From: Octopus vulgaris
Taxonomy: Eukaryota
Assembly (NCBI GenBank): GCA_951406725.2
Contig: OX597817.1
Coordinates: 137,392,001 to 137,456,000, forward strand
DNA length: 64,000 nt
Reading direction: 5' to 3'
The position numbers and the translations under genes are program-made. Below the pieces are notes generated by a model. The model made no database searches and was not told the DNA's origin. It was given only the letters and a program-made list of their open reading frames with translations. Below, in pieces: positions 1-64,000 of the stretch. Each line of letters starts with the position of its first letter. The stretch's first letter is position 1.

Positions 1-167
1 CTATGTCTTCATGGAGTGATCGTACGAGCTTCAATCACTTTTGGAGAGAAACAAAATAAAAATCGATTACAATTAATATAAATCATGAAACATGAACATT
101 CGATTTTAGTTCGTTTTTCTTGCGTGTCATATTTCTGATGGACCCCACATCAGACATGGCACTGGAA

Positions 168-660
<493 letters not shown>

Positions 661-1242
661 AGGTTGGGAGGTAGATAATATATATTTCAAACCCATTCAT
701 CTACAAATACATTTACTCTCAGCCCCCACCCTTTTGTAACTGTGCACCTCTCTAAATATATCGGTGATATTTCTCTCCCCTAAACACACACTGCTTAGAG
801 GAAATCTAATATCTGTTGACATATAATCTCACCGATAAAGTTTTATAAAGCTGTCTTTAGATTTAGGTTTGACTTGTCTCACCTCTAGACTATATCCTTC
901 GTCTTGATATACTTCTCAATCTAAATTGACTTCCTACTTCAAACCCACACACTCTTCTACTCAACAGCCATACAGCCAGTCGGTGGAGTCCATATGTTGT
1001 CAGATTATTATTCGGTGTCATTAAAGAGAGGCCATTGAGAAGACAGTTTTCTCTCAAATGTATTTATTTCATTCTTAAGACTCTCGGCCAGATTCGAACA
1101 TAAATTTGCTGGTTACTTTATTTCTCTGTCATCGGAGAACATCTCCACCTTTTAGACTCAACTTTTCCAGTACCAAGGACCCCCTTTATTTAAATGAGTT
1201 TACCCACGGACCCCTTTTAATTGACCGCTAAATCCATAAGTT

Positions 1243-1427
1243 TTTTTTATTCTCTCTCTGTTCCTTTTGTTCCTTTCTGTTTCCTCTTGTTTCCTCTTGT
1301 TCCTTTCTGTTGAAGAGCGTAGGCTCGAAACGTGAAAGACTTTCTCACCTTCCCGAGCGTCAAACTAATACACCTGCTTGTTGTTTATACACCTATAATC
1401 ATCTTTTGTTTTTCTGTAAATTTCAAC
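1243..1427 (+). mobile_element. Penelope-like element 3' end (pLTR fragment)
   Basis: Pyrimidine-rich leader, a hammerhead motif, then a tail of about 90 nt running into (TA)n. Homologous to 40772-40966 and, reversed, to 33312-33515 and 39168-39358. Confidence 0.7.
1303..1338 (+). ncRNA. Minimal hammerhead ribozyme motif (variant core, G at the cleavage position so probably inactive)
   Basis: CTTT-CTGTTGA-A-GAGC(GTAG)GCTC-GAAA-CGT-G-AAAG: stem I CTTT/AAAG, stem II GAGC/GCTC, palindromic ACGT in place of stem III. Confidence 0.6.
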
Positions 1428-1818
1428 TATATATATATATATGTATATGCATGCTTATCCTTTGGCATCTGGATTTCTATTAACATTCCCTTACGAGGAT
1501 ATATACATATCCTGATAAGGATAGAGAATATGAAGAAGCAACAGCCAGAAGTCCCTCTGTGCCAGTGGTTCCACAAAAGAATATAGCCCTCACTCCTGTG
1601 GACAACCAGAGCCATGCAAGTAAAGGAAGGAAAGACTATGAGCACAAACACACAGAAGGAAGGGGAGAGAAAAGAAAAGGAAAAGATGAAACAACTAAAA
1701 CTAAAACCCAAATCCCAAACCATCAAACAAAAAAAAAACGAAAAACAACTCAAATATGGAGGCTCCGAGAGAATCCGAAACTCTAGAGGAGAGAAAATTT
1801 GGAGTGAAGACAACGTCA

Positions 1819-1884
1819 TGCAAATTTTGCCTGCAAGGCAAATGTTGGCATGGGGAAGACGGTACAAACTGCCGGTTTGTTCAC
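1819..1884 (+). pseudogene. CCCH zinc finger in LINE ORF1 remnant
   Basis: Translates as CKFCLQGKCWHGEDGTNCRFVH (C-x7-C-x8-C-x3-H) in a frame not shown in the ORF track. Confidence 0.65.
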
Positions 1885-2079
1885 CCAAGAACCCACTAAA
1901 GCTGCAGGGGCCTTAAGGAGAAATATTTCCCTGAGGAAAGGCACCAATCGTCTCCAAAAAGAAAATATGCAAATGCAGTACCCTGGCTACATCAAGCGCA
2001 AACAAGGAACCTTGCCCACCATTGCGCAAGACCACCGCACGGGATGGCCACCCCTAACGCCTGCACAGTCGTCACGCCA

Positions 2080-2720
2080 ATATCTTTACTAAATATTGGG
2101 GGCAAAAGCAAACTTTCTTTCCTGAGAGATCTTGCTGCATACAGTCAAGCCTTATGCATAGCACTCAGGGAAACTCATCTGAGCCCTAATATAGAGGATG
2201 CAGAAGTATATGTACCAAAACATGCCATACTACGAACAGACAGAAAGGAAATGAGCCATGGTGGAGTTGCTGTATACATCCTTGGAGACCTCAGGTCCTA
2301 CAGTCATACTCAAATTCGGTATGTGACACTCTAATTGTATATATAAGACAACACAATATAGTCATATGCAATGTATATTGCCCACCGGATGCTCCAAAGC
2401 ACATAGGCAAGTTTGAAGATTGCCTCACAAGAATTGAAGAAATCCTCATGCAACTGGAACACCACGTGAACATATTTCTTATGGGTGATTTCAACTTCCC
2501 CAATGTCAAATGCTCTCAGGAATGATTCATTGCAAACAAGTACAGGTGGAGTCCCTGCTCAAACTCACCAATACCCTATTCATGGAGTAAGTTGTACTCA
2601 GACCAACTAGGGCGAATAGCATTCTGGATCTCTGCTTCACGAACAATACAGACATCGTTCATGGTGTAAAAGTGACGCCGACATTAGTTTCAGATCACAT
2701 GATAGAGCCTGTCTATGTAT
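2080..2720 (+). pseudogene. APE-type endonuclease domain of LINE ORF2 (frameshifted)
   Basis: LNIGG...IALRETHL...DRKEMSHGGVAVY in ORF 2044..2334; VYCPP and MGDFNFPNV near 2372-2508; ILDLCF and SDH motifs near 2620-2700. Confidence 0.88.
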
Positions 2721-3058
2721 GGGCCAAAAGTAGCCAGAGACAAAACAGCCTAAAATCTCTCCAATCTGAACTTCCATAAAGCAGACTGGAAATCGATCCA
2801 AAAAGAGATCCTCAGACAGGACTGGCCGAAATGTCTCTCCACACCAGACATTGGCATGAAACTAGACTATTTCATGTCTGCTTTGCAAACCATATGCCAG
2901 AAATATGTCCCAGAGCACAAGGCCAACACAAAAAGGAACAAGATTCCAAAGGAGAGGAAGATACTCATGAGACGACGGATGAAGGTTGCAAATCGCTTCA
3001 ACCAACACTCTAAAAGTATGTAAGGTCCTGCATAAAAACAACACTGCAACAATCCTAT

Positions 3059-4270
3059 ATGAGGGAGGGAGCAGACAAAGAAGCCTGGGTTATAAGAAAC
3101 ATTAAGTCAAACTCAAAGGCTTTCTTTCATTATGCCAAAGAAACAGCCTCAGTACGCTGCAAAATAGGACCCCTTTTCCAAAAGGATGGCTCCCTCACAG
3201 ATAACCCAACCATTATCAGTGAGGTACCGAACGACCGGTTCAAAAGCTTCTTTACCACCCCGGAACACAGACAAGTGAACGAACCAGTAGATTTCTTCGC
3301 CGCCTCACCTATAACCAGCGAGGCAGTTACGATGGATTACATCGACATTGGTGAAGTAAATATATTACTAGCCATAGATGAGGTGGACGCAAACCCATCT
3401 GCTGGCTCTGATGGTTTCCCAGCAATCATCCTCAAATCATGTAAGCGTGCGCTGGCGAATCCACTGCAAATTCTCTTCCAGACCTTTCTTGCAAATGGCA
3501 GGCTGCTAAGCATGCTGAAGGACAGAATATGTCCAATCTATAAAGGGGGAAGGAGAGCAGTAGCCAAAATCTATAGGCCTATCTCTCTGACTTCACACAT
3601 TAGCAAAGTCATGGAATGGTTAGTCAGAGGGAAACTAATCGCGTTCCTTGAAGAAAATAACTTGCTGAGTGATACCCAGCATGGTTTTCAACCAGGTAGG
3701 AGCTGCCTGACCCAGCTCTTACAACATTATGACTGGGCGTTGAGGCAGTTACCCAACAATTCAAATGTGGACGTAATCTACCTTGATTTTGCAAAAGCTT
3801 TTGACAAGTTGGATCATGGTATGATATGTCACAAACTGTGTGATCTCAGCATAGCTGGAAAACTCGGAGAGTGGTTACATGACTTTCTGAAAGATAAGAG
3901 TCAAGCAGTAGTGGCTAATGGAGCCACATCAAAGAAAACACAAATAGTGAGTGGGGTTCCTCAGGGCACTGTCTTGGAACCAATGCTTTTCATAGTGGCC
4001 CTTTCATATGCCCTCAGTTGCCCGGATAGCCACCCGTGCAAGCTACACAGACGATATGTAAGTATCGCAGAAAATTCAAAACCCTAACGGTGTTGTACAC
4101 CTGCAGCAGGAGTTGGACTCAATTCACAGATGGGCTGAGGACAATAATATGCAGTTTAATGCTGGAAAATCCCAAGCCCTGCTCTACCAGCGCCCAAAGC
4201 TGAGAGTAAATCTTACAGGGTACACTGGCCCACAAGAGATTACAATCCCAGAACCTAAATCAGACCTGGG
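3059..4270 (+). pseudogene. Reverse transcriptase domain of LINE ORF2 (frameshifted)
   Basis: YRPISLTSHISKVME, QHGFQPGRSCLTQLL, YLDFAKAFDK and SGVPQGTVL. After a frameshift come the catalytic YTDD (4044-4055) and LQQELDSIHRWAEDNNMQFNAGK. Confidence 0.95.
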
Positions 4271-4514
4271 TATATGCATATGAAATTTTGAATTTAGTTC
4301 ACGGAGCCCCAGTACTACTTTTGCGGACCACAGGTTGGGAACCACTGTTTTAGACGATGTGTGCTCATCACACAGAATTCATTGAGACTCTTCAGTCTTT
4401 CGATCTTAGCGTATCTCTTCGTTCAAAGCCATCCTCAATTCACGCTCGAATTTGTGAGAACGTATCGACGAATGAATGGTTACGTTATTGTTTTGGTTCC
4501 TCGCAACGGGCAAG

Positions 4515-4642
4515 GGTACGTCGCTTAGTGGTTGTGGTATTCGGCTCATGATCGTAGCGTTGTGAGTTCGTTGTATTCTTGAGCAAGACACTTTATTTCA
4601 TGTTGTTCCAATCCACTCAGCTGGCAAAAATGAATTGTACCT
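4515..4642 (+). mobile_element. tRNA-headed SINE, family D (5' part)
   Basis: A-box-like TCGCTTAGTGG and B-box-like GAGTTCG, then CTTGAGCAAGACACTT. Homologous to the reversed copy at 9000-9220. Confidence 0.65.
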
Positions 4643-4684
4643 TAAAAAAATTACTATTTTTAAAATCTCACAGCGTGAGATATT

Positions 4685-4865
4685 CAGCAACTATACTTTG
4701 GAGTAAAGATTGTTTGCCAACATAACATGGCAGTCCTGGTTTAGGACTAATGTTGCTGTAATTTAGCCCCAGGAAACATCGTCTCCAGCTGGCTATACGA
4801 CACAATTTGTGTCCTTATATCCTTATATTTTCGAACAAGGGAATCTAGCACCCCTTGTTCTGTCA
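4685..4865 (+). other. Multi-hairpin structured motif, copy 1 (identity unknown)
   Basis: Consecutive stems TGCCA/TGGCA, GTCCT/AGGAC, TAGCC/GGCTA with inner GGAAAC/GTCTCC, GACACA/TGTGTC and GAACAAGGG/CCCTTGTTC. Homologous to 41292-41447 (- strand). Confidence 0.7.
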
Positions 4866-5251
4866 AACGTAAATAATGTGAAAAAAATATATGGATGGAG
4901 ACAAGAAGAGAGATAGGTGTGGTGGGTGAACGTGGGAGGAAGGGATTCTGATGTGCAGATATGTCTGTGAATTACAGACTAAAATGTGAGTAAATCATTG
5001 GCGATCAGACTGAAGGACGGCAACAGCTGCAGCACCCAGCTCCAACCCAGATTAGCATCCTAATGGGAGAGGAAGATCCCGCTTGAGGTTTGTAGAAATT
5101 CAGCAGCAGCAGCGGGAGTTGAAGTCTTTTCTCACGTAGTGTTTGCTGTTATTAATACAAGAGCGTCAAGGGAGATAATCAGTGACAAGCCGTATGGCTT
5201 GCATGATACATCACTCTACCACCGGAATCCCAGGTTTATTGATTATTAAAT

Positions 5252-5437
5252 ATAGGCGCAGAAGAGATCAAGGAGCATACACGGCAATTATGCGATTTAA
5301 GTTCGAGCCCACTGCACGGCAGTTTGAGTATCTTCTGTCATAGCCGACAGTTGAACCCGAATGTTTTGGCAGTAGAATTTGGTCGACAGAAGTTCTGCGG
5401 AAGCTTGCTGTATGTGTGTGTGTGTGTGTGTGTGTGA
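5252..5437 (+). mobile_element. SINE family A, old degenerate 5' half
   Basis: Diverged match to the family A head (TAGGCGCAG...CCCACTGCACGGCA...ATTTGGTCGACAGAA), ending in (TG)n. Confidence 0.55.
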
Positions 5438-5830
5438 GTAGAAGATATAAAATCAGCAAACAAGACTGAAAACGTGTATCGAATCAGACATTTCCTGATC
5501 ACTATGATTGTCAAAGATTCTCACTCAATCAGTGATTGTTTGTTCCTTCAACGACGCTAGATGTCACCACTTGAGAAATAAAACAAACAAATAAATGAAA
5601 TGTATTTTCAACTGTTATATTTATAGTGTGACATCAATAAATAGAAAAAGAACAAAAAAACCTTGATCTCTTTTGTTATTTCTGTAATCGAATCTGTTTG
5701 CATCGTTGCTCAATGATAGCCTTTCTAATGTCTCGGGAAATTTTAACTCTGTTCACACTTCAACGAATTTAACATTGACGTCAGTCGATCTCAGACATCG
5801 TTGAATGCAGAACAGTATATCAAGTTATTA

Positions 5831-6212
5831 AGGTGGCGAGCTGGCAGAATCGTTCGCACACCGGGTAAAATTCTTAGCGGTATTTCGTCTGTCTTTATGT
5901 TCTGAGTTCAAATTCCGTCGAGGTCGACTTTGCCTTTCATCCTTTCGAGATCGATAAATTAAGTACCAGCTGCGAACTTGTGTCGATCTAATCGACTGGC
6001 CCTCTCCCCCAAAATTTCGGGCCTTGTGACTAGAGTAGAAAAGAACCGTTAGCATGCCGGACAAAATGCCGCTAAACATTTCGTCCGTATTTATATGCCT
6101 TAGTTCAAATTTCTCTGATTTCGAATTCGTCTTCCATTTTTTCGTGATCGATGAAATAAGTACCAATTGCGTACTGGGAGCGATTTTGGAGATTATAATC
6201 CCCCAAATTTAC
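5831..6212 (+). mobile_element. SINE family B, full copy plus adjacent degenerate copy
   Basis: GGCGAGCTGGCAGAATCGTT head, GAGTTCAAATTCC B-box, GCCTTTCATCCTTTCGRGRTCGATAAATTAAGTACCAG core (resembles the Meta-type SINE domain) and TAGAGTAGAAAAGAA tail. Confidence 0.88.
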
Positions 6213-6336
6213 AAAATAAATACAAAAAAAAAAGAAAGTATTTGGGTTTAGTCGTTGTCTGTGAAAATAGACACACACACACAAACACATGTGTGTGTGT
6301 GTAGATGGATAAACGAATATACGAGTATACTGCAAG

Positions 6337-6372
<36 letters not shown>

Positions 6373-6880
6373 TGCGTATACGTGTTTATGTGATTGTGTG
6401 TGCTTGAACAGAAGTACAGGTATGTAGGTATTTGCATGTCTGTATCTAAGATATTGTATCCACCTTTAGACGGTGGTAAAGAGAACATATATACAAAACC
6501 TTCGACGGAGTGACAGTTATATATACAACTTGAACAGAAACATATCAGTACATACACATACATTCACATATACATACATATATACATACGTACATACATA
6601 CATACATACATGCATACATACATACATACATACATACAAACATACATACATATCAAGAACTAACTATTACTCTCTTAGATGCAGCACCAAGTTTTGTCAG
6701 TGAACAGGTCGCGGTTCCAAAGCAACGAAAATACTGGAGTGAAATTAACGGTTATTTTGTGTTCTTGAATGGCTTACAAATATCTTCCACGCTACAATTA
6801 TTTTTGTTTCAGTACCCGATCTCAGATCAAGTCACTTGCTATGCAAGTACATCGTAATATATCTCGTAATATATATATAT

Positions 6881-6943
<63 letters not shown>

Positions 6944-6975
6944 ATATATATAGACAGACAGACAGACAGACAGAC

Positions 6976-7034
<59 letters not shown>

Positions 7035-8057
7035 AAGAAAGAAATATGTGCACTCTGAGTATGAGTATATGTGTGTGTCGGTGTGTGTGTGTATGTATAT
7101 ATATAGAGAGAGAGACTGAGAGAGAGAGAGAAAGAGAGAAACAAACAGACAGAACAGTAACAAAAGAGGTATGGCGTAAACGCTACCGATGTGAAAGCCA
7201 CAAAAGAGTATTGCCAAATTCTTCTACACACACATATACACACACACACACACGCACACACACACATACACACGCAAACATACACACACGTTCTACGTCT
7301 ATTTTGTATGTGAGCAATTTGTAGTTGGGTGGAGGGGAGGACAGAAAGAAAGATAAAAGAAGGAATCTGAATAGGAAGGTGGGTGGGGGTGAAAATAAAG
7401 AAAACGAGAAGCAAGAGAGATGTCTGAAAGCAAGCACGGTCATCTCCACGCAAACAGAGGCAGAGAGAGAGAGAGGGGGGCACAAACACATCGACAGACG
7501 CACACAAAGGCAGCCATTGCTTCCTTGTTCTGCCTTCTCTTCCTCTGCTTTCAGTTATTTGCCGATGATAACTGCGTGTCTGATGGAATTCGCTCGGCGA
7601 ACAGACAGTAATCGATACAGCGTTGTGTGTGGAGGAGAGAGCTTCGCTTTCGGATGACGTCAGATGTCCGACGACCCATTTTGTTGTTCGGTGGATCCAA
7701 GCGGCGGGGAAAGCTGTGAGACATGGCTGTCGTCTTGTCAAGCCGTATGACGCATCCACTCGCACACAACATAACGCTGTCCAATGATGAACGTTGTGTT
7801 TATGGCTCTGCTTGGATTGCATGATGTGGCAGTCTCGGTGGTAGTTTTGATTGATGCAGAAGCAAGTACTATCATCGATGTGGTTGTGGTATTGGTGGTA
7901 GGAGATTGCTGTAGTGTAGGTTACGAAGGCAGTTAATGAAAATAACGGTAGTAACAGAGATGGTATGGCTGTAGTATAGGTTGGTGGTGAAGGTCAGTGG
8001 GAGAGGTGTAGCGGTGCTGGTGGTGATATATGGCTGAGGTTGCTGTACCTAAAGTGT

Positions 8058-8058
8058 T

Positions 8059-8113
<55 letters not shown>

Positions 8114-8315
8114 ACGGTGTTGGTGGTGGTAATATTGTCATAGGTATGTTGTGGTTCACTGATGGTATTGTTTTCGTGGTGTGGAAATTGAGTCAGAAAA
8201 GTCAGTCACATTTCTTTAGAACATCGAAGTCTTCTTCCTTACACTTTCTTTAATCTTCATCTATCTATCTGTCTATCTATCTCTATCTCAGTCTGTCTGT
8301 CTGTCTGCTTAGCTC

Positions 8316-8393
<78 letters not shown>

Positions 8394-8436
8394 AAACTAT
8401 CTATCAAACTATCTATCTATATATCTATCTATCAAA

Positions 8437-8516
<80 letters not shown>

Positions 8517-8589
8517 GTCTGTCTGTCTGTCTCTGTCTGTCTAAGTCACTACCAGTCTATCCACCTAATAATCTCTCCTTTTTCTCTCT

Positions 8590-8632
<43 letters not shown>

Positions 8633-8640
8633 CTATCCAT
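8058..8640. repeat. (TAG)n, (CTAT)n, (CTGT)n and (CT)n microsatellites
   Basis: Directly visible. Confidence 0.95.
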
Positions 8641-8999
8641 CTTCCTCTTCTCTGTTTTTTCTTTCTCTCTGTATGCGTGTGTATGCGTATATACATCAGA
8701 TAATTTACTATCAGTTTGTCTGTCAGTCTACCAGCATGTGTGACTTAATATGCAAATACATATAAATCTAAAGTATTAAATGTTTGTATTGCGTTGGGAG
8801 ATGAGTTTCCTCTGTCGAACGAACTGGAAAAAGACTTGAGCGCACATGTATGTGTGCACGTGTGTGTAAGCGTGCACGCATGTGTGTGTTTGTGTATGAC
8901 TGCGTATGAGAAAATATTCGTCTGGTTAATCCTGCCCATTCCAGCAACAGTGTGGATAGATTGTTATTTGGCTTAGATATGAATATATCTGAGATGAAA

Positions 9000-9220
9000 G
9001 GTCCTTCGTGAGGCATAGGATCATAAGACCGGTTTAGCGGATTCTGCAGCTTATATATTCCCGACCACCAACCCTAGACGGCACGCCGGTCCGTCGCAGG
9101 ATTACTGGAGCAACGTAAAATTAAGTGTTTGGCTCAAGAACCCAACGCAACGCTCGGTCCACGAATAGAAACCACAATCTTGCGATCATGAGTGCAATAC
9201 CGTAACCACTTAGCCACGTG
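9000..9220 (-). mobile_element. tRNA-headed SINE, family D
   Basis: Minus strand: GTGGCTAAGTGGTT A-box, CTTGAGCCAAACACTT, then CCTGCGACGGACCGGCGTGCCGTCTAGGG, which resembles the V-SINE central domain. Confidence 0.7.
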
Positions 9221-9244
9221 ACAACGCACATGCATATTCTTATG

Positions 9245-9503
9245 TTCTTTTATTTGTTTCAGTCATTTGACTGCGGCCATGCTGGAGCACAGTCTTTAGT
9301 CGAATAAACCGATCCCAGGACTTATTCTTTGTAAGACTAGTACTTATTCTATTGGTTCTCTTTTGCCGAACCGCTAAGCTACAGGGACGTAAAAACACCA
9401 ACATCGGTTGTCAAGTGATGGTGGAGGGACAAACACAGACACAAATACATGCATGTATACATATATACATACATACATACACACACCCACACACACACAC
9501 ATA

Positions 9504-9546
<43 letters not shown>

Positions 9547-9697
9547 GATAGGCTTCTTTCAGTTTCCGTCTACCAAATCTATTCACATGGCTTTGGTCGG
9601 CCCGAGGCTATAGTAGAAGACACTTGTCCAAGGTACCACGCAGTGGGACTGAACCCAGAACCATGTGGTTTGGAAGCAAGCTTCTTACTACACAGCC
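9245..9697 (-). mobile_element. SINE family A, full length with internal (TA)n(TG)n
   Basis: Reverse complement of the family A consensus seen at 22303, 25357 and 47636. Confidence 0.92.
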
Positions 9698-9837
9698 TTT
9701 ATATGTGTGCCACTAGTTCCTCGCTCTGGCAGTAATCAAAATCTCTGACATTTTCCGAAAAACTCAATGGAAGCAGCAGGGGTAGCAGCAAAGGTGGTAG
9801 TGAGAGGATGGATAACAATGGCGGGGGTCTTTATTAT

Positions 9838-9958
9838 CATGATGATGAGGAGGAGGATGATGATGATAATGATGATAGCGGTAATTATGATAACGATGGT
9901 GGAAATGACGATGATGATGGTGACGATGATGACATGGAAATGAAGATGATAATGAGTA

Positions 9959-9990
<32 letters not shown>

Positions 9991-10085
9991 ATGATAATGA
10001 TGATGACGATGGTGGTGGTGGTGGTGATAGTGGTGTTAGTTACTAAGACGGTTCTGGTAGGGTTCCGTTCTGTGATGGTGGCTGA

Positions 10086-10131
<46 letters not shown>

Positions 10132-10150
10132 GGTGGTGGTGGTGTATGAC
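9838..10150. repeat. Mixed (GAT)/(GGT)/(GTT) trinucleotide tract
   Basis: Directly visible; explains the poly-D/M/V/G ORF 9808..10149. Confidence 0.9.
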
Positions 10151-10330
10151 GACGATGTTGGTTATAGCAACAATATGACGATGATTTTATTTGCGATCAT
10201 GGGGCCAGGGATGAGGAAATTGCTGAATAGAAGCGGGAAGAAGAGGAAAGACAAGTTAAGGAAAGAAAAACCAAAGCAGATAAATACATCCATTTCATCC
10301 CCCCTACACACACATATGCACACACACACA

Positions 10331-10371
<41 letters not shown>

Positions 10372-11258
10372 GCACACGTGTATATACATATACACACACT
10401 TTGTGATCTCTAGCCCCGAATCCCTTTCCCACAGACAGAAGCGTAGAGAAGGCTTCTGTAAGGCCAGAACGCATTATGACGACGACGACGATGACGATGA
10501 TAATAGTAATGATGATGATAATAATGATGATGATGATGATGATGACAAGACATCTTTTTAAAATGTGACTAAGACCAAACATAATAGAGCAAGGGAACGG
10601 AAGTAAAAGAATCTATCTAAAATGGCCGCGTTGCTAACATTAATCTACAGCTACGACGGCGACGGCGGCGGCGAAAATTAATGTAGCAATAACCTCGATG
10701 ACTCCAGCAACGGCGTAACAACAAGAAGTAATAACACAACAGAAACAGAAAACAACAACAACAATGATAACAAATACAACCCAAACAACCACCCCCCGCC
10801 ACCCCCGCCACAAGAACAACCGTGCAAACGATGACAAAGCGTCAGCAAATAAAACAAGTTTTTTTTTTAAATATGTCCAAACAACAACAACAGCAAAAAT
10901 ACGTATACTTTCTAACAGCAACAACATCAATAACAATATCAACAACTCGGAGAGATAAACAACAGAAAACATTGGGATAAAAAATCGGAATTACAACACA
11001 AAAGATACGCCGCCATCATCGTCTACAAAGATTACAGTTGTTAAAATACAGGGTCCTCTGCTTTTATTGACGGAGGACCGCTGAATAGCGCAACCAGTCA
11101 TTGAACGGTGACAAGAATATCATAAAGAGGGAGCTGTCTCTTGTGTCAGATCGCAGTGTCTGCTCTTCCGGTCTCTGTGGCTGAAGACGAGGCAACCATT
11201 CGTCAAATCCACTCCACAGTCTTGTTAGATTTCGCTATGTGCTGACTCGGTGTATTTA

Positions 11259-11456
11259 CAACAATCCCTCGACTATCGCGGGTGTTATGATCCACGCGAT
11301 AGATGAAAATCCGCGAAGTAAAAACAGTACTATGTATTTTTTTGAATATTATTTTTATAATTTGTATATATTTATTTTGTTATAAATGCAAAACAACACC
11401 ACGGAAGAATCGACGTAAGCTTAAATAATAAACCGCGATTTGACGAGGGATTACTG
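11259..11456. mobile_element. pogo/Tigger-like MITE (Tc1/mariner superfamily)
   Basis: Left end CAACAATCCCTCGACTATCGCGG; right end reverse complement CAGTAATCCCTCGTCAAATCGCGG. TA dinucleotide on both sides (11257-11258, 11457-11458); AT-rich, no ORF. Confidence 0.8.
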
Positions 11457-11519
11457 TACACCTATTTGTCTACAGCCAAACATTTTCTCCATAACAAAAT
11501 ACGATGAATATCTTCCTTG

Positions 11520-11680
11520 CGATCACATCAACCTCAGTGTTCAACTGGTACTTCTGCTATTGTTCGCGAAAGTATGAAAAGCAAAGGCGACCTCGGTGGA
11601 ATTTGAACTCAGAACGTAAAGACGGACGAAATACTGCTGAGTGTTTTGCTCGGTGTGCTAACGATTCTGCCAGCTCGCCG
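11520..11680 (-). mobile_element. SINE family B (degenerate)
   Basis: GGAATTTGAACTCAGAACGTAAAGACGGACGAAATAC...CTGCCAGCTCGCC is the reverse complement of the family B head. Confidence 0.85.
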
Positions 11681-11760
11681 ACTTACAGTTTTTTAAATAT
11701 CAACAGGAACAACAACAACTACAATAACAACCATAAAAGAAACAAAATATAACAACTCTA

Positions 11761-12148
11761 TGGTTGCGAACTGGCAGAAACGCCGGGCGAAATGCTGAGC
11801 GGTATTTCGTCTGCCGTTACGTTCTGAGTTCAAATTCCGCCGAGGTCGACTTTACCTTTCATCCTTTCGGGGTCGATACATTAAGTACCAGTTATGCACT
11901 GGGGTCGATGTAATCGACTTATTCCGTTTGTCTGTCCTTGTTTGTCCCCTCTGTGTTTAGCCTCTTGTGGGTAGTAAAGAAATAGGTATGTCGTCTGCCG
12001 CTACGTTCTGAGTTCAAATTCCACCGAGGTCGACTTTGCCTTTCATCCTTTCGGGGTCGATAAATTAAGTACCAGTTGCGAACTGGGGTCGATCTAATCG
12101 ACCTCTCTCCAAAAAACTTCGGGCATTGTGCCTAGAGTAGAAAGGAAT
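11761..12148 (+). mobile_element. Composite SINE B (alternative-tail unit joined to a standard unit)
   Basis: Two B cores separated by the tail TTTGTCTGTCCTTGTTTGTCCCCTCTGTGTTTAGCC...GTGGGTAGTAAAGAAATAG. Flanked by a near-perfect 14-bp TSD, ATATAAC/GAACTCTA (11747-11760, 12149-12162). Confidence 0.88.
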
Positions 12149-12159
12149 ATATAAGAACT

Positions 12160-12195
<36 letters not shown>

Positions 12196-12479
12196 AGTAC
12201 TACAAACGTTTCAAAGCAGCGATGTTTTAATGGCATAATGATGATTTTCAGGGTTTACGATATGTCTTACAGATGCAATATTTACTGGATGTGCCAGCCA
12301 AAGTACCCAATTCACCCTCAAATCCCATTGGCAGACACACCAAAAATATCCAATCATTTCTCACAATAAACTGTGTTATTGTGACTTTCACCGTGCATCG
12401 TCCTGGTGTCGAGTTCAATCTCACTGCAAGTGTCTGCTGCGAACCAAGAATGGGACCTTTACGTCATTAATTGATTCAC

Positions 12480-12640
12480 AATAAATAGCAACCACGTATC
12501 CCTCAAATCGATCTTATTGTCTTATAAAGCAGGATCTTACATTGGATAATGTAATTCTTTGACTGAATAGCTTTGATCGTGCGTTTGCCTAATAACGGCG
12601 GACCTAATAGCAATTAAGGCGGAACAATAGCAATAGTTTT
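12480..12640 (-). mobile_element. Old dispersed repeat, family E (unclassified)
   Basis: Motifs AAATAGCARCCA..ATC.CCTCAAATC, ACATTGGATAATGT and ACCTGGGGCTAAACA recur in degenerate form at about 17075-17240, 18105-18280, 46280-46450, 53480-53685, 53725-53870, 55245-55390 and 59810-59920. Confidence 0.55.
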
Positions 12641-13735
12641 CCACCTACATGTCAAAGGATTCTTTGCTCAGCCTGTGGTTAAAGAATCTGCAACAGTTTG
12701 ATCATGTTTGAACCCTCACCGCAGGGTAGTGGAGTGGCGGTGGTGGGCACTCAAATTCTGTGAAAGAATCGATTGAAAATGAGATTTTTTTATCAACTCT
12801 CTCATGTCCCCGAAGACGGAGCTCTTTCACTTCTGTAACACCAGGTTCTTCCGGGAAGTAACAACTGTTTTGATTCTTAAATATTTTTAAAAAATATTTT
12901 CGCAGTAAAAACAAACTTGATTTTTATTGATCGTGTAAAAAGTGGCAGGAGCAGAAGGGTTGTTTAATAAGGGAAATTAATATTCCAAAATATGGATCTT
13001 GATAACGAAACTAATTTTCACTTAAGTGCTAAACCCATTAGAACCACTCCCAGGTACTACGTAATAGACTGCAGCACTACTCGACAGCACTGCGATACTA
13101 TGTAAGACCCCGTCCTATTGTATCATTCCTCTGGACTCTACTTCAAAGCTAGTGTAGAGAGTATGGAGAAGGCTTTCGGACAAAACACTTGACCGCCATT
13201 CTTTGTTACACTTCGCTGCGTCTCACTACATTAAGCATCACCATTGTCTGCACTGGTTAGCTGTTTTAAAATGAAACAAAACAGTACAGCACCACCACTA
13301 CTACCCACCACCGCCAGCAGCACCACCACCACACCCACCGCCACTACAAAATCCACCACCACCACTACTACAAGGGTTGTACTAAATGTGATATTGGGAT
13401 TTATCTGGTGCCTCTTTTGGTAATCGGAGAAATTGAAGAAATTAAGGCCAAACCACAAACATAACAAACGAAGAACGGCAACAACAAGAGGAAGAACATC
13501 GACAATACAAACAACAATAAAAACAACAACAACAACAACAACAATAACAACACCAAGTAGGACAGCAACATTAACTGTTTCAGAAGCATCTTTCACCTTT
13601 CTTCAAAAGGAAGGGGGAAAAATCAATAGTCGGAAGTTCGAATTGGTTTAACAAGAGTTTGATAACATGGGCATGCTAACAACAACACCAACAAGAACAG
13701 CAGCAACGATATAACAATGATTACGATGATGGTTA

Positions 13736-13769
<34 letters not shown>

Positions 13770-13906
13770 GGTGGTGGTGTCGTTTGACGTTGGCGACGTC
13801 ATTGACCCATATTCCTTGCGCATTCCATCCAAACAACGACGTTCCGGCGAATTTTGATTTGTAGAATCGCTGTAGGAACATATCACGTGATCATTCCCTA
13901 TTTCTA

Positions 13907-14359
13907 ATGTGTGTGTGTGTGCGCACGTGTGTGTGCGCACGTGTGTGTGCGCACGTGTGTGTGCGCACGTGTGTGTGCGCACGTGTGTGTGTGTGCGCGC
14001 ACCTGTGTGTGTGTGTGTGTGTGTGCGTGTGAGTGAGATGTATGTGTGCATGTGTGTGTGTGTGTGAGTGAGATGTTTACGAGCATGTGTGTGTTTTGTG
14101 AGTGAGTGAGATGTATGCGTGCGTATATGCGTGCATGTGTGTGTGAGATGTATGCGTGCATGTGTGTGTGTCTGCGCACGTGTGTGTGCGTGTGAATGAG
14201 ATGTATGCATGCATGTGTGTGTGTGTGTGAGTGAGATGTATACGAGCATGTGTGTGTGTGTGTGAGTGAGATGTATGCGTGCATGTGTGTGTGAGATGTA
14301 TGCGTGCATGTGTGTGTGTCAGCGCACGTGTGTGTGCGTGTGAATGAGATGTATGCGTG

Positions 14360-14400
<41 letters not shown>
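13907..14400. repeat. (TG)n-derived minisatellite with 14-bp GCGCACGTGTGTGT units and higher-order GAGATGTATGCGTGCAT blocks
   Basis: Five 14-mers at 13921-13990, then repeated GTGAGATGTAT blocks. Confidence 0.9.
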
Positions 14401-14401
<1 letters not shown>

Positions 14402-14632
14402 AACTGATTGTTGTTGTTGTTGTTGCTGTCATTTCTGTTATTGTAATAAATGTTGTTATTAGTTTTGCCGTAATTTCTCACTGTTTGCCTTGTCCTACTC
14501 AACGTTGCTGTTGCTGTTGTTGTTGTTGCTATTATTGCTTTTGTTGTTGTTGCTAGAACAATACAACAATACAGAAGCAATTGCAAAGTTTGAGAAGACA
14601 CATGTAATGTGATGAAATAAGAGAGAGGAAGA

Positions 14633-14669
<37 letters not shown>

Positions 14670-14695
14670 AGAGAAAGTAATGGGTATTAAAAACT

Positions 14696-14728
14696 GACGG
14701 CGACGACGGGGGTGATGATGATGGTGGC

Positions 14729-14776
<48 letters not shown>

Positions 14777-14945
14777 GGTGGTGGTGGTGATGATGATGAT
14801 GGTGATGATGATGATGATGATGATGGTGGTGATGATGGTGATGACGGTGGTGATGATGATGATGATGATGATGACGATGACGACGACGACGACGATGATG
14901 ATGATGATGACGACGACGACGACGATGATGATGATGACAAGGATG
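14696..14945. repeat. (GAT)/(GGT)/(GAC) trinucleotide tract
   Basis: Directly visible; explains the poly-S/P, poly-H and poly-M ORFs. Confidence 0.93.
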
Positions 14946-15432
14946 ATGTGACTGGGGTCGATACCATCCTAACAACGTTAGTTCGCTTCGCTTTCTTGTT
15001 TATTGAAAAGGAATCCACCCCACCCCCACCCACCCCCATCCCGCCCTGTTTCGATGGTATTCCTGCAACCTGAACCTCATTAAGCCATCAACCAAATCAC
15101 TTTCCTCCTTACCACTAACCCCCACGCAGCCCCCCTCTTCCTCTCATTACCAAACAAAAGAAATACCAAGCATCTGCGATTTATTCTACCAAATAATGAA
15201 ACACAAAATTTTATTCCTTTTTGAATTCTGTTTTGTTTTGTTTTTGTTTTTGTTTTTGTTCATCAACATTTTTCGCTGAAAAATTATTTCATATTATGTC
15301 ATGTAATATAATTTGCTATTAAAACATCCATTATCACACCCTCTCGTCCCTGTTTGTTTCGATTTATCTTATTCTCTCTCTCCCTCTCCTCTGTGTGTGT
15401 GTATATACACACCTCCATCTCATGTACATACA

Positions 15433-15493
<61 letters not shown>

Positions 15494-15494
15494 G

Positions 15495-15574
<80 letters not shown>

Positions 15575-15606
15575 CTGTAAAATAATATGTGAGAATTATT
15601 CGGTAG

Positions 15607-15673
15607 CCAAGATAAAACTCTGAGTTTCGGATGCCGAGGTGGAAAACCACACGACATCTCTTCGGTTATCTGG
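15607..15673 (-). ncRNA. Type I hammerhead ribozyme motif in a Penelope-like end (core CCGAAGA)
   Basis: Minus strand: AGATAA-CCGAAGA-GATGTCG.T.GTGG(TTTT)CCAC.CT.CGGCATC-C-GAAA-CTC(A)GAG-T-T-TTATCT. Stem I has 6 bp, stem II is long and stem III is quasi-palindromic. (TA)n begins about 30 nt downstream. Confidence 0.75.
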
Positions 15674-15731
15674 TCATCTGAAAAATGCTATGAAAGGAGT
15701 GTCTGTATCTATATATATACACGTATATATA

Positions 15732-15801
<70 letters not shown>

Positions 15802-16136
15802 CAAATGCAAGAGGGTCACCTTTATTTTATGAGGACATTTTCTGCATCAAAAAATTTCAGCTTGAGCTTTTTGATAGATCATCGGGGAAGTGTTAAAAGT
15901 AGTCAATATATACTTCCTAGACATATGCAAAAATAATAAACGGGGGTGGGGGGGAGCAAACACCAACCACCTTGACATAAAACTATAAGAGGTTTACAGC
16001 GATGATGGGCAAGATGTCTTTAACAACATTGATGGCTAAAATATGAGTAAATTCGGTAATCTATTAATCAATATATAGAAAAAGAAAGTCATAAACCAAT
16101 TCCTGACGAATCAAAAGATTGTTCATTTCCTAGACG

Positions 16137-16349
16137 TTCTTTTCTATTCTAGGCACAAGGCCTGAAATTTTTTTGGGGGAAGAGGGCTAGTCGATTAGAT
16201 TGACCCCCAGTACGCAACTGGTACTTAATTTATCGATCCTGAAAGGATGAAAGGCAAAGTCGACCTCGGCGGAATTTGAAATCAGAACGTAAAGACAGAC
16301 GAGTGACCGCTAAGCATTTCGCCCAGCGTGCTAACCAGTCTGCCAGCTC
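16137..16349 (-). mobile_element. SINE family B
   Basis: Full reverse-complement match to family B. Confidence 0.9.
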
Positions 16350-16469
16350 ATGTCTTAGATATTACAACCAAACTTGAATTTTTGCAAAGTCCACCGGAAA
16401 CCAAACAAAGAAACAATACAGAGATTTCAACAACTCTCCTACTGTCATCTTTTGTATATATTTAAAAGC

Positions 16470-16785
16470 TTTTTTACTTCTTTCAGTCATTACACAGCGG
16501 CCATGCTAGGGTAGCGCAGACTTCTTTTAAGTCTGGTACTTATTCTATCAGTTGCTGAACCGCTAAGTTACGGAGACATAAACACACCAACGCCGGTTTT
16601 CAAGCGGTGGTGAGGAGCAAACGTAGATACAAAGACACACATATATACGACAGGCTTCTTTCAGTTTCCGTCTACCAAATCCACTCACAAGCTTTTGGTT
16701 GGCCCGGGGCCATATCAAAAGACACGAAGTGCGACTGAACCAGGAACTATGTTGTTGGGAAGCAAACATCTTACCAAACAGCCAC
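16470..16785 (-). mobile_element. SINE family A (internally deleted)
   Basis: Reverse-complement match with deletions. Confidence 0.87.
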
Positions 16786-18754
16786 AAAAATTAGTAGACA
16801 ATATAAGCAAGAGAATGTCAAGCCAATTATACGATAAATATATATAGAACAGATAAGGCGAAAATTTGAAGTTTGTAGAGTATGAAACATAAAAATCAAC
16901 AAAGAGGAGCAAAAGCATCTGGTATAATCCTCTCCTTAGTACGAATGGGACTTCATATGTAGTCGGGAACTCAATATTCCTGACATAAATTACTCATAAC
17001 AGAAAAATCAACAAAATTACGTGAAAGTTGTTCCATTATCAAATATCAATTAAGATAATGAAAGACCTAAGACGGTAACCCCCACGTGATCTAATCACAT
17101 CTAGAAGCAGAAACCATGTACTCCCTAAAATCAAACCCTCGAGTTTAATAAACGAAGGTTACATTGGACAACGACATATCACAATGAAAATTAAAACACG
17201 CGATGGTCACGGTAGGGACGCCAGGCTAAGCAATAACAATAATTAGCTTTTCAGATGATAGCTCTTAAACACATGTATATATGTGTAAATATACATATGT
17301 GTTTATTTAAGTATGTATATATACATGTGTCTATATACGTATGGCTGTATCCACACATGTATGTTTGAAAGTGTATGTGTACGCATGTATGTATGCATCT
17401 ATGATGCATATACGTATGTCTGTATGTATGCATTATGGATATATATTCGAATGTATATATGTATGCATATATATACGTCAGTATGCACGTGTGTATGTGT
17501 GTATATGTAGCAAAGAGTGTGAAAATATAGTTCTGTGCAAATTTATTATTTGAGCTGAAAATGAAGAATGCATGAAAATAATGTCGAAAACACCCGGAAT
17601 ATAGGCGTCTGTTTAATGCATACACACGTGTGTATGTTTGTGTTTGCTTGATTGCATTTGGTATGCGTGTATACAAGTATGCTCGTGCTGTGTGAGTATA
17701 TATGTGTGCTGGTGTGTGTTGATGTGGTAAGATTTATGTTCAAACACGTCGGCACATAGTTAAATCCTACACGGTTCGTTGTCCAAAATGTCTTCCCCCC
17801 ACTCGAATTCATTTAACGCTGCATAATAACATAATTCGATTTTGAATTCAAATTTATGCAATGTAACCGTGAAAAAAATATTACTATCGGTCATTAGAGT
17901 GTATTATTTAAGAGAATATCACTAATTCTGACCATGTGGTCATGAGATAAAGTGAAATAAAGAGAGCAGGCCTTAATGAATGTCAGCTTCACGGTACGAG
18001 GGGCTGTGAACATTTTCTCAGTGTTTTAGCTTTCAAGAAATAATTATTAAGCGTTTTTATGGGTGCCATTCCTCGGCAAATAAAAGAGCTTTTATGAGAT
18101 CATTCGTCTTGTTAAACATAGCCAAACATAGCCTAAACGACACCCTTATTAGAAAAGAAAGGACACATTAAGTAATGTGGTTATAGATATATTATTACTG
18201 ACGATTAAGATAGGAGAGTCATGGATGGAAAGCCGCCGCTTAAAGATTATGACTGATATGAATCTAAACAACAACAGCATCAGACATACATGACATACGT
18301 AGAGGACATTATTGTAGCTTATAAACTACAGCATTCCGGGAGGGGCAGCTTTGGTGTCTGAGATAAAACTACGTCGAATAAGAAGGGATGTTCTCGGTTA
18401 GAACATCTATAGCCATTGATTTACTTGATCAGGATTGACCATTGGCTACGCAACTTCAGCAAATTATATATTTGTGGTGCATTTGTGTGTAGGAGAGAAC
18501 TGAGAGAGAAACAGAGAGAGAAAGAGAGAGAGAGAGGGGGTTGAGAAAGAGAGAGAGAGTTAGTAATCTAGTGTATGTATGTATATGTATGTATGTATGT
18601 GTATGTATGTATGTATGTATGTGTGTGTGTATGTATGTATGTATGTATGTATGTATGTATGTATGTATGTATGTATGTACGTACGTACGTACGTATGTAT
18701 GTACGTACGTACGTACGTACGTATGTATGTATGTATGTATGCGTGCTTTACGTT

Positions 18755-18780
18755 AGTTCTTAAGAGAACTGAAACCGGTC
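18755..18780 (+). ncRNA. 3' half of a minimal hammerhead (5' core missing)
   Basis: AGTTCT(TAAG)AGAACT-GAAA-CCGG-TC: perfect stem II, GAAA, palindromic CCGG and a GTC triplet, but no CTGANGA upstream. Confidence 0.45.
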
Positions 18781-19206
18781 ACCCTCGATACAGCAACAAG
18801 ACTCTTTAAGAGAGTTCCCGGTGTTTGTAAACAAGTGTTTGATTCGGCTGTGTTGACTGAGCTGTCGATGCATCATCCATCCAAGTGTGTGCATCTGTTC
18901 CTCTAAAGAATCTCAGGTAGAGAATCTTTGGAATGTCTTACAAATCTGCACTGTGCCACTGATTGATTCGATTTGGAGAGTCCGCGTCCGTTTCTTTTGC
19001 TCTTTCTTCGTGAAACCGAGTCTTTCTAGGTGTGGGGTGGGGGTGACGAGAGAGGGTGAGCGATAAAGTGACAGAGTAAGTTTTGAGATGCGAGTGTCCG
19101 TGTAGATGAAAATTGATTAATTAGGAGATAAAATGAGTCTCTTTCTTTTTAAAGTCATTCCTTCTCCATTCCCCTCCTCCCTTTTCTCTCCTTCCACCTT
19201 CCTCTC

Positions 19207-19260
<54 letters not shown>

Positions 19261-19395
19261 GCTATTTCTGCCACTGTTTATCGAATCAACATTCTTCTTT
19301 GCACAGATTGCTGATTATCAGTCAGTGTCACTTATTCACATATGTATGTATGTATGTAAACACACGCACACACACACGCACACACACACACACAC

Positions 19396-19441
<46 letters not shown>

Positions 19442-19609
19442 TGTGAATCTGTGTATTTATTTGCAGATGATTATAATTACATACATGGTGAGAGAGGGAG
19501 GAATTACCTGGAGACACCGGAAACAGGAAGAATAAAAGCAAACTTACTGGCTTTTCATTTAAAGCAACCGAAGAAAAAAAAACTAAAAAGAAATACATAC
19601 ACACCAGAA

Positions 19610-19940
19610 AACAATATATATATACGTATACACCTATATATATACACACCTACATATGTATGTATATATATATATATATTATATACATATTTATTTATAT
19701 ATATGCACATATATATGTATGTATACATATATATATATATATATTATATATATATATTTATTTATATATATACATATATATACACCAATAAATGTATGTA
19801 TATATATATTATATATATATTTATTTATATATATACATATATATCTGTATGTGTATATATATATATGTATACATTTATTTATATATATATACATATATAT
19901 GTACATACATATATGTACGTATATATATATATATATGTAC

Positions 19941-19990
<50 letters not shown>

Positions 19991-20215
19991 GTATATATAT
20001 ATGTATGTATATATATTTGTATGTATATGTATATATATATGTATGTATATATATTTGTATGTATATATACATATATATAAGTGTATATACATATATATAT
20101 ATATGTATATATAAGTGTATATGTATATGTATATATGTGTATGTTTATATATATGTGTGTATATATATGTATATATTTATATATATTTAAATATATATAT
20201 ATATATATATATATA
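19610..20215. repeat. Long degenerate (TA)n tract
   Basis: Directly visible. Confidence 0.96.
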
Positions 20216-21388
20216 TACTCATTTTGCCCCACTGCTTGGAATTTTATTTTAATTCTCTCGCAGGAAGGCCTATGGATTAGTGTTCTGTTATGCCTTCGAA
20301 ACATGCCTGACACCTCTAGCGACAGCTGATGACGGGGGTTTTGTCCTTGTGTAGCTCGTCCTGTATTTGTTTTTCGTTTTCTTGTTTTTCGTTTTCCGTT
20401 TTCTTGTTTTTTGTTTTTTGGCTTTTTCCGTTTCTACGTCTTATTGTGATGTCCTGTACTCCCGTATAATTATTTATATATGCATGTATATATACATGTA
20501 GATGTAGGTACGTACATATATGTTTGTATGTATGCATATATTTTTATTTATCTCCTTATTGTCTGACAGCGCCCCGCATCAGGTTCGTTCCGATTCGTCG
20601 TTTCGATCCACTTCTTGGTTCCCTTTTTTTATATTTATATTATTATATTGAAGATGCGGTACTCTCTCCCTTTGCTTTAACCTCTTCAATCTTTCTCCCT
20701 CCCACTCCTCCTCTCTCTTCGCCGCGTGTCTCCCTCCTCCTTCCCTCTTCCTTGCCTATAAAACAAAATTCCTTTACACGTGGTTCCCACTATTGAAAAG
20801 ACTGCCTCCACGCGCTGCTACTACACTTTCGTCCATGCCAGCAAAAGGCTTCTTCGTTCGTCCCCTTGTGTGGTTGATTTCCTGTATAGTATTCTTGTTA
20901 TTTTCTCGTTTTGTAACTAATTGTACTTTTTGTACATGTATTTTTATTTTTGCAGTTTTATCGTTTGTCTATGCCAGAAAAAAGGCTTTTTCGTTCGTCC
21001 TCTTGTGTTTGTTTTTGTACATGTATTTTAATTTTGCAGTCTTATTGTTACGTCTTGTTTGTGTTCGTACTCATTTTGCCCCGTTGCTTGGAATTTTATT
21101 TTAATTCTCTCGCAGGAAGGCCTATTGGATTAGTGTTCTGTTATGCCTTCGAAACATGCCTGACTCCTCTAGCGACAGCTGATGACGGGGGTTTTGTCCT
21201 TGTGTAGCTCGTCCTGTATTTGTTTTTCGTTTTCTTGTTTTTCGTTTTCCGTTTTCTTGTTTTTTGTTTTTTGGCTTTTTCCGTTTCTACGTCTTATTGT
21301 GATGTCCTGTACTCCCGTATAATTATTTATATATGCATGTATATATACATGTAGATGTAGGTACGTACATATATGTTTGTATGTATGC

Positions 21389-21404
<16 letters not shown>
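20216..21404 (+). mobile_element. Non-autonomous Penelope-like partial-tandem element with direct repeats of about 336 bp
   Basis: 20216-20551 is almost identical to 21068-21404 (offset 852-853; the ORFs 20316..20537 and 21169..21390 are identical). No TG..CA ends or TSD seen; (TA)n on both sides; each repeat carries CGAAACATG and CTGATGA. Confidence 0.75.
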
Positions 21405-21432
<28 letters not shown>

Positions 21433-21613
21433 TAATTTCAAGAAGAAGAAAGTAAGGAGGTGAATATAAGTGAAATGAGAGAAGGATAGTGACGGACAGA
21501 GAGAGACGAAGATGAAGGCTGGAGTTAAGAAGACATTACTCTAGGGAAATGTTAAAAGTATGTTGATCTTGCCAGTCACATACAACCTGAGCTGACTGAC
21601 CATGGTCACTCAC

Positions 21614-21626
21614 ATAGATTCCAAAC
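21614..21626 (-). other. Candidate 13-nt micro-exon of an unidentified host transcript
   Basis: Minus strand: TCTAAC branch site (21671-21666), a long polypyrimidine tract, TCTGCAG|GTTTGGAATCTAT|GTGAGT. Confidence 0.5.
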
Positions 21627-21936
21627 CTGCAGACCACAAAAAGAAAAAGAAAAAAAGGGGAACGTGTTAGACAAAAAGACAAAGGAGGCCGAGCAATGAT
21701 AGTTGCGATTCGATGACGTGTCATGGCATGGTAGTGATGATAGTTCGAGTATAAAAGACGGTCGGATCATCAAGAAACCCATCCAAGCGACCTCAGATAC
21801 GACCACTGAGCTGAATAAAAAAAAAGGGAATTCTTTATGAATTCTTGAAACTGAATCATGTTCTTAGTGTCTCCCAAACTCGTGCGAGTGTGTGTGTATG
21901 TATGTGTGTGTTTGTGTGTGTATGTATGTGTGTGTT

Positions 21937-21969
<33 letters not shown>

Positions 21970-22302
21970 GTGTATTTGTGTGCGTGTGCGTGTGTGTGCT
22001 TGCACGTGCGTGTGCTTGCACGTGTGTGTATGTCTCTGTGTGTGCGCGTGTGTATATGTGTTTGTACGTGTGCGTGCGTGTATGTGTTTGTATGTGTGTG
22101 TGTGTATATGTGCGTGTGTGTGTTTTATTCCTTTTCACTAAGTTTTGCTTGAATAAGCTTCAAGGTCAAACTTCTTCCAGTCAAATCGAATTACGTAATA
22201 AATTTCAGTCTGCTTTTAAGCCTCAAGTATTTTTGCATTAGAAAACATTGTATCTTTAGTTTAAGAAATTCTTTAAATTAAGGACCCATAATTAACACAC
22301 CT

Positions 22303-22465
22303 ATGCACAGGAGTGGCTGTGTGGTAAGTAGCTTGCTAACCAACCACATGGTTCCGGGTTCAGTCCCACTGCTTGGCATCTTGGGCAAGTGTCTTCTACT
22401 ATAGCCCCGGGCCGACCAATGCCTTGTGAGTGGATTTGGTAGACGGAAACTGAAAGAAGCCTGTC

Positions 22466-22513
<48 letters not shown>

Positions 22514-22740
22514 ATGTGTTTGTGTGTCTGTGATTGTCCCCCTAGCATTGCTTGACAACCGATGCTGGTGTGTTTACGTCCCCGTCACTTAGCGGTTCGG
22601 CAAAAGAGACCGATAGAATAAGTACTGGGCTTACAAAGAATAAGTCCCAGGGTCGATTTGCTCGACTAAAAGGCGGTGCTCCAGCATGGCAGCAGTCAAA
22701 TGACTGAAACAAGTAAAAGAGTAAAAGAGAGAGTAAAGAG
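22303..22740 (+). mobile_element. SINE family A, full length
   Basis: GGAGTGGCTGTGTGGTAAG A-box, GGGTTCAGTCCC B-box, CTTGGGCAAGTGTCTT (CORE-like), internal (TA)n(TG)n, 3' body and (GTAAAAGA)n tail. Confidence 0.93.
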
Positions 22741-23388
22741 TATGCACATACATTCACACACACACATACACACAAATACATGTATACACAAATGTAATAT
22801 TTGAAGGGGGGAAATTCATTCAAACCAGTGAGACACTGCGTTTTTAGTAAATGCAACAGCAACATCTGTTGTGCAGCAAAACTATCCAGCTCCGCATAGT
22901 TGGGTCCGATTTTCAAACAACAACTGAAGACTAATTATAATTGGAAATAACGACCAACGCTTTTCTACTTTTTAATTCCTGAGTCGAAATGTTGTCTAAA
23001 TGTTTCCTGTTTCGAATATGTTACTGATCACGTGACATGATATATCCTGATGTTCTTCATTTGGAAGTTAAGTTTCCTTTCTAGTTTTTGCTTTTCTTCG
23101 AAATAATCAACGTCTTTTGGTTCCAAACTGCTAAGAAAATTCATTCGTGATTCTCGAATCTAATCTTAGGCGAAAAGAAAACCTTTGAAATTGACCTCAG
23201 TACGTGAATGGTATTTTATTCTTGTTGCCCCCAGTACTAACACGTTATTTTATCTAACCAACTCTGGAAGGTTGAAAAGCAATTGTTCTCGACGGGATAC
23301 GAATTCAGACGGTAAAGGGCCGAACTAAATACCAAACCAGCCTCTTAAACATTCTAAAATTTGTTGTGTGTTGATTGCTGCATGTTGA

Positions 23389-23525
23389 GGACCGATAGAA
23401 TAAGCACTAGGCTCACAAAGAATAAGTCCTGGGGTCGATTTGCTCGACTAAAGGCAGTGCTCCAGCATGGCCACAATCAAATGACTGAAACAAGTAAAAG
23501 AGTAAAAGAGTAAAGAGTAAAGAGT
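23389..23525 (+). mobile_element. SINE family A, 5'-truncated
   Basis: 3' body and GTAAAAGA tail only. Confidence 0.88.
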
Positions 23526-23946
23526 ACTCATTCGAGGACGAGGTTTCAATCATTTTTTTAATAGCAAACCCTATATGTTTAGACAACACATTGGATTTCA
23601 ATACGTTCCTTCATACAGACAGGCAAACAGACAGACGGACATAAAGATAACACAGACAAGCTGGTGCATGAACGAACATGCATATAAACAGTGAAATGTG
23701 ATGAGATAGAGATGGAAGCATATTTACATAGAAGAATGATTAGAAATGGGGTGGGGTGGGGTGGAGGACATAAAAAGATAGAGATAAAGAGAGAGGGAGA
23801 GATAACTGACGGAGGGATCCAGAAAAATATGATCTGACAGGGACAAACACAAATAAACGGTCTCTTCACACACTCATGTACACACATGCCCACACGTGCG
23901 GGCCTCCAGTCAAAAAATATAGACAAGTAGACAGACAGAAAGACAT

Positions 23947-24033
23947 GGATGGATGGATGGATGGATGGATGGATGGATGGATGGATGGATGGATGGATGG
24001 ATGGATGGATGGATGGATGGATGGATGGATGGA
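23947..24033. repeat. (GGAT)n microsatellite
   Basis: Directly visible. Confidence 0.97.
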
Positions 24034-24390
24034 TATAGAGACAGTGAAAAAGGACCGCATTTCCTCCATTCACGGACAGACAAGAAAATAAGCAACAGGG
24101 CAGCCAGACGACAAGTCAGCCAGTCAGAAGATAGCAGCCAACCAACAAGCCAGCCAGCAAGCGAGACAGAAACCATTCATCCGTCTACTTATCCATGCAT
24201 CCAGCCAGCTTAATCAGACATGTTTATTGACGGCTGTTGGCCAGCAATGATGAAATGAGAGGGGTTACATCATTATGAAGCAGAGCATTTGATGGGACAC
24301 ACACACACACACACACACTCACAGATAATGAGTCACCAATATACATACTCACGCCACTCACACATTTTAAAGATACACATACACACACAC

Positions 24391-24982
<592 letters not shown>

Positions 24983-25356
24983 TATATCAAACAAGAAATA
25001 ATCTTTGCCTCCTTTTATGGAGAAGAAAGGGTTTATAAGACTGCAAAAAAGAAGTGCTCAAATGAAATTGGGACAGAGATAAAGAAACACTGATCAGAGA
25101 ACAAACATCATGTTCGAGTCAACGACTTTATATAATACCATGCTTCCATACAATTGATCAGATATAAACATTACCATGGCCTTCAACATATAAAAAGAAT
25201 ATACATATAAAAGCACAGAAGTTAAAAAATATATATGCCCATAAAAATATAAAATATATAGAACGTCCTGTCAAGAAAAGATACGTACAAATCGACTAAA
25301 ATAGGTAATCAAAATGAATTACTAAAGCGTGTCAAGCGACTAAAAACTAAAAATTT

Positions 25357-25530
25357 AGGCGTAGGAGTGGCTGTGTGGTAAGTAACTTACTTACCAACCA
25401 CATGGTTCCGGGTTCAGTCCCACTGCGTGGCACCTTCGGTAAGTGTCTTCTACTATAGCCACGGGCCGACCAAAGCCTTGTGAGTGGGTTTGGTAGAGGG
25501 AAACTGAAAGAAGCCCGTTGTATTTATGTA

Positions 25531-25585
<55 letters not shown>

Positions 25586-25800
25586 GTGTGTGTACGTCTG
25601 TGTTTGTCCCCCCAACATCGCTTGACAACTGATGCTGGTGTGTTTGCGTCCCCGTAACTTAGCGGTTCGGCAAAAGAGACCGATAGAATAAGTACTAGGC
25701 TTACAAAGAATAAGTTCTGCGGTCGATTTGCTCGACTAAAGGCGATGCTCCAGCATGACCACAGTCAACTGATTGAAACGAGTAAAAGAGTAAAGAGTAA
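25357..25800 (+). mobile_element. SINE family A
   Basis: Match to the family A consensus. Confidence 0.93.
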
Positions 25801-26057
25801 TCGACCAAGACAAAAAGAGGTTTTACTCCCCTCAATTAAAGATATATCAAAATAGTTCGTTCCTCAAAAGCTATGGAAGGTTGAAGTCCAAGGGGCGTAA
25901 GAGAGTTCTACAAAGTCAAGTCAAAACACATCTATGGCCATTTCGGGAGTTCAATGCCGCGGTCCGATTGCGAGTTAAAACGCATCTCGGCAACGGGGAA
26001 TTTCACAAACAGGTCGTTCACAAGAGTCGTTTATATATATATACACGCACACATAAT

Positions 26058-26117
<60 letters not shown>

Positions 26118-26225
26118 ATACATACACACATATAAGTATACACACATACATATATTTATCAATCAATGTTATATATGTATGTGCTTGTATGTTTGTTTAT
26201 AAGTGGGAAAATATCATGTGTGTCA

Positions 26226-26256
<31 letters not shown>

Positions 26257-26583
26257 TGTATGTATGTATGTATGTATGTATGTGTGTATAAGAAACGTTA
26301 AAGATAGCTTTTATTTTACTATATATACTATTCAACCAGGCTGTGGAAAATATTCCGTGGTTTCACCAGAGATCTTATTGTCTCCGTGGAATTAACATTC
26401 TATGTTTCTAATCTTCTTCAGTTTTTCATAGCGAGACTAAAATTGTATTTCTATTTGAAAGATATTTCTTTTATTTCAAACGTGGTCCATCAAAACTCTT
26501 GCACTGTTAGGCCAATCAGGTTATCCCGTTCAGTTGAATTGTGATTTGAAGATTCTGTAAATAGCGACGAACTCCAGGATGCT

Positions 26584-26632
<49 letters not shown>

Positions 26633-26769
26633 CAAAAATGAATATTCTTTTAGTTACTACTTAAGATTGCTAATAATATATTTAATATAATTAACCGAAC
26701 CGCTAGGCCATGGGACAACACCAGTTTTCAGACAAGTGTAATGATAAACAAAGTACAAGTGCGCACTTG

Positions 26770-26836
<67 letters not shown>

Positions 26837-27222
26837 ACACACACATATATATATATACCGTTGTACCGTACAATTTATACATCAATACTGTGCATATCAT
26901 TAAGCCAGTTGTACTCACACATAACACACGCTTATATATATATATCCGAAAACTCACTCCTACTGTTATATAACACACGGCCTGTACAGGGTTGCACAGC
27001 AAAATAATTGAACAAGGATTGGAAATATCCACATTTTAAGTAGACAGCATACACACGTACACACATATACATGAGTGCTTGCACAAACATGAACGTAAAC
27101 ACATACATACCTGCACACAGAATCTAATTGCATACAGGCAATAACTCATACATACGGCATATAATCATTTATACAAGACTCCTCACGAGATACATACATA
27201 CAAACATACACACACGCATATG

Positions 27223-27307
<85 letters not shown>

Positions 27308-27692
27308 GCATACGTGCACACAGTCATACAAATACATACATATACGCGTACATATACACACGCACAAATATTGACCAATAGCAATGATGGTGGTGATTGT
27401 GGTGGTAGTGGTGATTGTGGTGGTGGTGGTGGTGGTGGTGGTGGTGGTGGTGGTGGTGGTGGTGGTAGTGGATTTGATGGAAGCAAACAGACTATGAAGT
27501 TACGCGTGCGGTGTGGTAGTGAGAGGGACAGCATATGAGGTCACATGACCGTGCACCAATTATTGAGAGAATATTAAAAAAAGTGTCTCCTGGGACGCTG
27601 ATTCATGGAAATTCTCTGGCAAGAATAATTTCATACAGCTTTACATCACTTTCCATTTAACTTCTTCTCCTCCTCCACCTCCTCCTTCTTTA

Positions 27693-27739
<47 letters not shown>

Positions 27740-27935
27740 ATTATGAAAGTAATAATAATAATAATAATTTACTCCTAATACAACTACCTGCCAGTGAATG
27801 GTGTAAACGGGATGTTGGTTGAGATGAAGAATTTTGCTGGGAACTACATGATTTTGGAAGGATGCTGTAAGATAATTTTTTCTCTCTGTGAAGTAATGAA
27901 AATGATCCAAGACCAACCATCTATGACGTACTTAC

Positions 27936-28087
27936 GAATAGAAACACAGTCGCAAGTCGAATATTTCAAATAAGTACTTTTTATGTCAAGAATTTTGTGG
28001 GAAATTTGCAAACAATACTTTCAGTATTTCCAAAGTGTTTCTAGTCTCAAAGACAACAATCTCCGAATCCCAGACTCTTTGGAGGAT
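27936..28087 (-). other. Candidate 152-nt non-coding exon
   Basis: Minus strand TATTTTTATATTTCCCAG| acceptor and |GTAAGTA donor; all three frames contain stops. Confidence 0.25.
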
Positions 28088-28153
28088 CTGGGAAATATAA
28101 AAATAGTCGACATGGGTGAGAAATTAAAAAATAAACTAAACTTGGACTGGTTA

Positions 28154-28389
28154 ACTCTTTTAATCTTTTACTTGTTTCAGTCATTTGACAGTGGCATATA
28201 CTGGAGCACCGCCTTTAGTCTAGAAAATCGACCCCAGAACTTATTCTTTGTAAGTCTAGTACTTATTCTATCGGTCACTTTTTGCCGAACCGCTAAGTTA
28301 CGGGGACGTAAACATACCACCAGCGATTGACAAGCGATGTTGGGGGGGACACAAACACACAAACATACACACACAAATGCACACGCACG

Positions 28390-28445
<56 letters not shown>

Positions 28446-28609
28446 CATATATACGACGAACTTCTTTCAGTTTCCGTCTACCAAATCCACTCACAAGGCT
28501 TTGGTTGGTCCGAGGCTATAGTAAAAGACACTTGCCCAAGGTGCCATGCAGTGGGACTGAACCTAGAACCATGTGGTTGGTAAGCAAGCTACTTACCACA
28601 CAGCCACTC

Positions 28610-28612
<3 letters not shown>
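28154..28612 (-). mobile_element. SINE family A
   Basis: Reverse-complement match to family A. Confidence 0.93.
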
Positions 28613-28654
<42 letters not shown>

Positions 28655-29153
28655 AGGTCTCCACTGTCAGCAAAGAACAAGCCAACGCATTTCCTGTACA
28701 GCATTAACCCTGACCATTCCGGGATCAATGCCTCAAGTCAATCATACTTTACAGCTCCATAGTTATATGGGAGAGCTCTGTCCACAATAGTTTACATTAT
28801 TTGGATGGTCTCTTAATTCCCAAAAGTACTGAGACAAAGCTGTACGGTTCTTCTAATCAATTGATTTAAATGACTGCAAATGGTGGTTGTATCAGTACTT
28901 GAAGTTTTTTTGGAGTAAGTTTAGTATTGTTCGTCTCAGAGGATGTTACTGTTGCTCTGTCTATCATCACTTTTAAAGATACAAAATCTTTAAGCAGAAG
29001 TTTCATGGAGTCTGCATTTAGAAGTTGGTTGTTGGGGTGTCTGACGCATGCTTTAGGTTATGATGTTAATTTAAGCGTCTACATATATGCGTGCATTTGT
29101 TCATATGCGTGTAGACTCTCTATATGCATATAAATGTACAGTATGCATATATA

Positions 29154-29192
<39 letters not shown>

Positions 29193-30455
29193 CATATATG
29201 TGTGTATGAGTGTTTGTTTGTGTGTACGTATGTATGTATATTGCGTGTATATGTGTGTCTGTGCGTGTATATGTGTGCGATCTTTACGTAGCTCCCAGGA
29301 AAAGTGAAGATATAACGATGTTTGGGGTTTACTCACAGGGAAATAATAAAAAAAATACGGCTATTTCCATTTACAGCATCAAATCAATAGATAGTAGCGC
29401 TAACCACACACCCAGCTTTCGTACGGAAGCAAAAAAAAATTAAGAAATAAACGCATAAATATTGATATATTTAAATAAAGTTACGAATGTTAGTTTGTCA
29501 GGAAGTGAAGCGATATATCTACCGTTTCATGCCAGGCAGGTTTTGCTGTAAGCTGCCCTGTCTAAACGTTAGATAGCTTCTTTTTTTTTTATCCCCTCAT
29601 ATCTTACCGATAGCCTCCATTTTTTTATGGCGTATTTTTGTTTTCGTTGATTCCTGTGGATGGAAGGCATCATCGGTGATGCTCTCCGTTTCTGGAGATT
29701 ATACATCAATGAGTAATATTTGGCAGGAAGTGACAACAAGACCTTCCTATATGTTTTGTTATCTTTCATTATCTCCACGGAGTTAGATGGAAACGGAAAT
29801 TAGGAGTTACGTTATTTCCAAACAAAATGAAATGAAATATTTTACATTTGTCTGTCAGCATCAAATATGCATCTATGTATATACGAATGTATATATACCT
29901 GAAGATATATAGGGAGATATGCTTGTAGATATGCATGTATGAATGTACACATGCCTGAATGTATGTGTCTGAGCATGTGTGTTTATTTGTATATTTGTAT
30001 GTACATATATGTGTGTATGTGTGTACGTATGTATCTTCCTATGTAAACATCGATATATGTGTGTACGCATCTGCCTGTGTAACTATGTATATATGTGTGC
30101 ATGTGCCTATGCATGCATGCATATATATATCGATGAATTTGAATGCTTATATGCGTCTCAGCATTTTAATCTGAATTCCCAAATTAATGAAATCTGGGTA
30201 AATTAAACAGTCAGTCATCATCGACAATTAGTTTGAAAAAATAAATGAAAACACACACGGACACAGACAGACACAGACAGACAAACACAGACGGAGAGAC
30301 ACAGACAGACACACACACATATAAACATGCTTCTATTCCTTCATACATAAACGCATATACATATACAAACAGCCATTCGTTTTTTGTATGTACGTATATA
30401 CGAATATACATAAATACCTACACATGCACAGACACACACACAAGTATATATATTC

Positions 30456-30456
<1 letters not shown>

Positions 30457-30498
<42 letters not shown>

Positions 30499-30529
30499 TA
30501 TTAATAATAATAATAAGAAGAAGAAGAAG

Positions 30530-30565
<36 letters not shown>

Positions 30566-30615
30566 TATTATTATTATTATTATTATTATTAATATTGTTA
30601 TTATTATTATTAATA

Positions 30616-30652
<37 letters not shown>

Positions 30653-30680
30653 ATTATTATTATTAATTAATTAATTAATT
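30457..30680. repeat. (TAA)n followed by (TTA)n
   Basis: Directly visible; the two halves are complementary. Confidence 0.95.
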
Positions 30681-30831
30681 TTATGGTACAATAACGTAAA
30701 AGTCTGCAAAATAATTATGTTTCGAGGTATGCGGAATGTGAGCTATTTCTGGGTAGAATAAGCAACAACAACAACAACACCATCTTCCACGGTTTTCTGC
30801 ATTAACAGCTGTCCTTTCATTTCTTTCCAAC

Positions 30832-30866
30832 CTGATGACGCGTGCGGTCGACCGAAACTCTTTGTC
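30832..30866 (+). ncRNA. Degenerate hammerhead-like motif with canonical core
   Basis: CTGATGA-CGCGTGCGGTCGACC-GAAAC-TCTTT-GTC. All core nucleotides are present but stems I and II do not pair cleanly. Confidence 0.35.
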
Positions 30867-31520
30867 CCGTATGTAATCCCTGTATATTTCACAGGTAAAT
30901 AGACACACACACACACCTACCTACACACACATATGTAAGATGGCTGCAGACAGTAATATAAGCATGTAAGTGGATGAAGCACAATCTGTCTGATATCGGG
31001 GTTTTGGGAGCATTTATCCAAAACGTCATGTTTTCTTTTAGGGGTCATCTGTCCCACAGGTGTGCATGTCTTGTTTGAAGTTGCCGACATGAGCAACATC
31101 AACGAGGGACTACAGTAAATGGAACACCTCCGATATGTATATATATGTGTGTGTGTGTGTATGTGTGTGTGTATGTATATATATATATATATGTGTGTAT
31201 ATATATATGTATATATATACACATACACACATATATATATATATATATACAAATATATTTTTTTACATTTGCATATATTATACATCAGCATTCATGATAC
31301 CACAGCTGTATACACATAAGTACACACACTCATATATTTACACTCACATTTATGTACTTACACACAAATAGTAACATTTACATACATAGAAGTGCATGCA
31401 CGCATATACTTATGTACGCACAAACACTCACACGGAAATATTTATATACACACAAGTAGGTTCATTTTAAACATTCATGCAGGTGTTTACTACCACATAC
31501 ATATACATCCATTGCATATA

Positions 31521-32389
31521 CAGGGTGTGATGGGTAAATTGTCGCCATTTTATATTTTTAATCTCACGCATGTGCATTGTTTGTTTTTGATTTTGTCGAC
31601 TACATAGTATAGTAGGGTCAGCTGGGCACCGTCTTTGAGAAAAACAGCACCATGACGCAATTTCACTCTACCAGAAATTTGGAAACGACATGCTGTAATG
31701 CTTGTAATTTGCACTGCAAGCGCCAATACGAACATTCCTGAATGTTTGGGTGTCAATCTGAGAACATGTACCGAGAGTGATAAACATCAAACACCCAGTC
31801 AACATCATGGTGTTTGAAGTGATCACTAGTGATGGCGACATTATGCCTCCATTCATCCTCCTACATGGCCTCAGACTCAACACGGAGGCCTACATCAAGT
31901 ACGTGGAGGAAGTAGTGCGGTCCTGGACCAAGAGGGTGGCTGCTGGAAGACCCTATATCTAGCAACAGGACTCTGCACCATGTCACGCAGGAGAACCCAA
32001 TCATGGCTTTCAAACAATTTCTGTGACCACATCACCTCTAACATCTGGTCACTTCATTCCCCAGACTGCCACCTCTTTGATTATTATGTGTACGGTACTG
32101 TTGATGGAGAGACCAACAAAACTCCTTGTAATACCAAAGATGAACTGAAGGCAAGGATTATGGCAGCATTCCCCAACTTAAAAAGGGAGACTGTCCAGAC
32201 GAGTTGCAGGAGATTCCGAAGTCGTCTGGAGGCCGTGGTGCAGCCAATGGCGATTATATTGAATAAATTTACTCTTTAGTATTTCAATATATTTTTATGT
32301 AATTTTAGTAAAAATATCTGTTAAAATGAGATGTCAGTGTTATTTTCATTTTTGCGTAATTTAGACGACAGTTTCTTTACCACACCCTG
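31521..32389 (+). mobile_element. Internally deleted Tc1/mariner-superfamily transposon, DD37D (maT)-like
   Basis: TIRs start CAGGGTGTG and end CACACCCTG, with TA on the left. Transposase remnants KHPVNIMVFEVITSDG...QQDSAPCH...WSLHSPDCHLFDYYVYG...ELKARI, with one stop and one frameshift. Confidence 0.88.
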
Positions 32390-32668
32390 TGTATATGTAT
32401 ATTTAAATATGCACAGTCACGCGTATACATACATGCACAAACACTCACACACATACACATAGATTCGTAGGGCAAGGACACAGCTATCGAATATGTACAA
32501 AAACATATACACCCACGTAACTATAGAAATGTGGAGATATATTCACACACACACGCAAACAAACAGATGTACACGAATTCACATGTATATGGACGAGTGA
32601 TCACATTTGCATATTTATATTATATACTCACATAAGCCGCATTTACATATTATATGCTCACACAGCAT

Positions 32669-32750
<82 letters not shown>

Positions 32751-33042
32751 CACACCTGTAGACAAATTTACATACGGACAAGTGCCTGGAAGTCTCTTGA
32801 ATCGAATAAGAAAGCCTTGTTAATTTGATGGCTTCCGGATTTTTTGTAATAAACAACTCGCCACCCACCACACACATGCAATCACACGTAAATAAATACA
32901 TATTTACTGTTTTGAAAGTATATACGTGCGTTTCAGTGGTTGTGTGTATTCATACAAGTTCTATATATTCATACGCATATGCATACATACATATATATAT
33001 TATGCATATACATATTATATATATATATATTATATATACATA

Positions 33043-33124
<82 letters not shown>

Positions 33125-33258
33125 GTACGTATATGTGGATGTGTGTTACAACTGTATATACACATATACCAATCTACAGATATATATTTTTATATGCACA
33201 CGTATATGTAAACATGTATGTATTAACATATATACATGCGTGTGTGTGTGTTTGTATT

Positions 33259-33311
<53 letters not shown>

Positions 33312-33316
<5 letters not shown>

Positions 33317-33515
33317 CTCCAAACATGAAAACACAACAACGCGAGGACGTGGAACAAGTATAGTGTTATTGGACGCTCAGGAAAGGAAAGAAAGAAGGAG
33401 GATTTAACGTTTCGAGCGGAGCTCTTCGTCGGAAACATAGGAGAAGGAAAGCTCCAAGGAAGGGAAGACGGAGAAAGAAAATCGCCAACGATACACACGC
33501 GGTCACATATTGAAC
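33312..33515 (-). mobile_element. Penelope-like element end
   Basis: Flanked by (TA)n; homologous to 39168-39358; contains a hammerhead motif. Confidence 0.7.
33402..33436 (-). ncRNA. Minimal hammerhead motif (core CCGACGA)
   Basis: Minus strand GTTT-CCGACGA-A-GAGC(TCC)GCTC-GAAA-CGT-T-AAAT. Confidence 0.68.
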
Positions 33516-33539
33516 CATATATATATATATGCATATATA

Positions 33540-33691
33540 GACGTGGCTGCGTGGTAAGCGGTTTGCTTCCCAACCACATGGTTCCGTGTTCAGTCCCAAT
33601 GTGGGGTTCCTTGGTCAAGTGTCTTCTGCTATAGTATCAAGTCGACCAAAGCCTTGCGAGTGGATTTAGTAGACGGAAACTGAAAGAAGCG
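33540..33691 (+). mobile_element. SINE family A, 5' half
   Basis: Head through ACTGAAAGAAGC. Confidence 0.87.
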
Positions 33692-34082
33692 TTATGTGTG
33701 TGTGGGGGGTGGGTGGAATTGAGCGTGTATACATATATATTTAGATGTATACACGCATATATATTTGTAGATTTGCAGAATTAAGACTAAAGATTCATAG
33801 GGTTGACTCTGGCATGATAAGTTTAGCAAGAAACAGGAAATAGCGGCAAGTGTAAAGAAAGAAAGAAACAAATGAACAAAAAAGGTAGGAGAGAGAGAGA
33901 GAGAGAGGGGGTGAGAGAAAGAAAGAAAAAGAAGTAAGGAATTTGATGAATAAATTTTGGTGGAAATCATGTATTAAAGTTGAAGGTAGATTAACAAATG
34001 AATAATGATAGCGTTTGAAATGTGTCCCGCTGGGAATTTGTGAAGAGATGGATATTTAAGATAGGCAGAGATGAATAGTGAA

Positions 34083-34220
<138 letters not shown>

Positions 34221-34365
34221 AGAGAAGTAGAAAGATAAATAGGCAGAGAGAAGGGGTGAGAGAAAGAGATAGTGTATGTGTTTGTGTGTACGAGAGGTAA
34301 GGCGGTCAAAAACAGAAATGCATTTATACGTACATATACATAGATCTATACACATACGTATTCAG

Positions 34366-34403
<38 letters not shown>

Positions 34404-35031
34404 TTATCAAATGTAGGCGCTCTGTGGCCGATTGGTTGAGAAGGTCGCCTTAAAAACCAAAACGTTGTTGGCTCGATCGCACTGTGTAGTATCTTGGATA
34501 AGTACATTTTTTTTTTCGCCTCGGATCGATCCATACTTTCAGAGTGGGAATCGAGGAACGGAGAAACAGTATATCATTAATTCAGAAAGATACAGCTTTG
34601 TCCCGCTCTGTATAACTCTCCTCCCCACGGGTTTAACAACAATCATTGCAATCATTTTTCCATTTTGTTCTTATGTTTCATTTCGTCTTCTTTCAGTTAT
34701 TGTTCTTCCGCATTCTTCACCCATTCTCCTTCACTATTTTCCACTCCAATTCCTTTGAATCTAAACAAACGTCATCAATTCAGTATCGTTTATTTTATTT
34801 TCCTCTGGCAACTGTCATTTTCTTTTCATTCTATTTGATAAACAGTGCAACGCAAAATACTAGATTCTCTTTTGTTCCCTTCACTGAAATATTATGTTCA
34901 TTATACACATTCTTTAATTGCTGTTGTTCCGCTTAATATTTCATCGTTTTCTTTGCCACATGCTGTTGCCTGACTTCTTGTATAGTTTCTTTTAACTTCT
35001 CATTGCCTCATAAGCCTAGCCTTTTTATTTC

Positions 35032-35062
<31 letters not shown>

Positions 35063-35063
35063 G

Positions 35064-35125
<62 letters not shown>

Positions 35126-36437
35126 CAATCAATATATGTGTGTGTATATGTGTGTGTGTGCGTATGTACTCACATACATACACACACACACATATGTCTC
35201 TACCTCTCCTTTTCTCTCACAAGGTTTCTCGATTCACGTATGATATCATATTCATACATATACTTATTCCTTCTTACATACACACACGCACACATACACA
35301 CAGACATACACACACTCACACACACACACTCTCTCTCTCTCTTTCTTTCCGTTCTATCACTCATTCCTTGCTCATATTCTTTCCCCCTTTATCTCACTCC
35401 TCCTCCTCTCTTTTTATTTCACTGTCTGCTCGCCTGACTACTGGTCGACTGCTGACTATTTCTATCTATATATACCTCTCCTTCTCTATCTCTATATCAA
35501 TCTAAATATCTAATCATTAAAAATATTCTGTTACTTTCTTTCTTTTCGCCTCTGTCAACACAACACTGCTTTCACCTTCTAACGTGACAGACACAGAGGG
35601 AAACAAACAAATTAAAAGACGGACACGTGACTTCGCCTTATATATGTATATTAAGTAGGATTAGTTCCTTTTCTGTACTAGATTACTGCTTGCTAATGTC
35701 TTGTACCACACACACACATATAAGTATGTATGCATATATATATAGATATGTGTGTGTCTATATTTGCACAAACATACAGTGGCATACACACACACACACA
35801 TACACACAGATATGACAAAATTTATACAATCATCTCAGGCAGAAGAGAAAGTAACCATCCTTAATGTGTGTGTGTGTGTGTATCTGCGTGTGTGCGTGTA
35901 CACTGCGGTATGTGCGTGCGTGATACTGCGATATGGAAATGTAATGTAACCGGTGTAACGAACAAAATGTAAAACGGAAAACGGAGGATAAAACCAAATC
36001 GTCCACAAACGCCATCACCTCCATTCCCACTGCACATCCCTCACAAAAACAAAAAGAAAGCAGATGAGAGCTAAAAATGAAAAACCAACAAATTTAGAAA
36101 TCCTTGATGGCTTGTTTGTTTATTCATAAATTTATTTATTTTTCTATTTATTTATTTATTTATTTATTTATTTATTTGTATATTTATTGCCAAAGGATGG
36201 CTATTGTTAGCATTTCTTCGCACATAAGCTCACATTTATACGAACGCAAAAATATACATATACAAACATGCATACACACACACACAGACATATTTATTCT
36301 TTAGCAATATATTTATTGTGTAATTACCATCAGCCACCAGCCCCACCGGAAGAAATTGACAAATATTTATATATCTATAACAACGTCTTTGTATGTGTGT
36401 CTGTCTGTCCTCCTGTCTGTCTCTGTCTCTCTTTCTC

Positions 36438-36439
<2 letters not shown>

Positions 36440-36502
<63 letters not shown>

Positions 36503-36594
36503 GTATATATATATATATGTATGTATATATATATGTATGTATATATATATATGTATGCATATATATATATATATATATATACACATACATACAA

Positions 36595-36676
<82 letters not shown>

Positions 36677-37120
36677 CAGTGTGTGCATTCAATGACGGAT
36701 GCAATTTAAATATGGCTGCCATGTTTAGTTTGATAAATGACTGCGAATCCGCCATAACTGAGTTAGAGATTTTAGTCATCGCTCTCCTGTGTACTGAGGG
36801 ATGACGGTAAGGAGAAATAAAACGGGAGATAGATGTTGATAGAAGGAGAGATAGAGCGGGACTGATAGGGCTGGAGAAAAAGAAGGGCAGGGGGCGGGGC
36901 ATACATTGCGATCATATTTTAGTATATATGCACACACATGCACTTATATGTCATTTTCATAGAAATGTATGAGTGTTCTGCTTATATACATCACACCGAC
37001 ACAAACCTACACACACACACGTACATACACACACACATGTATGTATAAATGGACGTAAATATATATGCATACTTTGTATATATATATATATATATACATG
37101 TTTATATATATACATACACT

Positions 37121-37152
<32 letters not shown>

Positions 37153-37264
37153 TACACACATGTTTATATATATACATATATGTTTATATATATGTATACA
37201 TACATGTATGTTCATATATATATACACACACACCTATGTTTATATGTATATATATACCTATATG

Positions 37265-37308
<44 letters not shown>

Positions 37309-37374
37309 CATACATACATACATGTATGTTTATATATATATATATATATATGTTTATATATATATAGAAATACG

Positions 37375-37414
<40 letters not shown>

Positions 37415-37500
37415 ATATATATACATATGTTTATATATATACACACACATATATGTTTATATATGTATATCTGTATATAAACAAATACATGTATACATTT
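36440..37500. repeat. Two long compound (TA)n/(CA)n tracts
   Basis: Directly visible at 36440-36675 and 37005-37500. Confidence 0.93.
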
Positions 37501-38151
37501 CACGTACGTATACTCAGACAGACAAAACATCAACACACACTGGTGTTTATGTTTGCCGCCATATTTTTAAGTAAATGTTTGCAGTTATGTATAATGGCGG
37601 TGCAACTGATGGGTTGAGATGTAACAGAGAAAATAGAAATTGAGCAACGAGAGAGAGAGGGGGAGGGGGGAGAGGTAGAGAGGGAGAGAGAAAGAGAGGT
37701 ATGTAGTTGGAGCGTCAGTTTTAGGTTAGACAGAAAAAGGAAAAAAACACAGCAACGCGTATAAAACAATGATGTTAGAAACATCAACAAAAGAATAAGT
37801 GAAGAAATAAATAATTAGAAAACAAAAAGAAAAAAAAAAGAAATAAAAAGAAATATAGAGAAAACGGAAGAGAAACAAAATGTTAGATAAAGCAAGAATT
37901 ATTGGGAGAAATTGTCTGAGAATCGTTTCCATTCCAAACTATAACGTGTCGGTGGGAATGACGTCATCTCTTGTCAGGGAACAGACACACAACATACAGA
38001 TATATACACATATACACTCAGACATATATGTATACGTAAATACATGCACATATACATACAATATATACATATACATATACATACATACATACATACATAC
38101 ATACATACATACATACATACATACATACATACATACATACATACATACATA

Positions 38152-39070
38152 AAGGGGTTGGACAAAATAATGGAAACACCTAGCATCATAGCATCATAAT
38201 TTTGAAATATCTATAAAACCGTCAAAAGCTTATTTATTTTTTGTTTATTTTATTTATTATTAGTGTTGCTTAATATGTTTTGCTACAATTGCTGTTTCTT
38301 TGCAGATATCATCAGAAAAAGGTAATTAACAGTCATTAAAATGACAGATCTATCGGACTTTCAAAGAGGTCAAATTGTTGGTGCTCATATGGCAGGTGCT
38401 AGCATAACGAAAACAGCCGAAATGTTTGGTGTATCAAAAAGTACTGTCTCGAAAGTAATGAAAGCCTTTGAGAAAGAGGGAAAAACCTCCTCATCAAAAC
38501 AAAACTCCGGAAGCAAACCAAAACTTTCAGATAGCGACCGTCGAAATCTTACGCGAATTGTTAGAAAGGATCACAAAAGTACAGCTCCCAAAATTGCTAC
38601 AAAGCTTAATGACCAATTCGAGAACTCAGTTTCCACAAAAACTGTTTGCCGGGAGCTGCACAAAGCTGGATATCACAGGAGGGCTGCAATCAGAAAACCA
38701 CTACTTTCAAAAACAAACACTGCAAAGCGTTTAGAGTGGTCCCTAGAGCAGTGGAAGAATGTTATTTTCTCGGACTAGTCATCCTTATTTCCGACCACCG
38801 ACCATGTATACGTGTAGAGATATCCAAAAGAAGCATTTGACACAGACTGCCTTCTTCCAACTGTTAAACATGGAGGAGGATCTGTGATGATGGGGTCGGA
38901 GCTATATCTTGGAAATCCACCAGTCCAATGGTTTCCCTTCATGGCAGAATTAATAGTTGAGACTATTTAAGCATATCTGATCAAATTCATACTATAGTTG
39001 CGGAACTGCTTATAGAGAGAAACGCAATCTCTCACGATGATAATGCACCAATTCACACTGCTAAAGTTGT
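38152..39070 (+). mobile_element. Tc1-type DNA transposon, 3'-truncated
   Basis: Left TIR-like AGGGGTTGGACAAAATAATGGAAACACC; the transposase remnant ends at (TA)n; no right TIR. Confidence 0.92.
38341..39070 (+). pseudogene. Tc1 transposase pseudogene
   Basis: HTH region MTDLSDFQRGQIVGA...GVSKSTVSK, SGSKPKLS (GRPR-like), KPLL, and WKNVIFSD* where a stop replaces the E of the DES motif. TVKHGGGSVM and DDNAPIHTAKV follow in shifted frames. Confidence 0.93.
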
Positions 39071-39167
39071 GCATATATATATATATATATTTATGTATGT
39101 GTGTATGTATGTATATATAAAATACAAAATGGGAAAAGAACGCAAAACATCCGGACATATATATATA

Positions 39168-39358
39168 TAGTAAATCCAAAACAGAACAAACACAACAAAA
39201 CGATGACGTGGTACATGTGATGTATTAGCAGACATTCAGGGAAGGAAAGAAAGATGGTTTAACGTTTCGAGCAGCCGCTCTTCTTCGGAAACAGAGGAAA
39301 GTCCAATGGAGGGGAAGATGGGAGAAGAAAATCGCCAACGATTCACATGTGGTTACAA
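39168..39358 (-). mobile_element. Penelope-like element end
   Basis: Homologous to 33312-33515; flanked by TA runs. Confidence 0.7.
39257..39292 (-). ncRNA. Minimal hammerhead motif (core CCGAAGA)
   Basis: Minus strand GTTT-CCGAAGA-A-GAGC(GGCT)GCTC-GAAA-CGT-T-AAAC. Confidence 0.7.
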
Positions 39359-40218
39359 TATATATAGTAAGAGGGGAAGATATATATATATCAATACAAA
39401 TATATACACATGTATGATGTATTATATATATATGTGTGTGTGTATGCGTTTATACATATATATGTGTACAAATATAAATCGTGTGAGTATAAGTATGTAT
39501 CTATATATCTATAGAACACAAGAACACTAAAAGAAGTTGCAACTGGATGCCAGTCCATAGTGACCCTCCCTCATCATTGAATTACAGTGTATGTGGTTGA
39601 GTATTCCAATGACACCTGTACTCTTAATTCTCAAACAGAATTAACGTGTCACAGAGATATAACTGGAAGTTTCGATTACAGGGTTAGCCTATCCGAAACC
39701 CTAGATAGGCACGCGCGAGCGAACGCACACATGCACACAAGCACACAGCTCATACATACATATATAAACAGTACACACAAACACAAACATATACATATCC
39801 AAACACATAAACACGCATACACATATACGAAGCTATACGTATCAAAAATGCATGTACATGCAGTCAAACATGGATACGTCCATTCATACATACATATACA
39901 GCTATACGCACATGCATACATATGTACATACATACATACATACATACATACACAGCAATACACACATGCATACATATATACATACACACACACACATATA
40001 CATACATAAACACATGCATACATACATAATACATGCATACAATACATACATATATACACACATATACATACATCCATTGTGTAACCTAACTCCTTCCGTT
40101 GTTACCTTAACAAAACCACATCCCTTTTTGTTAAAAGTGAATGACACAGTCCTCGTTCATCGCTATCTGTTACAGGATAGGATCCCCCACTCTACACGTT
40201 TCTTGTCTTGTTAGGTGT

Positions 40219-40260
<42 letters not shown>

Positions 40261-40394
40261 CGTGAGAGAAAGTGAGAGAGAGAGACAGAGAGTATGTGTG
40301 TATTTGTAACAGTCATCATAGAGATGTGTATATAATCAAGTGGGTGTCTTGAATACATTAAGGCTGACAAATGTTACTATGTACTAGTAGTAAC

Positions 40395-40760
40395 AGGCGT
40401 GGCAAGATGCTTATTCCTCAACCACAGGGTTCCGAGTTCGGTTCCACTGCGTGGCGCATTGAGTATCCTCTGCAATAACTCACAAAAGCCTTGTGAGTAG
40501 ATTTGGTTGACGGAAACCGAATGAAGCCCATCGTGCATATATATAAATGTGTGTGTTTATCCCCACCAGCGCTTGACGACCGGTGTTGGTGTGTTTCCGT
40601 TCCCGTAACTTGGCGGTTTGGCAGAAGTGACGGATAGAATAAGAAATAGGCGTTAAAAAAAGTAAAAGTCATAGGGTCGATTTGTTCGACTAAAACCATT
40701 CAAGGCAGTGCCCCAGCATGGCCGCAGTCAAGTGATTGAAACCAGAAAAAGAAATAAAGA
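40395..40760 (+). mobile_element. SINE family A (older subfamily)
   Basis: Diverged match including the 3' body and tail. Confidence 0.85.
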
Positions 40761-40771
40761 TAGATATATAT

Positions 40772-40964
40772 GAGACGCCATGATAGATCGTTAGCCACTA
40801 CACACATTTTTTCTCTCCTTGTTTTTTCTGTGTCCCTTTCTGTAGAAGAGCGTAGGCTCGAAACGTAAAAGACTTTTTCAATTCCTGAGCGTTATACCAA
40901 TACATCTGTATGTTTTGTACACCACCTGCCTTCGTCTTTTTTTTTTTTTTCATAAACTCTCCCA

Positions 40965-40966
<2 letters not shown>
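40772..40966 (+). mobile_element. Penelope-like element end
   Basis: Homologous to 1243-1427; TA runs on both sides. Confidence 0.7.
40836..40871 (+). ncRNA. Minimal hammerhead motif (core CTGTAGA)
   Basis: CTTT-CTGTAGA-A-GAGC(GTAG)GCTC-GAAA-CGT-A-AAAG. Confidence 0.65.
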
Positions 40967-41008
<42 letters not shown>

Positions 41009-41013
41009 ATTGC

Positions 41014-41053
<40 letters not shown>

Positions 41054-41058
41054 ATTGC

Positions 41059-41106
<48 letters not shown>

Positions 41107-41291
41107 GTGTGTGTGTGTATACACATATAATATCATACATATATTATAAACTTGAATGCAGAATAATACATCCCTCCAAATTTATTTACTAACGTGCTCA
41201 TAGAATGCATTCACTTTAAATCTCAGCCGAACACGTGTTTTTGCTTCACGTGCTTTTGCCCTTTATGTCTGTATGAGCATATCTGCAGATG

Positions 41292-41447
41292 CCTGACCAG
41301 CAAGGGGAAGCGGCTGACCTCCCCTGTTCGAAGGTTACAATGGACACAGTTTCGTGTGTCATATAGCTAGCTAGAGGCGATGGCCTCTTGGAGCTAATCA
41401 ACAGCAGCTTTCGTCCTATATTTATGGACTGCCATATTAACTTGGCG
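41292..41447 (-). other. Multi-hairpin structured motif, copy 2
   Basis: Minus strand stems GCCA/TGGC, GTCC/GGAC, TAGCT/AGCTA with inner AGAGGC/GCCTCT, GACACA/TGTGTC and AGGGGA/TCCCCT; colinear with 4715-4865. Confidence 0.7.
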
Positions 41448-41482
41448 ATAACTATTAATATATATGTATGACTGTACGTACG

Positions 41483-41601
<119 letters not shown>

Positions 41602-41616
41602 ATGTATGACTGTACG

Positions 41617-41669
<53 letters not shown>

Positions 41670-41966
41670 TTACGCACACCGACAGGCTTACATTCACTGG
41701 GAAGTGGTGCATGAAAATGAAGAACTCCCAAGGAATCATAAGAAATTTTAATGAAATGGTTATTAAAATAGGTTCGAAACTTCACCGAAGCATTTCAGCC
41801 ACCACAGACAGTGGAGTTACTATTTTAGTTCCAATGCCACTGCAACCAGTGTTCCATCGCCACTTCTACTAGTATTAAAAAAACAAGCACTGCTGAAACC
41901 ACCATCGCTATTACCACCACTACAGCCATACATGTACCACCGCTGAAGTCTGTGGCAACACTACTT

Positions 41967-42002
<36 letters not shown>

Positions 42003-42590
42003 ATACTACTACTACTACCAATGCTGCTGCTGCCACTGCTGCAACCACCACGACCACCACCATCACCACCTCTATGCCATCACGATTAATCTCAAATTTC
42101 AGTATTTATATTGATAATGAATCCCTGGTTACGTTCCTCGTCTGTCTACCAATGTCTCTCCAACCCCTGCCGCTCTCTCTCTCTCTCTCTCTTTCTCTCT
42201 CCCTTTCCTCCAGCCCTTATTTTTTACTTATGTTTTGATGTATTACAAATGAAAAGCAACACCAGCAACAATAATTACCTCCCACTCCCTTCCCAGCCTT
42301 CCTAAATTACTTAATGTTTCTGGAAGCATCGTTCTCTAACTTACGACATTAACCGTCAGTTGGTCGTTTTTAATTCTTTAGAGAGCGAAGGCCGATCGAC
42401 TAATCCCCTTATTATTATTATCATTATTATTATTATTATTATTGCACATCTCTTATTCACAATCTCTTTGAACTTAATTCCAGCACTGTTTACTTTTCAC
42501 GTTTCTGTAACCGGTTTTAGCATTTTCCTTCCAGCCAGACAATAATCACTAGATGCAAGTAAAACTGTATATCCCCCCTCCCTCTCTCTC

Positions 42591-42626
<36 letters not shown>

Positions 42627-43401
42627 GCACACATGTATGTAGTATGAGATTTCTCCCGTAACGGTTAAGCCCTTCGTACGTTAAAATGACTCACAGACGC
42701 ATGAACTAATCCCCAGTTTTGCCAAGTAAAACTGCTGTTAGACACGTCTTAACCGTTGGGCAGAATGATGTCACCATTTTGGTCTCCTTGCAACTGTGAA
42801 TATTTAGTCATAAATTTTCAGATACCGACAAACAAAGCCGATCTGAATGAAATTTGAGCCAAATAGCGGGCTAATCTCACTTTTACTCCAATGCCTTACT
42901 CTTTCTAACAGCATAAGTCAGAAGAAAGCTCATTCTCTAATATTCTTGACAAAGGGTTTACAGCCAAAGTGTTGAAATATTAGGTAAAAGGTAAATGGTG
43001 GTTTTCCCTTTTAGTTTACATTTTAGCCTCGTGTTTTATTAAACATGAAAAACTCTACAAAAGTCTGTTCCGAGTTTCACGTAAACGATCATCAGACAAG
43101 TCATGTCAAAATGAGTGAGCGCTTGTAGAGTTTTTCAGCTTTAATATGGTTTTTCTGCATTTCATACTCAATTACAATTTTCTCCATCTTACTTTGCACC
43201 TATGTTCTAAACCTATCTGCGTAGGTGTGTACGCGCGCGTGTGTGTGTCCATTTACTTTGCCTAAATTAGAAGTTCATCAAATATAGAAGGAAGAGTAAA
43301 TACTAGACTGAAATAAATTGTAGACGGTACGCCATCATTTCCTCAGTGCAATGACTGATCAGTATGTGCATGGGCGTGTATGTTTTTATGGGTGTGTGTG
43401 G

Positions 43402-43468
<67 letters not shown>

Positions 43469-43597
43469 TTCAGTAAAATTTAGATTCAGATGAATATGGT
43501 ACTTAAGTCAAATGCACCAGAATTTTGTATGGTATTATCCATATACATCCATTGGGTGATTATAATCAAAATAAGCAACAAGTATATCCGAGGTAAT

Positions 43598-43639
43598 GTG
43601 GTACGATCGTTTCATGCTAGCATGAAACGATCGTACCAC
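43598..43639. repeat. Perfect 42-bp palindrome
   Basis: GTGGTACGATCGTTTCATGCTAGCATGAAACGATCGTACCAC equals its own reverse complement. Confidence 0.97.
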
Positions 43640-43954
43640 GATCCTAGGACTCGCGGTTTCGATTCCCAGACTGGGCGTTCTGAGTGTTTATTGAGAGAAA
43701 ACACCTAAAGTTCCACGAGGCCCCGGTAGGGGTGGGGTTGGCGTGAACCCCGCCGTACTCTTTCACCGCAACTTTCTCTCACTCTTTCTTACTGTTTCTG
43801 TTGTACCTGTTTCTCAAAGAGACCAGCCTTGTCCCATTCTGTGTCACGCTGAATCTCCCGGAGAACTACGTTAAGACTACACATGTCTGTGGAGTGCTCA
43901 ACCACTTTCACGTTAATTTCACGAGCATGCTGTTCCGTTGATCGGATCAACTCG
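43640..43954 (+). mobile_element. tRNA-headed SINE, family C (head partly lost)
   Basis: GGTTTCGATTCCC B-box, then GTGTTTATTGAG.GAAAACACCTAAAG.TCCACGAGGC, shared with 51275-51650. Confidence 0.8.
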
Positions 43955-43961
43955 ATATATA

Positions 43962-44013
<52 letters not shown>

Positions 44014-44786
44014 TATCTACACACACATATATATAGATATATGCAAACACACACTCACACCCGCACGCGCACAGGCTTGGTTATTTTGTGGTAAAACAGA
44101 AAAACGCAAATGTGCGTAAAATCACAACAGTCTAGTGCTGAAGTGTGTAGAGAATGGTGCATGTTAATTTAAGTGAATGAAATAAGCAAACCCGGAGAGC
44201 AGGTTTCGTTCTGCATTCTCTTCGGTGCATCATACACAACAACGGACCCTAAAAGAGTCGATTGAGCGAAACCATGGCCGGGGCTGGTTGTGTAATCTCT
44301 ATTTACCTCACATAAGTACACACACATACGCACATACATATCTACACACAAACACACACACATACGCACATACATATCTACACACACACACACACATACA
44401 TATATGTACACACACACACGTACAAGATGATATGTAGACGATATGTAGGCGCTAAAACGAAAATCTGCATAAATTCCTTTCGTTTCTATTGCGATCCCTT
44501 CACGTTATACTTTTTATGTTAATAAAATCGACTGCGAATTGTTTGGGCGAGATCTAAAGACTATATTTTACTTTGTTAACCATGTTATACACACGTAACT
44601 TCCACCGATATTGCAACAATGGAATCATTCAACTGAAATGTTACGGCTTCTTCCTCCTCCTTACAAATGATTTCCGCACTTTTCTCCCAGTTAACATTCT
44701 TCTTCGTATAATAAATTATTGCTCTCCTTCTTATCCTGTTTTTCGTCGACAATGTATTTTTTAGATATTATTATTATTATTATTAT

Positions 44787-44838
<52 letters not shown>

Positions 44839-44859
44839 CGTGGTGGTCGTGGTGGTCGT

Positions 44860-45012
44860 GCTTACGTCGAAGATATGCCTAACCAATCGGACAAGGATAC
44901 CGAGTGCTGCGAGAAGCCGATTTCAGTGGAGGAAGCAGAAGACGTCCTGGGCCGCTGCGTGGAGCTCAAACCGCCAGGATTGGATCGTCTACCCTATGGA
45001 CTATATGCTCAC
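44860..45012 (+). pseudogene. Short LINE ORF2 fragment (L1/Tx1-like pre-RT region)
   Basis: CEKPISVEEAEDVLGRCVELKPPGLDRLPYGLY matches the PI(T/S).EE...L......K(S)PG.DG.P.E.Y pattern that precedes LINE RT domains. Confidence 0.7.
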
Positions 45013-45024
45013 ATTGTTGGACTT

Positions 45025-45360
45025 GTTTGCGCCGTTGATAAAATAGAAACCATTTGAGTACTGGGGGTTAATGTAATCGACTTATCCCCTTCCTCGTAAT
45101 TACTGACCTTGTGCCAAAATTTGAAACCATTATTATTACTACTCTTGTTAAGGCATCGTGCTGGCAGAAGGGTTAGAATGCTGGATAAAATGCTTCGAGA
45201 CATTTTTTCCTGATTTACATTCAGAGTTCAAATCAAGGCAAGGCGGTTTGTCTTTCATCTTTTCAGATTTGATAAAATAAAGTGAAGTACTGAGCTAAAT
45301 GAAATCGACCAAACTCCCCTCCTTCCATAAATGGTCATTTTGTTCCAAAATTTGAAACTG
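45025..45360 (+). mobile_element. Two degenerate SINE B copies
   Basis: B-family core and CCAAAATTTGAAAC tails. Confidence 0.7.
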
Positions 45361-45405
45361 TTATTATTGTTGTCGTTGTTGCTGCTGTTAATATTATTGC
45401 TGAGC

Positions 45406-45612
45406 AGCGCGGCGAGCTGGCAGAAACGTTAGCACGCCGGGCTTAGTAGTATTTCGTCTGTCTTTACGTTCTGAGTTCAAATTCCGCCGAGGTCGACTTT
45501 GCCTTTCATCCTTTTGAGGTCGATAAATTAAGTACCGGTCGCGTGCTGAGGTTGATCTAATCGACTGGTCCCCACCCCCAAAATTTCGGGCCTTGTGCCT
45601 AGAGTAGAAAGG
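45406..45612 (+). mobile_element. SINE family B, young, with 16-bp TSD
   Basis: AATATTATTGCTGAGC at 45390-45405 and 45613-45628. Confidence 0.93.
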
Positions 45613-45941
45613 AATATTATTGCTGAGCTGTGATGGTGGTGGTGGTGGTTGTTCTAGTAGTTGTAAGATCGAAAGAGCTCCAAGCTATGCTTCATAATGT
45701 ATGATATGTAATGGTATTATTACCATAAAAGTACTTAAAGTGGAACAGCAAAGGTAGTTTCTGATAAACAGGGACTGGGGTGAATGATGGCAGTGTGTGC
45801 TTTTGGGTGGGCGGGGTGAGTGTGAGTTGCAGGTGGCTCTGGTCCTACAGTGAAGGAATGAATACACGTACATACTTGTATATACATGTGTGTTTGTAGG
45901 CAGGCGTATTTATAGATATGTTCAGGTGTATATACACGTAC

Positions 45942-46037
<96 letters not shown>

Positions 46038-46043
46038 ATATAT

Positions 46044-46074
<31 letters not shown>

Positions 46075-46608
46075 CATATATACTGTCCGATGAACGGCAA
46101 CGGGAAACTCAGAGTAACAAGTTTTGTTGAATTTTCTGTATATATATATATCAGAAATTAAAATGAGAAAGGAATAAAAAATTATGTCGCGAACTTCATT
46201 ACCTTACACCTGTTTCGGCTATAAAGTGCAATGCACTTATAGATGAGTGTTTGTGTATGATCCTATAGATTTGGCCATTTTGTTAGTGATCAGGTCAATC
46301 ATAATCCAGAAGACCGATGATCAAACACATTCCAGCTATGACCATCCTATCCTATTTCAGTTATGAAACTATCGAATGTCTCCTTATTTTAAGACTGGAA
46401 GAAATGATCTGAGGGAGATTTAGGAGCTATTTCTACCAGTTCAAACCTCCGATTCTTCTGTGCTAGACCAATTTTTTGTAAAACATTGTAGAGTTGGTTG
46501 AATAGATTTGATATATTTCTAATACCTTATCTTATTGGGTTCAGAAACCAATTTTATTTGGGTCGAATGAACTGAAAATATTTACCAAGGCGAAATAGAA
46601 ATTTATAA

Positions 46609-46686
46609 ATTTCATTGCCAGAGTTATATCGGGTAAATATATAATTTTTTTCAATTATTTACCCAATATAACTTTGGCAATGGAAT
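46609..46686 (+). other. 78-nt near-perfect hairpin (pre-miRNA-like, or collapsed TIRs)
   Basis: 31-position stem, 46609-46639 with 46656-46686, with one C-A mismatch and two G-U pairs; 16-nt loop. Confidence 0.6.
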
Positions 46687-47635
46687 AGTCTGTACCGTGT
46701 CTTTCTCTTTTATCTTTTAATTGTTTCAGTCATAGGACTGCGGCCATGCTGGAGCACTGCATTGAAAAGTTTTTTCAAACAGTAACGAGTGAAAAAGAAA
46801 AAAGCCTGGGTGGTCACAATTAGAACGCCTGTGATGCTGGATTTATTTACTCAGAGGTGAGCTGGGGTTATACACCATGCACCAACTATTGAACTTTAGC
46901 AGATCAATGTCATTTCGAAGGGTGAATCCGTCCAGACTTCCCACCGTATCATTTTGCTGCCTCTTACCTCATATTACACCTGTTACCTACGATATAAATA
47001 CAACACTACCCAAACCCAGACAGTGAAATACGAAATCTAAACCAGAATATTTTCGTTTTGTTGTTCTGTCTTCCTTTTCCCATTAATTTAATCCCCTTCT
47101 CTTCCTCCACCTCCTCTTCTCATCCTCTCCATTTCACCGCCTTTTCATTTGTCCGACCAATCAATAGCTAAATGTTAAGATGTGTTGACCATGAACAGGA
47201 AGTGAGTGTTGCTTAAATTCCCAAGCGACAGTCTATTAATTCACGCTTGGTTGCTCTTTTAATGTTAAACTAAAACATCGTTCGATATTGTCCTTTCTGT
47301 TGCCGATTTACGTTTTAACTTCTCTAATCTCCGACAGCACTGCTTCACTGATTTTGTTATCATTATCTTTTATTATTTATTTAAATATTTAGTGAATCTT
47401 CTCTTATGTATTTAGGTATGCATTCGCACGCGCACACCAACACACCGGCATATGTGAACTTACTGAAACACACACATATTATGAGAATATATGATACATT
47501 ATGTATTAAATTATATACAAATATGTAATATTTCCTCAGACATAAATTATGTCCCTGGTATTAAATTATGAAAATAATCACCTGTACCTTCCTGCCATCG
47601 GTGGAAAGCAGAGAAATACATAAACATACATACAT

Positions 47636-47805
47636 GAGTGGTTGTGTGGTAAGTAGCTTGCTTACGAACCACATGGTTCCGGGTTCAGTCCCACTGCGTG
47701 GAACCTTGGGCAAGTGTCTTCTACTATAGCCCTGGGTCGACCAAAGCCTTGTGAGTGGATTTGGTAGATGGAAACTGAAAGAAGCCCGTCGTATATATGT
47801 GTGTG

Positions 47806-47858
<53 letters not shown>

Positions 47859-48068
47859 GTTTGAGTGTCTGTGTTTGTCCCCCCCCCCAACATCGCTTGA
47901 CAACCGATGCTGGTGTCTTTACGTACCCGTAACTTAGCGGTTCGGCCTAAGAGACCGATAGAATAAGTACTAGGCTTAAAAGAATAAGCCCTGGGGTCGA
48001 TTTGCTCGACTAAAGGCGGTGCTCCAGCATGGCCACAATCAAATGACTGAAACAAGAAAAAAAAGAGT
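47636..48068 (+). mobile_element. SINE family A
   Basis: Match to the family A consensus. Confidence 0.93.
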
Positions 48069-48454
48069 ATACATGCATAAATACGTACGTACGTACATAC
48101 ATACCTACATACATACATACCTACATACATACATACATACATACATACATACATACATACGTACGTACATACATACATACATACATACATGCATGCATGC
48201 ATGTATACATACATACATACATACATACATACATACATACATACATACATACATACATGCATGCATGCATACATACATACATACATACATACATACATAC
48301 ATACATACATACATACGTACACACATACATACATACGATTTCATTTATTGCCCAAGGTACATCAATGGTTCACTCAAGTTGCTTCTCGGCTATAAATAAG
48401 CCTCAAGTTTTGCTCCAATGTCATCATGTGTTTCAATTTTTATTCCTAAAAATG

Positions 48455-48728
48455 GATCAGAGGTCCTTCCAGAGCCATAGGCTTACAATGCTGGTTTTCC
48501 AGATTCTGTGTTCGCATATATCACCCTGGTCTCCACTTAGACGAGACGCTGGTCCTTTGCGAGGTTATTCATTTTTGCTAGGACTGGAGCAATATGAAAT
48601 GAATTCAGTTCTATATTTAAGAGATGAGGAATTATGTGCATTATTTACATTATTTACATTTGACGGATATTTATCCTCATCAGCCTTCATCAGGTGTTTT
48701 GGGTTCTCATTCCGAAGGTATTTTTCGA

Positions 48729-48792
<64 letters not shown>

Positions 48793-48802
48793 ATTATTAT
48801 TA

Positions 48803-48864
<62 letters not shown>

Positions 48865-48906
48865 TCACTGCTTGGAACCAAACTCGGAATCTTGGGAATA
48901 ATAATG

Positions 48907-48958
<52 letters not shown>

Positions 48959-49100
48959 GAATAATAATAATAAGAAGAAGAAGAAGAAGAACAACAACAA
49001 CAACAACAACAATAACATCGATTACATGGTCCAGTAATCGAAACCACAATATTACGGTCATGGGTGCAACACCTTAATCACCAAGCCATGCGCCTCCACT
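48455..49100 (-). mobile_element. SINE family D split by a second repeat and triplet microsatellites
   Basis: Body at about 48455-48605 and tRNA-like head at about 49020-49100. The insert carries a GATGAGGA/TCCTCATC stem, a minus-strand CTGATGAAGGCTG half-hammerhead, and (GTT)n, (TTA)n and (TAA)n. Confidence 0.5.
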
Positions 49101-49265
49101 ATTTTTATTCTATTTGTCTCCATCCATTTTCCTCCACACCTATTTCTTTCTCTCTCCCTCTCTCTCTCACACACACACTTTATATATATTTCTATCATTT
49201 TCTCTCAATCTAAGTTGTCTTCCAACTCGTCTCTGTTCATTTTTGCAGACACTTATACACAAATC

Positions 49266-49317
<52 letters not shown>

Positions 49318-50807
49318 ACATTCTATATTACTGTTTTATCACATTACCTTTCTGTTTACACCGTCTTTAACGAAAAACTCTCCTTTATCTTTCCAGTTCT
49401 TTTTTTCTCTTATCCTTTCACTCACTTTTTCATGTCTCACTATATTTCACTGTCTGCTCGCATGATCGAATGCCATACAAGATGCTGTCTTTCTTTTAGT
49501 CAACTCTGTCTCTCTCTCCTCTCTTCCCTACTCACCCTCTCCCTCCTACTCAATCAATCTCTCGTCTATCTATTTACATGTCTAATCTGCCTCTTTATAT
49601 CATACTTTATCTCTGTTTTATCTTTTACAGCACAGCCATTGCTTTATCTCCGCGGCATGCCATAAATAGGAAACACCACAAACGAAACAAACCTGACGCG
49701 TGACATGGCGTTGTATATAAGATATTTACTACACGAGCCCTTTTCAGAATATTAGTAATAATAACCAAATAAAAGCTCTTTTCAGTATAAAGATTTTTAG
49801 AACTGGAATCGTCCATATTTCAACAGTTTACGATATATTTTGTTACCTGACATTACCGACGAAATGAAAACCACTTGTTCTCCCACTAAGATTCGTTGCC
49901 TCCCATCGATGGCAAGAATGTACAGGTGTTTATTTTTATAATTTTAGGGGTAGAAGAGACATAACTGAAGACCAGGAAAATATTTTACATCTTCGCACGT
50001 ATTTTCATATGGCTAACGTGAATATGCTGTTCATATTTTCGCTTCACTGATATTTCATATCAATTTTCTAAATTCGAATTTCAACGCATCCATTGTTATT
50101 AGCCCATTTGCTAAAGCTTTGTATGCGTTAAATATGCGAAAGATAAATTTTTATAAATGTTGCATGCATGCATGCATCCATGCATGTATGTATATGTGTT
50201 TGTGTGTGTGTATTTGTGTGCGTAGAAATGGTTGTTTGTATGTATATTTGGATAGATGTGTATATATATATGCATATATATATAGATGTGTATAGAAATG
50301 TATACATATACATATGTACATTTAGATGTGTGTATGTGTATAGGGGGGTGTACAGATTACTGAGTGACATAGTTGCGGTTCAAGCGTTTCTGCTTTAATC
50401 TATAATGTATAATTGAGATTTCGTTAATTAATTTCCATGTAAGATCGACTTCATCATCAATAAATATCATTGTGTTTCCATCCATGAAATATAGATTTTG
50501 GAATCTGGCACAGAATCGTAAAAGACATTAGGAATCCTGATAATGATAATTCCTGATAGGGAATTAGATAAAGAACAATGCTCAAAATGTGGAAGATGCG
50601 GACGGATGTTTGGTTGACTGGATGGAGGGTTAAAAGCATGGATGAAGGAAAGGAGGAAGAGAGGAAGGGAAGGATCAATGGATGTTCGGATGGATAGGTG
50701 GATGTGTGGACATATGTGTGGATGGTTGGATAGAGAGCAGGCAGAGGGTTAGATGATTGGGTAGATATGTATCTACCACACTACAAAACGATTCAACACA
50801 GGCTTGG

Positions 50808-51236
50808 CTTGGCTGTGTCGTTAAAAGCTTACTTTCCAACCACATGGTTCTGGGTTCAGTCTCACTGCGTGGCACCTTGGGCAGGTGTCTTCTGTTATAG
50901 CCTTTGGCCGATTAAAGTCTTGTGAATGGGTTTGGCAGACGGAAAGTGAAAGAAGCCTGTCGTATGTGTGTGTGTGTGTGTGTGTGTGTGTTTGTTCTCC
51001 ACCACACCACCACCGCTTGACAATCGATGCTGGTGTGTTTATCTCCCCGTAACCTAACAGCCGCAAAGCACATCGGCAAAACAGATCGATAGAACAAACA
51101 CCAGGCTTATAAAACAAACAAAAAATGAATGAGTACTGGGATTCAATTCATAGGACAAACAAAAAGAAAAAAGTCTTCAAGGCAGTGCCCCAGTATGGCC
51201 GCAGTGTAATAACTGAAAACATAAAAGGTAAAAGAT
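50808..51236 (+). mobile_element. SINE family A (older subfamily)
   Basis: Diverged full-length match. Confidence 0.85.
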
Positions 51237-51274
51237 ATCAATCGAGACGTCATTTGACGAGCAACTGCTGCTTG

Positions 51275-51650
51275 CTTGTTTGTTTGTTTGTTTGTTTGTT
51301 TGTTTGTCGGGCGAAGCGGTCTTCGACCCAGAGCTCGCAAGATCACGCCTCTGTAGTGGGAGAATCCCGAAACGTGATCCTTTGCTATTCGTAAGACCAG
51401 CAGAAGAGAAAGCAGGTCAAACCCAACACCGAGAGCATCGACGGATGGATTAATGCGCATCCAGGCTCAGCGGTTGCGTAGAAAGTCGGGGACAAGAAAC
51501 AGGAAGAAAGAGTACAACAGGGGTGCCCCGCCCCTGTCGGAGCCTCGTGGAGCTTTAGGTGTTTTCACTCAATAAACACACACAACGCCTGGTCTGGGAA
51601 TCGAAACCGCGAGTCCGCTGCCCTAACCACTGGGCCATTGCACCTCCACT
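51275..51650 (-). mobile_element. SINE family C with alternative 3' tail ending in (AAAC)n
   Basis: Minus strand GTGGAGGTGCAATGGCCCAGTGGTTAGGGC tRNA-like head; middle shared with 43640; different tail. Confidence 0.82.
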
Positions 51651-52154
51651 GCTGCTGCTGCTAGGTCGTTGAACTCTGAAATTCCCGATGTGTGTTGCGA
51701 TTGGTTGTTATTTTTATTATTTGCAATTGATTGAAACATACCGAAATTGATGGCCAGTGATTAGGAATCGAGGAATTGGGTTGAAATGTGAGGGATAATG
51801 ACCATGTGGGTGTAACTATTATTTTTTGGTTTACCACTAATTAGAGATTCGGTTAACGCCTGAAACATCAACGAATTTAGAAATGAAATAGAGAAAACCA
51901 CACGCACTGACTGACAAAGGGAATTTGCCAAACGGAAAATGTGTGGAAGCCCATCTTGTTATGTGTGTCAGTGTGTGCGTGCGTGCATGTATGCATGTAT
52001 GCATGCATGCATGTAGAAATTATGTACGTTTTATGTGCGTGTGTGTATGCGTGTGAGTGTAGAAATGCTAGTTTGTATGTATATTTGAATAGATGTGTAT
52101 ATATATGAATATACAGATGTGTATATGTGTGTGTATTTATATATACATCTAGTG

Positions 52155-52199
<45 letters not shown>

Positions 52200-52320
52200 A
52201 AATATATACACACATGTAGCGTTAATGCATTCGTCTACTGTCAATTTGGTACCTGGAAACTGCCTTGTATATCTTCGTGTGAATATATGCATGTACGAGC
52301 GTGCGTACGTGTGTATGTGT

Positions 52321-52380
<60 letters not shown>

Positions 52381-52599
52381 GTGTGTGTTTTCGTGTGTAT
52401 GAATGTGCGCGCCTTTGCGTTTGCCCTCTCCCACTTGGTAATCTGCATTTATGTTTACGTCATCGCAACTTAGCATTTCCAGATTAAAAGATTGCATTTC
52501 ATCGTCCGGTTGGTGTATACTGGAAGGTATAAGGCGTACCCCACGAGGCGAGAGGAGGTAAGACAATGCGGTAGGAACACACTCCAAACAAAAAGACAT

Positions 52600-53040
52600 A
52601 CACACACAGAAAGTCATACACGCACACTCATAAACGCACACACTTCAACACACTCATAAACCCACATATACACACCCGTACTCATAAACAAGAACTGGAA
52701 AAGAGATCGAGAAAACAAACACACATACATACACACACACAAATGAACACACACACACAAATGCACGCACACACACACAAATGCACACACACAGTCGCAC
52801 ACACAAAAGCACGCACACAAAACACACACTCACACACACACAAAGCCACATTCACACACATGCACACACACACGCACAAATGCACACACACACACACAGA
52901 GCCACACTCACACACATGCACACACACACTCACACACACGCACAAATGCTCACACATATACACAAACGCACATACACACTCACAAATGCACACACACACA
53001 CTCACACACACACACACACACACGCGTGCACACATACACA
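52600..53040. repeat. Degenerate (CA)n tract
   Basis: Directly visible. Confidence 0.93.
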
Positions 53041-53403
53041 CTAAATGGCTTGGGTGAACAAATCTTTCGATAATTGCCCCTAATCTTCCAATCTTCAGGC
53101 GCTGACATTCCTGCAGACATGGAAACTGTTGATTCTTTTTACTCATACACTGACACACACGCATACAACCCTTTATATTTACATTGATGCGTTCACTTCA
53201 TCTGAAATACATTGAAACACGCGCGCACACGCACACATGTACATATACACAAGGACTTAGGAGTTTCGATCATAAACTTCGAAGTCACTGTCAACAATAT
53301 TCTTGTATAAGAATAATAAATTTGTTCTCTACGAAAGTAAAAAGCAATCCATCAGATTGATGTAAAATTGTTTGTATCACATCTGAAAAACAAACATTGA
53401 GGG

Positions 53404-53452
<49 letters not shown>

Positions 53453-54182
53453 AAAACCACAAATATACCGAGCTAACGATGAAACTTGTTATAATTGCTA
53501 GACATAGCAGTCAAAGGTCCTTCAGATTTACCTCTCAACTGTTTAAAAAAAGGAAGGATATAATCTATAGAAATGGCCTTTGATATACAATTTCTAAAAT
53601 GTTGGTTAATCTTCGAAGACTTTTAATCGTAGGTCTTCGCAATTAAGGTTTTCGTAATTTAACCTGGGGCTAAACAGTAGCAATCACTACGATTACGACG
53701 GCAATAAGTCAACGAAGGTAAGTCAGCCCGCTAAAAATAGCAGCCAAATCTCCGTCTAGTCTGTCTTTTACCTAAAAAAGTCCACCAAAAATAATATTGT
53801 TGCCGTCGACACCTGAACAAAAGACGGGTTGGTCGTCACAGTTAGGTGTGGCCTGGGGCTAAATGACAATAGAAAAAAAAAAGGGAGAGACAGGGCAGAA
53901 TGGAAGAGAAGTGTTCGATGCAGGTAAACATATAATGAAATTCATTAAATATGTGTGACCAGCAGGTTTTAATTAGTTGCTTGTGATATTTATAGGAGAA
54001 TATCAGAAAAGGCAAGTGAAGGAGAAAGGAGAGAGAAGGGGAGGGGGGAAAGCTGACTTAGTGTACAATCTAAACCACCGCAATAGTGAATAACTGTTGT
54101 GTGGAAGCTATTCTCACGACTGGCGTCTTAACGACGACATCGATGGCAATGACAACGATGACGAAGACAATGATGATGATGG

Positions 54183-54239
<57 letters not shown>

Positions 54240-55468
54240 CTTTGGTGTTGGATAGCTTCAATTGTTTATGCTAGAAAAATAGAAGTGGATATTTCTAGGG
54301 AGAAAGTCCAAGGATTTAATTCTATTTTCACCTGCTCCATATTTTAACGATTTTATATGCTCTTTGTTTTAATGGGAACCTTTAGAGTAAACTTAAAGGT
54401 TTCTAGGTTGGATTGAACCGTTCTCTCCATCAGTGTCTTAAAATGATTTGACTTCACTTCCACAGTTTGCATTAAGTCTGCTATCCCTTTGTAAACAACT
54501 AAAGACAGTTATGGCAGGAATAATCCCAAGGAGAAATAACGAAATATTTCTTTCAGGGCGTCCAAATTCCATGCAGTCCATTTACAAAAAAAAAAAAAGT
54601 TCAAAAACATTTAATGAATTGTTGACCTGAAACTAAAAATGCCTGTAGCTCTGTCTAGTTCCAAATACATCCCCAGACTGTTGATTATCCAGAGAACTTA
54701 GTGCCTGGAGACTGAGAATATTCTCTTCGTGAAACTCAAAAGTTATGTTAACTCTCTGGCAATCGCTTAGTTTAAATAGTATAAACTATTAGTCGCAGCC
54801 TCAGCAGACCAGTTCTTATCAGCCAACACCAACTTGACAAAATTATTCTCAAAGTAAATAACCCAAATCAAAAAGTGTTGTATTCTCTGCAACGTTGTTA
54901 CATATTTTGGCATTCAGGGAATAACCAACTTGAAGAAAGGGAGATATTATCAGAATTCCTAACTTCCTTTTTTTCTTTTTTTTTTTTTGTGGCTGTTTTT
55001 TCTCATTAGGAATCTACTCTGTAACAGTCTGGCATTTAAATGCCAACAATGATATAATGGCTGCCTGCCACAGAAAACTAAGGAACTTAACGAATAATAC
55101 CCCTGACAGTTTTAAAATGATGCCAAGATGAATTCGTTTCTAATGTCTGAGACCAACCACCATAGAATGGCGAGGATCGGGGAAGAGGAGTCTCCATTAA
55201 CTCTTTCGACAAATATGTGGCTTTTATCACTTTCCTCTTGATATTTAGCTCTAGATCCGCCTGATTTCAAACCTGTAATCAAAAACCATTTAGCTATTAC
55301 AGTGATAGTGTGTCCTTCTTAGTTTTAGTACAGAATTATGTAATTTGAGTGAGACTTAGCTGTTATTTCAAGTAAACCGACTAACCAGGCATGAACTCCT
55401 TCATTCGCTCACTTTCCTCTTTTATACAAAAATTATTCAGTGAAACAATATTTTGTCGTATGTTTAGC

Positions 55469-55901
55469 ATTTTTTCTACTCTAGGCACAAGGCCCGAAAT
55501 TTTGGGGGAGGGGGTCAGTGGATTAGATCGACCTCAGTGCGCAACTGGTATTTAATTTATCGATCCCGAAAGGATGAAACGGTAAAGTCGACCTCGGCGA
55601 AATTTGAACTCAGAACGTAAAGACAAACGAAATACCGCTAAGCATTTCGCCCGGTGTGCTAACGTTTCTTATTTCTTTACTACCCACAAGGGGCTACACA
55701 CAGAGGGGACAAACAAGGACAGACAAACGAAATAAGTCGATTATATCGACTCCAGTGCGTAACAGGTACTTATTTACTCGACCCCGAGAAGATGAAAGGC
55801 AAAGTCGGCCTCGGCGGAATTTGAACTCAGAACGTAGCGGCAGACGAAATACTGCTAAGCATTTCGCCCGGCGTGCTAACGTTTCTGCCAGCTCACCGCC
55901 T
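55469..55901 (-). mobile_element. Composite SINE B (alternative-tail unit plus standard unit)
   Basis: Same architecture as 11761-12148, with a different junction point. Confidence 0.9.
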
Positions 55902-55931
55902 TGTCATATTGTTGATATGATGAGCAGTGCA

Positions 55932-56136
55932 AGGCGACAAGTTGGTAGAATCGTTACTGCACTACAAAAAATGCTTAGTGGCATTTCTTCCGACTTTACG
56001 TTCTGAGTTCAAATGTCGCCGACGTCGATTTTGCATTTCATCCTTTCAGGGTCGATGAAAGAAGTACCAGTGGAGCTGTAGGGTCCACTAGTACTTCTCC
56101 CCGAAAATACCGGGCCTTGTGCCTATAGTAGAAAAG
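55932..56136 (+). mobile_element. SINE family B (diverged)
   Basis: Head-to-head with the preceding composite. Confidence 0.85.
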
Positions 56137-57002
56137 CATATATTCAACGCTACACCATCTTTATATTATTCAATACTGTTAGATTTTTTTAAATATATAT
56201 TAAATATTTATCATTTATTATTTACTGTTCTGTTGTTTTTGACCTCAAAATTTGTGTTGGAATCTAACATTGAATTATCATGACAATAAACGGAATAGAA
56301 ATTTGCACAAAATATAAAAAAAGCTCCGAACGATTAAAGATGACACCACTTTCAATTGACGCAACAATTAAAAGAGTTCTTGATATTAACAACAGAAAAT
56401 TAATTATTCAATTGTTGTCTTATTCATTAATTATTCTTATTCATTATCTCCCACTGCTAAATTATATTTAACCTTTCTATTTAATAGCTGCTCTTTGTTT
56501 ACATTGTTCAAATATTCAAAGAATGACACTTTGGAAATTCGGTTCCAATAAAACGTTAAATTCCTCCACGATCAACATCATTCCATAAAAAGAAAGGGGA
56601 AAAAATGGAATTCCAGTTGTCAAATTTGAATAATTAATTCACGAAGCTGCACGGCTTGCAAATCTCCGAGACAAATAAATTGGTCATGATTTATTGTAGG
56701 ACACAAACAAACATCACCATCCCACGTGGTTTGTTGTGGTGGCTTATCTCCTAAAATTATTTTTGAATCTGGATTTTATTATGCGAAGTTTGAATCCCAG
56801 ACGAAAAGATAAGCAGGATGTATCTCGCTGCTGTTTTAAGTGATGGGAGTTAACATTATTCATGCACTAATTACGATTGAATGACGTTGTCCTATCAACA
56901 TATCCCACACACAGATACAAGCGGACACACAGACACACACATACGAACGGTGGGGGGGAGAAAGAAAAAAAACAATGCAGGATATGTTATGAAATATTTC
57001 GT

Positions 57003-57193
57003 TCTTTCCTTTTATTTGTTTCTGTCATTTGACTGCGGCCATAGTGGAGCGCCGCCTTTAGTCGAACAAATCGACCCCAGGACTTATTCTTTGTAAGCCT
57101 AGTGCTTATTCAATCTGTCACTTTTGCCGAACCGCTAATGTTACGGGGACGTAAACACACCAGCATCGGTTGTCAAGCGATGGTGGGTGGACA

Positions 57194-57232
<39 letters not shown>
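57003..57232 (-). mobile_element. SINE family A, 3' half
   Basis: Reverse-complement match up to the internal microsatellite. Confidence 0.9.
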
Positions 57233-57247
<15 letters not shown>

Positions 57248-57248
57248 A

Positions 57249-57459
57249 AGGCGAGCTGGCAGAATCGTAGGCTCGCCGGGCGAAATGCTTAGCGGTAGTT
57301 CGTCTGTCTTTACGTTATGAGTTCAATTTCCGCCGAGGTCGACTTTGCCTTTCATCCTTTCGAGGTCGATAAATTAAGTACCAGTTGCGTAGTGGGATCG
57401 ATCTAATAGACTACCCCCTCCCCAAAATTTCGGGCCTTGTAACTAGAGTAGAAAAGAAT
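57249..57459 (+). mobile_element. SINE family B
   Basis: Full match. Confidence 0.92.
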
Positions 57460-58734
57460 AAACTCTGCCTCCATGACCCTGAATTCACTGCACCCCTGTG
57501 TTTCCCTAACATTTCTCTTCAACTGGGATCATGTTACTTTCGAAAAGTTTTTCGGTGTCCGCTCCGCCCACCCCCACCGCCTTTTGTTAATCCGATGTTT
57601 GTGTTTCCGGATTGACGCGATCTAGTGTAAACAACTTTGGATACCACAAACATCGCTCGGCCATTGTCTGTTCTCTGACCTGAATGGACAGCAGCGAAAA
57701 TAGTTGACCAATAAACTCACATAAAAGCAAAGAAACAAAAAAAAAAAAAAACTAGTAAACTTTGCAATTAAAAAGTAAATCTTCAGACAATTAGCAGCGA
57801 TCGAGGGAAAGCTTTATTGTAAAGAGCTTAAGGACAGTGGTGATATAAATTGTATTTGACGTGATTGTAAACTGAGAAGACGACAATTTTATAGAGAATC
57901 ACTCACTGGAAATTAGAGGCTCATAAAAAGTAGAACGATTTCAGATTCTACCGAACACTTCTCCTAGTTTTGTACTTATTTCCATCTATTTCTCCAGTTT
58001 ATCCTATTTTGTCATCGCGATTTCATTGCTTTATTGCTAACTCTTTCGTCTAAATTGCAATACTGACAAAACATCACAGTCGGAGTTATTTTTTATGTCA
58101 ATCAAACAGACGAGTTTCATTCGACATTCACATAAATCTGTGCGGCAACGCTTATCAGCCGAAACCGTAAAACAGTCTAATGTTTTGTTAACAAGACTTT
58201 AGTACGTGATTGAAAAGGAATCATAGCAGATTTTGTCGATAGAAAGTCGATCAGCAGTTCAATGCTCCGAGCCCCGTCAGAGGTGTTACGTCAATGGAAG
58301 ATTTATTAAATTGTCCAAATACCAGTCATGTGAAGTTTAAATGTACAGGTATGAAATACAAATATATAGCCAGCAAAAACTGTAAATATGTAGGCCGCCT
58401 GAAGTATAAATATATAGGCAATAAACTATAAATATATAGGCAATAAAAAAGACAACATGGAGTATGGTATATATATATATATATATATATATAAGTAATA
58501 AGTGATATAAATGTATAGGCAGCAGGAATTATATAAGCAGCAAACTACAAAGATAGAGGTAACTTGAGGCAAAAATATAAACTCCGATAAAACCTCTTCG
58601 AAATTGATTCTTGAAAGAATTGTTTTAGTTGTTCTAGCAAAGCCTCTAACACAGTACAATCTCTCTCTCTCTCTCCTAAGATTCTGGTCTTAGGAGTGAA
58701 GAGGGCTTTATATACCCACACCCCGTCCCTATCA

Positions 58735-59100
58735 GCCAAGATCGAATGGCGGAATCGTTAAAGCGTTGGATAAAATTCCTTGATCCTTGATATTTTGAGT
58801 GCAAATAACGTCAAGGTTAGTTTTACCTTTCATTCTTCTGGGGTCTATAAAATAAAGTACTGGGGTGCCTTTTATTTTTTATTTGTTTCAGCCATTAGAC
58901 TGCGGCCATGCTGGAGCACCGTCTTGAAGAGGTTTTAATCGAATGAATCAACTCCAGAACTTACTTTTTATTAAAGCCTGGTACTTATTCTATTGGTTTT
59001 CTATTGCCAAACCGTTAGGTCATAGAGACGTAAACACACCCACACCGGTTCTCAAGCGGTGGTGGGGGACAAACATAGACACAAAGACACACACACACAC
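58735..59100. mobile_element. Degenerate SINE B (+) abutting SINE A 3' half (-)
   Basis: B core to 58866; reversed A tail at 58868-59100. Confidence 0.75.
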
Positions 59101-59354
59101 GCCCACACACTCCGATCATGGCCAGGAATAGTGGGTGGGGGTATCATAGCCATGTGTTGAGAGGGATTATTTGGGGTTTGCATAATTCACCCATGGAAAC
59201 ATGAGTGTTTCCTTCATCAACCTTAACCAACCCTTGATCAGGAACCTTTTGAGAGGCGTGCTCTACTCGACCTGAAGTAAATTCTAACAAGGCCCTATAT
59301 GCAAGATCATGTGCTTTTCATTGCGATATGAGGTCACCATGTCTCGCACATATG

Positions 59355-59426
<72 letters not shown>

Positions 59427-59428
<2 letters not shown>

Positions 59429-59625
59429 CCTTTCTACTAAAGGCAGAAGGGATGAAATTTTGGTGGAAGGGAAACTTGTCGATTACAACTACCTCAATGC
59501 TCAACAGGTATTTATTTTACCTACTCCGAAATGATGAAAGGCAAAATCAACTTCGGTGGAATTTGAACTCGACAGACGAAATGCTTCTAAGCGTTTTGCC
59601 TAACGTGCTAACGCTTCTGCCAGTT
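59427..59625 (-). mobile_element. SINE family B (degenerate) next to (TAA)n
   Basis: Diverged reverse-complement match. Confidence 0.75.
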
Positions 59626-59633
59626 CGAATATA

Positions 59634-59673
<40 letters not shown>

Positions 59674-61536
59674 CGATAGTAACCTAAATATGAATAAAAC
59701 CTGACCCCAATTGAAAGTCTAATTGTTTTTCCGTTTGACCAGTAAATGTTCATAGACCCCAATTCACTCTTGGTCAAAAAAATCTATCAACTAATACGAT
59801 CCAACAATGACAACCTCGTCTGTATGTAGGATCACGTTATCCAATCTGTCACTCCTTGTTTCTAAGATAACAGAATGATGTGGGGGAGTTTCGCTTGCTA
59901 TTTCTAACAATCTGAGCCACCATGTTGACACTGGCTGGTCCGTTAAGTATAAGATCTTTGTTTTTCCTGTTAGCTTAATTTTATAATTTCGTTCGACGTC
60001 AGGTTTGATTAATGTGATTAATGTCCCATGACTGATGAGTGAGTGAAATATAACAATAACAGCTTTGCTAAGTCAGTTTATGGATTCATCCATAAGATAA
60101 TTGATGACTCGATTAATTATGGATGGATTTATGAACGGAGCTGTTCATAATTAGTTAATAAGTCACCAGATTACTAGATCTGTTCACAATTGATGAATCT
60201 GATTCCTAATCCAGTTAAATGAAGGATTTATTAGTTATGGATCAGTTTATTAATGAAGCTCTTCCTAATTTCAACAAACGGACAACTATACGCCCATGTG
60301 CAATTCCACCTCCTCTCTCTCCCCACACATATTTCCGTATTACCCTTTCTTCTCTATATTTATATATTTATACGTGTGCGTGTGTGTGTGTTCCCCTGTT
60401 TTTAATCATATAAGTTCTTCCTCGGAGGAAGGAGCTGGTGTCTAATAAAGATCGGAAGCTCCATCGTTGGAATGGAGATAACAAAAAACATTGTCACATT
60501 TTGAGCTTGAGAAAAGTTTTCCATATTTTTACTGATCCATTCACAGATTGTGTTTCTAATATTGCGAGAGTTGGATTATTTCTTTTTCCGAAAACCCTAG
60601 ATAATCCAGGTTGTTATTCATTCACAAAACCAGGTGCACCAATTATTATTGTTATAAATGTGTATTTATAATCTGGATATAGAAGTTGTAGGTTTCGAAG
60701 CAACCATCCATAGTTATGCATGCATATATGTACGAATTATGTATGTATGTATGTATGTATGTATGTATGTATGTATGTATGTATGTATGTATGTATGTAT
60801 GTATGCATGCATGTGAGTGTATGTATGTATGTATGTATGTATGTAGTATGTATTTGTGTGTATGTATGTATGTGTGCATGCATACATGTATGTATGTATG
60901 AATGTATATATGTATGTATGTACTTGATATAAGGATGAGGTGGTAGAACTGTTAGAGTGCCGGACAAATTGCTTTGCGATCTGAGTTCAAATCCGACAGA
61001 GGTCAAGTTTGTCTTTCATTCTTTTGGGATCGATAAGACTAAAAAAGTAAAAATCGAGGGTAGTGAATTGATGGAACGGATACTTTGCGGTGTTTGTTTC
61101 GGCTCTTTGCGTTCTGCGTTCAAATCATGGCCAACAGAATGTGGTAGATTAATCCATTAATCAGTTTAATAGCACCACTTTGGCTGCTTTTAGCAGAGTC
61201 CGCTCTGTTGCAAGCATCCGGGTCAGATTTCCGCTTTGAGGAGAGTTTACACCCGTCACCCGACCCTCCATAGTCTTGGAGGCCCGACGATGGGTCACAG
61301 GCAAGGCCTTTTCTCTCGACTAGAAAGTAAAGCACAAAAACCACCGACTGCGCAGTAGATATATTGCTCCACTTGGTCAGCTCCGATCTTCCAAGTCGCT
61401 GTTTTTAGTCAGAAACACTGACGAATGTCTCAATAAATATATTTTCTGATTCCAAGTAGGGATTAAATTAATCGGCGGGTAATACAATACAACATATAAT
61501 ACAATGCAATATATAATATATTACAATATATTACTA

Positions 61537-61822
61537 AGGCAGTAAGTTGACAGAATCGTTATCACGCCGGACAGAATGTTTAGATGTTTAGCGGCGTTTC
61601 GTCCGTCTTTATGTTCTAAGTTCCAATTCTGTCGAGGTCGACTTTGCCTTGCGAGGTCGACAAAATAAGAACCAGTTGAACTCTGGGGTCGATGTAATCG
61701 ACTTTGCCCCCTCTCCCGAAATTTCTGGCCAAAATGTGAAACCAACATATAATGTGAAATCAACATACAATGTGAAACCATCATATAATGTGAAACCATT
61801 ATATAATGTGAAACCATCATAT
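61537..61822 (+). mobile_element. SINE family B whose tail expanded into an 18-bp minisatellite
   Basis: B body followed by five copies of AATGTGAAACCATCATAT (61733-61822). Confidence 0.85.
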
Positions 61823-61970
61823 AATATATTATAAGTTTTGGCATCATTATTGTAAGAAGCCATTTTCTTTCTCTGTTGTTTCCATCTTACAGAATTGGGG
61901 CGGTGGGGTGACAGTACCTCTTTATTGCTGAAAGCAAAGCATAGGATAAACTATTTTGTATCACTGAAAT

Positions 61971-62005
<35 letters not shown>

Positions 62006-62157
62006 TGGCTGTATGGTAAGTAGCTTGTTAACCAGCCATATGGTTTCGGGTTCAGTCCTACTGCGTGACACCTTGGGCGAGTGCCTTCTACTATAGCCCC
62101 GGGCTGACCAAAGCCTTGTGAGTGAATTTGGTAGATGGAAACTGAAAGAAGTCCGTA

Positions 62158-62214
<57 letters not shown>

Positions 62215-62484
62215 TATATATGTGTAGGTATGTATTTATGTATATGTATATATATATATATGCGTGTGTGTATGTGTGTGTTTGTGTGTCTGTCTCCCCA
62301 TCATCGCTTGACAATCGATGCTTGTGTATTTACGTCCCCGTAACTTAACGGTTCGGCAAAACAGACCGATAGAATAAGTACAAGGCTTACAAAGAATAAG
62401 TCCTGGGGTCGATTTGCTCGACTAAAGGCGGTGCTCCAACATGGCAGCAGTCAAATGACTTAAACAAGTAAAAGAATAAAAGAA
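62006..62484 (+). mobile_element. SINE family A
   Basis: Full-length match. Confidence 0.92.
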
Positions 62485-64000
62485 TATATAAATATATATA
62501 TATTTGTATAATCGTAGCAGACGATTTCAGATGATATGGGATGGGATTAGAGACGTTTACTAGCGACTACTTTTATGGAAACAAATTCAAGAACAATAAT
62601 GCAGTCTTCGGTGGGCATAAATAATTTAATAATTAATATTCAGAAAGATGTTGTCTTCTCACCGTCTCAGACTTGTGGCGCCGCCGGTCCAGTTGGCACA
62701 AATGGTGACACCAGCTCACTCCCATCAACCAATTTGCTACTTTAATATCAATTACAATAACAAGAAGAACGACATAATTTTATATGAATTAGAATAAATT
62801 TTGTTAATAACTACTGAGATCCGTGTGAAACGAACTTGATGACCGACTGAGCGAAAGACACGAAGGAGCCATGTTTGATTTTAACACAACTGCGGACGTT
62901 TACTCTCTGTTCACTGAACCGTTCTGCAGCATGACTGCTGTATATCGATATATATATATATATGAATGCGTATGCGTCTATGTTCCACATTCACTATATT
63001 ACATATGTGTGAAACACTATCGTATCTTTAAGAGGTGAAACTTGTGAATTCTTAAGAAAATCGCTTATTTGTTTTTACAGTTGTTGCTATTCATATCAAT
63101 GTATTAATTCTCAGAGCTTGGCAGATATCAATCCAATTTACATTTAACTGATTTCAGTCAAAATCATTAAAGTAATCAGTCTTAATTATAGAAGTATCAT
63201 AATATAGTGTTACTGTTGAGAAAACTGTTTTAAGGCAAGTTCTGATTTACGGAGGTATTAGCCTTCAACAATTCCATTTCAACCGGCCATTTCTATTTTG
63301 AGATGCTATTTTCAATGTTTCTACAAAAATATATGCTGCTGTTGTCAAATTAAAAACATTCAACTTATAAATCGAAGAATTACAGCTGAAACTGCAATGC
63401 TATTGTTTCTGTACGTTGTTATATATAACAGTATCTGCTCAGCTGAATGGGAATTCGAAGGAATTTCAATCGGAATGTTGCATTTATGGCTACCTTATTT
63501 TTAGACGTATTGAGGCATTCCTGCTTTTGAATTTAAGAAAACCTCTCAAGTTCTGCATGCTTCATTGGATACCATCTTGTATATAGTTCTAATAGAGTAA
63601 GTGTTTTGATATTATTGGACAGCTATGTGAGTTACATTTCCGGAAATATGTGTCATCATAACAGACACCGGAAAATTGCGAGTGGAATAATTCCTCATAT
63701 ACCAATGTAAATTTTATTTTATTAAATTATATTGCATAATATTACATTATATTATAATCATATTGTATGTGCTATAAACAACGAGGCTAGAAAATTGTTT
63801 CCCTGTAAGAACACAAGGAACAGAAAGACATAGCTAATGTCAACCTGCAGACACAACATGAAATAAATAATGTATTTATTTAGTCACGTGGGTTATGACT
63901 AGATGATCTGGGCTTGAGGATGGATTATTATATAATAAAAATTATGTAATAAATATGACAGTACTGTTGCTTTCTTTCATGTCTTCAGTTATTGTATGAT

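Follow-up and report, generated by a model that had tools for sequence, protein, structure and literature searches.

A covarying RNA fold in hammerhead-bearing, PLE-type elements of the Octopus vulgaris genome

Two truncated copies in the window

The window, a stretch of 64,000 nt from Octopus vulgaris, holds two copies of a hairpin-rich motif (Table 1). A sequence-only reading had described them as distant homologues sharing five hairpins. Both copies were located where that reading had placed them, and the two align at 72% over 116 nt (E 8e-10). A family model returned exactly two matches within the window, at 150 and 96 bits, with the next best at 13. Hairpins H1 to H4 and the three double compensatory changes described in H3 can be read directly in both sequences, and the real folds beat shuffled sequences for both copies (z -2.9 and -2.4). 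The strand, in contrast, is the reverse of the one first noted, as the family's hammerhead, and hence the likely RNA, lies on the reverse complement.

Table 1. Positions of the features discussed, in window coordinates unless a locus handle precedes them.
Feature	Position	Strand	Remark
Copy 1	4647..4854	-	Subfamily A member (unit 350-352 nt), 5′-truncated; H5 to outer 3′ end; hammerhead lost
Short fold-back at copy 1 truncation point	4855..4860		Lengthens H5 in copy 1 only
Copy 1 H5, family form	4839..4854	-	G-U pairs on - strand
Copy 1 H4	4799..4813	-	
Copy 1 H3	4765..4794	-	Outer stem, conserved internal loop, inner stem, GAUG-type loop
Copy 1 four-way junction	4685..4758	-	P0 closes round H2, H1, H6
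Copy 1 P0 closing stem	4752-4758 with 4685-4691	-	
Copy 1 H2	4733-4747	-	
Copy 1 H1	4715-4732	-	
Copy 1 H6	4694-4705	-	Inner 3′ end of insertions falls here
Copy 1 H7, final hairpin	4665..4681	-	Outer 3′ end ~7-25 nt further, by subfamily
Copy 2	41278..41461	+	Subfamily E member (unit 361 nt)
Copy 2 H5	41304-41324	+	
Copy 2 H4	41343-41360	+	
Copy 2 H3	41365-41395	+	
Copy 2 P0	41402-41408	+	5′ strand only
Copy 2 H2	41413-41429	+	
Copy 2 H1	41430-41447	+	
Inverted scrap, 12 nt	41255..41266	-	Resembles family hammerhead core/stem II; match by eye only
Complete young PLE	L138:430-5670 (G000:C16:20834500-20841500)		~450-nt terminal repeats; U3-A8 hammerhead like that of subfamily E
RT + GIY-YIG frame of this PLE, 781 aa	L138:2245-4590		Separate 359-aa frame upstream

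The differences between the two copies are explained by truncation together with two insertion start sites. P0 is retained in copy 1, whose end lies at the outer site, whereas copy 2 lacks the 3′ strand of P0 because its insertion stops earlier, at the inner 3′ end, where it continues into a TA microsatellite. Family similarity in copy 1 ends at position 4854, and its long H5 results from the fold-back at the truncation point; of the H5 first described, the family stem of 4-6 bp, GGG(A/G)/UCCC, stands, and the 9-bp version of copy 1 is not family sequence. The hammerhead motif is absent from both truncated copies. Copy 2 starts 6 nt ahead of the predicted hammerhead cut (41283/41284), and its GGAC-GAAA, once likened to hammerhead stem II, is an antisense coincidence, the true hammerhead lying upstream on the other strand. 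The scrap beside copy 2 is likely the remnant of a 5′ inversion.

Several other repeats lie in the window. The 3′ end of copy 1 adjoins the A-rich tail of a SINE-looking repeat (4490-4645), presumably a tRNA-derived SINE, and a decayed LINE reverse transcriptase frame occupies 3014-4084. A perfect 42-bp palindrome lies within a SINE-like repeat at 43598-43639. Two direct repeats of 337 bp (20216-20551 and 21068-21404), 98.8% identical and ~850 bp apart, end in TA runs and contain CTGATGA and GAAACATG in an order that does not match the hammerhead pattern; they may be terminal repeats belonging to a different small element.

The parent unit and its conserved helices

Rather than the two copies first seen, the genome (2.8 Gb in 227 contigs) carries thousands. 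First-look searches gave 3,468 candidates with copy 1 as query and 2,731 with copy 2, the best matches to the two window copies being 89-98% identical, and the combined H2 and H1 pattern has 2,832 exact genome matches compared with 0 for a reversed control. The parent, which the earlier reading could not assign, is a hammerhead-bearing, PLE-type non-autonomous element. Its non-coding unit has a period of 350-352 nt in subfamily A and 361 nt in subfamily E, within the ~170-400 nt by which non-LTR retrozymes are recognized, and is self-closing in 7/7 subfamilies, with the 3′ end followed by the unit's own 5′ part. Two further retrozyme traits are present, namely a type I hammerhead motif within the unit and head-to-tail repeats with at least two hammerheads, which were seen at L143 (~3 turns), L141/L025, L046 and L196 and make up a minority of insertions.

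The minimal type I hammerhead stands immediately upstream of H5. A strict pattern matched it at 11 of 30 loci in subfamily A and at 17 of 30 in subfamily E, and the pattern was also found in subfamilies B, C, D, F and G. Stem I and its extension covary, with 13 of 16 pairs double-changed among 30 copies from five subfamilies, most subfamilies have a short palindrome as stem III, and in most the closing pair of stem II is non-canonical. Subfamily E has the U3-A8 core variant, which, like the short palindromic stem III, is a feature of PLE hammerheads (PMC4209133). These cleave poorly, probably as dimers, according to the same source. In tandem copies (e.g., L143, L245, L276 and L185), an extra hairpin directly follows the outer 3′ end, reading AGTGAC/GTCACT in A, B, C and F, altered yet paired in E, and less clear in D and G. 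After it, in most subfamilies, comes a TATA-like run ~50 nt ahead of the hammerhead, and the two could be a promoter or belong to the template signal.

Database models assign the motif to no described family. At gathering score Rfam gave 0 matches across the whole window, and at E<=1 on six loci its hammerhead models gave a single sub-threshold hit (HH9, 22.7 bits vs 52); the remaining matches on these loci were microsatellite or inverted-arm artefacts. The initial description of the junction as cloverleaf-like and yet not a tRNA is borne out, as ARAGORN called 0 genes in 8 loci and Rfam gave no match, and a tRNA or tRNA-derived SINE identity was rejected on the same grounds.

Thirty A loci were selected by the 5′ part of the unit. 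What precedes that part is the 3′ end of the unit itself, an inverted arm or unique flank, and in no case a shared reading frame. PLE coding sequence occurs near 3 of 257 motif loci, in two places, and is not joined in register. Both observations weigh against the units being pLTRs of an autonomous PLE, with the motif serving as a cis-signal of that PLE or as the beginning of its reading frame. This remains a very unlikely origin, even though PLE hammerheads in animal genomes are mostly solitary truncated copies (PMC4209133) and Xenopus retrozymes match pLTRs (bioRxiv 10.64898/2026.07.22.740005).

On the hammerhead strand, the helices follow the order H5, H4, H3, a four-way junction in which P0 closes round H2, H1 and H6, and H7. 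Clustering of 151 copies that cover the hammerhead through H1 gave five subfamilies 21-44% apart and three singletons, and a covariance-model search added two more, for seven in total (A-G). Among the seven, both partners have changed in 20 of 45 pairs, although the subfamilies are related and few independent events stand behind the double-change counts. The 307 subfamily-majority cells comprise 293 Watson-Crick pairs, 9 G-U, 2 A-C and 3 others. For these counts the helix registers were set by hand on a single natural copy of each subfamily, the most frequent letter in a column served as yardstick, and G was omitted for H7. Double changes affect 6 of 10 pairs in H3 and 4 of 7 in P0, and the latter indicates that the cloverleaf, first thought special to copy 1, is a feature of the family, conserved in all seven subfamilies. 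H6 is weak in subfamily E and H7 in subfamily F.

An unadjusted alignment of 29 copies was compared with shuffled alignments. The number of double-changed pairs was not above chance (16 vs 13.2, reached in 63/500 shuffles); the number of double-change cells was 75 vs 28 (0/500), the covariation score was likewise beyond the shuffles (0/500), and slid controls scored far lower. With RNAalifold, P0 and segments of H4 and H1 emerged, and H3, H6 and H7 did not. Taken across the seven subfamilies, the covariation supports a fold that is conserved at the RNA level.

Folding energy fails to choose the strand, an E copy giving z -4.2 antisense vs -1.1 sense; our assignment rests on the hammerhead core, the polarity of truncation and the excess of G-U over A-C. 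These considerations bear on whether the five-hairpin region is instead a new ribozyme, or acts as single-stranded DNA or antisense RNA on the strand first noted. The lack of an Rfam match, the invariance of some loop nucleotides and antisense folding that is equal or better in E all speak for such an explanation, and yet we regard it as extremely unlikely. The unit already carries a hammerhead, on the other strand, where G-U exceeds A-C by 9 to 2; truncation places the fixed ends at the 3′ side of the hammerhead strand; and most loops differ freely in length. No feature of the five-hairpin part suggests catalysis, which the sequence-only reading had entertained. Its proposals of selection on RNA structure within a mobile element, and of a cis-acting retroelement signal, are supported by the seven-subfamily covariation and by the insertion footprint.

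Insertion ends, RNA reads and candidate helper elements

In every subfamily, the 5′ ends of insertions are scattered and the 3′ ends fall into two zones ~50 nt apart, an inner zone within H6 and an outer zone beyond H7. In the query-selected sets used for end mapping, the 3′ pile-ups hold 52 and 70 of 162 A insertions and 33 and 37 of 90 E insertions, and the inner end remains in H6 across all seven subfamilies. Among A insertions picked by pattern, 19 of 23 are two-armed, with an inverted second arm, and an inner end is paired with an outer end in 17 of these 19. Direct repeats of at least 10 bp (10-16 bp) accompany 14 of the 19 compared with 10 of 342 cross-locus controls. For A insertions picked by BLAST the corresponding counts are 26 of 42 and 56 of 1,722, and for E insertions 5 of 19 and 21 of 342, several other E insertions lying within microsatellites. 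The 5′ truncation, inverted arm, optional tail and target duplication make up a footprint of the PLE type, whose signature is the inverted arm together with a tail at a single end (PMC8557442).

Both window copies are 5′-truncated members of ~350-360-nt hammerhead units. We consider it likely that such units are copied by a PLE protein and that the hairpins act as an RNA handle determining the starting points of reverse transcription.

In two raw RNA runs, unit A accounts for 1,932 reads out of 12.9 million and 1,605 out of 12.0 million. The mate directions of these reads are alike, 60-64% continue into unlike flanks, and the depth is 3′-heavy, resembling the genomic copy depth seen in contig sets and not an even circle. 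The discrete ends that the sequence-only reading had proposed to look for did not appear on unit A in these two runs. Reads wrapping from the 3′ end to the 5′ part number 11 per run, in libraries not designed for circles, and the wrap is also present in contigs and genome. This pattern fits read-through of embedded copies and is compatible with the presence as well as the absence of a circle. At L143:1851-2198 (runs X23 and X24), A>G differences are numerous and T>C differences fewer, both at 20-35% of reads. In the deep contig set X15, which carries another organism label and no recorded type, they hardly occur; they are likely due to A-to-I editing of inverted arms.

The RNA depth also bears on a different role for the fold within the same element class, in which it was selected for life as a small circular RNA (stability, ligation and RNA-to-RNA copying) and the start sites are set by local sequence that merely lies near it. 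Animal retrozyme circles are highly self-paired (PMC7229834), covarying helices occur away from the start sites (hammerhead stem I and the hairpin after the outer end), and autonomous PLE ends in this genome lack the fold. We nevertheless judge this role unlikely, as the fold consists of short local hairpins in series with one junction and is not a rod, the inner end is kept in H6 in all seven subfamilies, and the depth follows genomic copies.

As to a helper for the favored PLE-copied handle, the genome has many GIY-YIG frames, including repeated open frames of 781 aa. One complete young PLE (Table 1) carries such a frame, and we take it to be Neptune-like by its CxxxxCxxC linker. This linker is stated as a Neptune criterion (PMC8557442). 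None of 53 GIY-YIG loci has the fold in its own terminal repeat (covariance model on 33 + 20 loci, sequence profile on 53), a result that speaks against the favored reading, and the fold is thus not simply a copied PLE end, for the PLEs sampled. Fold matches near GIY-YIG loci occur only at L109 (on the opposite strand), L252 (kilobases off) and L260 (~600 nt past the PLE end), and are read as separate insertions. BLASTN of the A and E units against three Neptune-like copies gave no match, and a contiguous RT + GIY-YIG frame joined to a unit was not found at the sampled loci. A second PLE family (L260:3790-3980, L261 and L269) has a terminal hammerhead with a CCGAAGA core variant.

Relation to known elements and a proposed mechanism

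By sequence criteria, the octopus units belong to a known class of element, the non-autonomous PLE passenger of the retrozyme type. They resemble metazoan non-LTR retrozymes in their non-coding unit (350-360 nt; 350-390 nt in mussel) and type I hammerhead (PMC7229834), and in their tandem wrap and co-occurrence with PLEs (PMC7229834; bioRxiv 10.64898/2026.07.22.740005), and non-LTR retrozymes have been argued to derive from PLEs (bioRxiv 10.64898/2026.07.22.740005). In contrast to these retrozymes, the octopus units occur for the most part as scattered insertions shorter than a unit, bearing an inverted arm and a target duplication, and not as long arrays, their hammerhead is the minimal PLE type, and they are known here from sequence and not from circles. 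A shared covarying fold with fixed start sites is described for the octopus units only, relative to the consulted portions of the retrozyme papers.

In the Poseidon PLE of Anolis carolinensis, the hammerhead is closely followed by a region that binds the protein and by two RT start sites. Both starts are internal and fall within the required stretch of RNA; cutting and extension affect both strands of the target (PMC11167929). The octopus units are alike in the order of hammerhead, required RNA region and two RT starts, in a start-site spacing that gives an optional tail, and in AT-rich targets. The Poseidon region is the first 172 nt of an autonomous element's reading frame, whereas the octopus region is non-coding; the tail is 30-40 nt in Poseidon and ~50 nt in the octopus units, whose structure is in addition backed by covariation (PMC11167929 for Poseidon). 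Other PLEs share the short palindromic stem III and U3-A8 variant of their minimal hammerheads (PMC4209133), as well as opposite-strand pairs 100-700 bp apart, an inverted truncated arm and a tail at one end (PMC4209133; PMC8557442). The octopus units differ from PLEs in that a coding element with their terminal sequence was not found among the sampled loci.

In the mechanism we propose, H5-H7 together with the four-way junction of a tandem or circular transcript would form the binding site for the PLE protein, and the GIY-YIG endonuclease would make a staggered cut ~12-14 bp wide. Priming would take place in H6, the inner site, for one cut strand and beyond H7, the outer site, for the other, and the two cDNAs would be joined back to back, with long cDNAs running round the unit to yield partial tandems. 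The hammerhead is predicted to self-cleave, probably as a dimer through its palindromic stem III, and the RNA would circularize.

Cephalopod retrozymes or a fold of this kind did not appear in the literature searched, and the families may stand in Repbase or Dfam. Relative to that literature, and Repbase and Dfam aside, what is new is the covarying fold common to seven subfamilies and tied to two start sites. More tentatively, H3, P0, H1/H2/H6 and H7 may constitute a dedicated template-recognition module that evolved without copying the helper's ends and sets a PLE dimer at two defined positions, each cut DNA strand being primed on the same small, possibly circular, RNA; we hold this to be possible rather than probable.

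PLE reverse transcriptases are telomerase's closest mobile relatives. If the module exists as proposed, it would be a protein-less counterpart of the template boundary of telomerase RNA, the first structure with covariation support for the RNA signal of a PLE reverse transcriptase, an enzyme related to telomerase, and a portable tag for cargo. On how these enzymes choose their RNA and internal start sites, one in vitro study has brought the search down to 172 nt following the hammerhead. The seven subfamilies are diverged natural templates that share a fold and have mapped starts. They are ready constructs for disrupt-and-rescue experiments and offer a means to test the proposed partnership between retrozymes and PLEs. 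For the octopus genome itself, the two-armed insertions, which number in the thousands, are built-in inverted repeats and a likely substrate for A-to-I editing.
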